From a virus (taxonomy: Duplodnaviria > Heunggongvirae > Uroviricota > Caudoviricetes): DNA of 64,000 bases. Position numbers and translations under genes: made by a program. Numbering within the stretch: the first letter of the stretch is position 1; every line of letters begins with the position of its first letter. Below, one piece after another: positions 1 to 64,000 of this stretch. Under the pieces are notes generated by a model. The model was not told where the DNA came from. It saw only the letters and a program-made list of their open reading frames with translations, and made no database searches. Location: positions 60,076 through 124,075 of the IMG/VR virus record IMGVR_UViG_3300024259_001450. One strand, written 5' to 3'.

Positions 1-32
1 AGGGCAATGGGGATTGATAGCGATTCGATATA

Positions 33-773
33 ATGGAACTAAAGGACTTACAAGACAAACATAAAGGTTTGGGTTTTATAGTAGGTTCTGGTCCATCAAT
101 TCACTTCCAAGATTTAGAGTTTCTCAAAGATTATCCAACCATCGCCGTAAATGCAGGCATATTAAAAGTCCCATTTGCTGATTATTTTGCAACTGATGAT
201 ATAGGCGTGGCTGGTTGGAGCTATTTCTCAGATGAATTACCCAAGTTAGACACTACCTGTCTTTTATATAAGGGCAAAATGGAAGGACATACAGGTGATA
301 TACCTCAATCTAGGATCGTTTGGTTCGGCCATAAATGCTGGTATGAGCCTTCTAAGCGAAAATACCACTCTGACGGCCTCATTATGACAAAAGACGCCCA
401 GAAGCCGATTATAGGGGCCAGAACGTCTACTGGCACCGCAATTCACCTTGCTTACATTATGGGATTTGATCCGATAGTATTAATAGGCAATGATTGTTGC
501 CATTATCAGCGAAAACGCTACTTTTGGCAGTTTCCTGGCGAGAAAAAGACGCATAGAGTTGATGGGATGCCAATAGTTTTTGTGGCTGATAGAGGCAAAA
601 TGGGAGATAAGTCGATAGACAAGCATTCTGTCGATTTTATGCAATATTTTAACGCTTTATCCAAACAGTGTAAAAAACAAAATATTAATGTAATAGACGC
701 ATCAGGAGACTTCGGTTTGTTAAAATGTTTTGATAAAATGGAATTAGAGGATATTTTAGATGATTACGGGTAA
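33..773 (+). CDS. DUF115/Maf-like (MptE-like) protein; candidate CMP-nonulosonate transferase
   Basis: N-terminal IVGSGPS...IAVN motif and STGTAIHLAYIMGFDPIVLIGND motif typical of the DUF115/Maf/Cst-like fold; close to neuA. Confidence 0.65.
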   Translation: MELKDLQDKHKGLGFIVGSGPSIHFQDLEFLKDYPTIAVNAGILKVPFADYFATDDIGVAGWSYFSDELPKLDTTCLLYKGKMEGHTGDIPQSRIVWFGHKCWYEPSKRKYHSDGLIMTKDAQKPIIGARTSTGTAIHLAYIMGFDPIVLIGNDCCHYQRKRYFWQFPGEKKTHRVDGMPIVFVADRGKMGDKSIDKHSVDFMQYFNALSKQCKKQNINVIDASGDFGLLKCFDKMELEDILDDYG

Positions 774-1080
774 AGAATTCGGTGAATATGATGTAAAGAT
801 AGTTCAGTCTAGCGGTGATTGTTTGACGAAAGAATATGTAGAAATGTTTGTACAGAACACTGCTCAAGTACGTGTTTTATATGGCGGTCCCTGTGATGGT
901 GAGCAACATGTTATCCCTGCGGAACCAGCACACACTCAAAGGGTAGATTTTGTTATAGATGCCAAATGGAATGGTGAGACAGCCAAATATGCCATATATA
1001 AGTGGAACAAAGAAGAAGGAAGATATGATTTCCAAGAAATCGCCGAAGAAATATATGAAGGACAGAAATATTACTTCTGA
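760..1080 (+). CDS. hypothetical protein
   Basis: 106-aa ORF overlapping the upstream stop, same strand as neighbours; no recognisable motif. Confidence 0.6.
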   Translation: MITGKEFGEYDVKIVQSSGDCLTKEYVEMFVQNTAQVRVLYGGPCDGEQHVIPAEPAHTQRVDFVIDAKWNGETAKYAIYKWNKEEGRYDFQEIAEEIYEGQKYYF

Positions 1081-1086
1081 TAAGAT

Positions 1087-1899
1087 ATGCTTGGAGATAA
1101 AAACATACTCTGTGTGGTTACGGCAAGGGGCGGATCAGTAGGATTGCCTGGTAAAAACTATCGTAAATTTGTTTTGAAGCCGTTGTTCATTTGGTCAGTT
1201 TTGGCCGCACTTCAAAGCAAATACATTGATTTAGTTATTGTCAGTTCAAACTGTCCTCATGTCGAAAAAGATTGTAAAGAATTTAAGGAATGGTTTAGTC
1301 ATTGTAAAAGAACTAAAATATCCATAAATCCATTCGATGATAAATTCTCCAACTTTGAATTGTCTGTAGGCAATGCTCGTAATAATGTGAAATTCCTTAA
1401 AAGACCAGAAGAGTTTGCAACCGCTGTCAGCAAAAATGAAGATGCATTGATTCATGCTCTTGATTATTGTTCTGAAAAAGGAATCGATTTTGATATCGTG
1501 ATGAATCTACAACCGACATCGCCAATTAGACAAAAAACATTAATAGATTCTGCACTAGAAGAAATGATTAATGGTGGCTATGATTCTGCTTTAACTGTTA
1601 GTGAGCATACCCCATTTTTTATAAAAAAAAATACTGACAATTCTTTAGAGTGGTTTTATGATCCTAAAAATAGACCAATGCGTCAAGAGATTCTCCCTTC
1701 TGAAATGATGTTACACGATGATGGTTGTTTGTATATAGTAAAAACAGATATCTTGCTAAAAAATCATTGTAGAATTGGAAAAAATCCTTTTATAAAAATT
1801 AATGATTCATTTTCTTCATATCAGATAGACACAGAACAAGATTTTTTAATTGTTGAAAAAATTAAGAAGGAGATTGAAAAGACAAATAAGTATATATAA
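1087..1899 (+). CDS. neuA: acylneuraminate cytidylyltransferase (CMP-nonulosonic acid synthetase)
   Basis: TARGGSVGLPGKN (ARGGSKG.P.KN motif), LQPTSPIR, DDGCLYI and QIDTEQDF motifs. Confidence 0.9.
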   Translation: MLGDKNILCVVTARGGSVGLPGKNYRKFVLKPLFIWSVLAALQSKYIDLVIVSSNCPHVEKDCKEFKEWFSHCKRTKISINPFDDKFSNFELSVGNARNNVKFLKRPEEFATAVSKNEDALIHALDYCSEKGIDFDIVMNLQPTSPIRQKTLIDSALEEMINGGYDSALTVSEHTPFFIKKNTDNSLEWFYDPKNRPMRQEILPSEMMLHDDGCLYIVKTDILLKNHCRIGKNPFIKINDSFSSYQIDTEQDFLIVEKIKKEIEKTNKYI

Positions 1900-1943
1900 G
1901 TATTAACATATTATTTGTTTTTTAATATTTATAGGAGATACTT

Positions 1944-2756
1944 ATGCCAGCAAAAATAAAAAATTTATCTGGACAGGTTTTTGGTTATTTAATTGTTTTA
2001 GATAAATATGAAACTAGGAAATGCGGCAGAGGTACTAGGGCTTTTTGGCTTTGTAGATGTGTCTGTGGAAAAGAAATTTACGTTAGGGGGACTTCATTGA
2101 GTTGCGGTGATACAAAAAGTTGTGGGTGTAAGAAAAATGAGTCAATATCTAAATCAAACAAAGAAGCATATAACAAGAAAGAAAGAAAATTTAGAGTAGA
2201 CCACTCAGGAGAGAAGTTCGGTTATCTGACTATATTAGATAAATATAAAAGAGCTAAGTCCGGTAAAAGCAATATAGGGAAATGGCTTTGTCAATGTATA
2301 TGTGGAAAAGAAGTATGGAAGCAATATTCATCATTAAGAAGCGGTGTTAAAAGCTGTGGCTGTATGACTGCGAAGATGCAATCTGATGCCCATAGATTAC
2401 CATACGGTGAAGCGGCATTTAATTGTATATATGGACAGTATAAAAATAGAGCAAAATGCAAGAAAAAAATAAAATTTAGTTTAGATAAAAAAACTTTTAG
2501 AGATATAATATCCAGCAATTGTTATTATTGTGGTGGCTCACCATCTAATAAATGTGTAACCCCTGAAAATACTGGAGAGTTTATTTATAATGGTGTGGAT
2601 CGTATTGACAATAACAAAGGGTATGTCCCTAAAAATTGCGTCCCATGTTGTAAAAGATGCAATAGGGCAAAAGATATAATGTCAGAAAAAGAATTTTTGT
2701 TTTGGGTAAAAGACATTTATAATTATAGAGCAAAAAAAATAGTAGAACTTCTATAA
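1944..2756 (+). CDS. free-standing HNH-type homing endonuclease (phage type)
   Basis: Two repeats of G+xFGYLxVLD...WLCxCxCG...SCGC, then CYYCG...NGVDRIDNNKGYVPKNCVPCCKRCN; AGGAG Shine-Dalgarno at 1933-1937. Confidence 0.8.
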   Translation: MPAKIKNLSGQVFGYLIVLDKYETRKCGRGTRAFWLCRCVCGKEIYVRGTSLSCGDTKSCGCKKNESISKSNKEAYNKKERKFRVDHSGEKFGYLTILDKYKRAKSGKSNIGKWLCQCICGKEVWKQYSSLRSGVKSCGCMTAKMQSDAHRLPYGEAAFNCIYGQYKNRAKCKKKIKFSLDKKTFRDIISSNCYYCGGSPSNKCVTPENTGEFIYNGVDRIDNNKGYVPKNCVPCCKRCNRAKDIMSEKEFLFWVKDIYNYRAKKIVELL

Positions 2757-2773
2757 TACACAGAGGAGATCAA

Positions 2774-3601
2774 ATGAAATTAACCTTTTTAGGTACAGGT
2801 TCGTTCTTCGTCACTGGTGATAACTATCACACTAATATTCTATTAGAGGATGAAGAGGGCCATTCATTTCTGATTGATTGTGGCACAGACATTAAGCGTT
2901 CTCTTGATGCAGCAGGGAAAGACCCTTCTAAGATCGAAGGCGTTTATATTAGTCATATGCATGGAGATCATGCTGGCGGATTGGAATGGCTTGGATTTTA
3001 TTCTTATTTTGTCACCAAGAAACGCCCTAAATTATACACGGATACTGTATTAATGGATCGCGTATGGAATATGTTATCTCCAGGAATGAAATGTTTAGAT
3101 AACAAAAATGCAGAATTATCTACGTACTTTGAACCATGTCTTTGCCTTAATGATCGCCTATCACATTATTCTACACATGAAGGACCGAAATTTTGTTTCA
3201 GTTGGCGTGGAATAGGTTTTAACATCGTAACAACTAGACATATTACAACAACACGCGAGTTAAAGGGAACACGAGTTATGGCAGATAGGTGTAGTTTTGG
3301 TTTAGATGTAACAGTCGGACAAAAAAGAGTTTGGATTACAACAGATTCTTGTGAAGCTAATTATGCCAAAGTTGGGTATCCCATTGATCCTCATTATTAT
3401 ATTAGTGATTTGATTTTTCATGATTGTGAAACTTTCGAATGTAGTACCGTTCATTCTCATTATTCTAAATTAAAAGAATTTTCATCGGAAATTAAGAAAA
3501 ATATGTGGCTTGTGCATTACCAGGAAATTGATGATATGCCCGATGCGAAAGCAGATGGGTTTAAAGGCTTTGTTAAGAGAGGACAGGAGTTTCAATTATG
3601 A
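2774..3601 (+). CDS. MBL-fold metallohydrolase, Apyc1-like / RNase Z-like cyclic nucleotide phosphodiesterase
   Basis: FLGTGS, LIDCG, SHMHGDHAGGLE (HxHxDH), IFHDC, TVHS and WLVHY motifs; GAGGAG SD. Confidence 0.75.
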   Translation: MKLTFLGTGSFFVTGDNYHTNILLEDEEGHSFLIDCGTDIKRSLDAAGKDPSKIEGVYISHMHGDHAGGLEWLGFYSYFVTKKRPKLYTDTVLMDRVWNMLSPGMKCLDNKNAELSTYFEPCLCLNDRLSHYSTHEGPKFCFSWRGIGFNIVTTRHITTTRELKGTRVMADRCSFGLDVTVGQKRVWITTDSCEANYAKVGYPIDPHYYISDLIFHDCETFECSTVHSHYSKLKEFSSEIKKNMWLVHYQEIDDMPDAKADGFKGFVKRGQEFQL

Positions 3602-3996
3602 ACACACAATTCGGAGGTCAGAGTGGCACAAAGATGTTTGAATCCAAGGAAAATTTTCTTGGGCATTTTCAGCCGATAGCAAGTACGGACGAATCATCTG
3701 TTTTAGATCATGTCGCATGTGTGAAATGTAAATTCTATAATGATATTGATCACCATTATTATTATCAAATTATTTTTGTCCCCTACTATAAAACTGGTGA
3801 AGAAATTACAGATGGTAAAAGTTGGTGGAAAACATTTAATAGTGAAGCAGAAGCCAAATCTATTATCGACACAGTTAGATCATTATTGTCAGATTCTGGA
3901 ATAGATGTTGAGGAACAGGACTCCAAAGGATTAAAATGGGATGAAGTCCTAAAAGACGGAAAGAGGGTGAAAATGGATGAAGAATCCACTACATAA
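3598..3996 (+). CDS. hypothetical protein
   Basis: 132-aa ORF with ATGA start/stop overlap with the upstream gene. Confidence 0.6.
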   Translation: MNTQFGGQSGTKMFESKENFLGHFQPIASTDESSVLDHVACVKCKFYNDIDHHYYYQIIFVPYYKTGEEITDGKSWWKTFNSEAEAKSIIDTVRSLLSDSGIDVEEQDSKGLKWDEVLKDGKRVKMDEESTT

Positions 3997-4309
3997 ATTG
4001 ATTCGACCTTCTTTGAAATGGAATAATGGTATAATCTCCTTTGCCCGTGATGCGTTTAAGGATGGAAAATTGACAGATACTGTATGGACAGTTTTGCCAC
4101 ATCTTAAAAGAAAAAATAAACGTTGGATTTTGTTAGAACGTCATCATAGAAAGTGTAAATGCTCTTATTGCAGGCAGTCTGATCATTGGTATGGGTTAAA
4201 AATGCCAGAGTGCAAGAAGCCAAATGCTTGGAAAATTTTTTCGTGGAGTACAATAAATTGGCGTTGGTATTTTAGGTGGACAGGTAAAAGAAAATCAATT
4301 TTTTCTTAG
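3977..4309 (+). CDS. hypothetical protein (basic, Trp-rich, HHxxCxCxxC)
   Basis: 110-aa ORF; its 3' end overlaps the 3' end of the convergent neuB by 15 nt. Confidence 0.5.
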   Translation: MKNPLHKLIRPSLKWNNGIISFARDAFKDGKLTDTVWTVLPHLKRKNKRWILLERHHRKCKCSYCRQSDHWYGLKMPECKKPNAWKIFSWSTINWRWYFRWTGKRKSIFS

Positions 4310-5140
4310 CTTATTACGTTGTTCCAATTCTAAGCTGTCAATATCTCGCGGTTTATATGCGTTAGCTTGTTCAATAGCTTTCAAATCACGAACTAATTTT
4401 TTTAATCCCTGTGGTTCTAAACTACATGATGCATCGGTGTGTCTAAATGTCCTGTCGTCGATGAAGTGCCTCTCAAACCATCTTGCCCCTAAAACATAAG
4501 CGGCAGGCTCCATTGCAATATCATATCCATGATTAGAAAATCCTGTATTTTTTTCTCCCAACAATTCGGCCAAATCGCCAATCTCTTTTAAATATATTTT
4601 ATCGAAAGGAACTGGGTATCCACTGGTGCAATGATAAAAGACAAAATCATTGTTAGCATCACTGTCGGGTCCGTATTCATTAAATATGTCTTCTCTTTCT
4701 GATGCGGTTGTCATACCTAAAGATATATGTATTTGACCCTCATAATTATCACATAGGTAATCGATCATATCAGTGTTATGATTGCAGGCACTCGGTATTT
4801 TTATCATTGATGGATTTAATTCAACGATTTCTCGTGCAGAAGTCATATCCCAGATGGATGTGCTGTATTCAATTCCAATCTTCTCACAATATTTTTTTAA
4901 CTCAGCATGTTGAAATTGGTCCAATTCTAAATTAAGACGATGTTCCAAATATGTTTTGCCATAAGAAAACATTTCATTAGGGTGTGGTTTGTCCCACCAT
5001 CCTTTTGGAACTGATTCTCTTGGGTTTCTTTTTTGAGTCTTAACTACATCTGCTCCGTTCTCTTTGGCTAAAGAGGCAAGATACTTTGCTCGTTCTAAAT
5101 CACCGATATGCGTCCCGCCTATTTCCGCAATAATTTTCAT
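4295..5140 (-). CDS. neuB: N-acetylneuraminate synthase family (NeuB/SpsE), short form with no C-terminal SAF/antifreeze-like domain
   Basis: IIAEIGGTHIGD, ADVVKTQKR, KIPSA, YHCTSGYP, GFSNHG, ERHF motifs; GAGGAG SD on the minus strand at 5147-5152. Confidence 0.9.
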   Translation of the reverse strand: MKIIAEIGGTHIGDLERAKYLASLAKENGADVVKTQKRNPRESVPKGWWDKPHPNEMFSYGKTYLEHRLNLELDQFQHAELKKYCEKIGIEYSTSIWDMTSAREIVELNPSMIKIPSACNHNTDMIDYLCDNYEGQIHISLGMTTASEREDIFNEYGPDSDANNDFVFYHCTSGYPVPFDKIYLKEIGDLAELLGEKNTGFSNHGYDIAMEPAAYVLGARWFERHFIDDRTFRHTDASCSLEPQGLKKLVRDLKAIEQANAYKPRDIDSLELEQRNKLRKN

Positions 5141-5201
5141 AATATGCTCCTCGCTTTTCTAATCGGAAAGACGGTGCTAAAATTTGATGTATATTGATGT
5201 T

Positions 5202-5673
5202 ATGCAGAAAGATTTTTTCATAAAGGTAAAACCAGTAATAGATTATGGTATGAGAAAACTGTGTTTACAGCCTTATCACAATCATCCTAAAGGGATGCCC
5301 CAACTTTAATAAGCGATGTGATTGTCCACCATTTGCGAAATTGTTTGACAAATGTATTGATATGAACAAAACGATATATGCCGTATATAATGTTTTTGAC
5401 TTTAAGGCTCATGTAGATAAAATGAAAAAGAATCATCCTGATTGGACTAAATATCAATTGAGATGCTGTTTATATTGGCAACCGAAAGCCAGAAAACAAT
5501 TAAAAGAGAAGATTAAATTATTCATGAGAAAATTTTCCGATTACAGTATAGTAAAGAACCCAGAAGCTATGGGCGTTAATTTGACTGAGACAATGAAGAA
5601 GGCTGGAATAGAATTAGAATGGCCTCCTGAAAAAGTTACCTATCAAATTGTTTTGGCCGGAAAGAAGGTGTGA
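5202..5673 (+). pseudogene. DUF2284-like Cys-rich metal-binding protein, frameshifted at about 5292-5295
   Basis: ATG 5202 frame reads LCLQPYHNHPKG and stops at 5307; the +1 frame from 5296 reads CPNFNKRCDCPP and continues into the tracked ORF 5341-5673 (…PEAMGVNLTETMKKAG). Confidence 0.6.
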
Positions 5674-5674
5674 C

Positions 5675-6076
5675 ATCAGCGAATATCATACAGTTGAGAT
5701 GGACTTTGGCGATAAAAAGAAGATCATTCAGGCTCTCAAAGAGATGAAGTATAATCCAAGAGTGTATGTAGAGCCTCGTCGTCTAAGGGGATACAAGGGA
5801 GACACAAGAAAGCAAAAGGCAGAAATCATTGTTCCAAAAGAACAGGTCGGACCTGTTAGCAACGATATAGGATTCGAGTTAAAAAACGGCAAATACATAC
5901 TGCATATCTCTGAATATGATAAGAGTGCAAAAACTTTTGATTATAAGAAAATGACTAGTATTTACAATACGAGCAAGTTGCTTGCTCCATTGAAGAAGAA
6001 TCCGAAATATCATATATCGAAAAAGAAGATTCGTAAAGATGGTAAGATAGAACTAGAGATAACGTTGAATTTTTAG
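5675..6076 (+). CDS. DUF1257 (Ycf35-like) domain protein
   Basis: SEYHTVEMDFGDKKKIIQALKEM...LRGYKG...AEIIV...NDIGF pattern; tracked ORF 5648-6076; start uncertain (ATC at 5675 or ATG at 5699). Confidence 0.65.
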   Translation: MSEYHTVEMDFGDKKKIIQALKEMKYNPRVYVEPRRLRGYKGDTRKQKAEIIVPKEQVGPVSNDIGFELKNGKYILHISEYDKSAKTFDYKKMTSIYNTSKLLAPLKKNPKYHISKKKIRKDGKIELEITLNF

Positions 6077-6085
6077 GAGATTCAT

Positions 6086-6655
6086 ATGACCAGATTAAGA
6101 GGAAAAGCAAAAGCCAAAAGCCGCAAAAAGGATCAACTTGTTCAAAAGCGTAGAAAAGAAAAATACTTCGCTGTATTGGTAGAAAAAATCGTTAAATATG
6201 ATGACCCGATTTTGAAAGAGACATGCGAACCGGTACTAAGCAAAAAAGAATTGCCAGATATCATCCACGAACTGAAGAAAACTGTTTGTGCGACCAAGAA
6301 CGGTGTTGGGATATCAGCCCCGCAGTTAGGTATTACAAAAAGAGTATTTGTAGTTAGATTTGATACGACTACAAATAAAATGGAAGTTTTTGTCAATCCT
6401 GAGATCGTAGAGGAAAGTGAAATCAAATTATTGGCTAAAGAAGGTTGTTTGTCTTACCCCGATATCTATTGTGATGTTGAAAGACCATTCAAAATCAGAA
6501 TCAAGTATAAAGATCACAATTATGCGAATAAAGAGAAGTGGTTCAGTGGGTTATCTGCTCGAATAATTTGTCACGAAAATGATCATTTAAACGGAGAATG
6601 TAAGATAGCGGAAGAATATTTTAGAACAAGAAAGAAGGATATGACATGTGTTTAG
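6086..6655 (+). CDS. def: peptide deformylase with basic N-terminal extension
   Basis: All three PDF motifs present: GVGISAPQLG, EGCLSYP, HENDHLNG. Confidence 0.95.
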   Translation: MTRLRGKAKAKSRKKDQLVQKRRKEKYFAVLVEKIVKYDDPILKETCEPVLSKKELPDIIHELKKTVCATKNGVGISAPQLGITKRVFVVRFDTTTNKMEVFVNPEIVEESEIKLLAKEGCLSYPDIYCDVERPFKIRIKYKDHNYANKEKWFSGLSARIICHENDHLNGECKIAEEYFRTRKKDMTCV

Positions 6656-6699
6656 ACTAATCAGATAATTGCTATGTTGTATATTAATGGAGAATAATT

Positions 6700-7431
6700 A
6701 TGGCAAAAGATTTATCTGGTTTGAGAGTCGGCAAACTTTTGGTTATTAAGAGAGTGGAAGATCATTTATCTGGAAAAAAGAAAAAACGTATTTCAAAGTG
6801 GTTAGTGCGGTGTGATTGTGGACGAGAATTTGAAATTTTGGCTTATAGTTTAACCAGTAGTCATCCTACTCATAGCTGTAGAAGGTGTATGGGAGTTAAA
6901 GATTTGTCAGGTAAAAAATTTGGTGAATTAATTGTTTTGAAAAGGGATTTCGTAAAGTGCAAAGAGGCTAAATGGTTTTGTAAATGTAGTTGTGGCAGTA
7001 TCGTTAGCGTTTTATCGAGGCATTTACAAAATGGTGGCACGAAACGATGCTGGGCGTGTAAAGTCGAAAGACAAAAACTTAATGGTCGTATGTCATCTAG
7101 AGTTTATTATAGAACGCTACACAGTGCCAAAAAAAGAGGTATTCATGTTGGCAAAAACATTGATAAGAAATATTTAGAATCGTTATACAAAAAACAACAA
7201 GGTAAATGTGCGTTGACCGGTATGGAAATAAAATTTGCCAAAACGACACGACGAGATATGATTGGTTACACAACGGCTTCAATAGATCGTATAGATTCAC
7301 AAAAAGGATATGTCAAAGGAAATATGCAGTGGGTACACAAAGATGTAAACAGGATGAAATCAAATTTAAAACAAGATCGATTTATTGAATTGTGTTGCGA
7401 AGTCGCTGAAATCAGTAAAAATCATAGATAA
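6700..7431 (+). CDS. free-standing HNH-type homing endonuclease, related to 1944-2756
   Basis: Repeated LSGxxxGxLxV...WxxxCxCG modules; CALTG...ASIDRIDSQKGYVKGNMQWVHKDVN. Confidence 0.8.
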   Translation: MAKDLSGLRVGKLLVIKRVEDHLSGKKKKRISKWLVRCDCGREFEILAYSLTSSHPTHSCRRCMGVKDLSGKKFGELIVLKRDFVKCKEAKWFCKCSCGSIVSVLSRHLQNGGTKRCWACKVERQKLNGRMSSRVYYRTLHSAKKRGIHVGKNIDKKYLESLYKKQQGKCALTGMEIKFAKTTRRDMIGYTTASIDRIDSQKGYVKGNMQWVHKDVNRMKSNLKQDRFIELCCEVAEISKNHR

Positions 7432-7434
7432 TTC

Positions 7435-8316
7435 ATGAAAATTAATATGTACAAAAACAGTATAATTGTTGCACATAGAAATCGTCCTAATTGCCTAAAA
7501 ACTTTTTTAAGATCGATGGAACTCGCTGCATTGCAGGTTTCTCCTGATTCTTATGAGGTTGTTATTTCTGATTTAGGCAGTAAACGACGATCTCTTGCTG
7601 TAATGGAATGTTTTTCTGATAGTCTTAACTTGAAAGTGATCAAGAACCAATACAAAGGGTCATTTTGGAAGACTAAATCCCTTAATAATGCCGCAAGTCA
7701 CACAAAAGGCAAATATATTACAATGCTTGATGTTGATTCTGTTGTAAATTGCAATTTTTTAGAAAATATACGACAATTTTATTCTATCGATAACAATAAA
7801 GGTGTTAAATTGGCTCATCGTGTGCGTTTCTTGACACCAGCCATCTCTAAAGTGCTTTTGAAGAGTTGGCGTAAGTTTGATTGTGATTTTTTGAGGAAAC
7901 ACATTGTCAAAAGAGCATCTTTGTTCAATTTGGCACGAGAAAGGTACAGTAGTCAAGAAATAAGGTATGTAAAATTGCCCAAAGAGAAGAGAGCAAAGAT
8001 GCAAGCCTCTCAGGCTCTTGGGAATAGTCATTTTACTATGTTGAAAGATGACTATATGGCATTGGGGGGAAATGATGAACGATTTATAGGACATGGACTG
8101 GAAGATTTGGATTTCAATTTGCGTGCGTGGAGATTACTGAAATGTGGCAGATTATTTCCAGATCATAATAGAACCGTTTATCATGTTGCTTATGCTGTGA
8201 AGGGCACAGATTGGATTGGCGAAAAATTCAAGATTAATAATCGAAGACTGTATAGAAAGAATAAGGCGAAACATATTATTAAGGTTCCTATGAGTAAAAA
8301 TTGGGGAAAATTTTGA
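7435..8316 (+). CDS. glycosyltransferase, GT2/GT7C-like (GT-A fold)
   Basis: EVVISDLGS, KSLN, MLDVDS (DxD) and GGNDERFIGHGLEDLDF motifs. Confidence 0.85.
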   Translation: MKINMYKNSIIVAHRNRPNCLKTFLRSMELAALQVSPDSYEVVISDLGSKRRSLAVMECFSDSLNLKVIKNQYKGSFWKTKSLNNAASHTKGKYITMLDVDSVVNCNFLENIRQFYSIDNNKGVKLAHRVRFLTPAISKVLLKSWRKFDCDFLRKHIVKRASLFNLARERYSSQEIRYVKLPKEKRAKMQASQALGNSHFTMLKDDYMALGGNDERFIGHGLEDLDFNLRAWRLLKCGRLFPDHNRTVYHVAYAVKGTDWIGEKFKINNRRLYRKNKAKHIIKVPMSKNWGKF

Positions 8317-9272
8317 TGGATAGAAAAAAATTATCCATATTAATATGCACAATGAGTTCTAGGAAAAAATTCCTGGATAAACTTCTCCATAGGTTACGTC
8401 CGCAGTTAACAGATGACGTAGAGATTATCGTAAATGATGAAGGCAAAAAATGGACTACTGGCTATAAGAGAAATTTTCTATTAAAGCAAGCAAAAGGTAA
8501 ATATATAGTTTTTGTTGATGATGATGATATGGTGTCTTACGATTATGTAAAGAAGATACTAAAGGGAATCGAAGACGAGCCTGACTGTTGTGGCATAGAA
8601 GGCATTGTTACATTCAATGGTGAACGTGCTGCTAATTTTGTACATTCCAAAAGATACGGTCAGAGATGGACTCGCAGAAAAGGAGTTTTCTATAGACCTC
8701 CAAATCATTTGAATCCTGTCAGACGCTCTTTGGCACGTAAGGCTGGTTTCCCAAACATCGTTAAGCGTGAGGACAGAGCTTACTCTGACAAGCTGTATCC
8801 TATGTTGAAAAAAGAGACACTAATTAATGGTCCTATTTATTATTATCTATGTAGAAAACCGCCAGAAGAAGAAAAGAAAGTTGCAACTGGTCCATATGAA
8901 ATTAATAAAGTCACTTTATATGGAGATTTTGAGATCGAAGCGAAATTGAAAATAACTGGTCTTGGAGGAAGTGCATCGGGTGTCCTTGTAGACGGCTCTG
9001 TACTCGGTTTTGAAGGTTGTAATAGCAAATGTATGTTTGTAGAAGGGGGTGTTTTTAAAGGTATATCTTTTAAACCAGTGACTTCTAAATACTTGAAGGA
9101 AGGTAAGGCATTTTTCTTTAAGATAAAGAAATCAAAGAATAAACTGAAATTTTTCATAAATGATGAAAGATTATTTTCCGTGAATTATACAAAGAAAAAA
9201 ACCAAAGTAGGATTTAGGCCGATGCGTAGTACAATGAGAATTATGGATTTTGATGTAAAGGAATTAGCATGA
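8316..9272 (+). CDS. GT2 family glycosyltransferase with an extra C-terminal beta-rich domain
   Basis: SILICT, GYKRNFLLKQAKGKYIVFVDDDD, NHLNP, REDRAY; C-terminal GDFEIEAKLKITG...KLKFFIND; start taken at ATG 8316, overlapping the upstream TGA (tracked ORF from 8301). Confidence 0.8.
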   Translation: MDRKKLSILICTMSSRKKFLDKLLHRLRPQLTDDVEIIVNDEGKKWTTGYKRNFLLKQAKGKYIVFVDDDDMVSYDYVKKILKGIEDEPDCCGIEGIVTFNGERAANFVHSKRYGQRWTRRKGVFYRPPNHLNPVRRSLARKAGFPNIVKREDRAYSDKLYPMLKKETLINGPIYYYLCRKPPEEEKKVATGPYEINKVTLYGDFEIEAKLKITGLGGSASGVLVDGSVLGFEGCNSKCMFVEGGVFKGISFKPVTSKYLKEGKAFFFKIKKSKNKLKFFINDERLFSVNYTKKKTKVGFRPMRSTMRIMDFDVKELA

Positions 9273-10132
9273 AAAAAGTTTTGTCATTTGTTTTGTTCGG
9301 AAAAAGAAGTAGATACTGGTCGCCAGTGCCATTAACTTTATTGTGTCATCATCTTGCTTTTCCTAAATTTCATATGCGCATACACGTATCTAAAGAAGCC
9401 AGAGAACACAGGTTGTTTCCATTATTAAGAGGCTTAGAACATCGCAACGACAAAATAGAAATAAAAAGCGTTAAGCAGCCCCACAAGAGAACTCAGGCGA
9501 CATTATGGCGCATGATGCCTCTCTGGGACAAAAGGGTTAAATACGTATTTTGTAGAGATTTAGATGCCATACCTGGAGAGGATGAAGTTAAAGCTATGAG
9601 GACTTTTCTTAGGACTGGTTATCTAATCCATGGCATTCGTAGTTTTGATCAGCATACGGTTCCTCTGATGGCTGGAATGTGTGGCTTTAATGCCAGAAAA
9701 TTGCGTGATAAAGGATTGTTGCCATCGGATTTCTGGGAGTATATGAGAATTGTAAAAAACGCAAGCACCAAGTGGAAGTGGGGTTGTGATCAGTTTTCAT
9801 TGAAGTATTATTTTTATGAACAGCATCCTCAAAAAATATTTTTACAACAGCACACATTAGATACACCTCTTGGTAGTGCCCGTAAACGATTGGCTGAATA
9901 TAAGCCGATATTGTTGCCTAGAGAAATGTATAATAAAACTGACTTGAAATACATGAGAGATAATCCTGTATTCAAGATAGCAAAAAAGTTGCATTCGTTT
10001 GCGAGTTCTCCGATATTGCATAAAAGATCATTACGTTATTTGCCATCGGTTTTGGAATATCAATGTGAATTATCTGAACAAATTAAGGAAGTATTCAAAG
10101 AAAATCCTGATATTGAAAGTTATTACTTATGA
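9269..10132 (+). CDS. putative glycosyltransferase-like protein (RDxD family)
   Basis: KKVLSFVLFG, WRMMPL, FCRDLDA, HGIRS...H...LMAGMCG, GCDQ: pattern of a GT-A-like family; position within the GT cluster. Confidence 0.5.
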   Translation: MKKVLSFVLFGKRSRYWSPVPLTLLCHHLAFPKFHMRIHVSKEAREHRLFPLLRGLEHRNDKIEIKSVKQPHKRTQATLWRMMPLWDKRVKYVFCRDLDAIPGEDEVKAMRTFLRTGYLIHGIRSFDQHTVPLMAGMCGFNARKLRDKGLLPSDFWEYMRIVKNASTKWKWGCDQFSLKYYFYEQHPQKIFLQQHTLDTPLGSARKRLAEYKPILLPREMYNKTDLKYMRDNPVFKIAKKLHSFASSPILHKRSLRYLPSVLEYQCELSEQIKEVFKENPDIESYYL

Positions 10133-10869
10133 AAAAATTTGCTATTATATCTGTGGGTTGTAACTGCCAAAAGTTCGTAAAAGAATGGTATACTTCTATT
10201 TCTAGACAAACGGAACGTAGTTTCAAATGCTATATAGCTGTCGATCCATCTATAGACGGAACTGCTAGTATGGTAAAAAACTATATAAAAAGAGATAGTC
10301 GTTTTAGATTGGTTGCCGCGCATACTGGCGAAAACAGAGGAGCATTATATAATCGTTACATATGTACAAAAAGAGTGAAAAATCCCAACACAATTATTGC
10401 CCATGTTGATTTAGACGATAGCCTATATACAAACACTGCTTTACACGTTGTAGATCGTGTCTATCAAAAACAGGATTGTTGGCTAACATATGGATCATAC
10501 ACATCAAATATGCATGGAAATTGGAATCGTAAAATACCACAAGAGGTTTGGGATAATAACTCTTTTCGTGATCACGAGTGGTGTACGAGTGCATTGAGAA
10601 CTTTTAAAAGATGGTTATGGGATAAGATAGATAAAAATGACTTTATTCTGCCAGATGGTAAATGGATTAAGAGAGGAACAGATTTGGCATTTATGTTTCC
10701 GATGCTTGAAATGGCGGGACCAAAACGCGTTAAATTTATCAAAAAAATACTTTATTATTACAATGTGTATGGACAATTTAAAAATAAAAAACTTGTTAAA
10801 CATGAAAGAAAATCTGTAAAATACACAAGACACAAACAATCATATGAAAGAATTGAAAAAGATGAATAA
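10129..10869 (+). CDS. GT2 family glycosyltransferase
   Basis: VDPSIDGT, GALYN, HVDLDDSL (DxDD), WLTYGSY, TDLAFMFPMLEMAG. Confidence 0.85.
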   Translation: MKKFAIISVGCNCQKFVKEWYTSISRQTERSFKCYIAVDPSIDGTASMVKNYIKRDSRFRLVAAHTGENRGALYNRYICTKRVKNPNTIIAHVDLDDSLYTNTALHVVDRVYQKQDCWLTYGSYTSNMHGNWNRKIPQEVWDNNSFRDHEWCTSALRTFKRWLWDKIDKNDFILPDGKWIKRGTDLAFMFPMLEMAGPKRVKFIKKILYYYNVYGQFKNKKLVKHERKSVKYTRHKQSYERIEKDE

Positions 10870-11770
10870 AAATATATTATTTGTTGTAGGAGATGGAATA
10901 GGAAATCAGGTTCAGTCATTACCTGCTTTTGTGTATTGTAAAAAACATTTTGGTGAAGCGGATGTCGCTGTGTATAATTCTATACCGACATGGAAAAAAG
11001 CAACTAAATTACTGTTTTCTCCTTTTTGTGAAAAAATCTATTATTCAGATAAAGAAATCCCAAAAGAAAAGTTTATGTTCCAGATATTGACTGCACCGTG
11101 TTATGGATCACCAGCAAATCAGATACATGTTCGCAATAGAAAACTATTGGATAAAGTCAAGAAATACTCTGAAGTTTATTTTAACATGTTGTCTGTGGGC
11201 TATGGATTTACTGATGATGATTTTTATCCAACAGAGATGTCTAATTTGTACAATTTTGAATTGAGCCTAGATGCACCTGATGTCGTCTTGCATAACGGAT
11301 ACAGTAAGATTAATCGTGAAGCAAGGAAGAGATGGTTTCCTAAAAGTTATCCCAAGTATGAGAAGGTCGCTCGTATATTACAGAAAAAGGGGTACACAGT
11401 AGCTAGTATCGGTAGTGAGGAAGAGTATATCAATGGAACTATCAATTTAACAGGATTAAAAATGAAGCGTTCTATAGCTGCTATCAAGTCTGCTAGGTTA
11501 TTGATAGCCAATGATACAGCGACATACCATTTGGCGAATGTCGTAGGAACACCGAATATCGTTTTGTTTACATTTACTGATCCCAAAAAGAATTATGACA
11601 GTAGATTTCACAAATTCTCACATATTGTGAGAAAAGAGATGTCGTGTTCTCCATGTCAATTAACTAATGGATTTGGTTCTTGGGTGAAAAATAAATCCAT
11701 ATGTAAATGGGACTGTCGTAATATAAAGACGCGAGTAATCGTGGAAGAGGCATTGAAGATATTATCATGA
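10862..11770 (+). CDS. GT9 family (heptosyltransferase-like) glycosyltransferase
   Basis: GDGIGNQV, KSYPKY, GSEEE, INLTG, ARLLIANDTATYHLANVVGTPNIVLF, CSPC; start refined from 10844. Confidence 0.85.
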   Translation: MNKNILFVVGDGIGNQVQSLPAFVYCKKHFGEADVAVYNSIPTWKKATKLLFSPFCEKIYYSDKEIPKEKFMFQILTAPCYGSPANQIHVRNRKLLDKVKKYSEVYFNMLSVGYGFTDDDFYPTEMSNLYNFELSLDAPDVVLHNGYSKINREARKRWFPKSYPKYEKVARILQKKGYTVASIGSEEEYINGTINLTGLKMKRSIAAIKSARLLIANDTATYHLANVVGTPNIVLFTFTDPKKNYDSRFHKFSHIVRKEMSCSPCQLTNGFGSWVKNKSICKWDCRNIKTRVIVEEALKILS

Positions 11771-12744
11771 AAATAATATTTTTGCGTGGCAGCGTTCCGC
11801 CAGCAAATGAACATCCTGAGAAACTGTTATACAACTTCATAGAAGAATGTGAAGACCAGTGGACTCAACTCTTTTACTATTTGACAAAATCCCTTGGGGC
11901 GACAGGAGAGTTGTTATATCAAGGTGGCAATAGAGAATCCAATTTTGTTGATTTTACTGATATGTGGGTAAAGAAAATAGCGAAGTATGACTGTGGGTAT
12001 GAACCAGATTTGATTGTGTGTCGTGGGGGATTCGACTACTATGACAAATTTGTTAAGAGGTTCCCTAAAGCCAAAAAGGTTTATTATGGGGCAGGAAAAA
12101 GGTATTATCCAAAAACTGGTTTTACTCATTATGATTTATTCTTAGCCGATTCCAAAAAGCAAAGAAAGAAGATAAAAGCAAAAGGCAAACGCTCCAAACT
12201 ATTTATCAAACCAGCAGCCACACTGTTTAAGCCATACAATGTAGACAAAAAATATGACATATGTTTTATGGCGAACGCTTCTCAGTCAGACATTAAGAGG
12301 CATATATTGTTAATTAAGTCATTTGCCAATACGGAATATACAATACTCAATTTGGGTAACACTGATAAGCGCTTAATTCAATTGGCCAAGAAATACAATG
12401 TAAACATTACGTGGGGAGGATGGCATCTTAGAAAACATCTGCCAGAAAAAATAAGTCAATGCAAAGTCGGTATATGTTGTTCTACTAATTATGATTCTTG
12501 TCCAAGGGTTATACCAGAATATCTAGCGTGTGGATTGCCTGTTATAGCAACAAGTAATATGAATTTTTGGCATGACAAATATATTACTAACAAAACTGGT
12601 GTACTCGTTAATGAACATGATTTGTTGGGCGGAATACAGGACGCCCTAAAGATCAAGGCCGGTGTTCGCAGATACTATGATAACAATTTGGGTATGGAAA
12701 AGGCAGTAGAGCATTTAAAGAAACTGGTGGAGAATATATTATGA
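11767..12744 (+). CDS. GT4-like (GT-B) glycosyltransferase
   Basis: KYDICFMA, C-terminal YDSCPRVIPEYLACGLPVIAT (Ex7E-type region). Confidence 0.75.
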   Translation: MKIIFLRGSVPPANEHPEKLLYNFIEECEDQWTQLFYYLTKSLGATGELLYQGGNRESNFVDFTDMWVKKIAKYDCGYEPDLIVCRGGFDYYDKFVKRFPKAKKVYYGAGKRYYPKTGFTHYDLFLADSKKQRKKIKAKGKRSKLFIKPAATLFKPYNVDKKYDICFMANASQSDIKRHILLIKSFANTEYTILNLGNTDKRLIQLAKKYNVNITWGGWHLRKHLPEKISQCKVGICCSTNYDSCPRVIPEYLACGLPVIATSNMNFWHDKYITNKTGVLVNEHDLLGGIQDALKIKAGVRRYYDNNLGMEKAVEHLKKLVENIL

Positions 12745-13661
12745 AAATAGTTTTCAATTTGCACAATGTGGGTCTTGGCAATAACGGTGGTAGCAAAACA
12801 ATTATCTGTTGCGCTGAGACGTTGGCGGAATTGGGCCATCGTGTCGTACTATATTCTAATGTGATAAACAATTACAGTTGGCATGAGCCGAAGGGTGTTG
12901 AGATTGTTAGGAAAGATAAGTGCCCGTCTTCTGATGTCGTAATAGCAACTGGGTATTACAGTGTTAAAAACACATTGGCGTGTTCAGCACCTAAAAAGTT
13001 TTTCTACATTAGAGGCTATGAACTATGGCAGGCGAACGAGCAGAAATTGCTATCAGCATATAAGAGTTTGAATTGCATTGTTAATAGTCGATGGCTTCAC
13101 GATCACTTGAAAAAACGCGGCATTAAATCAAAAATTATTTATCAAGGAATTGGTTTTGATAGGTTCTATATTCGAGATGATGTTAATAGAAAAAAAAGAA
13201 TTGGTGCGATATACCACGAAAAGCATAAAACGAAACGACACCCCGATGCGAAGTTAATCAGTGAGATGTCTGGCTATCCGATCAAACTGCTGAACAAAGA
13301 TTTGCAAAATCCGTCAGAAGGCAAATTAAATAAATGGTATAATAAGATGTCTGTGTGGGTTGCTCCTACTGAATCTGAAGGTCTGCACAACCCTCCTATG
13401 GAAGCATCTCTTGCCGGTTGTGCTTTGGTATGTACTGATCACAAAATGTCTGGTATGCAAGACTACGCTATCCATGATGAGACTGCTCTTGTATACCCTG
13501 CAAGAGACATGAAAATGGCCGTAGGGTATGTTAGGGAGTTAATGATTGATGAGCCGCTTAGAAGCAGATTAAACGCCAATATGAGGCAACTGTTAACAGA
13601 TAAGATAGGCAGTAGAGAACATAATATGAAAAAGCTTGTTCGCTACATAGAGGATCATTAG
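12741..13661 (+). CDS. GT4 family glycosyltransferase
   Basis: NNGGSKTI, DVVIATGY, SEGLHNPPMEASLAGCALV. Confidence 0.85.
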   Translation: MKIVFNLHNVGLGNNGGSKTIICCAETLAELGHRVVLYSNVINNYSWHEPKGVEIVRKDKCPSSDVVIATGYYSVKNTLACSAPKKFFYIRGYELWQANEQKLLSAYKSLNCIVNSRWLHDHLKKRGIKSKIIYQGIGFDRFYIRDDVNRKKRIGAIYHEKHKTKRHPDAKLISEMSGYPIKLLNKDLQNPSEGKLNKWYNKMSVWVAPTESEGLHNPPMEASLAGCALVCTDHKMSGMQDYAIHDETALVYPARDMKMAVGYVRELMIDEPLRSRLNANMRQLLTDKIGSREHNMKKLVRYIEDH

Positions 13662-13693
13662 ATTCCGATTAGATACATGAATAGGAGAGATAT

Positions 13694-14569
13694 ATGGAAA
13701 TTGGCATTGTGGGATATGGAGTTGTAGGCAAAGCTGTTGAATATGGATTTGAGTCACTTTCAGATATTTATATTTATGATCCACTATATGTGGATAACGA
13801 AGAAGACAAATTTATGTCGAGTATTGAAGAAGTGATGAGGAAATCACGAATTGTTTTCGTCTGTGTTCCCACACCTATGACTGAAGTGGCTGGTGGTCCT
13901 TTTGATTCTACTGTAATAGACAGCGTGATGAAAGAGGTCGGAGAAGCATCCGCTCAGTGGGATTTGCCACCAGTTGTGGTTATAGAAAGTGCAGTTATAC
14001 CATCGAAAATTAAACAATACATTAAAGACTATCCTAAGATTCGTCTTGTAGTATCTCCTGAATACCTGACAGAAAAAGAACCTTTCGATAAATTCATTAA
14101 CCCAGATTGTAGAATATTGGGTGGTTCACCTGAAGATACGTCTGAGGTTCAATCTGCATTTGAAGTGTTTAGTATTTGCAAGCGTTGTGATGTGGGATAC
14201 TGTGATGCTATTGGGGCGGCTGTTATTAAGTATATGGAAAACTCATTCTTGGCTATGAAAGTTTCTTTTATGAATCAATTTTATGATTTATTGAAGGAAT
14301 CTGGTTCAGAGACTGAATGGAATCATCTGGCTAGAATATTCCACTTTGATTCTAGAATGGGCAATAGTCATTACAAAATTCCAGGGCATGACGGAGATCG
14401 GGGATGGGGTGGAAAATGTCTCCCGAAGGATATTAATGCTATTATATACGAAGCGAAAAAATTGGGTTGTGATTTGACTATTATGGAAGAAGTTTGGAAA
14501 TATAACTTAGAAAATAGGGAAGATATAAATTGGGCTAAGATTAAAGGAGCAGTCAGTGAAAAAGAATAG
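13694..14569 (+). CDS. ugd: UDP-glucose/GDP-mannose 6-dehydrogenase family, short form with no C-terminal domain
   Basis: IGIVGYGVVG Rossmann motif, FVCVPTP, SPEYL, IKYMENSFLAMKVSFMN, GWGGKCLPKD (catalytic Cys). Confidence 0.85.
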   Translation: MEIGIVGYGVVGKAVEYGFESLSDIYIYDPLYVDNEEDKFMSSIEEVMRKSRIVFVCVPTPMTEVAGGPFDSTVIDSVMKEVGEASAQWDLPPVVVIESAVIPSKIKQYIKDYPKIRLVVSPEYLTEKEPFDKFINPDCRILGGSPEDTSEVQSAFEVFSICKRCDVGYCDAIGAAVIKYMENSFLAMKVSFMNQFYDLLKESGSETEWNHLARIFHFDSRMGNSHYKIPGHDGDRGWGGKCLPKDINAIIYEAKKLGCDLTIMEEVWKYNLENREDINWAKIKGAVSEKE

Positions 14570-15332
14570 TGATCCTTTGATCAGTGTCGTAATCCCTTTG
14601 TACAACTATTCTAGGTTTATTAAGTATTGTATTAAGTCAGTGATTAAACAAAATTATAGCAATTATGAGATCATCGTTGTGGATGATTGCTCTACTGATA
14701 ATTCTTATGAAATCGCCAAAAAGTATGAATGCGATAATATCAAAGTCTTTCAATTAAAAAAGAACAGTGGTTATTCGACGGCAAAAAATGAAGGCATCGT
14801 TGTTTCTAAAGGAGATTTGATTACTTGTTTGGATGCAGACGATATGTTAACTAGGAATTCTCTTACTTGTCGCGTGGTTGCCATGAAAAAGCATGATGTT
14901 CCATTTGTACATGCTAGAGCCATAGACGTATACGGGGATGTTTCGTTAAAGGACTGTTATAGGATAAAGGAAGAAAAAATAACTAGAACAAAAGCTAAAA
15001 TACATGCTCAAAGTGTATTGTTGAAAAGATGGGTTCATAAAGAATACGGGTTGTATGATGAAAAACTTCGTTCTAGATCAGATAAAGAAATGTGGTTAAG
15101 GCTTTTTGGTAGTAATTATGGCGGTGATAATTATCAATCCGTTTGTAGGATCAAACGCATTAGTATTAAAGATGATGTTGCATATTATCGTCGTCACCAA
15201 AAATCTATGATTAGCATGAGGAGTCGCAATAGTAGTTATGACAAAAAAGTTACTAAGCTTTTGTATCAACAATATGAGTTAAGGAAAAATGAGGGTATTA
15301 CTAGTGAAAATACTAGATTCCTAGAAAGTTAA
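14556..15332 (+). CDS. GT2 family glycosyltransferase
   Basis: ISVVIPLYN, VVDDCSTD, NSGYSTAKN, CLDADD, SDKEMWLR. Confidence 0.9.
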   Translation: MKKNSDPLISVVIPLYNYSRFIKYCIKSVIKQNYSNYEIIVVDDCSTDNSYEIAKKYECDNIKVFQLKKNSGYSTAKNEGIVVSKGDLITCLDADDMLTRNSLTCRVVAMKKHDVPFVHARAIDVYGDVSLKDCYRIKEEKITRTKAKIHAQSVLLKRWVHKEYGLYDEKLRSRSDKEMWLRLFGSNYGGDNYQSVCRIKRISIKDDVAYYRRHQKSMISMRSRNSSYDKKVTKLLYQQYELRKNEGITSENTRFLES

Positions 15333-15339
15333 AATTTTT

Positions 15340-15966
15340 ATGCCGACAAAAGGTAAAATTAAAAGTAAATATCCAAAATTAAAAGAAATTTGGAAAAAAG
15401 TAGACGGAAGAGGTAATTACCAAAAACCGAATCAAAGGTTATTTAATGCTGCTAATTGTTTAAATGCTCTTAAGAGACAAAAAGGTTTGAACGCACTTGA
15501 TATAGGATGCAATAACGGAATATTGTCCGTAGTCGCTTCAGATAAATTTGATTCTGTTGTAGGGATAGATACTGATAGGGATAATAAAAATGTCATCTTA
15601 AAGGCTAAAAAAACTGCTGATTTTTTTGGTAAAGATAATTGTAAATTTTATGAAATGAGTTTTTTAAATTACATTGAAAAAGGCAAATGGAAAGAACATA
15701 AGATTAATTCATTTCTTGGATTTCAAGTTTTATATCATTTGAATGATAAAGAAATTTCAGTATTAAAAAAATTATTGCCAGATATCAAAATGTGCGTTAT
15801 CAGTATCCGACCAGAAGTCGGAGACAGAATTGAACCCGGTAAACCAGCAAATAAATTAGGTTTGTATACCATTGATCAAGTTAAAGATTTCTTTTCGCCA
15901 TATTTTTCAAAATTTGAGATGTATAATGAAAAAACAAGGTGGCCCACACTGATTATTCAGAAATAA
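15340..15966 (+). CDS. class I SAM-dependent methyltransferase (paralog family A)
   Basis: ALDIGCNNGILS motif I, VGIDTD, FQVLYHL; similar to 26758, 27395 and 30886. Confidence 0.8.
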   Translation: MPTKGKIKSKYPKLKEIWKKVDGRGNYQKPNQRLFNAANCLNALKRQKGLNALDIGCNNGILSVVASDKFDSVVGIDTDRDNKNVILKAKKTADFFGKDNCKFYEMSFLNYIEKGKWKEHKINSFLGFQVLYHLNDKEISVLKKLLPDIKMCVISIRPEVGDRIEPGKPANKLGLYTIDQVKDFFSPYFSKFEMYNEKTRWPTLIIQK

Positions 15967-15968
15967 CT

Positions 15969-16925
15969 ATGAAAATTTTTTTACCATATAAAGAAGAGCC
16001 TAAAACTGGAAAAGGTCTTTTCATTAAAAGACTCCATGATGAGTTTATCAAAATGGGAATTCGTGTTATATTAAAACCCAGTGAAAAAAGCGATATAGCA
16101 TTGCATGTTACAAAGATGAAATACAAAACCAATTCTAAAAAGAATATTGTAAGATTTAACGGAGTCTATCATGACAAAAAGATTGATTATAAATACTTTA
16201 ACTCGCAAATTAGAACTCACGCCGACAAAGCCGATGCCTTAATCTTTCAATCGAAATTCGGTCAACAGATGTTTGAGAAATATATTGGTAAATATAAGAA
16301 CAAGCCAAGAACAGTTATTTTCAATGGTTCAACTACACAAGACAACGCAAAAACAATACAATCTAAGTTCAAGTACAATTTTTTAGCCTTTTCTAGATGG
16401 CGACCACATAAGAGACTAAAAACAATTGTAAAATCTTTTTTACTTGCCGACATACCAGATTCTTGTCTTTGGATAGCAGGAGACACCATAAATTCTGGTA
16501 TGGATCGAAATAAAATGAAAAAGATATTTTCTGAAAATAATATTAATCGGTTGGGAGAAATAAAACAATCAAAAATATCAAGATATTTGAAGCTGTGTGA
16601 TGCCGTCATACACATATGTTGGGTGGATGTATGTCCTAATTCTGTAGTAGAATCTATTTGTTCAGGTAAAACTGTTATCTGTAACAATGTTGGTGGTACA
16701 CAAGAGATCGTAATGCCGAGTGGAGGTATAGTTTGCGACATAGATGAACCATATGATTTGAAACCAGTTGATTTATATAATCCTCCTAAGATAGATGTCA
16801 ATATCGTCGCAAACGCCATGAAAGAATCCATTAAACAAAAAAATGATATTTGCTTAGATCATGTAGAAATAGGAAATATAGCAAAACAGTATATGGCATT
16901 TTTTGAGAAAATACTAAAAACATGA
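15969..16925 (+). CDS. GT4 family glycosyltransferase (tandem copy 1)
   Basis: FSRWRPHKRL, CPNSVVESICSGKTVI; start refined from 15939. Confidence 0.85.
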   Translation: MKIFLPYKEEPKTGKGLFIKRLHDEFIKMGIRVILKPSEKSDIALHVTKMKYKTNSKKNIVRFNGVYHDKKIDYKYFNSQIRTHADKADALIFQSKFGQQMFEKYIGKYKNKPRTVIFNGSTTQDNAKTIQSKFKYNFLAFSRWRPHKRLKTIVKSFLLADIPDSCLWIAGDTINSGMDRNKMKKIFSENNINRLGEIKQSKISRYLKLCDAVIHICWVDVCPNSVVESICSGKTVICNNVGGTQEIVMPSGGIVCDIDEPYDLKPVDLYNPPKIDVNIVANAMKESIKQKNDICLDHVEIGNIAKQYMAFFEKILKT

Positions 16926-17361
16926 AAATATATTTACCTTTAGAAAAAAAGCCACACACTGGTAAGCATTTTTTTGTAGAGCGTTTGTCTGTTGCTCTAT
17001 TGGAAATGGGTGTTGAAACGACCTCAAATGTTGAAAAAGAATGTGATGTAGCTTTGCATATCACTAAGATAAAAAATAAGGTTCGTGCTACAAAAAACAT
17101 AATTAGATTGAATGGCATTATACATAACACAAAGCAAAAATACAAAGAATTGAACAAATCAATTAAGCACTCTACAGATAAGGCTGATGCTTTTATCTTT
17201 CAATCTGAATTCAGCCAGAAGATGTTTGAGCGATATATCGGCAAGTATGAAGATAAACAAAAAACGATTATTTTCAATGGTTCTAAAGTTGGCAGTGATT
17301 ATTCGCCTGTACAATCTAAGTTCAAGTACAATTTTTTAGCCTTTTCTAGATGGCGACCACA
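16357..17361 (+). repeat. 52-bp exact direct repeat shared by the tandem GT4 genes (16357-16408 and 17310-17361)
   Basis: tacaatctaagttcaagtacaattttttagccttttctagatggcgaccaca occurs twice; a second near-identical tract lies at about 16638-16713 and 17591-17666. Confidence 0.9.
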
Positions 17362-17878
17362 CAAGAGACTAAAGGCTACAATTAAATCTTTTTTGGCTTC
17401 TGATATGTCTGATTCTTGTCTTTGGATAGCAGGGGACTTAAAAGAATCAGGTTTGAAAAGAAGCAAAATAAAGAAATATTTTCAAGTACCAAGAGTGCAA
17501 TATCTAGGCATATTGAACGGTAAATCTCTTGGGAGATACATCGCGTCGTCTAATGCGATTATTCATATTTGTTGGTTGGATTGGTGTCCCAATTCTGTAG
17601 TAGAATCTATTTGTGCAGGTAAAACTGTTATCTGTAACAATGTTGGTGGCACACAAGAGATTGTAAGGCCAAGTGGGGGTATAGTCTGCGATATAGATGA
17701 ACCATATGATTTAGAACCGATCAATTTACTTAAACCACCAAGAATCAATACACACATAGTCGCTGATAGCATTGTAAAATCTGCCAACGATTTATCAATG
17801 ATAAAGAGCGATCATGTCGATATTAATAATATAGCTAAAGAATATAAGTCTTTTTTTGAAAAAGTATTAGAGGATTAA
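16922..17878 (+). CDS. GT4 family glycosyltransferase (tandem copy 2)
   Basis: Collinear paralog of 15969-16925; CPNSVVESICAGKTVI. Confidence 0.85.
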   Translation: MKIYLPLEKKPHTGKHFFVERLSVALLEMGVETTSNVEKECDVALHITKIKNKVRATKNIIRLNGIIHNTKQKYKELNKSIKHSTDKADAFIFQSEFSQKMFERYIGKYEDKQKTIIFNGSKVGSDYSPVQSKFKYNFLAFSRWRPHKRLKATIKSFLASDMSDSCLWIAGDLKESGLKRSKIKKYFQVPRVQYLGILNGKSLGRYIASSNAIIHICWLDWCPNSVVESICAGKTVICNNVGGTQEIVRPSGGIVCDIDEPYDLEPINLLKPPRINTHIVADSIVKSANDLSMIKSDHVDINNIAKEYKSFFEKVLED

Positions 17879-17880
17879 GA

Positions 17881-18570
17881 ATGGTATGCGCGATTTTGGG
17901 CAGAGGTCAAAGTCTAAAAAAATACACTGATTATTGTGACAAAATTGACAAAGTATATATTGTCAATGATTTTAATAATGAGTTAGAAACCATTGGTACA
18001 GAATGTTTTGAAGGTAAGAGATTGAATCATGTTGTTGGGCGCGGACCCAATCAACTAAAAGCTTCATGGTATAAAAAACTAGGTCTGAATAAAGTGATAT
18101 GTAATTCATTTGTAAAATCGGATTTCAAAAACACTTACCCCGTTAAGATTAAATATCTTGATGACGAAATGCTGAACTGTGGTTATCCACCTGTCGGTAT
18201 GGAAAATATACAGAAGTTAATGGAAAAATGCGACTCATATAAAGAGCTTATAGATTTGTTAGACAGAAAAATAAAGAAGGGCAAACTGCAATTGAGGCAT
18301 AAGAAGAGGAGGGCATGGCCCACAACTGCTTTTGTTGCTCTCGATGTGTGTTTGGTGAAAGACAAACCAGAAAAGGTTTATCTTTTTGGAATAGATTTTT
18401 ATAGAAATAACTATATGACTAAAAAAAACCGCACGCATCAAACAAGTGACTGGTATAAATCAAAAGCCATGATGACTCATTTGAACTTCATTGTAAAACT
18501 ATATGATCAAGTTGATTTTTACAGTTCTTACTCCCTCGATTGGGATTTAGATAATTGGTATAATATATAA
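17881..18570 (+). CDS. Maf/DUF115/sialyltransferase-like protein
   Basis: AILGRGQSL...VYIVNDF and WPTTAFVAL...KVYLFGIDFY motifs. Confidence 0.55.
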   Translation: MVCAILGRGQSLKKYTDYCDKIDKVYIVNDFNNELETIGTECFEGKRLNHVVGRGPNQLKASWYKKLGLNKVICNSFVKSDFKNTYPVKIKYLDDEMLNCGYPPVGMENIQKLMEKCDSYKELIDLLDRKIKKGKLQLRHKKRRAWPTTAFVALDVCLVKDKPEKVYLFGIDFYRNNYMTKKNRTHQTSDWYKSKAMMTHLNFIVKLYDQVDFYSSYSLDWDLDNWYNI

Positions 18571-19589
18571 TGAAAAAGAGATTAGTATTTAAAAGATCGA
18601 TGATGCAGAGATATAGGGCAATAGCCAATATCGCTGACGACTTAGTAAACCGTGGATACGAATTGTTTGTAGAAGTGCAATCCAATGAATTCGATTTAAA
18701 TGAGATCAGAAAACACCCTATGGATGCATCGAGGGCGAGTAAAAAATCATTTGTATATTTATTAAACAATTTTGGCATACAGTGTGACAATCTAGATGAT
18801 ATAGTTTTCACTACTGAAAAAAATAAAATAGATGGTCTATTTTTGTTAGTTGATGATAAAACAAACAGTAAAAAGTATATTTCAATTCCTTACAATGGGT
18901 TTTATTGTATGGACGGTAAAGATAAAGTGCTAGTCGGGAACCCGATGTGTGAAATGATTAAAAAAAGTCAGAGTAAAAATAAAGAGCAAAAAAATACTTT
19001 GTTATTGATCCACCCCGGCGGCGGCAGAGGATATATTTCTCCTGTGAGACAACCATTATCGAAAGCAAAAACTATAAAGAATAATATTAGATTTTTAAGA
19101 AAAATACTGAGAAATTTACCAAATACTATTAAAAAAGTTACCATTAAAACTCATCCGGTTCCTTATCTGTGTTGTGATTACAAGGCGATGCAAAAAAAAG
19201 TTATGAACATTTTGCGTGATGAATTTTCTGATATAGAAATCAATTTAGTGTTTGATAATTTTATTTTGCATGTTGCTGAACATGAATACATTCTTAATAT
19301 CGGTAGTACATCTGCGATTTGGCTATTGGGAAGTGATAAAAAATGGATTAATCTTTTTGGTTTGGCGAAATATGACTATAAGAAACATAGAGACATTAGA
19401 CCGCGTGCTGATAAGTGGTTCAAGTGGCCGCAAAACATCAAATTAAAATATTTGCATGATTTTGTATTAGATTATAACAGTCGTATCGAGCTTGATAAAG
19501 AGACATCAGATATAAGGGAAAAAAATAAAGAAATTTATAATATGGATGCTACGCAGAACATAATTGATTTTATTGATCACAGGAGTTAA
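18570..19589 (+). CDS. hypothetical protein, possible GT-B-fold transferase
   Basis: LLIHPGGG, VTIKTHP (HP-type motif), LNIGSTSAIWLL; context inside the glycan locus. Confidence 0.4.
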   Translation: MKKRLVFKRSMMQRYRAIANIADDLVNRGYELFVEVQSNEFDLNEIRKHPMDASRASKKSFVYLLNNFGIQCDNLDDIVFTTEKNKIDGLFLLVDDKTNSKKYISIPYNGFYCMDGKDKVLVGNPMCEMIKKSQSKNKEQKNTLLLIHPGGGRGYISPVRQPLSKAKTIKNNIRFLRKILRNLPNTIKKVTIKTHPVPYLCCDYKAMQKKVMNILRDEFSDIEINLVFDNFILHVAEHEYILNIGSTSAIWLLGSDKKWINLFGLAKYDYKKHRDIRPRADKWFKWPQNIKLKYLHDFVLDYNSRIELDKETSDIREKNKEIYNMDATQNIIDFIDHRS

Positions 19590-19590
19590 T

Positions 19591-20475
19591 ATGGAAAATT
19601 TGATATTGAAAGATTTTGGCGAACATCAGATGTACCTCATCAAGAATGATGACGGCATAAGTAGGACTTTAAACAAGAAACATGGGTATAACAAGAGAGA
19701 GTTGGCGTTTATGACATTGATCAGAGAAAATGTCGAACCAGGTCAAGTATGTTTTGATGTCGGAGCTAACATAGGATTTGTTACATTGATTCTTGCGAAA
19801 CTTGTTGGAAAAGATGGAACTGTATATGCAGTAGAACCAACAAAACAAAACTACAAAGTTCTGAAAAAAAACATACGATTGAATGGCTATGAGAACAATA
19901 TATTTCCCAAAAGATTAGCCGTATCTAATAAGATGGGAAATGCTACTTTGTACTTATCTGGTCAATCAAATTTGAGTTCTCTTTCTAAACACAGCAAAAC
20001 CGATCCTGGAAGAAAAGAACAGGTCAACACGGTAACAATTGACGAATACCTTAAAGACAAAAAGATACCTGATATGTATAAAATGGATATAGAGGGTCAC
20101 GAAGTCAAGGTCTTAAATGGTATGCATGAAACAGCAACAAAATCATTGCCGGGCACAAAGATTTTTATGGAAGTACACCCTAAACTATATGGTAAAAAAC
20201 TAGATATGGAGGATGCTCTAAAAAGGTTTGTTAAGTTGGGATTCAAATTCAAATATGTTGTTTCTGCTGCCGTTGCTCAACCTAAACTGTTTAAGAAAAG
20301 AGGATACGAACCAACGAGGGTGTTCAATGTGAGTGGTTGGCAACGAGGTATATATGAGAATATCTCTACGGAAGACGCAATATATTTTTGTTCATATCCA
20401 CACAAAGAGCATGTGCCAGAGAAGAATAAGACATCACCGAAAATAGTTAGATATATTATTTTGGAGAAAATATAA
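19591..20475 (+). CDS. FkbM family methyltransferase
   Basis: FDVGANIGF, YAVEPT, VTIDEY, KMDIEGHEVKVLNG; AGGAG SD at 19581-19585. Confidence 0.9.
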   Translation: MENLILKDFGEHQMYLIKNDDGISRTLNKKHGYNKRELAFMTLIRENVEPGQVCFDVGANIGFVTLILAKLVGKDGTVYAVEPTKQNYKVLKKNIRLNGYENNIFPKRLAVSNKMGNATLYLSGQSNLSSLSKHSKTDPGRKEQVNTVTIDEYLKDKKIPDMYKMDIEGHEVKVLNGMHETATKSLPGTKIFMEVHPKLYGKKLDMEDALKRFVKLGFKFKYVVSAAVAQPKLFKKRGYEPTRVFNVSGWQRGIYENISTEDAIYFCSYPHKEHVPEKNKTSPKIVRYIILEKI

Positions 20476-21146
20476 TGCCAATTGATCAGGACAAAATAAT
20501 GTCTCAATTAGAAAAATCCATAAGAGATGTTAATAAACCAGTTATTGTAGACATAGGGGCTTACACCGGTCACCTTGCACTAAAGTTATGCAAGAATTTA
20601 AAAGATTACAGGGTTTATTGTATAGAAGCGTGTAAGAAAAATTTTAAGGTTCTTTCTAACGAGACAAAAGATGATGACAGAATTTCGTCTCATCATATAG
20701 CCATCGCATCGTATGATGGGATAGCTAGATTCTATGTGGCAAAAAGTGAAAAAACGAAAAAGGGTTCATCGCAAGCCAATAGCTTATACAAAAAATTCTT
20801 GGAGAGTAAAGATTGGGCGAGAATAAAAGAGAAAGAGATAGAGTGCATGACTCTTGATACTTTTTGTTCGGAAAATGATATAGATAAAATAGATTGTTTG
20901 AAAATTAATTGTGAAGGTTGTGAGTTCGATATATTTGATTCTCCAACTAAAAAATTCTTGGAAATTACCAGTGTTTTGTACGTAGAGATGCATGGTAAGT
21001 GTAATCAATTTAATTCCAATTCATTTTGCAATAAGAAAAAAGAAATCATAAATTGCTTGGGGCAGTACAATTTTGAAATGATTAGTGGGGATAATGATAT
21101 AAATAGTAAAACGCACATACGACAATTATGGGTGAAAAAGATATGA
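20475..21146 (+). CDS. FkbM family methyltransferase
   Basis: IVDIGAYTG, YCIEAC, MTLDTF, LKINCEGCEFDI, YVEMH. Confidence 0.9.
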   Translation: MPIDQDKIMSQLEKSIRDVNKPVIVDIGAYTGHLALKLCKNLKDYRVYCIEACKKNFKVLSNETKDDDRISSHHIAIASYDGIARFYVAKSEKTKKGSSQANSLYKKFLESKDWARIKEKEIECMTLDTFCSENDIDKIDCLKINCEGCEFDIFDSPTKKFLEITSVLYVEMHGKCNQFNSNSFCNKKKEIINCLGQYNFEMISGDNDINSKTHIRQLWVKKI

Positions 21147-21643
21147 GTGAAATTTCATTGATAAAATTAGATAAATTAATGAAAAAACAATTTTTCATGA
21201 GAAAATTTTGGAGATATGACATAATTGTAAAATATATGTTTATGGAAAGGTATTTTAAACAGAATAAACCTGAAAAATTTAAATATAAGTTGTATGATCA
21301 ACTTTATAAGGGCATATCTAAACATAAACGAGTTAAAGATGAAGATTTTATATCGTTGATAGCCTCTTTTGAAGAAAAGGGATATGATAATGAATTTCCT
21401 ATAAGTGTTGGCAAAAAAGAAGGTTATCTTTGTGGAGGAAGTCATAGAATTGCCTGCTGTTTATGGTTTGGTATTGATGAGATTCCCATCGTTGTTCACA
21501 GAAAATGTAAAAGAAAACCAGAAAGATACAGCAGTAATTGGATGAAAAGTCATGGTTTTCAAAATGATATGGCAGAAATAAAAAAAGTAAAAAAAATGGT
21601 ATTTAAAAAAATTGGGATACATAAATGGAAACCAATAGCGTAA
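21143..21643 (+). CDS. ParB/sulfiredoxin-fold protein, family copy 1 of 7
   Basis: RYDIIVKYMF...LIASFEEKGYD..FPI...CGGSHRIACCLWFGI; start refined from 21128. Confidence 0.65.
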   Translation: MSEISLIKLDKLMKKQFFMRKFWRYDIIVKYMFMERYFKQNKPEKFKYKLYDQLYKGISKHKRVKDEDFISLIASFEEKGYDNEFPISVGKKEGYLCGGSHRIACCLWFGIDEIPIVVHRKCKRKPERYSSNWMKSHGFQNDMAEIKKVKKMVFKKIGIHKWKPIA

Positions 21644-22107
21644 TAGAGAAATGTAATACTAAAGAATATATATCTCATCAAACGATAAATGGAAAATTCT
21701 CTAGATATGATTTGATTGTAAAATATATGTTTGTGGAAGAATATTTTAAGCAGGGTAAGCTCGATAACTTTAAATATAAGTTATATTCAAAAATTATAGC
21801 TACCCGTGACAGAGAGGCTCAACCTTGGAAATTTATTAAATTAATTAAATCTTTTGAAAATGTGGGATTCGATGACCAATATCATTTGTATATGACTCGT
21901 GATTACATAACAGGTGGCGGTAAACATCGTATAGCTTTATGTCTATGGTTTAACATACCTGAATTCCCAGTAATTTTTAGAGAACATTATAGAAATAAAA
22001 AGCGTAATTACACCGAAAAGAAGATGATCAAGTATGGATTTAAAAAATACATGCCAGATATAGAAAAAAACAGAAAGAATATATTCAATAAATTAGGGAT
22101 AGAATAA
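21625..22107 (+). CDS. ParB/sulfiredoxin-fold protein, family copy 2 of 7
   Basis: RYDLIVKYMF...LIKSFENVGFD...GGGKHRIALCLWFNI. Confidence 0.65.
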   Translation: METNSVIEKCNTKEYISHQTINGKFSRYDLIVKYMFVEEYFKQGKLDNFKYKLYSKIIATRDREAQPWKFIKLIKSFENVGFDDQYHLYMTRDYITGGGKHRIALCLWFNIPEFPVIFREHYRNKKRNYTEKKMIKYGFKKYMPDIEKNRKNIFNKLGIE

Positions 22108-22571
22108 TGAAATTGGTTGATTTAAGATTTTTATTATCTAAACAATTTGAAAGTGGAAAATTTTGTAAATATGATATTATTATTAGATATATGTTTATAA
22201 AAGCATATTACAAGAATGGAGAACCTGAAAATTTCAAATATAAACCATATTCTAGATTGGCATTATCAAGAGACACCAAAGATAGGAGTAAAAAATTCGT
22301 AAAACTTATTAAATCATTTGAAAAAGATGGGTTTGGAGAAGAATACCCGCCAATAGAATTCAGTCAAAATCATTTTATTTGTGGGGCTACTCATAGAATA
22401 GCATTATGTTTGTATTTTGGTATTAGTAAAATCCCATATAAATATAATGAAAAATGTAAACGAAAAAAGAGAAGATTCAATAAAATATGGTTAAAAGATA
22501 ACGGGTTTTCTCAATATGTGAATAAGATAGAAAAAACCAAGAATGAGATATTTAAAAAGCTAGGAATTTGA
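22107..22571 (+). CDS. ParB/sulfiredoxin-fold protein, family copy 3 of 7
   Basis: KYDIIIRYMF...LIKSFEKDGF...PPI...CGATHRIALCLYFGI. Confidence 0.65.
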   Translation: MKLVDLRFLLSKQFESGKFCKYDIIIRYMFIKAYYKNGEPENFKYKPYSRLALSRDTKDRSKKFVKLIKSFEKDGFGEEYPPIEFSQNHFICGATHRIALCLYFGISKIPYKYNEKCKRKKRRFNKIWLKDNGFSQYVNKIEKTKNEIFKKLGI

Positions 22572-22573
22572 TC

Positions 22574-23071
22574 ATGAAAATGGTATCTGTCAAAAATATA
22601 ATTTTAGGACAATTCAAAAATGATAAATTTTTACGGTATGATTTAGCTATAAAATATTTGTTTATAAAAAAATATTATAAAAAAAATAAACCTGAAAAAT
22701 TTCAATACAAGTTGTATGATTTATTATATTTAACAAAAAAAAGTAAAAAAAGACCTAATGGTGTTTCGGCTGAACACATTAGGAGAGAATATGACAAGTT
22801 TATGCCGTTGATCAATTCATTTGAAGAAAAAGGATATGATTCCAGTTATCCACTTTTTATGAATGATAAATATTTTATGTGCGGTGGAAGTCACAGATTG
22901 ATATTGTCTGTATGGTTTGATATAAAAAAAGTGCCAGTAATTTTTCTGGATCATTGTGAAGGCAAAAAAAGAAGGTATTCAAGACGGTGGATGAAAAGTT
23001 ATGGTTTTAAAAAATATATATCGCTTCTTGATGATACAAGAGATATAATTTTAAAGAAAGTAGGAATATAA
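22574..23071 (+). CDS. ParB/sulfiredoxin-fold protein, family copy 4 of 7
   Basis: RYDLAIKYLF...LINSFEEKGYD..YPL...CGGSHRLILSVWFDI; start refined from 22568. Confidence 0.65.
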   Translation: MKMVSVKNIILGQFKNDKFLRYDLAIKYLFIKKYYKKNKPEKFQYKLYDLLYLTKKSKKRPNGVSAEHIRREYDKFMPLINSFEEKGYDSSYPLFMNDKYFMCGGSHRLILSVWFDIKKVPVIFLDHCEGKKRRYSRRWMKSYGFKKYISLLDDTRDIILKKVGI

Positions 23072-23091
23072 TATATAGAAATTTTAACAAT

Positions 23092-23577
23092 ATGAAAAAG
23101 CAGTATATCCATTTAAAAGATTATCTACCAAAACAGTTCGATGGAAATTCTTTTTTTAGATATGATCTAATGGTTAGATACCTGTTTATTGAAAAATTTT
23201 ATGATTCTGGCGAGACAGCAGAGTTTAGATATAAACTTTATTCTAGATTCTATAAACATAGAAAGATAGAAGAGCGTAGTGAGAAGTTTATAAAAATAAT
23301 CAAATCTTTTGAAAAGAATGGATTTTTAGAAGATCGTGAACCATATATTGTTATGAGTAAAAAGTATAAAATGTGTGGTGGCAATCATAGAACTGCATGT
23401 TGCTTATGGTTCGGAATTCATACAATACCAGTATATATCCCTGATGATTTCTATGATGTTTGCAAACGTAAAAAAAGACGATGGGATAAACAATGGTTGA
23501 TTTCTCATGGTCTTAAAAAATATTTTAATCTTTTGGAAGATACAAGAGAAGTCATTTTTAAAAAAATAGGGATTTAA
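23092..23577 (+). CDS. ParB/sulfiredoxin-fold protein, family copy 5 of 7
   Basis: RYDLMVRYLF...IIKSFEKNGF...CGGNHRTACCLWFGI. Confidence 0.65.
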   Translation: MKKQYIHLKDYLPKQFDGNSFFRYDLMVRYLFIEKFYDSGETAEFRYKLYSRFYKHRKIEERSEKFIKIIKSFEKNGFLEDREPYIVMSKKYKMCGGNHRTACCLWFGIHTIPVYIPDDFYDVCKRKKRRWDKQWLISHGLKKYFNLLEDTREVIFKKIGI

Positions 23578-23578
23578 T

Positions 23579-24265
23579 ATGATAAATTTGAGAAATAAAG
23601 TACAACTTTTTGTGATAACTAATGGTCGTTCTACATACGAATACGTGATAAAAAGCCTAGAAAATCAAAATGTTGCTATTGATATAACTTCTATTAAAGA
23701 TATGAGATGGGTTGATGCTTTAAACAAGATATTTGATTTGTGTACAACTCCTTATTTTATAAGATGTGATGATGACTTTTTTATGCACCCATATTCTGTT
23801 AGTTTTATGTATGATACAATTTGTAAAAAAGAGGATGCTGTAATGGGAGAATTTAAACTGTGGGAAGATTGGTCAAAACGCATTAGTGGAGGAGTTAAAA
23901 TTTATAATACTCAACGAACTATAGAGCTTGGCAAGTTTAAAGAAAATCACAGGGGATCAGTAGACGGTAATTTTAGCCAAGCAATTAAAAACAGTAAATA
24001 CAGTACAACCGGAAGTAAAGGTAGCGTATTGGCAATACACGCAAGAGCTTCTTTGGATGAAATGTTGCAATATGAAAAGATATGGAATGATAATGAAAAT
24101 AAAACATTTATCAAATGGAAACCAGACAAAAAAACCACAAAACAAATGCTAAAATATAAAAAAAGTGTTGAAGATCAATTCAATATGAGAATAAATAAAT
24201 TAAGAAAAATCAACAGAAAAACAGAAAGCGATTTTTACAAAGTTATTAAAAAATATGAAAAATAA
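23579..24265 (+). CDS. putative GT-A (GT2-like) glycosyltransferase
   Basis: LFVITNGR, WVDALN, YFIRCDDDFF (DxD-like). Confidence 0.55.
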   Translation: MINLRNKVQLFVITNGRSTYEYVIKSLENQNVAIDITSIKDMRWVDALNKIFDLCTTPYFIRCDDDFFMHPYSVSFMYDTICKKEDAVMGEFKLWEDWSKRISGGVKIYNTQRTIELGKFKENHRGSVDGNFSQAIKNSKYSTTGSKGSVLAIHARASLDEMLQYEKIWNDNENKTFIKWKPDKKTTKQMLKYKKSVEDQFNMRINKLRKINRKTESDFYKVIKKYEK

Positions 24266-25715
24266 TTCTAAAATAAAAAAGGTTGCTTTAGCTAGGGTTA
24301 ATTATTCACAATTATATGGTGTATATGATGATGGAAAAACATATGAGCATAGAGATATATTGGTCCCGTACCAATTATTAATATTAGCATCTTATATACG
24401 AAGCGATAATTGTGTAGTGAAAATTTTTGATGGAGAAATCGATTTGTGTACAGGTGATGATTTGGCAAAACGTATACTAGATTGGGAACCAGATATAGTC
24501 GGTTTAACGGCTACAACTCCTGATATAGATTTGTGTATAGAAGTTTGTAGAATAATCAAAAAAAATAATGAATCTGTTATCACAATTATAGGTGGCCCAC
24601 ACGCTTCTGCTTTGCCAGATAATGTAGCACAGAATGATTGTGTTAACTATGTTGTTGTCGGCGATGGAGAACAGCCTCTAAGCGATATTATTAACAATGG
24701 TTATAACGTAAAAGATAAAATTATTATTGGGGAAAATCAGGATGTGTCACACGTTTCTATGCCTTCTCATGATTTGTTAGATTATAATTTATATCAATTC
24801 ACTGATCCTAATCGCGGGAGAATGAATACGGCTTCTGTAATGTCTAGTAGGGGGTGTCCTTTTAATTGTAATTTTTGTTTTCATAATAGGAATTTGAGAT
24901 ACAGAAATATTGATTGTTTTATATCAGAAATAGAATATCTGTACAAAGAGAAAGATGTAAAATATTTTTATGTATATGACGATACTTTTTTGGTTAATAA
25001 ACAAAGAATATTGAATATAATTGATAAAATAAAAGATTTAAAGATAAGTGATGCTCATTTTCAGTGTCTTACAAGAGGCAATTTGGTGGATGAAGAATTA
25101 ATAAGCAAATTGCGAGATATAAACTTTGTAAGAATTTCTATGGGCATAGAATCAGGTTCTGATGAAGTTCTTGCTGCTGCCAACAAAGGGGTGAAAACAA
25201 AAGATTATGCCGTAGCATGTAAAACATTGAAAAAATTTGACATAGAAACGCGTGGTAGTTTTATTATAGGACATCCATACGACACAAAAGAAACTGTTAG
25301 AAAAACTATAGATTTTTCTAAAGAACTTGAATTATATCATGCCAATTTCAATATAATGACACCATATCCTGGCACCGAAGTATATCAAATGGCCCTTGAA
25401 GGAAAAGGAATACACTTTGATAAACCAGAATATGCTCATAAATGGGACATTTATCGAAGATGGGGTTCTTCGGTTATCTATACTGATGAGTTGTCATGTG
25501 ACGATTTAGAATTCTATCAAAAAGAATCTCAAATGGAATTTTATACTCAAGAAAAAATATATCGATATTATTATACACTGTTTAAAAATGGAAATAAATC
25601 TAAATACTTTTTTAGACCGTTGAATTTTTCGTGGAATAGAAAATTCGGAAAAGATATAGATTTTTGGGATAACTTAGGTGAAGAAAAAATAATTGAAACT
25701 GGTAGTAAAATATGA
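24255..25715 (+). CDS. cobalamin-dependent (class B) radical SAM enzyme
   Basis: N-terminal B12-binding region (EPDIVGLTATTP, IIGGPHAS, VVGDGE), SSRGCPFNCNFC (CxxxCxxC), YDDTF, GIESGS, TPYPGT. Confidence 0.9.
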   Translation: MKNNSKIKKVALARVNYSQLYGVYDDGKTYEHRDILVPYQLLILASYIRSDNCVVKIFDGEIDLCTGDDLAKRILDWEPDIVGLTATTPDIDLCIEVCRIIKKNNESVITIIGGPHASALPDNVAQNDCVNYVVVGDGEQPLSDIINNGYNVKDKIIIGENQDVSHVSMPSHDLLDYNLYQFTDPNRGRMNTASVMSSRGCPFNCNFCFHNRNLRYRNIDCFISEIEYLYKEKDVKYFYVYDDTFLVNKQRILNIIDKIKDLKISDAHFQCLTRGNLVDEELISKLRDINFVRISMGIESGSDEVLAAANKGVKTKDYAVACKTLKKFDIETRGSFIIGHPYDTKETVRKTIDFSKELELYHANFNIMTPYPGTEVYQMALEGKGIHFDKPEYAHKWDIYRRWGSSVIYTDELSCDDLEFYQKESQMEFYTQEKIYRYYYTLFKNGNKSKYFFRPLNFSWNRKFGKDIDFWDNLGEEKIIETGSKI

Positions 25716-26761
25716 AAATTCTTGATATCACAACTTCTCGTCGAGCCTATATGCTTTATAATAATATAAAGCCTCATGACGATTACAAATTTTTTCTATC
25801 TAACCAGTATGATGAGAATGATCTTAGAACAAATTTTCCCAAATGCCTTGATAATTTGATCGATAAAAACAACTTAGATCAATTTAAAGATTTTGATGCG
25901 TGTATATTTCATACTTGTTCTATTCTGTATCGTAAATATGATAAAAAAATAGAATCATTTGTCAATTCATTTGGTGGAAAAATTTTTGCAGTAGATTATG
26001 CCTGGGAATGTTCTAGACGAAGAAGAAGGCATACTAATAAGAGATTTAAACGTAATATAAGCGGATTAGGCGTAGCAATATCTAAGAATGAAACAAAAGT
26101 TCCATTTTTTCCATATAGCCAACCTGACTTAGATATATTCGCTCAGGTTGAAAAATTTAGAACTCGCAAAGAAATTGCAAAATGTTATAATATACCTGAT
26201 GGATTTAAATATTTATTAATAACAGTTCAAAAGATGTCATTTGTTGATAAAAAGATGAAACTTTTTTGTAAGTTTTTACGAACTCTTGATGATGTATTTT
26301 TGATATGGAAAATAAAAGAAAAACACTCGAAACAAGCAAAAATGTTATCAAAATACATGAAGCAATTTGGACTGAATGAATATATTATAATTATTAGGCA
26401 ACCAAAAGAAATACTAAAAAAAACGTCACAACCAGAGGGGAAAAATTTTAGAAGTTTTATATCTCCTATGTGTGATCTATCTGTGATATCTGATGTCCAT
26501 ATAAATTTGTCTCCACTTAGTTATACACAAGTAGAAACAATAAGAGCAGGTATTCCTACGTATTATTTTACCAAGCGAGGATTTAGTCGAGTAGATGATG
26601 TAGAAGATATAAAAAAGCATATGTGGAAGGAAGAAGCAGTAGAAAAATATTTCAGCTTCCGATTAAATAAAAGAGAATCTAATTTAAAAGTTAAAGACAA
26701 CTTTTGTACAATGCAATTTCTTAAAAATATTGCTAAATCTATAGGAGATACCATACAATGA
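25712..26761 (+). CDS. hypothetical protein, possible GT-B-fold transferase
   Basis: 349 aa; C-terminal ISDVHINLSPLSYTQVETIRAGIPTY resembles the GT-B donor-binding region; locus context. Confidence 0.35.
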   Translation: MKILDITTSRRAYMLYNNIKPHDDYKFFLSNQYDENDLRTNFPKCLDNLIDKNNLDQFKDFDACIFHTCSILYRKYDKKIESFVNSFGGKIFAVDYAWECSRRRRRHTNKRFKRNISGLGVAISKNETKVPFFPYSQPDLDIFAQVEKFRTRKEIAKCYNIPDGFKYLLITVQKMSFVDKKMKLFCKFLRTLDDVFLIWKIKEKHSKQAKMLSKYMKQFGLNEYIIIIRQPKEILKKTSQPEGKNFRSFISPMCDLSVISDVHINLSPLSYTQVETIRAGIPTYYFTKRGFSRVDDVEDIKKHMWKEEAVEKYFSFRLNKRESNLKVKDNFCTMQFLKNIAKSIGDTIQ

Positions 26762-27393
26762 TTGATAAAAATTTGTTGTTGAAGAAAATACCAGAAATAG
26801 AGCCTGTTTGGCAAGAAATGGGTTGTCGGATATATCAAAAGGTGTGGCCCGGTAGCACAAAAAGTGAAAGACTGTGGGGGTCTGTGAATGCCATCAATTC
26901 CGTGTCGAAGATCACGGATTGCAGCAATTATAATATATTAGATATAGGATGTAATTGCGGGACATTATCAGTTGTTGCATCGGAACATTTCAAGAATGCT
27001 TTTGGAACAGACAAGGATGCAAAATCTATAGAAGGAGCTAAGGAAACTGCGAAATTTTTTAACAAAGATAATTGTTTTTTCAGACCTCACAATGTTAAGG
27101 GGTATATCGAGAACGGTTATTTCGAAAAAGATAACATCGAAGCGATCATGGCCTATCAGGTATTGTACTTGTTGTCTGATAAGGAAGTGAAATATTTATT
27201 GGATAGGATGGATAACGTTAAAGTGGTTATTTTTGGAGCCAGACCAAGCAAAAATCGTAGCAAAAATAAATATGGTCTTTGGTCAGTAAAAACAATAGTT
27301 AAGCATTTGGTCAAACCGTTTTTCAGTAAGCACAAAGTTTTATATAAATATAAAAGTAGATGGCCGTTAGTGATTGGTTATAAGGAAAGTTAA
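26758..27393 (+). CDS. class I SAM-dependent methyltransferase (paralog family A)
   Basis: ILDIGCNCGTLS, FGTDKD, YQVLYLL; collinear with 15340-15966. Confidence 0.8.
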   Translation: MIDKNLLLKKIPEIEPVWQEMGCRIYQKVWPGSTKSERLWGSVNAINSVSKITDCSNYNILDIGCNCGTLSVVASEHFKNAFGTDKDAKSIEGAKETAKFFNKDNCFFRPHNVKGYIENGYFEKDNIEAIMAYQVLYLLSDKEVKYLLDRMDNVKVVIFGARPSKNRSKNKYGLWSVKTIVKHLVKPFFSKHKVLYKYKSRWPLVIGYKES

Positions 27394-27394
27394 T

Positions 27395-28033
27395 ATGGGC
27401 ATAAGAGAAGCAAAAGAAACATTTAAAAATAAAAAACTAAAAAGAAAGATAGTTAAATTAGAAAAACTGTGGAATGATATAGGTGTTCATGAATATCATC
27501 GTTGGGGCACAAGACTTCTTAGGCCAATAGAATTGTTTGGTAAATTGAGTAAAGAAAAGCAGTTAGATAAATATAATTTATTGGATATAGGGTGTTATAA
27601 TGGTGTATTGTCTGTTATGGCAGCAAAGCATTTTAATAGCGTTATTGGAATAGAAAGACATAAAGATAGAACAGCAAGCGCTAGGATAACATTAAAAGAA
27701 CTCGGCAATTCAGGAAATTGTCGTTTTAAAAAGACAACTTTTAAGGCTTATGCCGAAAGGGGTTATTTCGCAAGACATGATATTAATGCGATATTGGCCA
27801 CACAGGTTTTGTACCATATGTCTACCGAAGAAATTGATTTATTAAAAAAACAACTAAAAAATAGAATTAAATTTGCGATGATAGGATCAAGGCCGAACAA
27901 AAACGCTTCACAAAATAAGTACGATTTAAGAACTACTGAATCTGTGCTTGAGATATTGATAAAGCCATATTTCGATAATTGGAAAATATATTATGAAGAC
28001 AAAAGGCATCCAATGATCGTCGCGGAAAAATAA
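27395..28033 (+). CDS. class I SAM-dependent methyltransferase (paralog family A)
   Basis: LLDIGCYNGVLS, IGIERH, TQVLYHM; start refined from 27374. Confidence 0.8.
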   Translation: MGIREAKETFKNKKLKRKIVKLEKLWNDIGVHEYHRWGTRLLRPIELFGKLSKEKQLDKYNLLDIGCYNGVLSVMAAKHFNSVIGIERHKDRTASARITLKELGNSGNCRFKKTTFKAYAERGYFARHDINAILATQVLYHMSTEEIDLLKKQLKNRIKFAMIGSRPNKNASQNKYDLRTTESVLEILIKPYFDNWKIYYEDKRHPMIVAEK

Positions 28034-28035
28034 TA

Positions 28036-28926
28036 ATGAAAAAACGCATTTTATGCATAGCTGATAAAGTCGGAAGAATACAATATAATCGCATGAAAAT
28101 GTTTGAGAATGTGATTAATGACTTTGATATAGATGTTATAACGATTAGACGGTCATTTGATGAATCAAAGTATGATTTAATTTATTATACTAGCTATAAA
28201 CATTTTGATCGTATGCCATGTAAGAAAAAATGCATTGCATCAATCACTAGTCATAAAGGTCTTCGTCCGAAATCAATCAAGAAGAGCTTTAAACTATTAA
28301 AAAAGTTTTATGGCATTTCTGTAAATAACCTACATTTGTATAAGGGATATATTGATGCATTTCCAAATATATACTATACACCGAATGGTGTGAATACTGA
28401 TGTTTACTCATTTAGAGAAAAACCTAAAAATGTTGTAACTACATTTGGGTGGGTTGGAAATAAGGATAGGTCGGAAAAAAACTACAAAAAGATTCTTTTG
28501 CCACTTAAAGAAAAATTCAAAAACAATCCAAATGTTAAATTCAAGATTGTTGCCCCGTCTAAGAGTGACAAAGTTGCAAAGTTGTTGACTCGTGAACAAA
28601 TGATAGAATATTATAGGTCTATTGATTTTCTTCTTGTGACAAGCACTACAGAAGGAACTCCAAATCCTGCTTTGGAAGCAATGTCATGTGGTGTACCTGT
28701 TATATCGACTATGGTTGGAAATGTAACTGAAATTATTAACGAGACTAATGGCTTTTTGATCAATACAGATGTACCCAGTTTCAAACACACTATAAAGTTA
28801 GCCAGCCGCATGACTGATAACGACTACAATATTATGAGCGTTAATATCGCTCAATCCATCAGGGATGGGTGGTCTTGGGCAGAACAAATAAAGAGTTGGA
28901 AAAAATTCTTTAGAGATTTCTTATGA
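28036..28926 (+). CDS. GT4 family glycosyltransferase
   Basis: TPNGVNT, FGWVGN, STTEGTPNPALEAMSCGVPVIST. Confidence 0.9.
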   Translation: MKKRILCIADKVGRIQYNRMKMFENVINDFDIDVITIRRSFDESKYDLIYYTSYKHFDRMPCKKKCIASITSHKGLRPKSIKKSFKLLKKFYGISVNNLHLYKGYIDAFPNIYYTPNGVNTDVYSFREKPKNVVTTFGWVGNKDRSEKNYKKILLPLKEKFKNNPNVKFKIVAPSKSDKVAKLLTREQMIEYYRSIDFLLVTSTTEGTPNPALEAMSCGVPVISTMVGNVTEIINETNGFLINTDVPSFKHTIKLASRMTDNDYNIMSVNIAQSIRDGWSWAEQIKSWKKFFRDFL

Positions 28927-29474
28927 AAATAGATAAATTTTTAAAAAGATATGATTTGTCTCGTAAAGAGATAAAGGAGATTGACCTGAGAGATACATAT
29001 ATGCAACGTACTCCCAATAGGTCTACAGATTACTTGTTGGCTATTGAGAAAAAAAGAACTCATCTTATGATCTTTTCTCCACATACAGAAATATTTTCTT
29101 TGTTACATCAGTTCGGCGAGTCTTGGATAGAAAAGGTATTTACTGATACCAGATACTATAAAATGGCTTCTGTGTTAGGCAAAAAAGACTTTCCTAAAAA
29201 ACTTAAAAAGATATATTATTCCATTAGAGACGGTTATTTACAAGGTAAATATAAAGAAAAATACATAGTGGTTCTTGAAGAGCCATTCGCAAAAAGCCGC
29301 TACTTGAGAGATGTCGAGGATAACGCACCAGAGATATTTTCTGGTCACCACAGAGTCGGTGCATTATTAGCGTTGAAAAGGTATAATGTTAAAGTCGTTG
29401 TGGCTGTTGACAATAAACCGGGTAGTAAGTATTCGCATGGAAAAATACATGATGTATGTGTCGAAAGGAAGTAA
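28923..29474 (+). CDS. ParB/Srx-fold-like protein (distant type, SGHHR)
   Basis: IYYSIRDGY...IVVL...EIFSGHHRVGALLAL resembles ParB/SerK box I and box II. Confidence 0.5.
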   Translation: MKIDKFLKRYDLSRKEIKEIDLRDTYMQRTPNRSTDYLLAIEKKRTHLMIFSPHTEIFSLLHQFGESWIEKVFTDTRYYKMASVLGKKDFPKKLKKIYYSIRDGYLQGKYKEKYIVVLEEPFAKSRYLRDVEDNAPEIFSGHHRVGALLALKRYNVKVVVAVDNKPGSKYSHGKIHDVCVERK

Positions 29475-29476
29475 AA

Positions 29477-30394
29477 ATGAGAATATTAATAATCGTTGAT
29501 AAATTCAATTGGGCATATCATGCTATCGCTAAAAATCTTGTGAAATATAATCCTAAACCAGAATGGAGATTGGATATAGAGAAGGCAAAAAAGAACAAGA
29601 AAAGAATAAAGAAAATATCTCATAAATATGATTATTTCTTTGTTATGGGCTGGCAGAATTTTCCTATAGTTAGTTTTTTACCAAAAGACAAAACACTCGT
29701 TGGAATACATTCTTTTCATTCATGGGACGAAAGAAAAACGACTCCAGAATTAAGTGCTATTCCGCCTGTAGAACTCATAGGAAACCTTAATGAATTTCTT
29801 GGCGTTAATGCCGTTTCTCAAAGGCTTACTGATTTGTTCAGAGGTTTGGGGGTGTCAAAGATTCATTATACTCCCAACGGCTCAGATATAGAATTGTTTA
29901 AGCCACCAGAAAAAAGACCTGATACTTTTTATGCTGGTTATTCTGGAACTAAAAAACACGATTGGCGTAAAGGTATTACAGAATTCATTTTACCAGCAAC
30001 GAAAAAAGCTGGTGTGCCATGTAAATTAGCAATGCATCATGATAAAACGGAAATTCCATCAGAAAAAATGCCACAATTTTATCAGCAATTGGGTTGTTAT
30101 GTTTGTGCCTCTTCTTCTGAGGGGTTTTCACTTAGCGTATTAGAAGCTGCCGCCTGTGGTGTTCCTGTAATCTCTACTCGTGTTGGCGGTTGTACTGAAC
30201 TAATTGCAGATGGTGTGAATGGATATTTAGTTGATAGGGATGTAGATGCTATTGCTGATCGTCTAAACATATTGAAAAATGATAAAAAATTGCAGAAATC
30301 GATGTCAGATAACATGCGTTCTATTATGGTTAGAGAATATTCGTGGAAAGACAGAGTGGTTGATTGGTTTGACTTTATGGAAAAAATATTATAA
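29477..30394 (+). CDS. GT4 family glycosyltransferase
   Basis: TPNGSD, KKHDWRKG, SSSEGFSLSVLEAAACGVPVISTRVGG; start refined from 29456. Confidence 0.9.
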   Translation: MRILIIVDKFNWAYHAIAKNLVKYNPKPEWRLDIEKAKKNKKRIKKISHKYDYFFVMGWQNFPIVSFLPKDKTLVGIHSFHSWDERKTTPELSAIPPVELIGNLNEFLGVNAVSQRLTDLFRGLGVSKIHYTPNGSDIELFKPPEKRPDTFYAGYSGTKKHDWRKGITEFILPATKKAGVPCKLAMHHDKTEIPSEKMPQFYQQLGCYVCASSSEGFSLSVLEAAACGVPVISTRVGGCTELIADGVNGYLVDRDVDAIADRLNILKNDKKLQKSMSDNMRSIMVREYSWKDRVVDWFDFMEKIL

Positions 30395-30397
30395 ATA

Positions 30398-30889
30398 GTG
30401 AAAATAGATAAAAATATAATTGTAATTGGTATCCCTTCGTGGAAATGGAAAAAGAAATTGTGTAGATATGCTCGTAAACATTTACATATTGTTAGATTTC
30501 CAATTAGTAAAAAATTATGCCATGAAAATTCTCGTCATTTTGAGGTATTACAGTTATTTGATAATGGGTGTATCGATTTTAGTGACACTGAATATTATAA
30601 ATTTAATATAGAAAATGGCAAAAGTAAAAAAGATGTAGTATCTAAAATACAATCATTTGAAGAACTATACAAATCTATTTGTTCAAAATATAAAGAAAAA
30701 AGTCCACCGATTATTACAGACGACGGTTGCAGATTGGATGGTTCTCATAGGCTATCGATCCTTGTTCATCTCGGGGTAGAATATGCCGATTTAAATGTTG
30801 TAAGCTATGAGTATTTGTTCTCAAAAGATAAATCCATGGAGATCAGAAAGCAAGTAAAAGAATACAGAAAGCAAGTTTACGGTTTATGA
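30398..30889 (+). CDS. ParB/Srx-fold-like protein (distant type, DGSHR)
   Basis: LYKSIC...PPIITDDGCRLDGSHRLSILVHLG. Confidence 0.6.
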   Translation: MKIDKNIIVIGIPSWKWKKKLCRYARKHLHIVRFPISKKLCHENSRHFEVLQLFDNGCIDFSDTEYYKFNIENGKSKKDVVSKIQSFEELYKSICSKYKEKSPPIITDDGCRLDGSHRLSILVHLGVEYADLNVVSYEYLFSKDKSMEIRKQVKEYRKQVYGL

Positions 30890-31539
30890 ATAAAAAAGAA
30901 TTGCAAAAAAAAATAGAGTCTTTTGGTAATGAATGGTATTATTATTACAATTTTGATGGAATTGAAGTAAGAAAAAGATTTCAAGACAGTAAAACTGAGG
31001 GGATAAATAATTGGGAAGATAAATTGAAGCCGATTATTGCTGAGATCGCCTCTAAATTCGATAATCCATGTCTATTTGACATTGGGTGCAATATGGCTCT
31101 TTATGCTCACGAAATGACAAAGATGGGCATCGCTACATTAGCTGGGGATAAAAACATAGAGATTGCTAAATTCTTTGCTCGTTATATAAGTGAAAATACC
31201 GATGAGGAATGGAAAACTTATCTATTAGAATATGATATTATTAATGCTGAAATGGTTTATCCAGATGTCGATATCGTTACTATGTTTTGCATGATTTATC
31301 ATTTGCATCCTTATGAGGAGCAATCATTTGCGAAATTATCCAGATTGTTTCCTAACCACAAATATGTTATTATGCAGGGAAATAAACCTCGTGTAAAGAG
31401 GAAGAAACGTCCACAACCTTTAGCCGGTGTGAAAGGTATGACCAAATTAATGAAGAAATATGGTTATGAAGTAATTGGCGAATATAAATGGGATGGCTAT
31501 CAGAAGCCAGTTGTTGTTGGCAGGAGAATAGGTGGGTAA
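30886..31539 (+). CDS. class I SAM-dependent methyltransferase (family A-related)
   Basis: LFDIGCNMA, TMFCMIYHL; N-terminal WYYYYNFDG resembles CmoB/DUF1698-like methyltransferases. Confidence 0.75.
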   Translation: MNKKELQKKIESFGNEWYYYYNFDGIEVRKRFQDSKTEGINNWEDKLKPIIAEIASKFDNPCLFDIGCNMALYAHEMTKMGIATLAGDKNIEIAKFFARYISENTDEEWKTYLLEYDIINAEMVYPDVDIVTMFCMIYHLHPYEEQSFAKLSRLFPNHKYVIMQGNKPRVKRKKRPQPLAGVKGMTKLMKKYGYEVIGEYKWDGYQKPVVVGRRIGG

Positions 31540-32095
31540 AAAAGATAAAACAAGAGAAGAGATTAAGTCAAAAGGCGTATCCGCTATAGGTGAAAATTGC
31601 CGTCTTCTTGGAGATATAGACAAGTATAATAGGCATCTTGTTGAAATAGGTAAGAATGTTATTTTGGGCGGCGATTCCATGATCGTATTACATGGTCCAA
31701 TTCGTCCATATCGAGAAAACAATAAAGTGATTATAGAAGATTATGTTTGGATAGGACGAAGAGCATTGATTCTTTGCGGTGTAAAAATTGGTAAGGCTTC
31801 TATTATTGGGGCAATGAGTTTAGTGTGTGGTGATATACCTCCATATATTGTGGCTGCTGGTAATCCATGTAAACCAATTAGAAAGATTAAACCGTTAGAA
31901 CTTTTAAGAACTTTTGCGATTAAAAAGGAGGGAACCAAACATTTGGGAGAAGGCCCACCCAATTGGTCTGTTGTGACTATGGATGACATTAAAGACCTTT
32001 TTAGTTATAAAACAAAAATGTGCTATGATATGAGATTGGATTTAGATAACATGACAGTAAATGACGTATTGACTTTTTATAATATATCTACTTAA
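31532..32095 (+). CDS. hexapeptide-repeat (LbH) O/N-acyltransferase
   Basis: VIIEDYVWIGRRALILCGVKIGKASIIGAMSLV..DIPPYIVAAGNPCKPIR; AGGAG SD with GTG start. Confidence 0.9.
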   Translation: MGKKDKTREEIKSKGVSAIGENCRLLGDIDKYNRHLVEIGKNVILGGDSMIVLHGPIRPYRENNKVIIEDYVWIGRRALILCGVKIGKASIIGAMSLVCGDIPPYIVAAGNPCKPIRKIKPLELLRTFAIKKEGTKHLGEGPPNWSVVTMDDIKDLFSYKTKMCYDMRLDLDNMTVNDVLTFYNIST

Positions 32096-32096
32096 T

Positions 32097-32630
32097 ATGG
32101 CAAGATATCAATACATTTTAGATAGACTCAATGAGATTGGATATAATGATGATCCTTTTGTGGTAGATTGTGCTTGTGGTTATGGGAAAGGTACAAAAAT
32201 ATTATCAGAGATAAAAGGATGTACTGTTAAAGGGTTTGATATATCTCCTAAAATTATTTCTAAATATGCTTCGTTTCAAGATATAGATGTCGCATGTGCA
32301 GATATAACATCTTTGCCTCTGAATGACAAAAGTGTAGATATTTTTGTTTGTTCTGAAACTTTGGAACACTTGACTGAAAAAGAAAGTATAAAAGCGGTTT
32401 CAGAAATATGTAGGGTATGTAAAAGCGATGCTGAAATTTGTATTACGGTTCCATTTGATAAGAGGAGTTTGAAAACAGGAAGTCATAAACAATTTATTAG
32501 TGAGAAAAAGATCAAAAAGATGTTTAATGGATACGATGTGTTACATTGCAGTTATTACAACTTGAAAAAAAGAAAGAAAACTAAAGGAGTAAAAGGTAAT
32601 TTAGTTATTATATTTAGGAAAAACACATGA
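32097..32630 (+). CDS. class I SAM-dependent methyltransferase (type 11)
   Basis: VDCACGYGKG, GFDIS, DITSLP, SETLEHL, ICITVP. Confidence 0.85.
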   Translation: MARYQYILDRLNEIGYNDDPFVVDCACGYGKGTKILSEIKGCTVKGFDISPKIISKYASFQDIDVACADITSLPLNDKSVDIFVCSETLEHLTEKESIKAVSEICRVCKSDAEICITVPFDKRSLKTGSHKQFISEKKIKKMFNGYDVLHCSYYNLKKRKKTKGVKGNLVIIFRKNT

Positions 32631-33277
32631 GTATTAGAGACATTGAAAAAGATTCAACAATTGTTATCGCTGGTTCTGGCGGCTCGATAAAGAAATATCA
32701 TTGGCGCATAACTGATTTTATAGAGAAAAATAATGCTAAAGTGCTTGGGATTAATTACATGACTAACTTATGTACTCCCGATTATCATCTGTGGACAAAC
32801 AAGCAACGCTATAGAGACTTGGGCGATTGTATTGATGATCGTTCGGTAATGATGTTTGGAGAAGGCATTTCAGAAGAGCTTATACGCAAACACCATCGAG
32901 GAGATTATATAACTATAGATTACATCGATCAAAAGGGGGAGAATTTTGGGTATAATGATGGTGTTATACGTGGGCATTTTAGAACGGCTGGCACTTTAGC
33001 TATTATGGTTGCACATGTAATGGGGGCGAAGAAAATACATATTGTTGGGATGGATGGGTATACTCTTTATAGTAGAAAGGAATTAGAAAAAGGTGATAAG
33101 AATCATCACTGCTACGGGAGTGGATATACAGATGACGCTAGTTGGGAAAAGTGTAAAAAGAAAGACAAAAAAGTATATAGTGCATTGCGCGGTTTACATG
33201 AATATGGAATTGATTTTGATATACTTACTCCCACTAAGTTCGAGGATTTTTATTATAAGGATATTTTGAATGATTAA
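32627..33277 (+). CDS. DUF115/Maf-like protein
   Basis: IVIAGSGGSI...LGINY and RTAGTLAIMVAHVMGAKKIHIVGMDGY; same fold pattern as 33-773. Confidence 0.6.
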   Translation: MSIRDIEKDSTIVIAGSGGSIKKYHWRITDFIEKNNAKVLGINYMTNLCTPDYHLWTNKQRYRDLGDCIDDRSVMMFGEGISEELIRKHHRGDYITIDYIDQKGENFGYNDGVIRGHFRTAGTLAIMVAHVMGAKKIHIVGMDGYTLYSRKELEKGDKNHHCYGSGYTDDASWEKCKKKDKKVYSALRGLHEYGIDFDILTPTKFEDFYYKDILND

Positions 33278-33920
33278 TCTTATTTATACTGGTTCGGCTG
33301 ATGGTCTTGCTTCTCCGTGGGGGAATTACAAACAAGACATCGATTTCGTTTTGAGTTGCGATCCATTGCATAGTAAAATGTCTAAGCGCAAAAACAAATT
33401 AGCAGGTAAACATTTTCAAACAGCTATATTTGATAAAGAAGAGGTAAAAACATTTTATGTTCTTAAGAAGAAAAAATGTTCTTCATTATTTCCTCCTGAT
33501 TATGAATTCATTAAAGAAAAATTCGGAGACATACCAAGGAAGTATGCAACGGTAGATAAGATTGAGATCGCTTGTTGTCGATTGGATAGTCTGATTGAAC
33601 AGTCTGAATCCATTGCTGGAAAAAGTATAGATTTCGATTTTCTGTTTTCTGATGTTCAGGGGGCAGATTTTAATGTAGTTAGAAGCATGGGTGATCGTAT
33701 AGGTGAATTAATTGGTTTACATTTAGAGTTATACTTGAAACCTTTTTATAAGGGAGCGGTTCTTTTTGAAGAAGCTGATAAATTTTTCAAAGAACAAGGA
33801 TTCACACTAGTCAAGAATTTTAGGAAAAATCCAGATGTATTTGATAATTTTTTGTATATCCGTGAAAATACCGCAAAAAAAGATAAGTTAAATTTTATCA
33901 AAAGAGTATATAAAATATAA
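33270..33920 (+). CDS. FkbM-like methyltransferase (divergent motif I)
   Basis: CRLDSLI, DFLFSDVQGADFNVV, LELYLKPFYKGAVLF; motif I reads IYTGSADG. Confidence 0.75.
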   Translation: MINLIYTGSADGLASPWGNYKQDIDFVLSCDPLHSKMSKRKNKLAGKHFQTAIFDKEEVKTFYVLKKKKCSSLFPPDYEFIKEKFGDIPRKYATVDKIEIACCRLDSLIEQSESIAGKSIDFDFLFSDVQGADFNVVRSMGDRIGELIGLHLELYLKPFYKGAVLFEEADKFFKEQGFTLVKNFRKNPDVFDNFLYIRENTAKKDKLNFIKRVYKI

Positions 33921-33932
33921 TGGTGATTTATA

Positions 33933-34592
33933 ATGGTAGAATATAAAGAAAAATGGAATAAGTATAAAAAGGGAAAAGTCAAATGGATTAATTCTCGTAG
34001 GGAACACCCATCTAGAGATAAGTTTGTCGATTTCGTCAAACATAATCATTCAGAAAGTAGTATTTTGGAGATAGGTGGAGGGGAGCTTATTGAGGCTTCA
34101 ATGATTTCAAGCCTTTTACCAAAAGTACAATACAATGTTGTAGATATATCAGATTTTTTCCTAGAAAATTGTAAAAAAGTCAAAGGCATTAAAGCCCATA
34201 AAGGTGACATGACTGATTTGCCATTCCATAATAAAGAATTTGATTTAGTATACATGTCATCTGTATTGGAACATTCACCTGATATTATCAAAACTATTGG
34301 TGAGATATCTCGCGTAAGTCATTCGTTTTATTTTTCATTATTTAAGTGGAAGATGCAAAGCGGGAATCTGAAATCTGAATATCAAACTAAAAAGAAGTAT
34401 TTTTCTACTTCTTTTAATATCGATGCATTGCTAGGATTGATCGGGGAGTATGGCGACATAAAAGAATCTGTAATTTGTTTTGAAGACGGAAGTGGTGAAG
34501 AAGATTTTCTGTCTTATAGAGAAAAGTTCGATTTAGATAATCACCGCACTTCGGATTATTTAATGATATCTGGTTTGTGGAATTCTGAATGA
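33933..34592 (+). CDS. class I SAM-dependent methyltransferase (type 11)
   Basis: ILEIGGG, VVDIS, GDMTDLPF..KEFDLV, SVLEHS. Confidence 0.85.
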   Translation: MVEYKEKWNKYKKGKVKWINSRREHPSRDKFVDFVKHNHSESSILEIGGGELIEASMISSLLPKVQYNVVDISDFFLENCKKVKGIKAHKGDMTDLPFHNKEFDLVYMSSVLEHSPDIIKTIGEISRVSHSFYFSLFKWKMQSGNLKSEYQTKKKYFSTSFNIDALLGLIGEYGDIKESVICFEDGSGEEDFLSYREKFDLDNHRTSDYLMISGLWNSE

Positions 34593-34611
34593 TACAAAGA
34601 AAGGAGTAATT

Positions 34612-35379
34612 ATGACAATTATTTTCACACACATACAAAAAACATCTGGGACTTCTGTAAACCATATATTGAAATCTCAACCTGACATTAGTATCTGGAG
34701 TAGACAAAAAACTGATTACAAACCAGATATAGTTACTGGTCATGCTCCATTTGGCATACATAGAAAGCTTGGCATCACTGATCCATCTTACTTTACTTTT
34801 TTGCGGAACCCAATAGACAGGTGGATTTCTCAATTTAATCATGGCATAATGAGACGCAGACAATATTCTTTTGCGTACAGTATATTTCGACAATTAAATG
34901 AAGATGTTAATTCTTATCTACAATGGTGTCTCGATAGAGAGTCTTCATGCAATATCATGGTAAAACAATTGGCCGGTACTGAATCACTGTCGAACACTAT
35001 ACAGTGGGAAGCTGGGGCAAAAATAGATAGGGACTTTGGTTACTATCAGATGTTTGGATGGGCTGGAAGACATAAAAAACATTCAGGTTTGGAGATGAAA
35101 AAAATGCTTGAGCAAGCAAAAAAGAATCTTATAGAGGAATATGATTTTGTCGGTTTTCAAAGCGTAGCGGCAGAATCACAAAAAAAACTATGTCAATTCT
35201 ATGATTTAGAATTCGATGGTGAGGAAATCATGCGACGAGTCGCCAGCGAAAAGTTTCCAATTGATATGCACGACGAAAAAACAAAAAAGTTGTTAAACGA
35301 AGTCAATCGTTATGACATAGAATTGTATAAGTTTGCCATAGAAGAGATAAGGGACAAACGGTATGAATCATCCAACTGA
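34612..35379 (+). CDS. sulfotransferase family protein (Sulfotransfer_2-like)
   Basis: 5'-PSB motif FTHIQKTSGTS; 3'-PB motif FLRNPIDRWISQF; C-terminal N.YDIELY. Confidence 0.85.
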   Translation: MTIIFTHIQKTSGTSVNHILKSQPDISIWSRQKTDYKPDIVTGHAPFGIHRKLGITDPSYFTFLRNPIDRWISQFNHGIMRRRQYSFAYSIFRQLNEDVNSYLQWCLDRESSCNIMVKQLAGTESLSNTIQWEAGAKIDRDFGYYQMFGWAGRHKKHSGLEMKKMLEQAKKNLIEEYDFVGFQSVAAESQKKLCQFYDLEFDGEEIMRRVASEKFPIDMHDEKTKKLLNEVNRYDIELYKFAIEEIRDKRYESSN

Positions 35380-35995
35380 AATTTGGAAAAATGATTTTGG
35401 TAACAAATATTTTGACAGAAACCCAGTTAGTGTTGATGCACTGAATGAATTGTACATGAAAAACTTTGGCATCAATAGAACTGATTTGAATGAAGAGATT
35501 ATTGGTAGTTTAGACAGGTCTATCAAGATTCTAGAGGTCGGATGCGGAACAGGTGTACAACTAATGGCATTACAATCAATGGGTTTTCACAATCTTTATG
35601 GCGTAGAAGTTAATAGGTATGCTATAGAGTCGTCAAAAGAATATCTTAAAGATATTGATATCGTATATGGAGATGTAAAAGATATACCATTTAAAGATGG
35701 TTTTTTCGATTTAGTATTTACGTCTGGTCTATTGATCCATATACCTACTGTTGATATGTCACAATGTCTGAATGAAATTTGTAGATGTAGCAATCGTTAT
35801 ATTTGGGGTTATGAGTATTATGCGGATGATCATCAACATATAGATTATAGAGGACAGCATGATTTTCTTTGGAAAGGAAATTTTTTACAATTTTATCTAG
35901 ATTCAGTTGAAAATCTTACCATCGCCAAGTCGAAAAAGATTGCATACGAAGACGGCGATAATACAGACATAATGTTTCTGCTTGAGAAAGGGTAA
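35363..35995 (+). CDS. pseudaminic acid biosynthesis-associated methylase
   Basis: WKNDFGNKYFDRN, ILEVGCGTG, GVEVN, FTSGLLIHIP, EYY, LWKGNF; directly upstream of pseB. Confidence 0.85.
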   Translation: MNHPTEIWKNDFGNKYFDRNPVSVDALNELYMKNFGINRTDLNEEIIGSLDRSIKILEVGCGTGVQLMALQSMGFHNLYGVEVNRYAIESSKEYLKDIDIVYGDVKDIPFKDGFFDLVFTSGLLIHIPTVDMSQCLNEICRCSNRYIWGYEYYADDHQHIDYRGQHDFLWKGNFLQFYLDSVENLTIAKSKKIAYEDGDNTDIMFLLEKG

Positions 35996-35996
35996 T

Positions 35997-36995
35997 ATGT
36001 TAACAAATAAAACAATTTTAATCACAGGCGGAACTGGTTCTTTTGGCACGGCGTTTGTTAAAAGGCTATTATCTAAGCATTGTCTTCATAAAATTATAAT
36101 ATATTCACGAGATGAATATAAACAATATGTAATGCAAAAGAAATTTGAAGAGCTTGACACGAATGAAGTATTAAGATTCTTTGTGGGAGATGTTAGGGAT
36201 AAGACAAGAATGCATAGAGCATTCGAAGAAGTGGATTATGTAGTTCACGCCGCTGCTCTTAAACAAGTTCCTGCATTGGAATATAATCCTACAGAGGCTG
36301 TAAAAACGAATATCAATGGGGCGAATAACATTATAGATGTAGCAATCGACACAGGGATAAAAAAAGTTATCTCTCTATCTACCGATAAGGCGGTCAATCC
36401 TGTCAACCTATATGGAGCGACTAAGCTTGTCGCTGAAAAGCTATTCGTTGCTGCTAACGATTATGCTGGTCGTAGGGTTAAGTTCTCTTCTGTACGTTAT
36501 GGTAACGTGGTAGGATCAAGAGGAAGTGTAATACCATTCTTCTTGGGACTCAAGAAAAAAGGCATTAGAGAATTCCCGGTAACAGACCCAGACATGACAC
36601 GCTTTTGGATCACATTGGATCAGGCTGTGGACTTGGTTATTTTTGCGATCAATGAAAGTGACGGTGGTGAAATATTTGTTCCTAAGATTCCATCTATGAA
36701 AATGTTAGATTTAGCCAAATCAATTGATCCACATTGTTCAATAAAAGTTCTTGGAATTCGACCTGGCGAAAAGATACACGAGAAACTCATTTCAATAGAC
36801 GAAGCTCGTGCTACTAAAATATATAAAGATACATATGTGGTCTTGCCGCAGTTCTTTAAAGGCGGATTGTCGTCTAAAAAATATGATGGTTTTTCATCTG
36901 TGGGACAAACTTTTGAATTCACTAGTGACAAAAATGATAATTGGCTTTCTCCGCGACAACTAAATGAAATTATAGAGAAATTAGATTATGTCTAA
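35997..36995 (+). CDS. pseB: UDP-N-acetylglucosamine 4,6-dehydratase (inverting)
   Basis: ITGGTGSFG, SRDEYKQ, HAAALKQVP, STDKAVNPVNLYGATK, RYGNVVGSRGSVIP, MTRFWITL, GIRPGEKIHE. Confidence 0.95.
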   Translation: MLTNKTILITGGTGSFGTAFVKRLLSKHCLHKIIIYSRDEYKQYVMQKKFEELDTNEVLRFFVGDVRDKTRMHRAFEEVDYVVHAAALKQVPALEYNPTEAVKTNINGANNIIDVAIDTGIKKVISLSTDKAVNPVNLYGATKLVAEKLFVAANDYAGRRVKFSSVRYGNVVGSRGSVIPFFLGLKKKGIREFPVTDPDMTRFWITLDQAVDLVIFAINESDGGEIFVPKIPSMKMLDLAKSIDPHCSIKVLGIRPGEKIHEKLISIDEARATKIYKDTYVVLPQFFKGGLSSKKYDGFSSVGQTFEFTSDKNDNWLSPRQLNEIIEKLDYV

Positions 36996-38115
36996 ATACA
37001 TTCCATATGGTCGTCAGACTATTGAAGACGACGATATCAAAGCCGTAGTTAAAACTCTGAAATCAGATTTTATTACTACTGGTCCACAGATCGATTTATT
37101 CGAAAAGAAAATCACTAAATTCTGTGGGGCTAAATACGGCGTAGCGGTGTCTAGTGGGACTGCCGCATTACACGCCGCTATGTATGCTATAGGTATCGGT
37201 GAAGGTGACGAAGTGATCGTCCCTTCTATGACGTTCGCAGCAACAGCCAACGCAGTAGTGTTTCAGGGGGGCACACCTGTCTTCTGCGACGTTTCAGCGG
37301 AAACTATGCTTATTGATGTGGTCGCCGCTGAAAAGCTTATTACAAAAAAAACTAAGGCCATTATAGCGGTAGATTTTGCTGGTCAACCATGCAGATATAA
37401 CTTATTAAAACATTTAGCGTCTAAATATAATTTAATAATAATAGCTGATGCTTGTCATTCTATTGGAGCTATATACGACGAAGAAAAAGTTGGAAGTACA
37501 TTGGCCGATATAACTCTTTTCAGTTTCCACCCGGTGAAACATATCACTACAGGTGAAGGTGGGATGCTTGTAACTGATAAAGAAGAATTCTACCAACGAG
37601 CTAAAATATTCCGCAATCATGGAATAACCACTGATTATAAACAACGAGAGGAAAATGGTTCTTGGTTCTATGAAATGGTAGATTTGGGATACAATTATCG
37701 CATTACAGATATACAATGTGCTTTGGGCATAAGTCAATTGAAAAAACTTCCATCGTGGTTAAAACGAAGAAATGAAATAGCAAAAAAATACAATGATAGC
37801 ATTAGGAAAATTTTTGATATTGCACCATTGAAAGTCAGAGAAAATCTATATCACGCATATCATTTGTATGTTGTTAATTTTGAGTATGGAAAACAAAGAA
37901 ATGAGAAATTTAACTTCTTGAGAGAAAAGAACATAGGTGTAAATGTCCATTATATACCAGTTCATTTACATCCATTTTATCAAAATAATTTTAACACACA
38001 TGAGGGGTTGTGCCCTGTAGCAGAAATATTATATAAACATATTCTTTCGTTGCCCATATTTCCGACAATGACAGATGAGGACGTAGACTACGTAGTTGAA
38101 CAATTGCGGGAATAA
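36988..38115 (+). CDS. pseC: UDP-4-amino-4,6-dideoxy-N-acetyl-beta-L-altrosamine transaminase (DegT family)
   Basis: IPYGRQTI, SSGTAALH, ADACHSIG, FSFHPVKHITTGEGG, LGYNYRITDIQCALG, VNVHYIPVH. Confidence 0.9.
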   Translation: MSKYIPYGRQTIEDDDIKAVVKTLKSDFITTGPQIDLFEKKITKFCGAKYGVAVSSGTAALHAAMYAIGIGEGDEVIVPSMTFAATANAVVFQGGTPVFCDVSAETMLIDVVAAEKLITKKTKAIIAVDFAGQPCRYNLLKHLASKYNLIIIADACHSIGAIYDEEKVGSTLADITLFSFHPVKHITTGEGGMLVTDKEEFYQRAKIFRNHGITTDYKQREENGSWFYEMVDLGYNYRITDIQCALGISQLKKLPSWLKRRNEIAKKYNDSIRKIFDIAPLKVRENLYHAYHLYVVNFEYGKQRNEKFNFLREKNIGVNVHYIPVHLHPFYQNNFNTHEGLCPVAEILYKHILSLPIFPTMTDEDVDYVVEQLRE

Positions 38116-38118
38116 ATC

Positions 38119-39036
38119 ATGGAATATATATCATGGCGTGAAAATGAAATCCCCAGTATGGTTTTGGGGACTGCTCAATTGGGTTCTGATTATGGAATAG
38201 CCAACACCGATGGAATGCCATCCCCGAGATCGGCATATCAGATAGTAAAAACATCTATACAAAATGGAATTACTTGTTTCGATACTGCACAGGCTTATGG
38301 GGAGAGTGAACGAGTCTTAGGAGACGCTTTGAGCAGTTTTTTGCCATACCACGATATCAAAGTAATCTCTAAATTGTCTCCTGATTTGGACCCTCTTGAT
38401 AAAGACAAAATTAGTCAGTCGATAGAGCAATCATGTCAAAACCTTAAAACAAATATATGGGGATTGATGTTACACGATGACAGGTGGCTAGAAGTGTGGG
38501 ATAATGGATTGGGGAATGCGATTAACGAAGCCAAAGATAAGGGCATTGTAAAATACGTAGGAGTATCTGTGTATCAATGTGATATGGCTCAGAAAGCGAT
38601 CAGACTACCATATATAGATTTCATACAAGTTCCATGCAATGCGTGGGATCAACGCGTAATAAAATCGAAGGTATTGGATTTGGCACGAAAGCACGATAAG
38701 CTGTGTTTCGTTCGTAGCATTTATTTGCAGGGTTTACTATTGCTGTCTCAAGAGGACGTTCGTAACAAGGTTTCGATAGCCTCAGACGCAGCAAGACAGT
38801 GGGATATGTTGGTTAAAAAAATAGGTGTTAGTAAAAAAGAACTGTGTTTTTCTTTTGCATTATCATTGGGTTGTCCCATAGTTGTAGGTGTAGAAACTGA
38901 AGAACAGCTTGAAGACAATATTAAGATGTGTAAAGCCGATAAGTTAAGTAAGGGAATGATAGAATACATACGACACGAGATGTATCCTTGGCTTAGTTGC
39001 CATGTCTGGAATCCTAAATTTTGGAATAAAACATGA
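38119..39036 (+). CDS. aldo/keto reductase
   Basis: LGTAQLGSDYG, FDTAQAYGESE, MLH, GVSVY, QVPCN, VRSIYLQGLL. Confidence 0.9.
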   Translation: MEYISWRENEIPSMVLGTAQLGSDYGIANTDGMPSPRSAYQIVKTSIQNGITCFDTAQAYGESERVLGDALSSFLPYHDIKVISKLSPDLDPLDKDKISQSIEQSCQNLKTNIWGLMLHDDRWLEVWDNGLGNAINEAKDKGIVKYVGVSVYQCDMAQKAIRLPYIDFIQVPCNAWDQRVIKSKVLDLARKHDKLCFVRSIYLQGLLLLSQEDVRNKVSIASDAARQWDMLVKKIGVSKKELCFSFALSLGCPIVVGVETEEQLEDNIKMCKADKLSKGMIEYIRHEMYPWLSCHVWNPKFWNKT

Positions 39037-39815
39037 AAAAACAAAATATTTTAGCTGTTATCAGGGCACGTATGGGATCGACTCGTTTGCCGAAAAAAAT
39101 GTTATTAGAGATTATAGACGGCAAATCTTCATTAGAGTTGATGGTCGAAAGAGTGATGAGTTGCAAGTCAATTGGCAAGGTTGTTGTGGCGACGACAACT
39201 AATCGTGAAGACAAGGCAATTGTAGATTTATGTAAGAAAATAGGTGTTAATTCTTTTCGTGGAAGTGAAGAAGACGTACTTGATCGTTGCTTCCAAGCAA
39301 CCTTGGAAAACACACCAGCAGACGCAGTTGTAATTTTAACTGGCGATTGTACTTTGTTTGACCACAAAGTAGCTGACAGAGTTATACAATATTTCTTAGA
39401 CAATGAGGGTTTGGATTACGTTGCGAACAATAATATCCCAACAACATACCCGGATGGTATGGACGTAGAAATTTGTTCGTATCATACATTGCAAACCATA
39501 TGGATGTCAGCAGAAACAGATGCAGAGAAAGAACATATTACTTTTTATTTGCAACAAAATAAAGATGACTTTAAAACTAAAAATTTAGAATACAAAGAAG
39601 ACTTATCTGACAAAGGCTGGTGTTTAGATACTAAAGAAGATTTGGAATTTATTAGGCGGATATATAAAGAACTGTATCACGATAATCTTGACTTCGGCAT
39701 GAAAGAGATTTTGGATTTGTTGGATAGAAAACCTGAAATTGAGAAGATCAATGGTGGAATGCCTCGTAATGAATGGAGAGACAAATCCATTGAAGAAGAT
39801 AAGGACTGGTTATAA
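39033..39815 (+). CDS. SpsF-like cytidylyltransferase
   Basis: IRARMGSTRLPKK, VVATT, RGSEEDVLDR, TGDC, YPDGMDVE, EHIT, LDTKEDL. Confidence 0.8.
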   Translation: MKKQNILAVIRARMGSTRLPKKMLLEIIDGKSSLELMVERVMSCKSIGKVVVATTTNREDKAIVDLCKKIGVNSFRGSEEDVLDRCFQATLENTPADAVVILTGDCTLFDHKVADRVIQYFLDNEGLDYVANNNIPTTYPDGMDVEICSYHTLQTIWMSAETDAEKEHITFYLQQNKDDFKTKNLEYKEDLSDKGWCLDTKEDLEFIRRIYKELYHDNLDFGMKEILDLLDRKPEIEKINGGMPRNEWRDKSIEEDKDWL

Positions 39816-41119
39816 TGGGAAAATCTCAAAAACTTTATCAAAAGGCCAAGAAAATAATACCAGGCGGAACACAATTGCTTACTAAGCGGCCAGAAATGCT
39901 CTTGCCAGATTTGTGGCCCGCATATTACAAAAAGGCAAAAGGGTGTGAAGTCTGGGATTTAGACAATAATCATTATTATGACATGAGTTATATGGGGATC
40001 GGTTCGTGTATTTTAGGGTATGCAAATGACGTTGTAGATAAAGCCGTTAAGAATGCTATTCGTAATGGTTCCATGTGTACACTTAATTGCCCAGAAGAAG
40101 TTAAGTTGGCTGAAAAATTGTGTGACATTCATCCTTGGGCATCAAAAGTAAGATATGCACGTACAGGTGGAGAAGCGATGTCTATCGCGGTTAGAATCGC
40201 AAGAGCATATACAGACAAAGACATTATACTTTTTTGCGGGTATCACGGGTGGCATGATTGGTATTTGTCGGCTACATTATCTGGTAATTCATCATTAGAT
40301 TGGCATCTTTTGCCTGATTTGGAACCTAGAGGAATACCAGAATCTCTGATGAAAACGGCAATACCATTTAAATACAATGATATGCAATCTTTTTTGGATT
40401 CATACAAAAAGTATAAAGGCAGAATAGCAGCAGTTGTAATGGAACCGATGAGGGCAAGTTTTCCAAAAGATAATTTTTTAATTGGCATTAGAGAAGTTAC
40501 TCAACGAGACAATATAGTTTTAGTGTTTGATGAAATAACTTCTGGTTGGCGAAGTTCCATTGGTGGCATTCATAAAAAACTCAATGTTTGCCCTGATATT
40601 GCTGTCTTTGCTAAGGCTATGAGTAATGGGTATCCAATGGCTGCTATCATTGGGAATAAGGTTATGAATGCGGCTCAAGATACTTTTATCAGTAGTACAT
40701 ATTGGACTGAGAGAATTGGTCCTGTTGCGGCATTAGCTACCATAGGTTTGCTTGAGGAGTACGAAAAAAAAGGTATTGCAGGAAAACCTGGAGCGGTTGG
40801 TCGAGTAATTATGAGGGGTTGGCAACAAGCTGCTGAAAAGTACAATATTGCCATTAAGATTGACGGCATCGGTCCTTTGTGTCATTTTAGTTTTGATGAT
40901 TTGCACATGATTCGCAAAACATTATTTACACAATGCTTATTGGAAGATGGATTCTTGGCTACTACTGCTTTTTATGGATCATATGGTCACAGCATGGGTA
41001 TAGCACAAAAATATTTAGACTCTGTTGATAAGGCTTTCAAAGTTATTAAAGAAACGGATGATCCTTTGAAGTTATTAAAAGGGCCGGTATGTCACGACGG
41101 TTTAAGGAGATTAACTTAA
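39815..41119 (+). CDS. class III PLP aminotransferase (GSA aminomutase-like)
   Basis: IPGGTQLLTKR, RTGGEAM, GYHGWHDW, FDEITSGWR, FAKAMSNGYP (PLP Lys), STYW. Confidence 0.9.
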   Translation: MGKSQKLYQKAKKIIPGGTQLLTKRPEMLLPDLWPAYYKKAKGCEVWDLDNNHYYDMSYMGIGSCILGYANDVVDKAVKNAIRNGSMCTLNCPEEVKLAEKLCDIHPWASKVRYARTGGEAMSIAVRIARAYTDKDIILFCGYHGWHDWYLSATLSGNSSLDWHLLPDLEPRGIPESLMKTAIPFKYNDMQSFLDSYKKYKGRIAAVVMEPMRASFPKDNFLIGIREVTQRDNIVLVFDEITSGWRSSIGGIHKKLNVCPDIAVFAKAMSNGYPMAAIIGNKVMNAAQDTFISSTYWTERIGPVAALATIGLLEEYEKKGIAGKPGAVGRVIMRGWQQAAEKYNIAIKIDGIGPLCHFSFDDLHMIRKTLFTQCLLEDGFLATTAFYGSYGHSMGIAQKYLDSVDKAFKVIKETDDPLKLLKGPVCHDGLRRLT

Positions 41120-41123
41120 AATA

Positions 41124-42128
41124 ATGATACGCAAAATAGCAATTTTAACAGAGGGCGGCTCAGACAAAGGCTTTGGACATATAACTAGATGTTTGGCTCT
41201 ATCTCAATATAAAGACTTTATGCCATTAATACTAATCCGTGGCGACAAGAATAACAATATGTGGTCGTTTATACAACACAATCCATGTATTTTCATGGAC
41301 TGGATAAATGACCCTAAAGTAGAATTGATATTAAATACAGTAGATAAATTCGATGCTATTTTTATAGATTCTTATTTCACCACACCTGATTTTTATGAGA
41401 GGATAAAACACAAGGCAAAAGTTTTGGTTTGTCTTGATGACACAGAGCGTATTGAATATCCTGATAACACAGTGATATGGAATGGTGGCATTTCTGCAAA
41501 AGAGATGTATTATCCAAGAAGCAATAAAAAGAAATACTTGTTGGGAAGTGATTTCGCTCCTATGAGAAAAGATTTTTGGGAAGTTCCTCCATTTATAGTA
41601 AAAGATGAAATAAGAAACGTATTGATCACTTGTGGAGGGATGAGTCATTTTTACTTTATATCTCAATTGGTAGAGAGGTTGAAAAAAACTTTTCCAGATT
41701 TAAACTGTCATGTTGTTATCCCAGCGAGTGATAAAGATTTATATGATAATGTAGACGAACTAGATGACGTAACTTTGTATTGCGAATTGACCGCTAAAGA
41801 CATCAAGAAGTTAATGTATGATAGCGATGTGTGTATTTCTGGTGGTGGTCAAACGTTGTATGAATTGGCCAGAGTGGGTATTCCCACTATCGGTATCTGT
41901 TTGGCGGATAATCAGATTCCCAACTTGAAAGGCTGGACGAAATGCGGTTTCTTAGAGTACGCTGGTCGTTATGTGGATGCTAAAATATTAGAACAGATAG
42001 AATCAGCAATGAAGAATTTGGTCGCCCCAGCGACGAGACAAGAGAGAATGGAAATCGCTAGAGAGATCATAGACGGAAGAGGAATTCAGCGTGTAGGAGA
42101 GAGAGTTGTGGAGATAATGGATGGATAA
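41124..42128 (+). CDS. pseG: UDP-2,4-diacetamido-2,4,6-trideoxy-beta-L-altropyranose hydrolase-like (PseG/SpsG)
   Basis: GFGHITRCLAL, IDSY, LLGSDF, LITCGG, ISGGGQTLYEL, ADNQ. Confidence 0.8.
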   Translation: MIRKIAILTEGGSDKGFGHITRCLALSQYKDFMPLILIRGDKNNNMWSFIQHNPCIFMDWINDPKVELILNTVDKFDAIFIDSYFTTPDFYERIKHKAKVLVCLDDTERIEYPDNTVIWNGGISAKEMYYPRSNKKKYLLGSDFAPMRKDFWEVPPFIVKDEIRNVLITCGGMSHFYFISQLVERLKKTFPDLNCHVVIPASDKDLYDNVDELDDVTLYCELTAKDIKKLMYDSDVCISGGGQTLYELARVGIPTIGICLADNQIPNLKGWTKCGFLEYAGRYVDAKILEQIESAMKNLVAPATRQERMEIAREIIDGRGIQRVGERVVEIMDG

Positions 42129-42819
42129 CAATAGAATGCTTTTTGTCACGATTAAAGATTGGAATATTCGTGAATTTAATTATTTTAAAGCTGATCATCA
42201 TGAATTTGAATGTCAAATCATTTCTGATCCCAAAGAGTTTACTTTGAAAGCTGTAGAAGATTTTGATCCTCGTTACATATTTGTCCCCCATTGGTCATGG
42301 ATGATACCAGAAGAGATATGGAGCAAATATGAATGTGTGGTTTTCCACGCAACAGATTTGCCATTTGGACGAGGGGGAAGTCCCATACAAAATTTAATTT
42401 CCAGGGGAATCAAAGAAACGAAAATTTCTGCATTGAGAGTGGACGACGGAATTGATACTGGTCCGATTTATATGAAACGCGATTTAAAATTAGATGGTTC
42501 TGCAAAAGATATTTTTCATAATGCGGCTCATAAAATTTTCAGATATATGATACCTGCTATTATCGAACAACAGATGGAACCTATTCCGCAGAAAGGTATT
42601 GTATTTAATTTCAACCGCCGGACTCCGGAGCAAGGTTCGATAAAGGATTTGACTGATATTTCACAAGTATATGACTATATCAGAATGCTTGATGCTGAAG
42701 GGTATCCCAACGCTTTTTTGGAGACAGATAATTTTGTTATAGAGTTTTCTTGCGCCCACAAAATTCAACAAAAAATCTTTGCGAATGTTACCATCAAAAA
42801 GAAGGAGAATAAGTCATGA
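42121..42819 (+). CDS. sugar-nucleotide N-formyltransferase (Fmt-like)
   Basis: PHWSW, VFHATDLPFGRGGSPIQNLI, DDGIDTGPI, RMLDAEGYPNAF. Confidence 0.9.
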   Translation: MDNNRMLFVTIKDWNIREFNYFKADHHEFECQIISDPKEFTLKAVEDFDPRYIFVPHWSWMIPEEIWSKYECVVFHATDLPFGRGGSPIQNLISRGIKETKISALRVDDGIDTGPIYMKRDLKLDGSAKDIFHNAAHKIFRYMIPAIIEQQMEPIPQKGIVFNFNRRTPEQGSIKDLTDISQVYDYIRMLDAEGYPNAFLETDNFVIEFSCAHKIQQKIFANVTIKKKENKS

Positions 42820-43481
42820 AGAAAAAGAAAATTTTAGTTGTTGCCGCTCATCCTGATGATGAAGTTTTAGGTTGCGGCGGGACTATGGCGAAGTTTGCAA
42901 ATCAAGGTCATGAGGTACGGATATTGCTATTAGGCAGTGGTAGAGCAGACCCATCTTCGCCCCAAGAGAGGCAGAAGATACTCAGACAAAGTGATTCGGC
43001 CAATTTTACATTGTTAGGGTTTAGGGAAAGAGTCGCTATGTATCAATTTCCAGATAATGCATTTGATTCAGTTAAGTTATTAGATATTGTGCATGTCATT
43101 GAAAAACAAAAAGAATTGTTTCAACCAGACAGTATCTTTACACACTCTATACATGATTTGAATATTGATCATAGAATTACCTATCAAGCTGTTATTACTG
43201 CCACAAGACCGATGAAGGGTGAATGCGTTAGGGATATTTTTTCATTTGAAGTTCTTTCTTCTACAGAGTGGAATTATCCTACTCGATTTAGCCCAAATTT
43301 TTTTATGGATATTTCTGAGACAATAAATACTAAATTACAAGCAATCCAATGTTATAAAGGAGAATTGAAAAAGTTTCCACATCCACGCTCATTAAAAGGG
43401 ATTCGTTTGAATAGTGAATACTGGGGAATGAAGGTCGGATATGAAAACGCAGAGGCGTTTGAATTAATAAGGGCATTTTAG
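42816..43481 (+). CDS. PIG-L/LmbE family N-acetyl deacetylase
   Basis: VAAHPDDEVLGCGGT, DLNIDH, HPRS, AEAF. Confidence 0.9.
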   Translation: MKKKKILVVAAHPDDEVLGCGGTMAKFANQGHEVRILLLGSGRADPSSPQERQKILRQSDSANFTLLGFRERVAMYQFPDNAFDSVKLLDIVHVIEKQKELFQPDSIFTHSIHDLNIDHRITYQAVITATRPMKGECVRDIFSFEVLSSTEWNYPTRFSPNFFMDISETINTKLQAIQCYKGELKKFPHPRSLKGIRLNSEYWGMKVGYENAEAFELIRAF

Positions 43482-43482
43482 A

Positions 43483-44088
43483 ATGAAAGTTTTATTTTTA
43501 ACCAACAATAAAAACACCGCACCACTTGTGAAATTTCTTAGAAAAAAAGCCGAAGAAGAAGTCGTTGTGTGTGCAAATCCAGTTAGTGGAGGAACACTTG
43601 AGGATATATCTCCTGATATAGTAATAAGTTATAACTATAAACATATTATTAGGCAGGAGGCAATCGATGCTATGTCTGGTCGAATAATTAATTTGCACAT
43701 ATCTTATTTGCCCATGAATCGTGGTTACGATCCCAATTTTTGGAGTTTCATGAACAATACCAAAAAAGGTTTTACGGTGCATCTTGTTGACGCGGGAATT
43801 AACACTGGCGATGTGTTAATGCAACACGATTTAAGATTCAATGAAAAAGAAGAAACGTTGATGACCTCTTATAAGCAATTACATAAAGCAATGCTTAAGT
43901 CATTCGCTTTCAATTGGAAACGTATTAGAGGTTTCGATTTAATAGCACTTCCACAGCGTGGTCCTTCTAGTCTCCATTACAACACAGCATTGTTAAAAGT
44001 GAAAGAACATTTTGGCAATGAGTTATGGACAACGCCAATTTCGGAATTGAAGAAACAGATTATTGAGTTAAAACTTTTGGAGAGTTAA
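43483..44088 (+). CDS. formyltransferase (second copy)
   Basis: SYNY.HII, INLHISYLPMNRGYDPNFWS, TVHLVDAGINTGD. Confidence 0.9.
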   Translation: MKVLFLTNNKNTAPLVKFLRKKAEEEVVVCANPVSGGTLEDISPDIVISYNYKHIIRQEAIDAMSGRIINLHISYLPMNRGYDPNFWSFMNNTKKGFTVHLVDAGINTGDVLMQHDLRFNEKEETLMTSYKQLHKAMLKSFAFNWKRIRGFDLIALPQRGPSSLHYNTALLKVKEHFGNELWTTPISELKKQIIELKLLES

Positions 44089-44089
44089 A

Positions 44090-45118
44090 ATGTTTAAAGA
44101 AATGGAAGACGTATTTACAATAGCTGAGATATCCTGTAATCATGGTGGAGATTTTACTGCCGCTGTTAATCTTATACGTCGTGCGGCAGAATCAGGTGCT
44201 AGTGCTGTTAAGTTTCAAGCATATACACCGAAAACGATGACTATAAATTGTACCAATAGACATTTTATGATTCAACATCCTGAGTGGGGTGGGCAAACAT
44301 TATATGAATTATATCAAAAAGCCCGCACACCGTGGGATTGGTTTCCTGCTTTAAAAAAAGAGGCAGAATCAAAAGGTTTGATTTTTCTCTGTACGTCTTT
44401 TGACACAACCAGTGTAGACATGTTAGAAGAACTAGGGGTTTGTGCCCATAAGATTGCTTCTTTTGAGTTGATTGATAATGAATTGATTATACACGCAGCG
44501 GTAACAGGAAAACCATTGATTTTATCAACAGGCATGGCAACTCTTTCTGAAATAGATTTTGCGGTGAGAACGGCCCGAGCGGCTGGTACAACTGATTTAT
44601 TATTGCTTAGATGTGTTTCTAGTTATCCAGCAAAACCACAAGATATGGATTTGAATACTCTAATGGATATGAAAAAACAATATGGATGTCCTGTAGGAGT
44701 ATCTGATCACACTCTAGGCAATGAAGTGGCAATTGCATCTGTGGCATTGGGCGGCATTGTAGTAGAAAAACATTTTATTAATTCAAGGGAATTTAAGTCA
44801 TATGATAATTTTTTCTCAACTGAACCTTCTGAGTTCGCCGATATGGTGAATAGTGTTAAAATTACGAAGGAAGCTATTGGAGAAGTGAGGTACGGTCCTA
44901 CAGAAGAAGAAAAAAAGAATAGGATTTTTCGCCGATCACTCTTTGTAGTTAAGAATGTGAAAAAAGGTGATAAATTTACTAGAGAAAATGTTAGATCGAT
45001 TAGACCATCTGGCGGTTTGGCTCCTGTGTTTTTGAATTCTGTAGATATTTTAGGTTCAAAAGCCACGATGGATATTCAGCGAGGCACTCCTTTGGATTGG
45101 GATATGATTGACAATTAA
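44090..45118 (+). CDS. pseI: pseudaminic acid synthase (NeuB family with SAF domain)
   Basis: IAEISCNHGG, AVKFQAYTP, TPWDW, KIASFE, CVSSYP, GVSDHTLG, EKHF, RRSL, RSIRPSGGL. Confidence 0.9.
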   Translation: MFKEMEDVFTIAEISCNHGGDFTAAVNLIRRAAESGASAVKFQAYTPKTMTINCTNRHFMIQHPEWGGQTLYELYQKARTPWDWFPALKKEAESKGLIFLCTSFDTTSVDMLEELGVCAHKIASFELIDNELIIHAAVTGKPLILSTGMATLSEIDFAVRTARAAGTTDLLLLRCVSSYPAKPQDMDLNTLMDMKKQYGCPVGVSDHTLGNEVAIASVALGGIVVEKHFINSREFKSYDNFFSTEPSEFADMVNSVKITKEAIGEVRYGPTEEEKKNRIFRRSLFVVKNVKKGDKFTRENVRSIRPSGGLAPVFLNSVDILGSKATMDIQRGTPLDWDMIDN

Positions 45119-45133
45119 TTACAAGGATACAAT

Positions 45134-46873
45134 ATGCAAAAATTATTTACACAAAAGATGGCAGATTTAGAAAAGAAATCAGATAGATATAAGAAAAAGA
45201 CCAAAAAAAGGTCTATACATACTCGCCTTAAAAAAGGGGCAAATAAAGATCATCCAGATGGCGATACAGTTTTATTTTGGAGGGGAAAAGGAAGCAGTGA
45301 AAGCCCATTAGAATGTGAAGTAAATTTTGCTAGATTTTTAGAGTCAAAAGGTTTGAGAAGCGAATTCGTTTTTTGTGACGGTGTTTTGTCTGGTTGTATC
45401 AACATGAATGTATTTACAGACAAAAAACAACTTACGGATGAAAACAAAAACATACCATTTGAATCATGGCAAGATCATTGTGCTGCTTGTTATGGGACTG
45501 GTAAAACTTTGCTTAAAGCGAGTGGTATGCCATACCATCAAATGAGTAAATGGATTTCGGATGAAGAAGAAGCACAAATCCGTGATCTGGCGGATTCAAT
45601 CTGTTTGACAGAGATGGAAGATTTCAACGTCGATGGAGTTCCTGTCGGAGACATAGCGTTGACAGGCGTATTAAGATATTTTCGTTCACAACATACTGGT
45701 CGTAATTTAGATACTGATGATGTCGATCCTTATCTCGAAAAAGCAATGAGAGAATATTTTTATAGTGCCTTGATAGGTAATATCGCTGCAAAGAAAGCAA
45801 TTCAAGAAATAAAACCAAAATATATATTCTTGATTCGTGGCACTTATCCGCTATTCGGACCAGTAGTTTATCATGGTGTTAAGAATGATATCCCTGTAAT
45901 GGTATGGACTTACGCTTACAGTCCAGAAACGGTTTTTGTGAGAATGCATACTCCTGATGATGCCTTTATGCAATGTCAATCTCCGCAAAAAAAACATTGG
46001 GACATGATAAAACAAAAAGAGTTGACAAAAAAAGAACAAACCCATCTAAATGCTTTTATGACAAATAGAATCAACAAATTAAGTAAAAGTCCGTGGTTTT
46101 ATGATAGCGATGCATCGTTCGGAAAAGATTTTGCCTCGCCAAACTCGATAAGAAAAGAATTGAATATCCCAAATGATAAAAAAGTATGGATGATAGGCGC
46201 TCAAACAAATTGGGATTGGGATAGTTTTCTAGAAGAAGTAGCCATATTTCGTGACCCAGTGCAATGGCTTATTAAAACATTTGAAATAGTGATAAAGAAT
46301 AAAGATGTTTTTTGGATTTTCAGACCTCACCCGGCAGAGATACCAACAAATACTGCGAGATTAAGTAAAGATATTGTCGCTGACATTATAGGTGAGTTGC
46401 CTGATAATGTTAAAATACTTACCTCTGAAAATAGCGATTTAAATACTTATTCTCTCTTCCCTCTGATCGACGGAGCGGTTACGATGTGTAGCACCGTTGG
46501 CCTTGAATTGTCTTTGTATGGAAAGCCGGTTGTTATCGGTGGTGACGCGTTCTATGGTCATAGGGGATTTACATACAACCCAGAAACGTTGAAAGAATAT
46601 GAAGAGACTTTAATGAACGTTCAAAATATAGAACTTCTTTCTACAGAACAAATAAAATTGGCAGAACGTTATGTGTATGATTTTTGGCTATGTAGACAAA
46701 TTCCGTTCAGAAAGAAGAAAAATAATAGATTTATCAAAAACAATCCAATCTTCGAAAATATTTATCAAGGAATGGTAAATTCAGAACAAATAAGATATGA
46801 TCCTCCTTTTGATGACGTAGATAATCCTGATAAATACGATTGGAAAAATAGGTTAGAGAACATGTGGAGATAG
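45134..46873 (+). CDS. capsule polysaccharide synthesis (KpsS/KpsC-like) protein; candidate ulosonate transferase
   Basis: WIFRPHPAE, NTYSL, VTMCSTVGLELSLYGKPVVIGGDAFY, typical of the Capsule_synth family. Confidence 0.7.
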   Translation: MQKLFTQKMADLEKKSDRYKKKTKKRSIHTRLKKGANKDHPDGDTVLFWRGKGSSESPLECEVNFARFLESKGLRSEFVFCDGVLSGCINMNVFTDKKQLTDENKNIPFESWQDHCAACYGTGKTLLKASGMPYHQMSKWISDEEEAQIRDLADSICLTEMEDFNVDGVPVGDIALTGVLRYFRSQHTGRNLDTDDVDPYLEKAMREYFYSALIGNIAAKKAIQEIKPKYIFLIRGTYPLFGPVVYHGVKNDIPVMVWTYAYSPETVFVRMHTPDDAFMQCQSPQKKHWDMIKQKELTKKEQTHLNAFMTNRINKLSKSPWFYDSDASFGKDFASPNSIRKELNIPNDKKVWMIGAQTNWDWDSFLEEVAIFRDPVQWLIKTFEIVIKNKDVFWIFRPHPAEIPTNTARLSKDIVADIIGELPDNVKILTSENSDLNTYSLFPLIDGAVTMCSTVGLELSLYGKPVVIGGDAFYGHRGFTYNPETLKEYEETLMNVQNIELLSTEQIKLAERYVYDFWLCRQIPFRKKKNNRFIKNNPIFENIYQGMVNSEQIRYDPPFDDVDNPDKYDWKNRLENMWR

Positions 46874-46875
46874 TA

Positions 46876-55283: not shown

Positions 55284-55463
55284 ATGGAATTTTATTATAT
55301 TATCGATTCTAGAAAAGGACATCCTGCTATACATTGCCATCCGCCATTAGAAATTGAAGACGAGTTGAACAAAATGACCGATGAGGATTTGGATGATATT
55401 ACAATTATTAAAGGTGTAGAAATTGAAGCTATACGTAAAATTACACTTAAAGAAGTCGAATAA
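55284..55463 (+). CDS. hypothetical protein
   Basis: AGGAG SD before ATG 55284 (tracked ORF from 55239). Confidence 0.55.
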   Translation: MEFYYIIDSRKGHPAIHCHPPLEIEDELNKMTDEDLDDITIIKGVEIEAIRKITLKEVE

Positions 55464-55479
55464 TTAAAAGGAGAACCCC

Positions 55480-55848
55480 ATGAGAGAAGATGTAGAACAA
55501 TTTGTCGCAAAAATCTGTCGTGAATGGAAAGATACAGACCAAGATAAAGTCGGTGGTTACGGCGTTGCATGTATGCAAGCATACATTAACGGTGTTAAGC
55601 CTACTGTGCCTGATTTGGCTAAGTTTCTTGAAGTCAAAGAAGATGAAATACGATTGCCTTTCCAACGTTTGCTTCAAAGCGGCATGTTTTCAAAAGCCTT
55701 TAATGCTCGTGGGGATAAGGCTTTAAATCTCAAACTGAAAAATAAAGAGAACGATTCGAGCAAGATTTTGTGTGCATGGGGGTACGTCGCTGGAATCGCC
55801 GCTAACTTGGTAGTTAGAAATTACAGTAATACAGATATAAAATCATAG
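55480..55848 (+). CDS. hypothetical protein (possible winged-helix)
   Basis: 122-aa ORF with AGGAG SD; DLAKFLEVKEDEIR helix-turn-helix-like segment. Confidence 0.55.
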   Translation: MREDVEQFVAKICREWKDTDQDKVGGYGVACMQAYINGVKPTVPDLAKFLEVKEDEIRLPFQRLLQSGMFSKAFNARGDKALNLKLKNKENDSSKILCAWGYVAGIAANLVVRNYSNTDIKS

Positions 55849-55859
55849 AAAGATTAGGT

Positions 55860-56093
55860 ATGAAAAAAATATCCGAAGACGAAAAAAAAGAAATCAAGTT
55901 TTGGATTGAAAATTCAAATGGAACTAATCAATTTGTGGCAAGATGTTTGGTCGTGGACGCTTTTTTAAAGCTAAATCAAGAGTCACCTGATGTAAAAGGT
56001 TGCATGGCGAGATTGGCACAGGTGCTTCCAATCGGAGGCAGTCAGTTTATCAGCCATCCTTCTTTCATGCAGGAATGGGGGATAGAAGAATAA
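55860..56093 (+). CDS. hypothetical protein
   Basis: 77-aa ORF in the run of short orphans. Confidence 0.5.
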   Translation: MKKISEDEKKEIKFWIENSNGTNQFVARCLVVDAFLKLNQESPDVKGCMARLAQVLPIGGSQFISHPSFMQEWGIEE

Positions 56094-56180
56094 ATGGCTA
56101 AATATCTAGCAATATTCGAGAAGGTTTTTATGCTTTGATATAGAATATCTATGATATGTATAATTATGGAGACTCTATAT

Positions 56181-57011
56181 ATGATCAAAGAAGATACAAA
56201 GAATAAAAAAATAAGAGATTTAATAACAAGAATTTGTGACGAATGTGGTAGCGAGGAAAAGAAAACATTGGGAGAGACAATTTATTCTCGAAGTTATAAA
56301 AAGTATAAAAAACATCTTTGTAAAAAATGTGCTTATATTTATAGGGTTGATAATCAAAAAAAAGGAAAAGAATCGCCATTTTGGACTGGTGGATTATCTT
56401 ATAACGGTAACGGGTATTTAAGAATAAATTTATCTGGAGAATATTTGCACAAAAAGATATATAGTGATTATATCGGAAGAAAATTGACCAGGAGAGAACA
56501 ATTACATCATATAGATATGATAAAAGACAATAATAATATTGATAATTTATTCTTATGTAAAAATAAATCTAAACATCATATTATTCACAGAAGTATGGAA
56601 AAATTAGGGTTTACCTTATTGTACAAATATATATGGTTTAATAAGGAAAAAAGAATATATCAAACAAAATATTATAATTGTAAAAATGAAAGCAATGAAA
56701 ATATTATAATTGAACCTCCAACATGTCAATGTCTATGGCGTAATGATAAATGTTATGATTATATTTATGTTGGGTATAAAAAACACCAGTTATATCATAG
56801 ATTTGTATATGAAAAAATTAATAATATAAAATTAAAATCACATGAACATATACATCATATAGATGGTCATAGTTTAAATAATAAAATAAGTAATTTAATC
56901 AAATTGGATAGATCAGAGCATACAACGGCTCATACGTCTTTGCAAAAATGCGTAGCTGAATTATATAAAAAGAAGAAAATATTTTTTACAAACGGAGAAT
57001 ATTACAAATGA
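56181..57011 (+). CDS. double-HNH homing endonuclease with N-terminal CxxC...CxxC
   Basis: RICDECG...LCKKC; QLHHIDMIKDNNNIDNL and HIHHIDGHSLNNKISNL; TATAAT at 56159-56164 and GGAG SD before ATG 56181 (tracked ORF from 56151). Confidence 0.85.
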   Translation: MIKEDTKNKKIRDLITRICDECGSEEKKTLGETIYSRSYKKYKKHLCKKCAYIYRVDNQKKGKESPFWTGGLSYNGNGYLRINLSGEYLHKKIYSDYIGRKLTRREQLHHIDMIKDNNNIDNLFLCKNKSKHHIIHRSMEKLGFTLLYKYIWFNKEKRIYQTKYYNCKNESNENIIIEPPTCQCLWRNDKCYDYIYVGYKKHQLYHRFVYEKINNIKLKSHEHIHHIDGHSLNNKISNLIKLDRSEHTTAHTSLQKCVAELYKKKKIFFTNGEYYK

Positions 57012-58435
57012 AAACATTAGTTATAGTAGAAAGTCCTAAAAAAGTAAAAAGTGTAAAGAACATACTCGGTTCCGGTTATAACGTAATGGCATCGTATGGT
57101 CATATCTATGATTTGCCGCCCAAAAAGTTTAGTATCGATATCAAGAAAGATTTTAAACCGACTTATGCTATCATGGAAGGTAAATCTGAAGTCGCTAAAG
57201 CAATTAATTTAGAAGCAAAAAAATCAAATATGGTTATTTTAATGTCTGATTTGGATAGGGAGGGTTGCGGAATCGCCAGTAATATATGTAATCACCTGCC
57301 TAAAGGTACTAAGGTTAAAAGGGCCACCACTAATGCAATAACATTTAAAGCGGTTAAAAAAGCTATCCAAAATGCATATGATATAAGCGAAGAAAATGAT
57401 ATGGTGAATGCTTATGAGGCCAGGAGAATTCTAGATAGGCTTGTGGGATATAAATGTTCTTATATTACTCAGCAAGCTACTGGTGGAAGGTCTGCTGGTC
57501 GATGCCAGAGTGCTGCGTTGCGTATCATCGCAGATAGGGAAAATGAGATTAAAGCATTTGTTCCTGTCGTCTATTGGCCTATCATGGCAGAGTTGTTAAC
57601 TCAAAGTAAGCCTAAAGAGAAGATTATGGCTGATATTAAAAAGCCAAAGCCTCTTGACATTTCGACACAAGCAGAAGCTGACAAAATCATTGCGGTATTA
57701 AGAAACGGTCCAATTAAAGTTTCTAAATATGAACAGAAGAATGTGTCTCAAAACCCTTATGCTCCATTCCAGACATCTACACTGTATCAGTGTGCTGCGA
57801 GTGTGGGCATTAATATGTCTAGAACGAAATCTGCTGCTCAGTCTTTGTATAATCAAGGATTGATCACTTATATGAGAACTGATTCTGTTTATATCGTTCC
57901 AGAAGAAGTAACCAAGATCAGAGATCATATCAAAACGAATTACGATTCAAAATATCACACAGCGACTGCTAATTTCTATAAGAATAAAACAGCAAATGCT
58001 CAAGAGGCTCACGAGGCGATTAGACCTACGAATATCAAATTGGTTTCATATATGAGCGGTACAACTGATGAGAGAAAAGTATATGAAATGATTTGGAGAA
58101 GGACTGTTGCTTCCCAAATGGCTCAAGCCAAGATGCTTAGATCATCTGCTGAGTTCTCGTGTGATAAATACTTATTGGGTGCCAGTGGAAGCAAGGAACT
58201 GTTTGACGGTTTTCGTAAGATATGGACATATTCATCTACACAAGAAAAGTATCTTCCAATTTTAACGGTTGGAGAAGAAGTAGACGCAATCGATATCACA
58301 ACGGAGAGAAAAGAGACTCAACCTCCAAAACGATATTCTGAGTCTTCTCTAATTGAGGTTCTAAAAAAGAAGGCATTGGGCGACCAAGTACCTATGAATC
58401 AATTGTGCGTACTATTGAAAACAGAAAGTATGTAG
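57008..58435 (+). CDS. topA: DNA topoisomerase I (type IA), N-terminal part; frameshifted at about 58363-58369
   Basis: LVIVESPKK TOPRIM, SDLDREG, ARRILDRLVG, SAGRCQS, ITYMRTDS (catalytic Tyr), AQEAHEAIRPT, QPPKRY. Confidence 0.95.
   Translation: MKTLVIVESPKKVKSVKNILGSGYNVMASYGHIYDLPPKKFSIDIKKDFKPTYAIMEGKSEVAKAINLEAKKSNMVILMSDLDREGCGIASNICNHLPKGTKVKRATTNAITFKAVKKAIQNAYDISEENDMVNAYEARRILDRLVGYKCSYITQQATGGRSAGRCQSAALRIIADRENEIKAFVPVVYWPIMAELLTQSKPKEKIMADIKKPKPLDISTQAEADKIIAVLRNGPIKVSKYEQKNVSQNPYAPFQTSTLYQCAASVGINMSRTKSAAQSLYNQGLITYMRTDSVYIVPEEVTKIRDHIKTNYDSKYHTATANFYKNKTANAQEAHEAIRPTNIKLVSYMSGTTDERKVYEMIWRRTVASQMAQAKMLRSSAEFSCDKYLLGASGSKELFDGFRKIWTYSSTQEKYLPILTVGEEVDAIDITTERKETQPPKRYSESSLIEVLKKKALGDQVPMNQLCVLLKTESM
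58363..58387 (+). other. candidate -1 frameshift signal (A_AAA_AAG plus a small GNRA hairpin), or a homopolymer indel
   Basis: In-frame CTA AAA AAG; TTGG-GCGA-CCAA hairpin at 58376-58387, 6 nt downstream. Confidence 0.35.
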
Positions 58436-59019
58436 AGAAACAGAAGAAGGCGTATCATGCTACGGCATTAGGACTTAAGGTGTCTGATTTCTTGGTGAAG
58501 TCTGATTTTTGTTTTATTGATTTGAAATTCACTGCTGGTGTCGAAACTAAGCTAGATGAAATATCAAATAAAAAGAATGACAAGTTAACTGTCCTTAGCG
58601 ATTTCTGGCGTAGACTCAAGAAAGACCTAGAAAATGCTAAGACGGTGAAAGATAATTTGTCTAAAACTAAGTTCGAATGCCCGTTGTGTAAAAAGGCTGG
58701 TAAAAAGGCATTCTTGATGCAGAAGCATTCTCAGTATGGAGCATTCTTCTCTTGCGAGAATTATAGCAAGGAAGACACCGGATGTAAGTATACGGCACAA
58801 GTAAACGATGACGGTACTCCTAAAGAGAAAGTAAAAAAACCGCCACCAAAGAAGAGTAAATTCAAATGCCCCAATTGTGGAAAAGTTATGTTTGTCAGAA
58901 CAGGTCCATATGGAGAATTTTTGGGATGCAGCGGATTCCCCTCTTGCCGTGGGTTGAGAGATATATCTGGCAATATTAAAAAGAAAAAAAAGAAATATAA
59001 AAAATACAAAAATAAATAA
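58372..59019 (+). CDS. topA: DNA topoisomerase I C-terminal part (-1 frame) with zinc-ribbon repeats
   Basis: -1 frame reads GIGRPSTYESI...TAGVETKLDEI, then CPLC...FFSCENY and CPNCG...GPYGEFLGCSGFPSC; tracked ORF 58405-59019. Confidence 0.9.
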   Translation, partial: GIGRPSTYESIVRTIENRKYVEKQKKAYHATALGLKVSDFLVKSDFCFIDLKFTAGVETKLDEISNKKNDKLTVLSDFWRRLKKDLENAKTVKDNLSKTKFECPLCKKAGKKAFLMQKHSQYGAFFSCENYSKEDTGCKYTAQVNDDGTPKEKVKKPPPKKSKFKCPNCGKVMFVRTGPYGEFLGCSGFPSCRGLRDISGNIKKKKKKYKKYKNK

Positions 59020-59075
59020 AGGTTATAGTTTTTCATTTTGGTATATATTAAATATTAAACACAATGGAGAACAAC

Positions 59076-59978
59076 ATGATAAAAGGAGATATTTTCAAAG
59101 AAAGAGTCAAAGAGACATATGCTATGACTAAGGATGGTAAAGTTTCTAAAAAATACGTAATTAGAATTTGTGACGAATGCGGCAAGGAGGAAAAACGTTT
59201 ATTTGCCACGTTAAGAAATGGAAGAAAAGTTCGACGAGGGAATATAGATTTATGCAAAAACTGTGCTAATAGCGGAAAATATAGAAAACTTCCAAAAGGG
59301 ATAAATCATGGACACTATAAGCATGGTTTGACCAACAACGGGTATAAAAGGATAACGTCCCCAGACGGAAAAAGAATGTTAGAACATAAATTTTTAATGG
59401 AACAAAAAATTGGAAGGCCATTAGAAACAAATGAAACAATCCATCATATAGATATGGACAAAATCAATAATAATATTTCTAATTTATATTTATTTAACGA
59501 CAAAAAAGAACATAATATTTGTCATAGTCAAATGGAAAAGATGGGTTATGAGTTGTTGGGTAAATACATTTGGTTTGACCATAAAATAAACGAATATGCT
59601 CTTAAATATAAACGTAGATTTTATCGCAATCCTATAAAGCACAATCATAAAATATATAATAAAAAAGACCCAAGAACAGGATATAGATATGAAGCATGCA
59701 ATTTAAAAATATCCAATAATAATTGGTCATGGAAGAGATCACATGTTTTATTAATGGAAAAATTTATTGGAAGAAAAATATACAGAAATGAATGTATCCA
59801 TCATATAGATGGAAATTCTCTGAACAATGATATAAACAATTTATATTTAATGACCAACAGCGACCATGGTTGTGCAACACGTACTTTGCAAAAATGTATA
59901 GCTCAATTGTGTATCAAAGGAATAATATCTTTTCAAAATGGTAAGTATTATATTGATAAGAAATGGAAAAAGAAATAA
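59076..59978 (+). CDS. double-HNH homing endonuclease, paralog of 56181-57011
   Basis: RICDECG...LCKNC; TIHHIDMDKINNNISNL and CIHHIDGNSLNNDINNL; GGAG SD before ATG 59076. Confidence 0.85.
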   Translation: MIKGDIFKERVKETYAMTKDGKVSKKYVIRICDECGKEEKRLFATLRNGRKVRRGNIDLCKNCANSGKYRKLPKGINHGHYKHGLTNNGYKRITSPDGKRMLEHKFLMEQKIGRPLETNETIHHIDMDKINNNISNLYLFNDKKEHNICHSQMEKMGYELLGKYIWFDHKINEYALKYKRRFYRNPIKHNHKIYNKKDPRTGYRYEACNLKISNNNWSWKRSHVLLMEKFIGRKIYRNECIHHIDGNSLNNDINNLYLMTNSDHGCATRTLQKCIAQLCIKGIISFQNGKYYIDKKWKKK

Positions 59979-59993
59979 GTAAGAGAGGTAATT

Positions 59994-60578
59994 ATGGCTA
60001 AACAAAAAACGAAAGAGGAAACAGGTGTTTTGCATAAAGCATTAACATATTTGGCTGGCCCTATTGATGACGCACATGATGACGGTATCGGATGGCGACA
60101 GTCCCTTGTAAAAGGATTGAAAAAACGCAATATCAATTTGACTGTTCTTGATCCTACACATAAATTGGGTCATTTTGCCCCAGAAGAAGTGGGAGCAGAA
60201 AAACAGGCACATTTGCTGTTGAAAAAAGAACATAGATGGAATGATCTATCTAATCTCATGAAAAAAATAGTAAGAATTGATTTGAGAGAAATAGATTTTA
60301 TCGATTTTCTGATTGCCAAAATAGATACTAGCATACATATGTGTGGCACTTATTCAGAAATACAAATCGCTGATTTGCAACATAAACCTATTATGTTAAT
60401 TATCGAAGGCGGTAAAGAAAAAGCCCCATCGTGGTTATTCGGTATCGTAGACCATAATCTAATGTTTGATAGCGAAGATGAGTGCTTAGATTATATTGAC
60501 GCGATTAATAAAGGCATTATACCGCTCGATAGCAAATGGGTTCTTATTAGACAGGAATTCAAAGGTATTCTAGATTAA
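59994..60578 (+). CDS. nucleoside 2-deoxyribosyltransferase-like protein
   Basis: TYLAGPID, WRQ, LDPT, RIDLR.ID..DFLI, CGTYSEI, KPI. Confidence 0.75.
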   Translation: MAKQKTKEETGVLHKALTYLAGPIDDAHDDGIGWRQSLVKGLKKRNINLTVLDPTHKLGHFAPEEVGAEKQAHLLLKKEHRWNDLSNLMKKIVRIDLREIDFIDFLIAKIDTSIHMCGTYSEIQIADLQHKPIMLIIEGGKEKAPSWLFGIVDHNLMFDSEDECLDYIDAINKGIIPLDSKWVLIRQEFKGILD

Positions 60579-60599
60579 TGGGTTTTACATTTCTCAGTT

Positions 60600-60640
60600 G
60601 GTGATGAAAACTAACATTACACTATTCTAGGTGAAGAAAA
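60600..60640 (+). repeat. 11-bp direct repeat GGTGA(T/A)GAAAA, 30 nt apart, in an intergenic gap
   Basis: GGTGATGAAAA at 60600-60610 and GGTGAAGAAAA at 60630-60640, inside the 92-nt spacer 60579-60670. Confidence 0.5.
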
Positions 60641-60670
60641 ATACCGAAATTAAGAGTTAAGGAGATCGAT

Positions 60671-61102
60671 ATGGCTCAAGTTAAACCTACATATGAAGAA
60701 GTTACAGAATTCTCAGATACAGCAGAGAAATTAGTGCAGAAATATCCAGACATGTATAGTCATATTGATGTTAACATTATCAAATGTTTAGCAATCAATA
60801 ACAAAGAGCGACCTGACAGTAGAAAGCTTTGGGAAATCAGAGCGTTGCCAGAGTACGCTCTGCCAGATTGCCCTTATGCGTACTACGTCATTATATATTT
60901 GGTAGATTGGTCTGAAATGCCAGAAAAGATTCGCAATAGGCTTATCGCTACTATTTTGTATGCGATACCTGATGAAGAAGGCAAAGTAAGACCGTTCGAC
61001 TTTAAGAGTTTTGGTCCCATGATTAGAACTCTAGGCGTAGATTATCTTGAGGACGAGGAAGGCCCAGACCCACTCGCTGACGATGTGGAATGGGCGCTAT
61101 AA
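60671..61102 (+). CDS. phage metallopeptidase-like protein lacking HExxH
   Basis: Overall pattern (AEKLV.KY..Y.HI...I, YYVIIY..DW.EM...R.RLI, FD...F) recalls putative phage metallopeptidases, but the HExxH position reads ATILYAI; AGGAG SD. Confidence 0.45.
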   Translation: MAQVKPTYEEVTEFSDTAEKLVQKYPDMYSHIDVNIIKCLAINNKERPDSRKLWEIRALPEYALPDCPYAYYVIIYLVDWSEMPEKIRNRLIATILYAIPDEEGKVRPFDFKSFGPMIRTLGVDYLEDEEGPDPLADDVEWAL

Positions 61103-61115
61103 ACAGGAGTGTAAA

Positions 61116-61568
61116 ATGAAATTTCAATTAATTGAAAAAAATGAGTATAACGAGACATCTATTATATCGACTACAACAGAAATAGAAAGCATTGTAAAAT
61201 TGGCTCGTGAAAAAGTCACAGAAGACAATATGGCAAATGCTTTTACTATGGATGAGAAGCTAAATGATTGGGAAACTTTCTACGTTGAAGTTCTTGACGA
61301 AGATGGCAACCCAACCAATGAGGCTGTATATGGTGGTATGGAAAGACAGAAGCATTTCCTATATTACTTCACCGATGATGGTGTCAAGAAGGTATTTCTT
61401 GATGAAGTTACAGCCCCTATGCGTTTCTATGTTGGAACTGACAACGGTGAAGATTTCTTCGCCAGTGTTCCTTCCAAGAAGCGTGTTGGACAATATGATA
61501 CTGTAGATAGCCTTGGAAGCGAAGCATTGCAAACCAAGGGTGTCTATTACGTTAAAGTTCTCAAGTAA
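61116..61568 (+). CDS. hypothetical acidic protein
   Basis: AGGAG SD before ATG 61116 (tracked ORF from 61047). Confidence 0.6.
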   Translation: MKFQLIEKNEYNETSIISTTTEIESIVKLAREKVTEDNMANAFTMDEKLNDWETFYVEVLDEDGNPTNEAVYGGMERQKHFLYYFTDDGVKKVFLDEVTAPMRFYVGTDNGEDFFASVPSKKRVGQYDTVDSLGSEALQTKGVYYVKVLK

Positions 61569-61602
61569 TACATATCGAGGTTAACATAGTGGGAGATGAA
61601 AT

Positions 61603-62007
61603 ATGGCTGATAATGATCCGTATGCAGAGAGGAATCTAAAAGATTCGGGGGAACGTCAAGAGTTTTCTACAGGAGCAGTGAGAGATACACAAGGCGGTAA
61701 AGGGCGATATGATTTATTGCCCGCATCTGCTATTTTCGCTATTGCCAGAGTTTTCGAAGAAGGGGCTATCAAATACAAAGCCCGAAATTTCGAAAAAGGC
61801 ATCCCTTTAAGTCGTTTTATTGATAGCGGGCTTAGACATATCTTTAAGCATTTAGAAGGTTATAGAGATGAACCACACATGGCTCAAGCTGCGTGGAACA
61901 TATTGGCTTATATTCATACCGCTACTATGATCGAGAGGGGTCTTCTTCCGGAAGAATTAAATGATTTGCCAAACCATCTTAATGAAGGAAAAGCATCTGT
62001 TTTGTAG
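61603..62007 (+). CDS. dATP/dGTP diphosphohydrolase domain protein (DUF5664)
   Basis: FSTGAVRD...KGRYDLLP, VFEEGAIKY..RNFEKG, SGLRH, HMAQAAWN. Confidence 0.85.
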   Translation: MADNDPYAERNLKDSGERQEFSTGAVRDTQGGKGRYDLLPASAIFAIARVFEEGAIKYKARNFEKGIPLSRFIDSGLRHIFKHLEGYRDEPHMAQAAWNILAYIHTATMIERGLLPEELNDLPNHLNEGKASVL

Positions 62008-62030
62008 AGCGTCTAAGAAAGGGAAATAAA

Positions 62031-62468
62031 ATGGGATGGTGTGGACATGGACTTTACGCTGGTGATGGAACGCAGAGTTGCCATTGCGATTTTTTAGAAC
62101 AGATGGGAATTTCTGATGATTATGATGAGGTATTCGAGTGGATGAGCATGAGCAGAACAACGGTGCCAAAAGATAGAAGGCATCTACTGAGAAAAAATTA
62201 TAAGCTTGCCGTAGACAAAATGCCTAAAATGAAATTTTGCTTCGGTAAACGAGTTAATGAAGATGATATGCTGGAATGGCAAATGCTTTTATCTTTATTC
62301 GTAGATAACCTGGTAAAACCACCAAAGATAATTGCAGATAATGGAATTAAAGCCACACAATATTTATTGGGCGATCACGCTTCAGATTTTGATAATCCTG
62401 GTGCTAGACGAAGTTCTCTGAAGGCTTTTTTAAAAAGAGTAGAAAAAACGATTAATAAGAAGAAATAA
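62031..62468 (+). CDS. hypothetical protein (MGxWG...GD N-terminus)
   Basis: 145-aa ORF; N-terminus MGWCGHGLYAGD weakly recalls DUF4259-like proteins. Confidence 0.55.
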   Translation: MGWCGHGLYAGDGTQSCHCDFLEQMGISDDYDEVFEWMSMSRTTVPKDRRHLLRKNYKLAVDKMPKMKFCFGKRVNEDDMLEWQMLLSLFVDNLVKPPKIIADNGIKATQYLLGDHASDFDNPGARRSSLKAFLKRVEKTINKKK

Positions 62469-62479
62469 ATGGAGTAATA

Positions 62480-63589
62480 ATGCAATCTAAAGTTCCCCTT
62501 TCGATTAAGTATCGTCCCAAAAAATTGTCTGATATCGTTGGTCAAGATGTAGTTGTACGCATCTTGATCAATTCGTTTAAAGAGAAAAACTGGCATAGAG
62601 CCTACATTCTCGAAGGATTATTCGGTTGCGGAAAAACCTCAATTGCTAGAATCATGGCAGCAATGGAGAACTGTGTTAACGCCCCGACTACAGAACCATG
62701 TGGAGAGTGTGAACCATGTAAGGCTATCTTCGAAGGTAAATTTATTGACGTAAAAGAGTTAGATGCCGCATCAAATGGTGGTGTCGACAATATACGTTCT
62801 TTACACGATGAAATAGGTTTCTGTCCTATCCATGGCAAGATCAAATACATTATCATTGACGAGGCTCATGGGTTGACCGGCTATGCTGCGGATGCTGCAT
62901 TGAAAATGATTGAAGAGCCACCAGATCATGCAAGATTTCTTCTTTGCACTACAGAGCCTGAATCATTCAAATCTACAATTCCTAGTAGATGCATCACATT
63001 GAATTTCAGAAAAATAAAATGGGACATACTATATCAGCATCTGATCAATATAGCGAATCAAGAAAAGATGGATTATGAGGAAGGGGCAATTAAAGTCGCT
63101 GCTCAATTCGCAGACGGAAGTTGTAGAAATGCATTACAGAACTTGCAGACTATTCTAAGTTATGCTGGTACAGAAAAAATCACTACAGAAATGGCTCGTG
63201 ATGCTTTAGGGGCGATTGATAATACATTGTACTATCAGTTTGTGCATAACATTCTGTCAGTTAACGCACCAGAAGTTATGAAGGGTGCAAATCAATTGCT
63301 TGTGCAAGGTTCCAACGCTGGCAAGGTGATACAAGGGCTAACTAACTATTTGAGAAATTTACAGTTGTATCTTGTGGGCGGGGAAGAGTCGGTGAGTGGA
63401 TGGCTGACTGACGAAGAGTTAAAGAAAATGCAAAGTCATGCACAAAAGGCTAAACCTACATTGATATACAATTTTCTTAAATTGATAGTAGAAATGAGAA
63501 AAGGTTTGGAAGTCAATATAAGTGCCCAAGCGTTGTTGGAAAGTTTCTCTGTGGGTGCAATGATGGAAGTAGTTAAAAGTAAGAAATAA
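62480..63589 (+). CDS. dnaX: DNA polymerase III subunit gamma/tau (clamp loader), gamma-length
   Basis: KYRPKKLSDIVGQD, Walker A GLFGCGKT, PCGECEPC zinc module, ELDAASNGGVD, IIDEAH, LKMIEEPP, SRC sensor. Confidence 0.92.
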   Translation: MQSKVPLSIKYRPKKLSDIVGQDVVVRILINSFKEKNWHRAYILEGLFGCGKTSIARIMAAMENCVNAPTTEPCGECEPCKAIFEGKFIDVKELDAASNGGVDNIRSLHDEIGFCPIHGKIKYIIIDEAHGLTGYAADAALKMIEEPPDHARFLLCTTEPESFKSTIPSRCITLNFRKIKWDILYQHLINIANQEKMDYEEGAIKVAAQFADGSCRNALQNLQTILSYAGTEKITTEMARDALGAIDNTLYYQFVHNILSVNAPEVMKGANQLLVQGSNAGKVIQGLTNYLRNLQLYLVGGEESVSGWLTDEELKKMQSHAQKAKPTLIYNFLKLIVEMRKGLEVNISAQALLESFSVGAMMEVVKSKK

Positions 63590-63599
63590 GGGAGAAATC

Positions 63600-64000
63600 A
63601 TGAAGGCAATAAATATTATTGAACAGTATATGGGACCAGCAGAAATGAGTCCTTCTACAACAATCAAATCTGATGCTAACCACACGAGAGTATTGATTGA
63701 GAAGGAAGATGGAACTGTAGAAGTCATTTTCACTGGTGGAAAATTCTGCGAAGAGACATACAAAAAACGTTGCAAGGACGCTGGAGGAAGAGAGTTTAAT
63801 CTCGATGTCCCTTCTCAATCAGAAGCAGACGCAGTAATAAAAGAGTATAAAGCGTTATATGATGAAGATGACTCTCTAGAAGATTATTTAAAGAAATTTG
63901 ATAAGTTTGCACAAAAGAATTTTGAAGCCGCTGATGAAGATACTCTTGAATATCGTAAACAACTCTTGAAAAGTGGATTTTCTGTAGCTTTTGGTGTTGG
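63600..64000 (+). CDS. hypothetical protein, partial (runs off the window)
   Basis: GGGAG SD, then ATG 63600; frame open to the window end (MKAINIIEQYMGPAEM...); absent from the track, probably because there is no stop. Confidence 0.65.
   Translation, partial: MKAINIIEQYMGPAEMSPSTTIKSDANHTRVLIEKEDGTVEVIFTGGKFCEETYKKRCKDAGGREFNLDVPSQSEADAVIKEYKALYDEDDSLEDYLKKFDKFAQKNFEAADEDTLEYRKQLLKSGFSVAFGV

What the first reader, a model, noticed from the sequence alone, without database searches (positions are those of the whole stretch)
21143..23577. Tandem array of five small ParB/sulfiredoxin-fold paralogs (seven with the pair at 50907-51813) inside the glycan locus
Seen: five adjacent basic proteins of about 155-170 aa, plus two more 27 kb away. 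They share the consensus KQF..xF.RYD(I/L)..(K/R)Y(L/M)F...F.Y..Y...F..LI.SFE..G(F/Y)...PI......GGxHR.AxCLWFxI..IP...KKRRY...WM..HGF. Nucleotide similarity remains (aataaacctgaaaaattt near 21262 and 22685). Established: LxxSxxxxG..PI plus GxHR is the ParB/Srx nucleotide-binding core. Sulfiredoxin has GGCHR, and the kinases SerK and SbnI have DGHHR/DGVHR. Inference: these have no ParB HTH or dimerisation region and sit among sugar-modifying genes, so they are probably NTP-using enzymes (kinases or nucleotidyl activators) or glycan/nucleic-acid binders. Each copy may be tuned to a different substrate. I know of no described function for such an expanded stand-alone family; it may be the defining novel component of this system.
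Basis: partly seen in the sequence, partly recalled or inferred. Interest (0 to 1): 0.87.

Follow-up and report, generated by a model that had tools for sequence, protein, structure and literature searches.

The report
Eight ParB/sulfiredoxin-fold genes in phage glycan locus
A very large uncultivated phage carries seven small paralogous genes, plus an eighth divergent one, for proteins with the nucleotide-binding fold of ParB and sulfiredoxin; they belong to a widespread, unnamed family that sits in sialic-acid-like sugar gene clusters, so they probably help build or decorate a surface sugar chain by a chemistry not yet known.

Summary
Five tandem genes (21128-23577) and a pair (50868-51813) encode basic proteins of 152-171 aa. 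They are 31-46% identical and share Q..F.RYD, SFE..G..P and G-x-H-R motifs. I found an eighth, divergent copy at 30398-30889.

The ParB/Srx fold call holds at a moderate level. The AlphaFold model has pLDDT 92. The top structural matches in PDB, BFVD and the ESM Atlas are all ParB, Noc, KorB, PadC, sulfiredoxin, SerK or SbnI. Scores are modest (Z 3.8-5.4), and no Pfam, NCBIfam or PDB sequence match exists.

The family is not phage-specific. It has 1114 representatives. About half are fused to an NDK-like domain, and often to a pol-beta-type nucleotidyltransferase, Maf or GT-B transferase, or methyltransferase. In bacteria the neighbours are NeuB and CMP-ulosonate synthetase(-HAD).

The seven phage copies are seven old orthogroups kept in fixed order in related phage contigs. 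Each has its own residues beside the invariant His-Arg.

My best reading is that they are NTP-dependent glycan-tailoring enzymes or cofactor-handling partners of cytidine-nucleotide-dependent transferases. The chemistry is unknown.

This scan has already flagged relatives on other DNA (e1-1834166, e1-4975851, e1-5199952 and others). I found no published description.

The parts
21128..21643 (+). Copy 1 (orthogroup pos1), 171 aa from 21128; the likely true start is ATG 21143. Box III motif LCGGSHR.
21625..22107 (+). Copy 2 (orthogroup pos2), 160 aa. It overlaps copy 1 by 19 nt. Motif TGGGKHR.
22107..22571 (+). Copy 3 (orthogroup pos3), 154 aa. Its start overlaps the stop of copy 2. Motif ICGATHR.
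22568..23071 (+). Copy 4 (orthogroup pos4), 167 aa from TTG 22568, with an alternative ATG at 22574. Motif MCGGSHR.
23092..23577 (+). Copy 5 (orthogroup pos5), 161 aa. This is the protein that was modelled (pLDDT 92). Motif MCGGNHR.
50868..51368 (+). Copy 6 (orthogroup pairA), 166 aa from 50868; the likely true start is ATG 50907. It lies directly after a Sulfotransfer_2 gene. Motif MCGGSHR.
51355..51813 (+). Copy 7 (orthogroup pairB), 152 aa. It overlaps copy 6 by 14 nt. Motif MRNGAHR.
30398..30889 (+). Eighth, divergent ParB/Srx-like protein of 163 aa with LDGSHR, the form usual in bacterial relatives. It lies between a GT1 gene and an unassigned 217-aa gene.
   Evidence: family profile E 6e-4; hhalign probability 94%, E 1e-7 over 55 columns; Atlas matches the same 899-member viral cluster and a 'ParB/Sulfiredoxin domain' cluster
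18570..21146 (+). Conserved upstream part of the block: an orphan GT-B protein (18570-19589; TagF/LIC12162/polysialyltransferase-like by Atlas, a lead only) and two FkbM methyltransferases (19564-20475, 20475-21146).
23579..28033 (+). Conserved downstream part of the block: a GT2-like gene (23579-24265), a B12-binding radical SAM gene (24255-25715), an orphan GT-B protein (25712-26761) and two class I methyltransferases (26758-28033).

Best explanation
The eight genes encode stand-alone members of an unnamed, widespread ParB/sulfiredoxin-fold nucleotide-binding family. That family works in surface-glycan pathways built on cytidine-nucleotide-activated donors, such as CMP-nonulosonic/ulosonic acids and TagF-type CDP donors. 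They are not DNA-partition proteins.

Each phage copy is a separate, old orthogroup with its own residues around an invariant His-Arg phosphate-binding pair and an invariant N-terminal Asp.

Most likely each binds an NTP (ATP or CTP) and uses it to phosphorylate or otherwise activate a different small substrate or glycan position, as the ParB/Srx-fold enzymes sulfiredoxin, SerK and SbnI do. This would add steps to the methylation, sulfation and glycosyl-transfer line encoded around them.

Shown: paralogy, fold class, family breadth, domain fusions, gene neighbourhoods and orthogroup structure. Inferred: nucleotide binding, catalysis and substrate. I put about 0.8 on 'ParB/Srx-fold glycan-pathway family' and about 0.35-0.4 on 'NTP-dependent phosphotransfer or activation'.
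For: Fold. The AF2 model has pLDDT 92. The nine best VIA matches against 48,161 chains are all ParB/Srx proteins (PadC Z 5.4, Srx 5.3, pNOB8 ParB, Osa, KorB, SerK 3.8, SbnI 3.8), and the next unrelated match scores Z 3.1 or less. The Foldseek PDB and BFVD lists are almost purely ParB/Noc/Srx/SerK/SbnI. Atlas ParB_N clusters follow the family's own clusters. ParB-like PHROGs match weakly.

Pocket. Across 175 representatives the box III motif reads [D110/G31/N26]-G166-[S115/A35]-H170-R173. Asp25, Tyr50 and Arg100 are invariant in 77 diverse domains.

Family and fusions. The family has 1114 representatives. Architectures are X alone 85, X-NDK-like 52, NTase-X-NDK-like 26 and X-NDK-like-NTase 8. 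The NDK-like fold has Foldseek E 1e-5 and TM 0.60-0.67, with an invariant His in IxHxGDN. Other fusions are to Maf/MptE-like, GT-B (Capsule_synth, Epimerase_2, Glyphos_transf), methyltransferase, NeuB and CTP_transf_3 domains.

Context. In 11 bacterial loci from many phyla, the three genes on each side include CTP_transf_3 nine times, NeuB eight, HAD five to six, MptE-like three and polysialyltransferase two. Bacillota have a NeuB, CMP-synthetase+HAD, GT-B+X operon. A phage-like contig has NeuB-like, X, GT29+CMP-synthetase.

Phage block. The order FkbM x2, five X, GT2-like, B12-rSAM, GT-B, MT x2, GT1 is kept in related contigs. The seven orthogroups have UFboot 95-100 and group-specific box III residues.
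Against: No activity or ligand was tested. Structural scores are modest: Foldseek E is at least 0.2 in PDB and Z is at most 5.4. No sequence profile reaches PF02195 or any solved ParB/Srx protein. The residue that aligns with the catalytic Cys of Srx or Glu of ParB is variable (S, K, T, N or A). The Asp of DGSHR is present in 73 of 88 NDK-fused members but is Gly or Asn in all seven phage copies, so these copies could be non-catalytic binders. The phage record has no NDK-like or NTase partner domain, and it is only about 38% complete. No phosphate-bearing product is known for this locus.
Confidence: 0.4

Rival explanations
1. The copies are non-catalytic nucleotide- or nucleotide-sugar-binding adaptors or switches. 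Each one binds a cytidine nucleotide or a CMP/CDP-activated donor and partners one particular tailoring enzyme or transferase (GT-B, Maf-like, FkbM, radical SAM). It would gate or specify that enzyme, as ParB-type CTP switches gate protein-protein contacts.
For: The phage copies have lost the Asp of DGSHR that is kept in 83% of NDK-fused members. The position of the catalytic Cys/Glu of Srx/ParB is variable. Genes overlap or abut, which suggests co-translation in fixed amounts. X is physically fused to transferases elsewhere (GT-B, Maf). The five-gene array is bracketed by two orphan GT-B proteins (leads only). Published work shows ParB-CTPase folds acting as NTP-binding switch modules with varied specificity (PMC12704722).
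Against: The His-Arg pair and the N-terminal Asp are as strictly conserved as in enzymes. The dominant fusion partner, an NDK-like domain with an invariant His, points to phosphotransfer chemistry. No partner has been identified.
Confidence: 0.25
2. The family recycles cytidine nucleotides. X would phosphorylate the CMP (or CDP) released by CMP/CDP-donor transferases. The NDK-like domain would make CTP, and the NTase domain or the neighbouring CMP-synthetase would re-make the activated donor. The phage copies would be the first step only, relying on host NDK.
For: The ParB fold is the known CTP-binding fold (PMC12704722). X goes with CMP-ulosonate synthetases and CMP-donor transferases (polysialyltransferase, GT29, KpsS-like, Maf) in every context examined. 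The X, NDK-like, NTase order of folds matches NMP to NDP to NTP to activated donor.
Against: One housekeeping-type reaction does not explain seven or eight anciently diverged, non-redundant paralogs with different pocket residues. Hosts normally have Cmk and Ndk. Nucleotide specificity cannot be read from sequence (PMC12704722, section 9). No assay has been done.
Confidence: 0.13
3. The proteins have a nucleic-acid-directed ParB-like role, such as DNA binding, nuclease activity or DNA hypermodification with sugars, and the 'glycan' locus in fact decorates phage DNA.
For: The proteins are very basic (pI 9.6-9.9) and carry a K/R-rich loop. Many phage ParB-fold proteins are tied to DNA methylases or nucleases (PMC12704722).
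Against: No HTH or nuclease domain is present. Bacterial relatives sit with NeuB, CMP-synthetase, polysialyltransferase, flippase-like and exosortase genes, which are surface-glycan loci. Fusions are to Maf and capsule-type transferases.
Confidence: 0.04

Closest known systems
Free L-serine kinases SerK (Thermococcus kodakarensis, PDB 5x0b) and SbnI (Staphylococcus, PDB 5ujd/5uje/6nr6)
   Same: They give the highest sequence identity among structural matches (20-26% over about 60-80 aligned residues). They are small-molecule phosphotransferases rather than DNA binders, which fits the metabolic context here.
   Different: Only about 70-80 residues align (Z 3.8). SerK and SbnI are proteins of about 240-254 aa with a second domain that is absent here. 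There is no sequence-level match. The phage copies have Gly or Asn in place of the Asp. The substrate and activity here are unknown.
Sulfiredoxin (Srx; PDB 6ky4, 1yzs, 3cyi)
   Same: Both are single-domain ParB/Srx-fold proteins of similar core size. The GG-x-HR motif resembles GGCHR. This is the second-best structural match (Z 5.3, 86 residues aligned). Srx uses ATP to phosphorylate its substrate.
   Different: The catalytic Cys position holds S, K, T, N or A. An extra N-terminal helical insert and C-terminal helices make the domain about 155 aa. The context is a glycan locus, not peroxiredoxin repair.
ParB-CTPase N-terminal domain (ParB, Noc, KorB, PadC; Pfam PF02195)
   Same: They share the core fold and the box II/box III layout. 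PadC is the best structural match (Z 5.4), and Foldseek probability for ParB reaches 0.92-0.97. The association with cytidine-nucleotide chemistry is suggestive.
   Different: There is no PF02195 hit. There is no HTH, no C-terminal dimerisation domain and no parA/parS context. The motif is G-x-H-R instead of G-E-R-R.
The unnamed ParB/Srx-like, NDK-like, NTase-like module of bacterial glycan loci, noted earlier in this scan (e1-4975851, e1-4493919, e1-1834166)
   Same: It is the same domain family by profile (E down to 1e-28 for fused forms). It has the same link to NeuB and CMP-synthetase loci.
   Different: The phage proteins are stand-alone. The phage record has no NDK-like or NTase domain. 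The copies form a distinct subfamily with GG/NG-x-HR and are expanded to seven plus one.

Membership tests
ParB/Srx fold superfamily (ParB_N PF02195 and relatives) | Sequence match to Pfam PF02195 at or above the gathering score | tested here: not met
   None of the seven proteins hits ParB_N even at E up to 1. Only weak ParB-like PHROG matches were found (E 0.0065-0.16).
ParB/Srx fold superfamily (ParB_N PF02195 and relatives) | Three-dimensional core fold of the ParB N-domain or sulfiredoxin | tested here: met
   The model has pLDDT 92. The nine top VIA matches are all ParB/Srx proteins with Z 3.8-5.4, against Z 3.1 or less for unrelated chains. The Foldseek PDB and BFVD lists are almost entirely ParB/Srx. 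Scores are modest, so this is fold-level support only.
ParB/Srx fold superfamily (ParB_N PF02195 and relatives) | Box II (S..x..G...P-I) and box III (G-x-x-R) phosphate-binding motifs | tested here: met
   SFE..G..P and G-x-H-R are present in all copies. Across 175 representatives His is found in 170 and Arg in 173.
ParB/Srx fold superfamily (ParB_N PF02195 and relatives) | Binds a nucleotide (CTP, ATP or ADP) | not testable with these tools
   This needs DRaCALA, ITC or a structure with ligand.
Canonical ParB (partition CTPase clamp) | HTH DNA-binding domain and C-terminal dimerisation domain | tested here: not met
   The proteins are 152-171 aa. No HTH_ParB or other HTH family was found. The model has only two short helices after the core.
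Canonical ParB (partition CTPase clamp) | GERR motif with a catalytic Glu, and a parA/parS context | tested here: not met
   The motif is G-x-H-R with x = S, K, T, N or A. The neighbours are glycan genes.
Sulfiredoxin | Catalytic Cys in the GGCHR motif | tested here: not met
   No orthogroup has Cys at that position. Across the family it is S in 115 and A in 35 of 175.
Free serine kinase (SerK/SbnI) | Two-domain protein of about 240-254 aa with sequence-level homology | tested here: not met
   Only residues 16-100 of 5x0b and 6-79 of 5ujd align. Profile searches of PDB sequences give no SerK or SbnI hit at E up to 10.
Free serine kinase (SerK/SbnI) | D-G-x-H-R motif | tested here: not met
   All seven copies have G or N in place of D. 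The eighth copy and 110 of 175 family representatives do have DG(S/A)HR.
Free serine kinase (SerK/SbnI) | Kinase activity on a small hydroxyl substrate | not testable with these tools
   This needs an enzyme assay.
Unnamed ParB/Srx-like family of ulosonic-acid and glycan loci (this scan's 'X' domain) | Full-length profile match, and occurrence in glycan loci with NeuB, CMP-synthetase or CMP/CDP-donor transferases | tested here: met
   There are 1114 representatives at E up to 1e-3, matching over nearly the whole 155-position profile. In the window, CTP_transf_3, a KpsS-like protein and an MptE-like protein lie in the same locus.

The most novel reading that the evidence does not exclude
The ParB-CTPase fold has been recruited into glycan synthesis as a cytidine-nucleotide handling module. 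X, alone or with its NDK-like and nucleotidyltransferase partners, would bind or re-phosphorylate the CMP or CDP released by CMP/CDP-donor transferases, or hand over the activated donor. In this phage each of eight diverged copies would be dedicated to one transferase or tailoring step. This would be a nucleotide-gated glycan assembly line of a kind not yet described.
Probability: 0.15. Interest if true: 0.8.

Novelty: new variant of a known kind. Interest (0 to 1): 0.62.

Why it matters
If these proteins are enzymes or nucleotide-gated partners in nonulosonic-acid glycan synthesis, they are an unrecognised and widespread component of sialic-acid-like sugar pathways. They occur in Bacteroidota, Bacillota, Verrucomicrobiota, Spirochaetota, Cyanobacteriota, Campylobacterota and phages. 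Current annotation (Pfam, NCBIfam, PHROGs) and the 2025 survey of the ParB-CTPase fold both miss them.

It would extend the ParB/Srx fold from DNA segregation, redox repair and serine phosphorylation into surface-glycan chemistry. It could also explain unassigned decorations on capsules, O-antigens, flagellins or phage virions.

The phage array offers seven naturally diverged specificities of one small, easily expressed protein, which makes a convenient test set.

Tried and rejected
- Pfam, NCBIfam and PHROG scans of the seven proteins gave nothing significant.
- Profile searches of PDB sequences with three alignments of increasing breadth gave only chance hits such as DDX58, kallikrein and Sec62.
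- A blastn search of the phage collection with the array found no match.
- A scan of viral contigs with the close-family alignment found no relatives.
I used the NDK-like domain alignment instead.
- A complex-prediction job for copy 6 with copy 7 returned 'no answer' (score 0.00). This is neither support for nor evidence against hetero-oligomers.
- A search for NDK-like or NTase partner domains in the whole 188-kb record found none. The one weak NTase-profile hit at window 32097 is a class I methyltransferase.
- BLASTP of the two orphan flanking proteins against the GT-B part of a GT-B+X fusion was not significant. Only Atlas leads tie them to TagF/polyST-like GT-B folds.
- T4-type capsid and portal families were not found in the record. 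Viral identity rests instead on phage DNA polymerase, helicase, ligase and Hoc-like hits.
- I considered and rejected canonical ParB, sulfiredoxin and SerK/SbnI membership (see Membership tests).
- I considered and rejected a recent tandem duplication, because the orthogroups are old.
Full report
**Observation.**
The window is bases 60076-124075 of a 188,075-bp IMG/VR virus record that CheckV rates about 38% complete. Nearly all genes lie on the + strand, and GC is 27-40%. Outside the window the record encodes a phage-type DNA polymerase (PHROG E 6e-232), a helicase, an NAD-ligase and a Hoc-like giant protein. It is therefore a fragment of a very large phage.

- The proteins are 152-171 aa, 31-46% identical pairwise, and have pI 9.6-9.9.
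- Each scores E 1e-59 to 1e-68 against the family profile.
- The exact 18-mer at 21263 and 22685 is real, and the genes form DNA repeat families at 60-70% identity.
- Adjacent genes overlap or abut.

A profile search of the whole record found an eighth, divergent copy at 30398-30889. It carries LDGSHR (profile E 6e-4; hhalign probability 94%, E 1e-7; Atlas neighbours).

**Fold.**
No Pfam, NCBIfam or PDB-sequence match exists. ParB-like PHROGs match weakly. An AlphaFold2 model of copy 5, built on a 33-sequence alignment, has pLDDT 92 and pTM 0.88.
- Foldseek against PDB finds nothing at E up to 1e-3. Even so, its list is almost purely ParB, Noc, KorB, PadC, Srx, SerK and SbnI, with 55-71 aligned columns at 2.1-3.3 Å.
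- An aligner that does not depend on Foldseek puts nine ParB/Srx proteins at the top of 48,161 chains. PadC scores Z 5.4, Srx 5.3, and SerK and SbnI 3.8. The first unrelated chain scores Z 3.1.
- BFVD gives the same picture.
- In the ESM Atlas, whole-domain matches (TM 0.80-0.84) are to unnamed clusters, one of them named 'ParB/Sulfiredoxin domain-containing'. ParB_N clusters follow at TM about 0.4.

I conclude that the core is ParB/Srx-like, with a family-specific helical insert and C-terminal helices. It has no HTH or dimerisation domain. This is fold-level support with modest scores. It is strengthened by the matching box II and box III motifs.

**The family is large and modular.**
An exhaustive profile search found 1114 representatives at E up to 1e-3 and 484 at E up to 1e-10. 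Only 11 reach E 1e-30, and these are the close phage subfamily.

Among the 175 sequences I held, the domain ('X') has these architectures:
- alone in 85;
- followed by a 145-aa domain 'Y' in 52;
- in the order Z-X-Y in 26;
- in the order X-Y-Z in 8.

Y is an NDK-like fold: the model has pLDDT 94, and Foldseek gives E 1e-5 and TM 0.60-0.67 to mimivirus and other NDKs. It has an invariant His in IxHxGDN. Z looks like a minimal pol-beta nucleotidyltransferase, with a GS...D.D motif and a weak DUF6036 hit. Other fusion partners are Maf/MptE-like, GT-B (Capsule_synth, Epimerase_2, Glyphos_transf), class I methyltransferase, NeuB and CTP_transf_3. Database names are 'hypothetical protein', or they name only the partner domain. 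The phage record contains no Y or Z.

**Context.**
I retrieved 29 bacterial loci through the Y domain. They span Bacteroidota, Bacillota, Verrucomicrobiota, Spirochaetota, Cyanobacteriota, Campylobacterota and Alphaproteobacteria. In 11 of them, the three genes on each side include:
- CTP_transf_3 nine times;
- NeuB eight times;
- HAD hydrolases five to six times, usually fused to the cytidylyltransferase;
- MptE-like three times;
- polysialyltransferase twice.

Two Bacillota carry an operon of NeuB, CMP-synthetase+HAD and GT-B+X. A phage-like contig has NeuB-like, X and a GT29+CMP-synthetase fusion in a row. Another member lies next to exosortase and UDP-glucose dehydrogenase genes.

In the window, the pair follows a KpsS-like gene (Capsule_synth E 6e-6), a methyltransferase, an HpcH aldolase, a CTP_transf_3 gene, a 2-hydroxyacid dehydrogenase and a sulfotransferase.

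The five-gene array sits in a block kept in related metagenomic phage contigs. The order is FkbM x2, five X, GT2-like, B12 radical SAM, a 343-349-aa protein, two methyltransferases and GT1. The 339-aa and 349-aa proteins that bracket the array are GT-B folds nearest to TagF, LIC12162 and polysialyltransferase-type clusters in the Atlas (leads only).

The common thread is transferases that use cytidine-nucleotide-activated donors.

**Paralog history.**
A maximum-likelihood tree of 45 close relatives resolves seven clades. Each of the five array positions is one clade across the window and two other contigs (UFboot 97-100). The two pair copies fall in two further clades (UFboot 95-100). The expansion is therefore old, and the order is conserved.

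The residues just before the invariant His-Arg are specific to each orthogroup:

| Orthogroup | Box III motif |
|---|---|
| pos1 | LCGGSHR |
| pos2 | TGGGKHR |
| pos3 | ICG(A/G)THR |
| pos4 | MCGGSHR |
| pos5 | MCGGNHR |
| pairA | MCGGSHR |
| pairB | RNG(A/G)HR |

This fits non-redundant roles. Family-wide the motif is [D/G/N]-G-[S/A]-H-R, with His in 170 and Arg in 173 of 175 sequences. Asp is present in 73 of 88 Y-fused members, but it is Gly or Asn in the phage subfamily.

**Mechanism.**
- Shown: a ParB/Srx-type pocket with strictly conserved His, Arg and an N-terminal Asp; physical and genomic coupling to CMP-ulosonate synthesis and transfer; frequent fusion to a phosphotransfer fold (NDK-like) and a nucleotidyltransferase.
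- Inferred: the proteins bind an NTP and use it.
- Best reading (about 0.35-0.4): they are phosphotransferases or activators in the manner of Srx, SerK and SbnI, each acting on a different substrate or glycan position.
- First rival (0.25): they are non-catalytic nucleotide or donor-binding partners of specific transferases or tailoring enzymes. The lost Asp and the variable 'catalytic' position favour this.
- Second rival (0.13): they recycle cytidine nucleotides, from CMP to CDP to CTP to activated donor. This explains the X-Y-Z architecture well but explains eight paralogs poorly.
- Third rival (0.04): they have a DNA-directed role.
- A co-folding test of copies 6 and 7 gave no answer.

**Comparison with known work, and novelty.**
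The closest characterised proteins are SerK and SbnI, sulfiredoxin, and ParB-type CTPase domains. The defining features of each are not met: the second domain and sequence homology of SerK/SbnI, the catalytic Cys of Srx, and the HTH, GERR motif and parA context of ParB.

The 2025 survey of the ParB-CTPase fold (PMC12704722) reports fusions to HTH, HNH, DNA methylases, Methyltransf_23 and others, with CTP, ATP or GTP binding. It mentions no polysaccharide, sugar or NDK link. The 2021 comparative overview of jumbo phages does not mention ParB at all. Targeted full-text searches found nothing relevant.

Earlier AI notes of this scan describe relatives in other genomes. I re-derived two of their points independently: the NDK-like/NTase module and the NeuB/CMP-synthetase association.

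I class this as a new variant of a known kind. It is an undescribed ParB/Srx-fold family with a new biological context.

Noticed in passing
window 30398-30889 (+): An eighth, divergent ParB/Srx-like protein of 163 aa with LDGSHR. It lies between a GT1 gene and an unassigned 217-aa gene, upstream of a hexapeptide acetyltransferase, a methyltransferase and an MptE-like (Maf-type) gene at 32627-33277.
   Followed up: partly
window 18570-19589 and 25712-26761 (+): Two proteins with no Pfam hit bracket the five-gene array. They look like GT-B folds of the TagF/LIC12162/polysialyltransferase group in the ESM Atlas (features 0.92-0.96, TM 0.6-0.69). This is the same GT-B group that is fused to the ParB/Srx-like domain in Bacillota.
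   Followed up: partly
L056:2332-5693: Another phage-like contig (Clp protease, YonD_N) carries a compact cassette. It holds a 249-aa NeuB/DAHP-synthase-like gene, a 161-aa ParB/Srx-like gene, and a 702-aa fusion of GT29 sialyltransferase-like and CMP-synthetase domains.
   Followed up: no
L060:7489-11452 and L061:7948-11899: A three-gene operon in Bacillota (Desertibacillus and another genome). It holds NeuB, a CMP-synthetase fused to a HAD phosphatase, and a GT-B transferase fused to the ParB/Srx-like domain, with a mannose-6-phosphate isomerase gene nearby. It may be a minimal KDN-type pathway.
   Followed up: no
L013:7362-8486 compared with L008:3561-4827: In one related phage contig a single ParB/Srx-like gene (nearest to orthogroup pos4) sits where another contig has a second methyltransferase paralog. 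Both lie between a sulfotransferase/GT2 pair and a GT1 gene.
   Followed up: no
window 53145-55024 (+): Directly after the glycan locus lie a LAGLIDADG-type homing-endonuclease-like gene with an HTH (53145-54107) and an RlaP-like nucleotidyltransferase of RNA-repair type (54098-55024).
   Followed up: no
window 52483-53087 (+): Two small overlapping ORFs of 112 and 113 aa with Lys/Arg-rich ends and no family match follow the 223-aa unassigned gene that comes after the pair.
   Followed up: no
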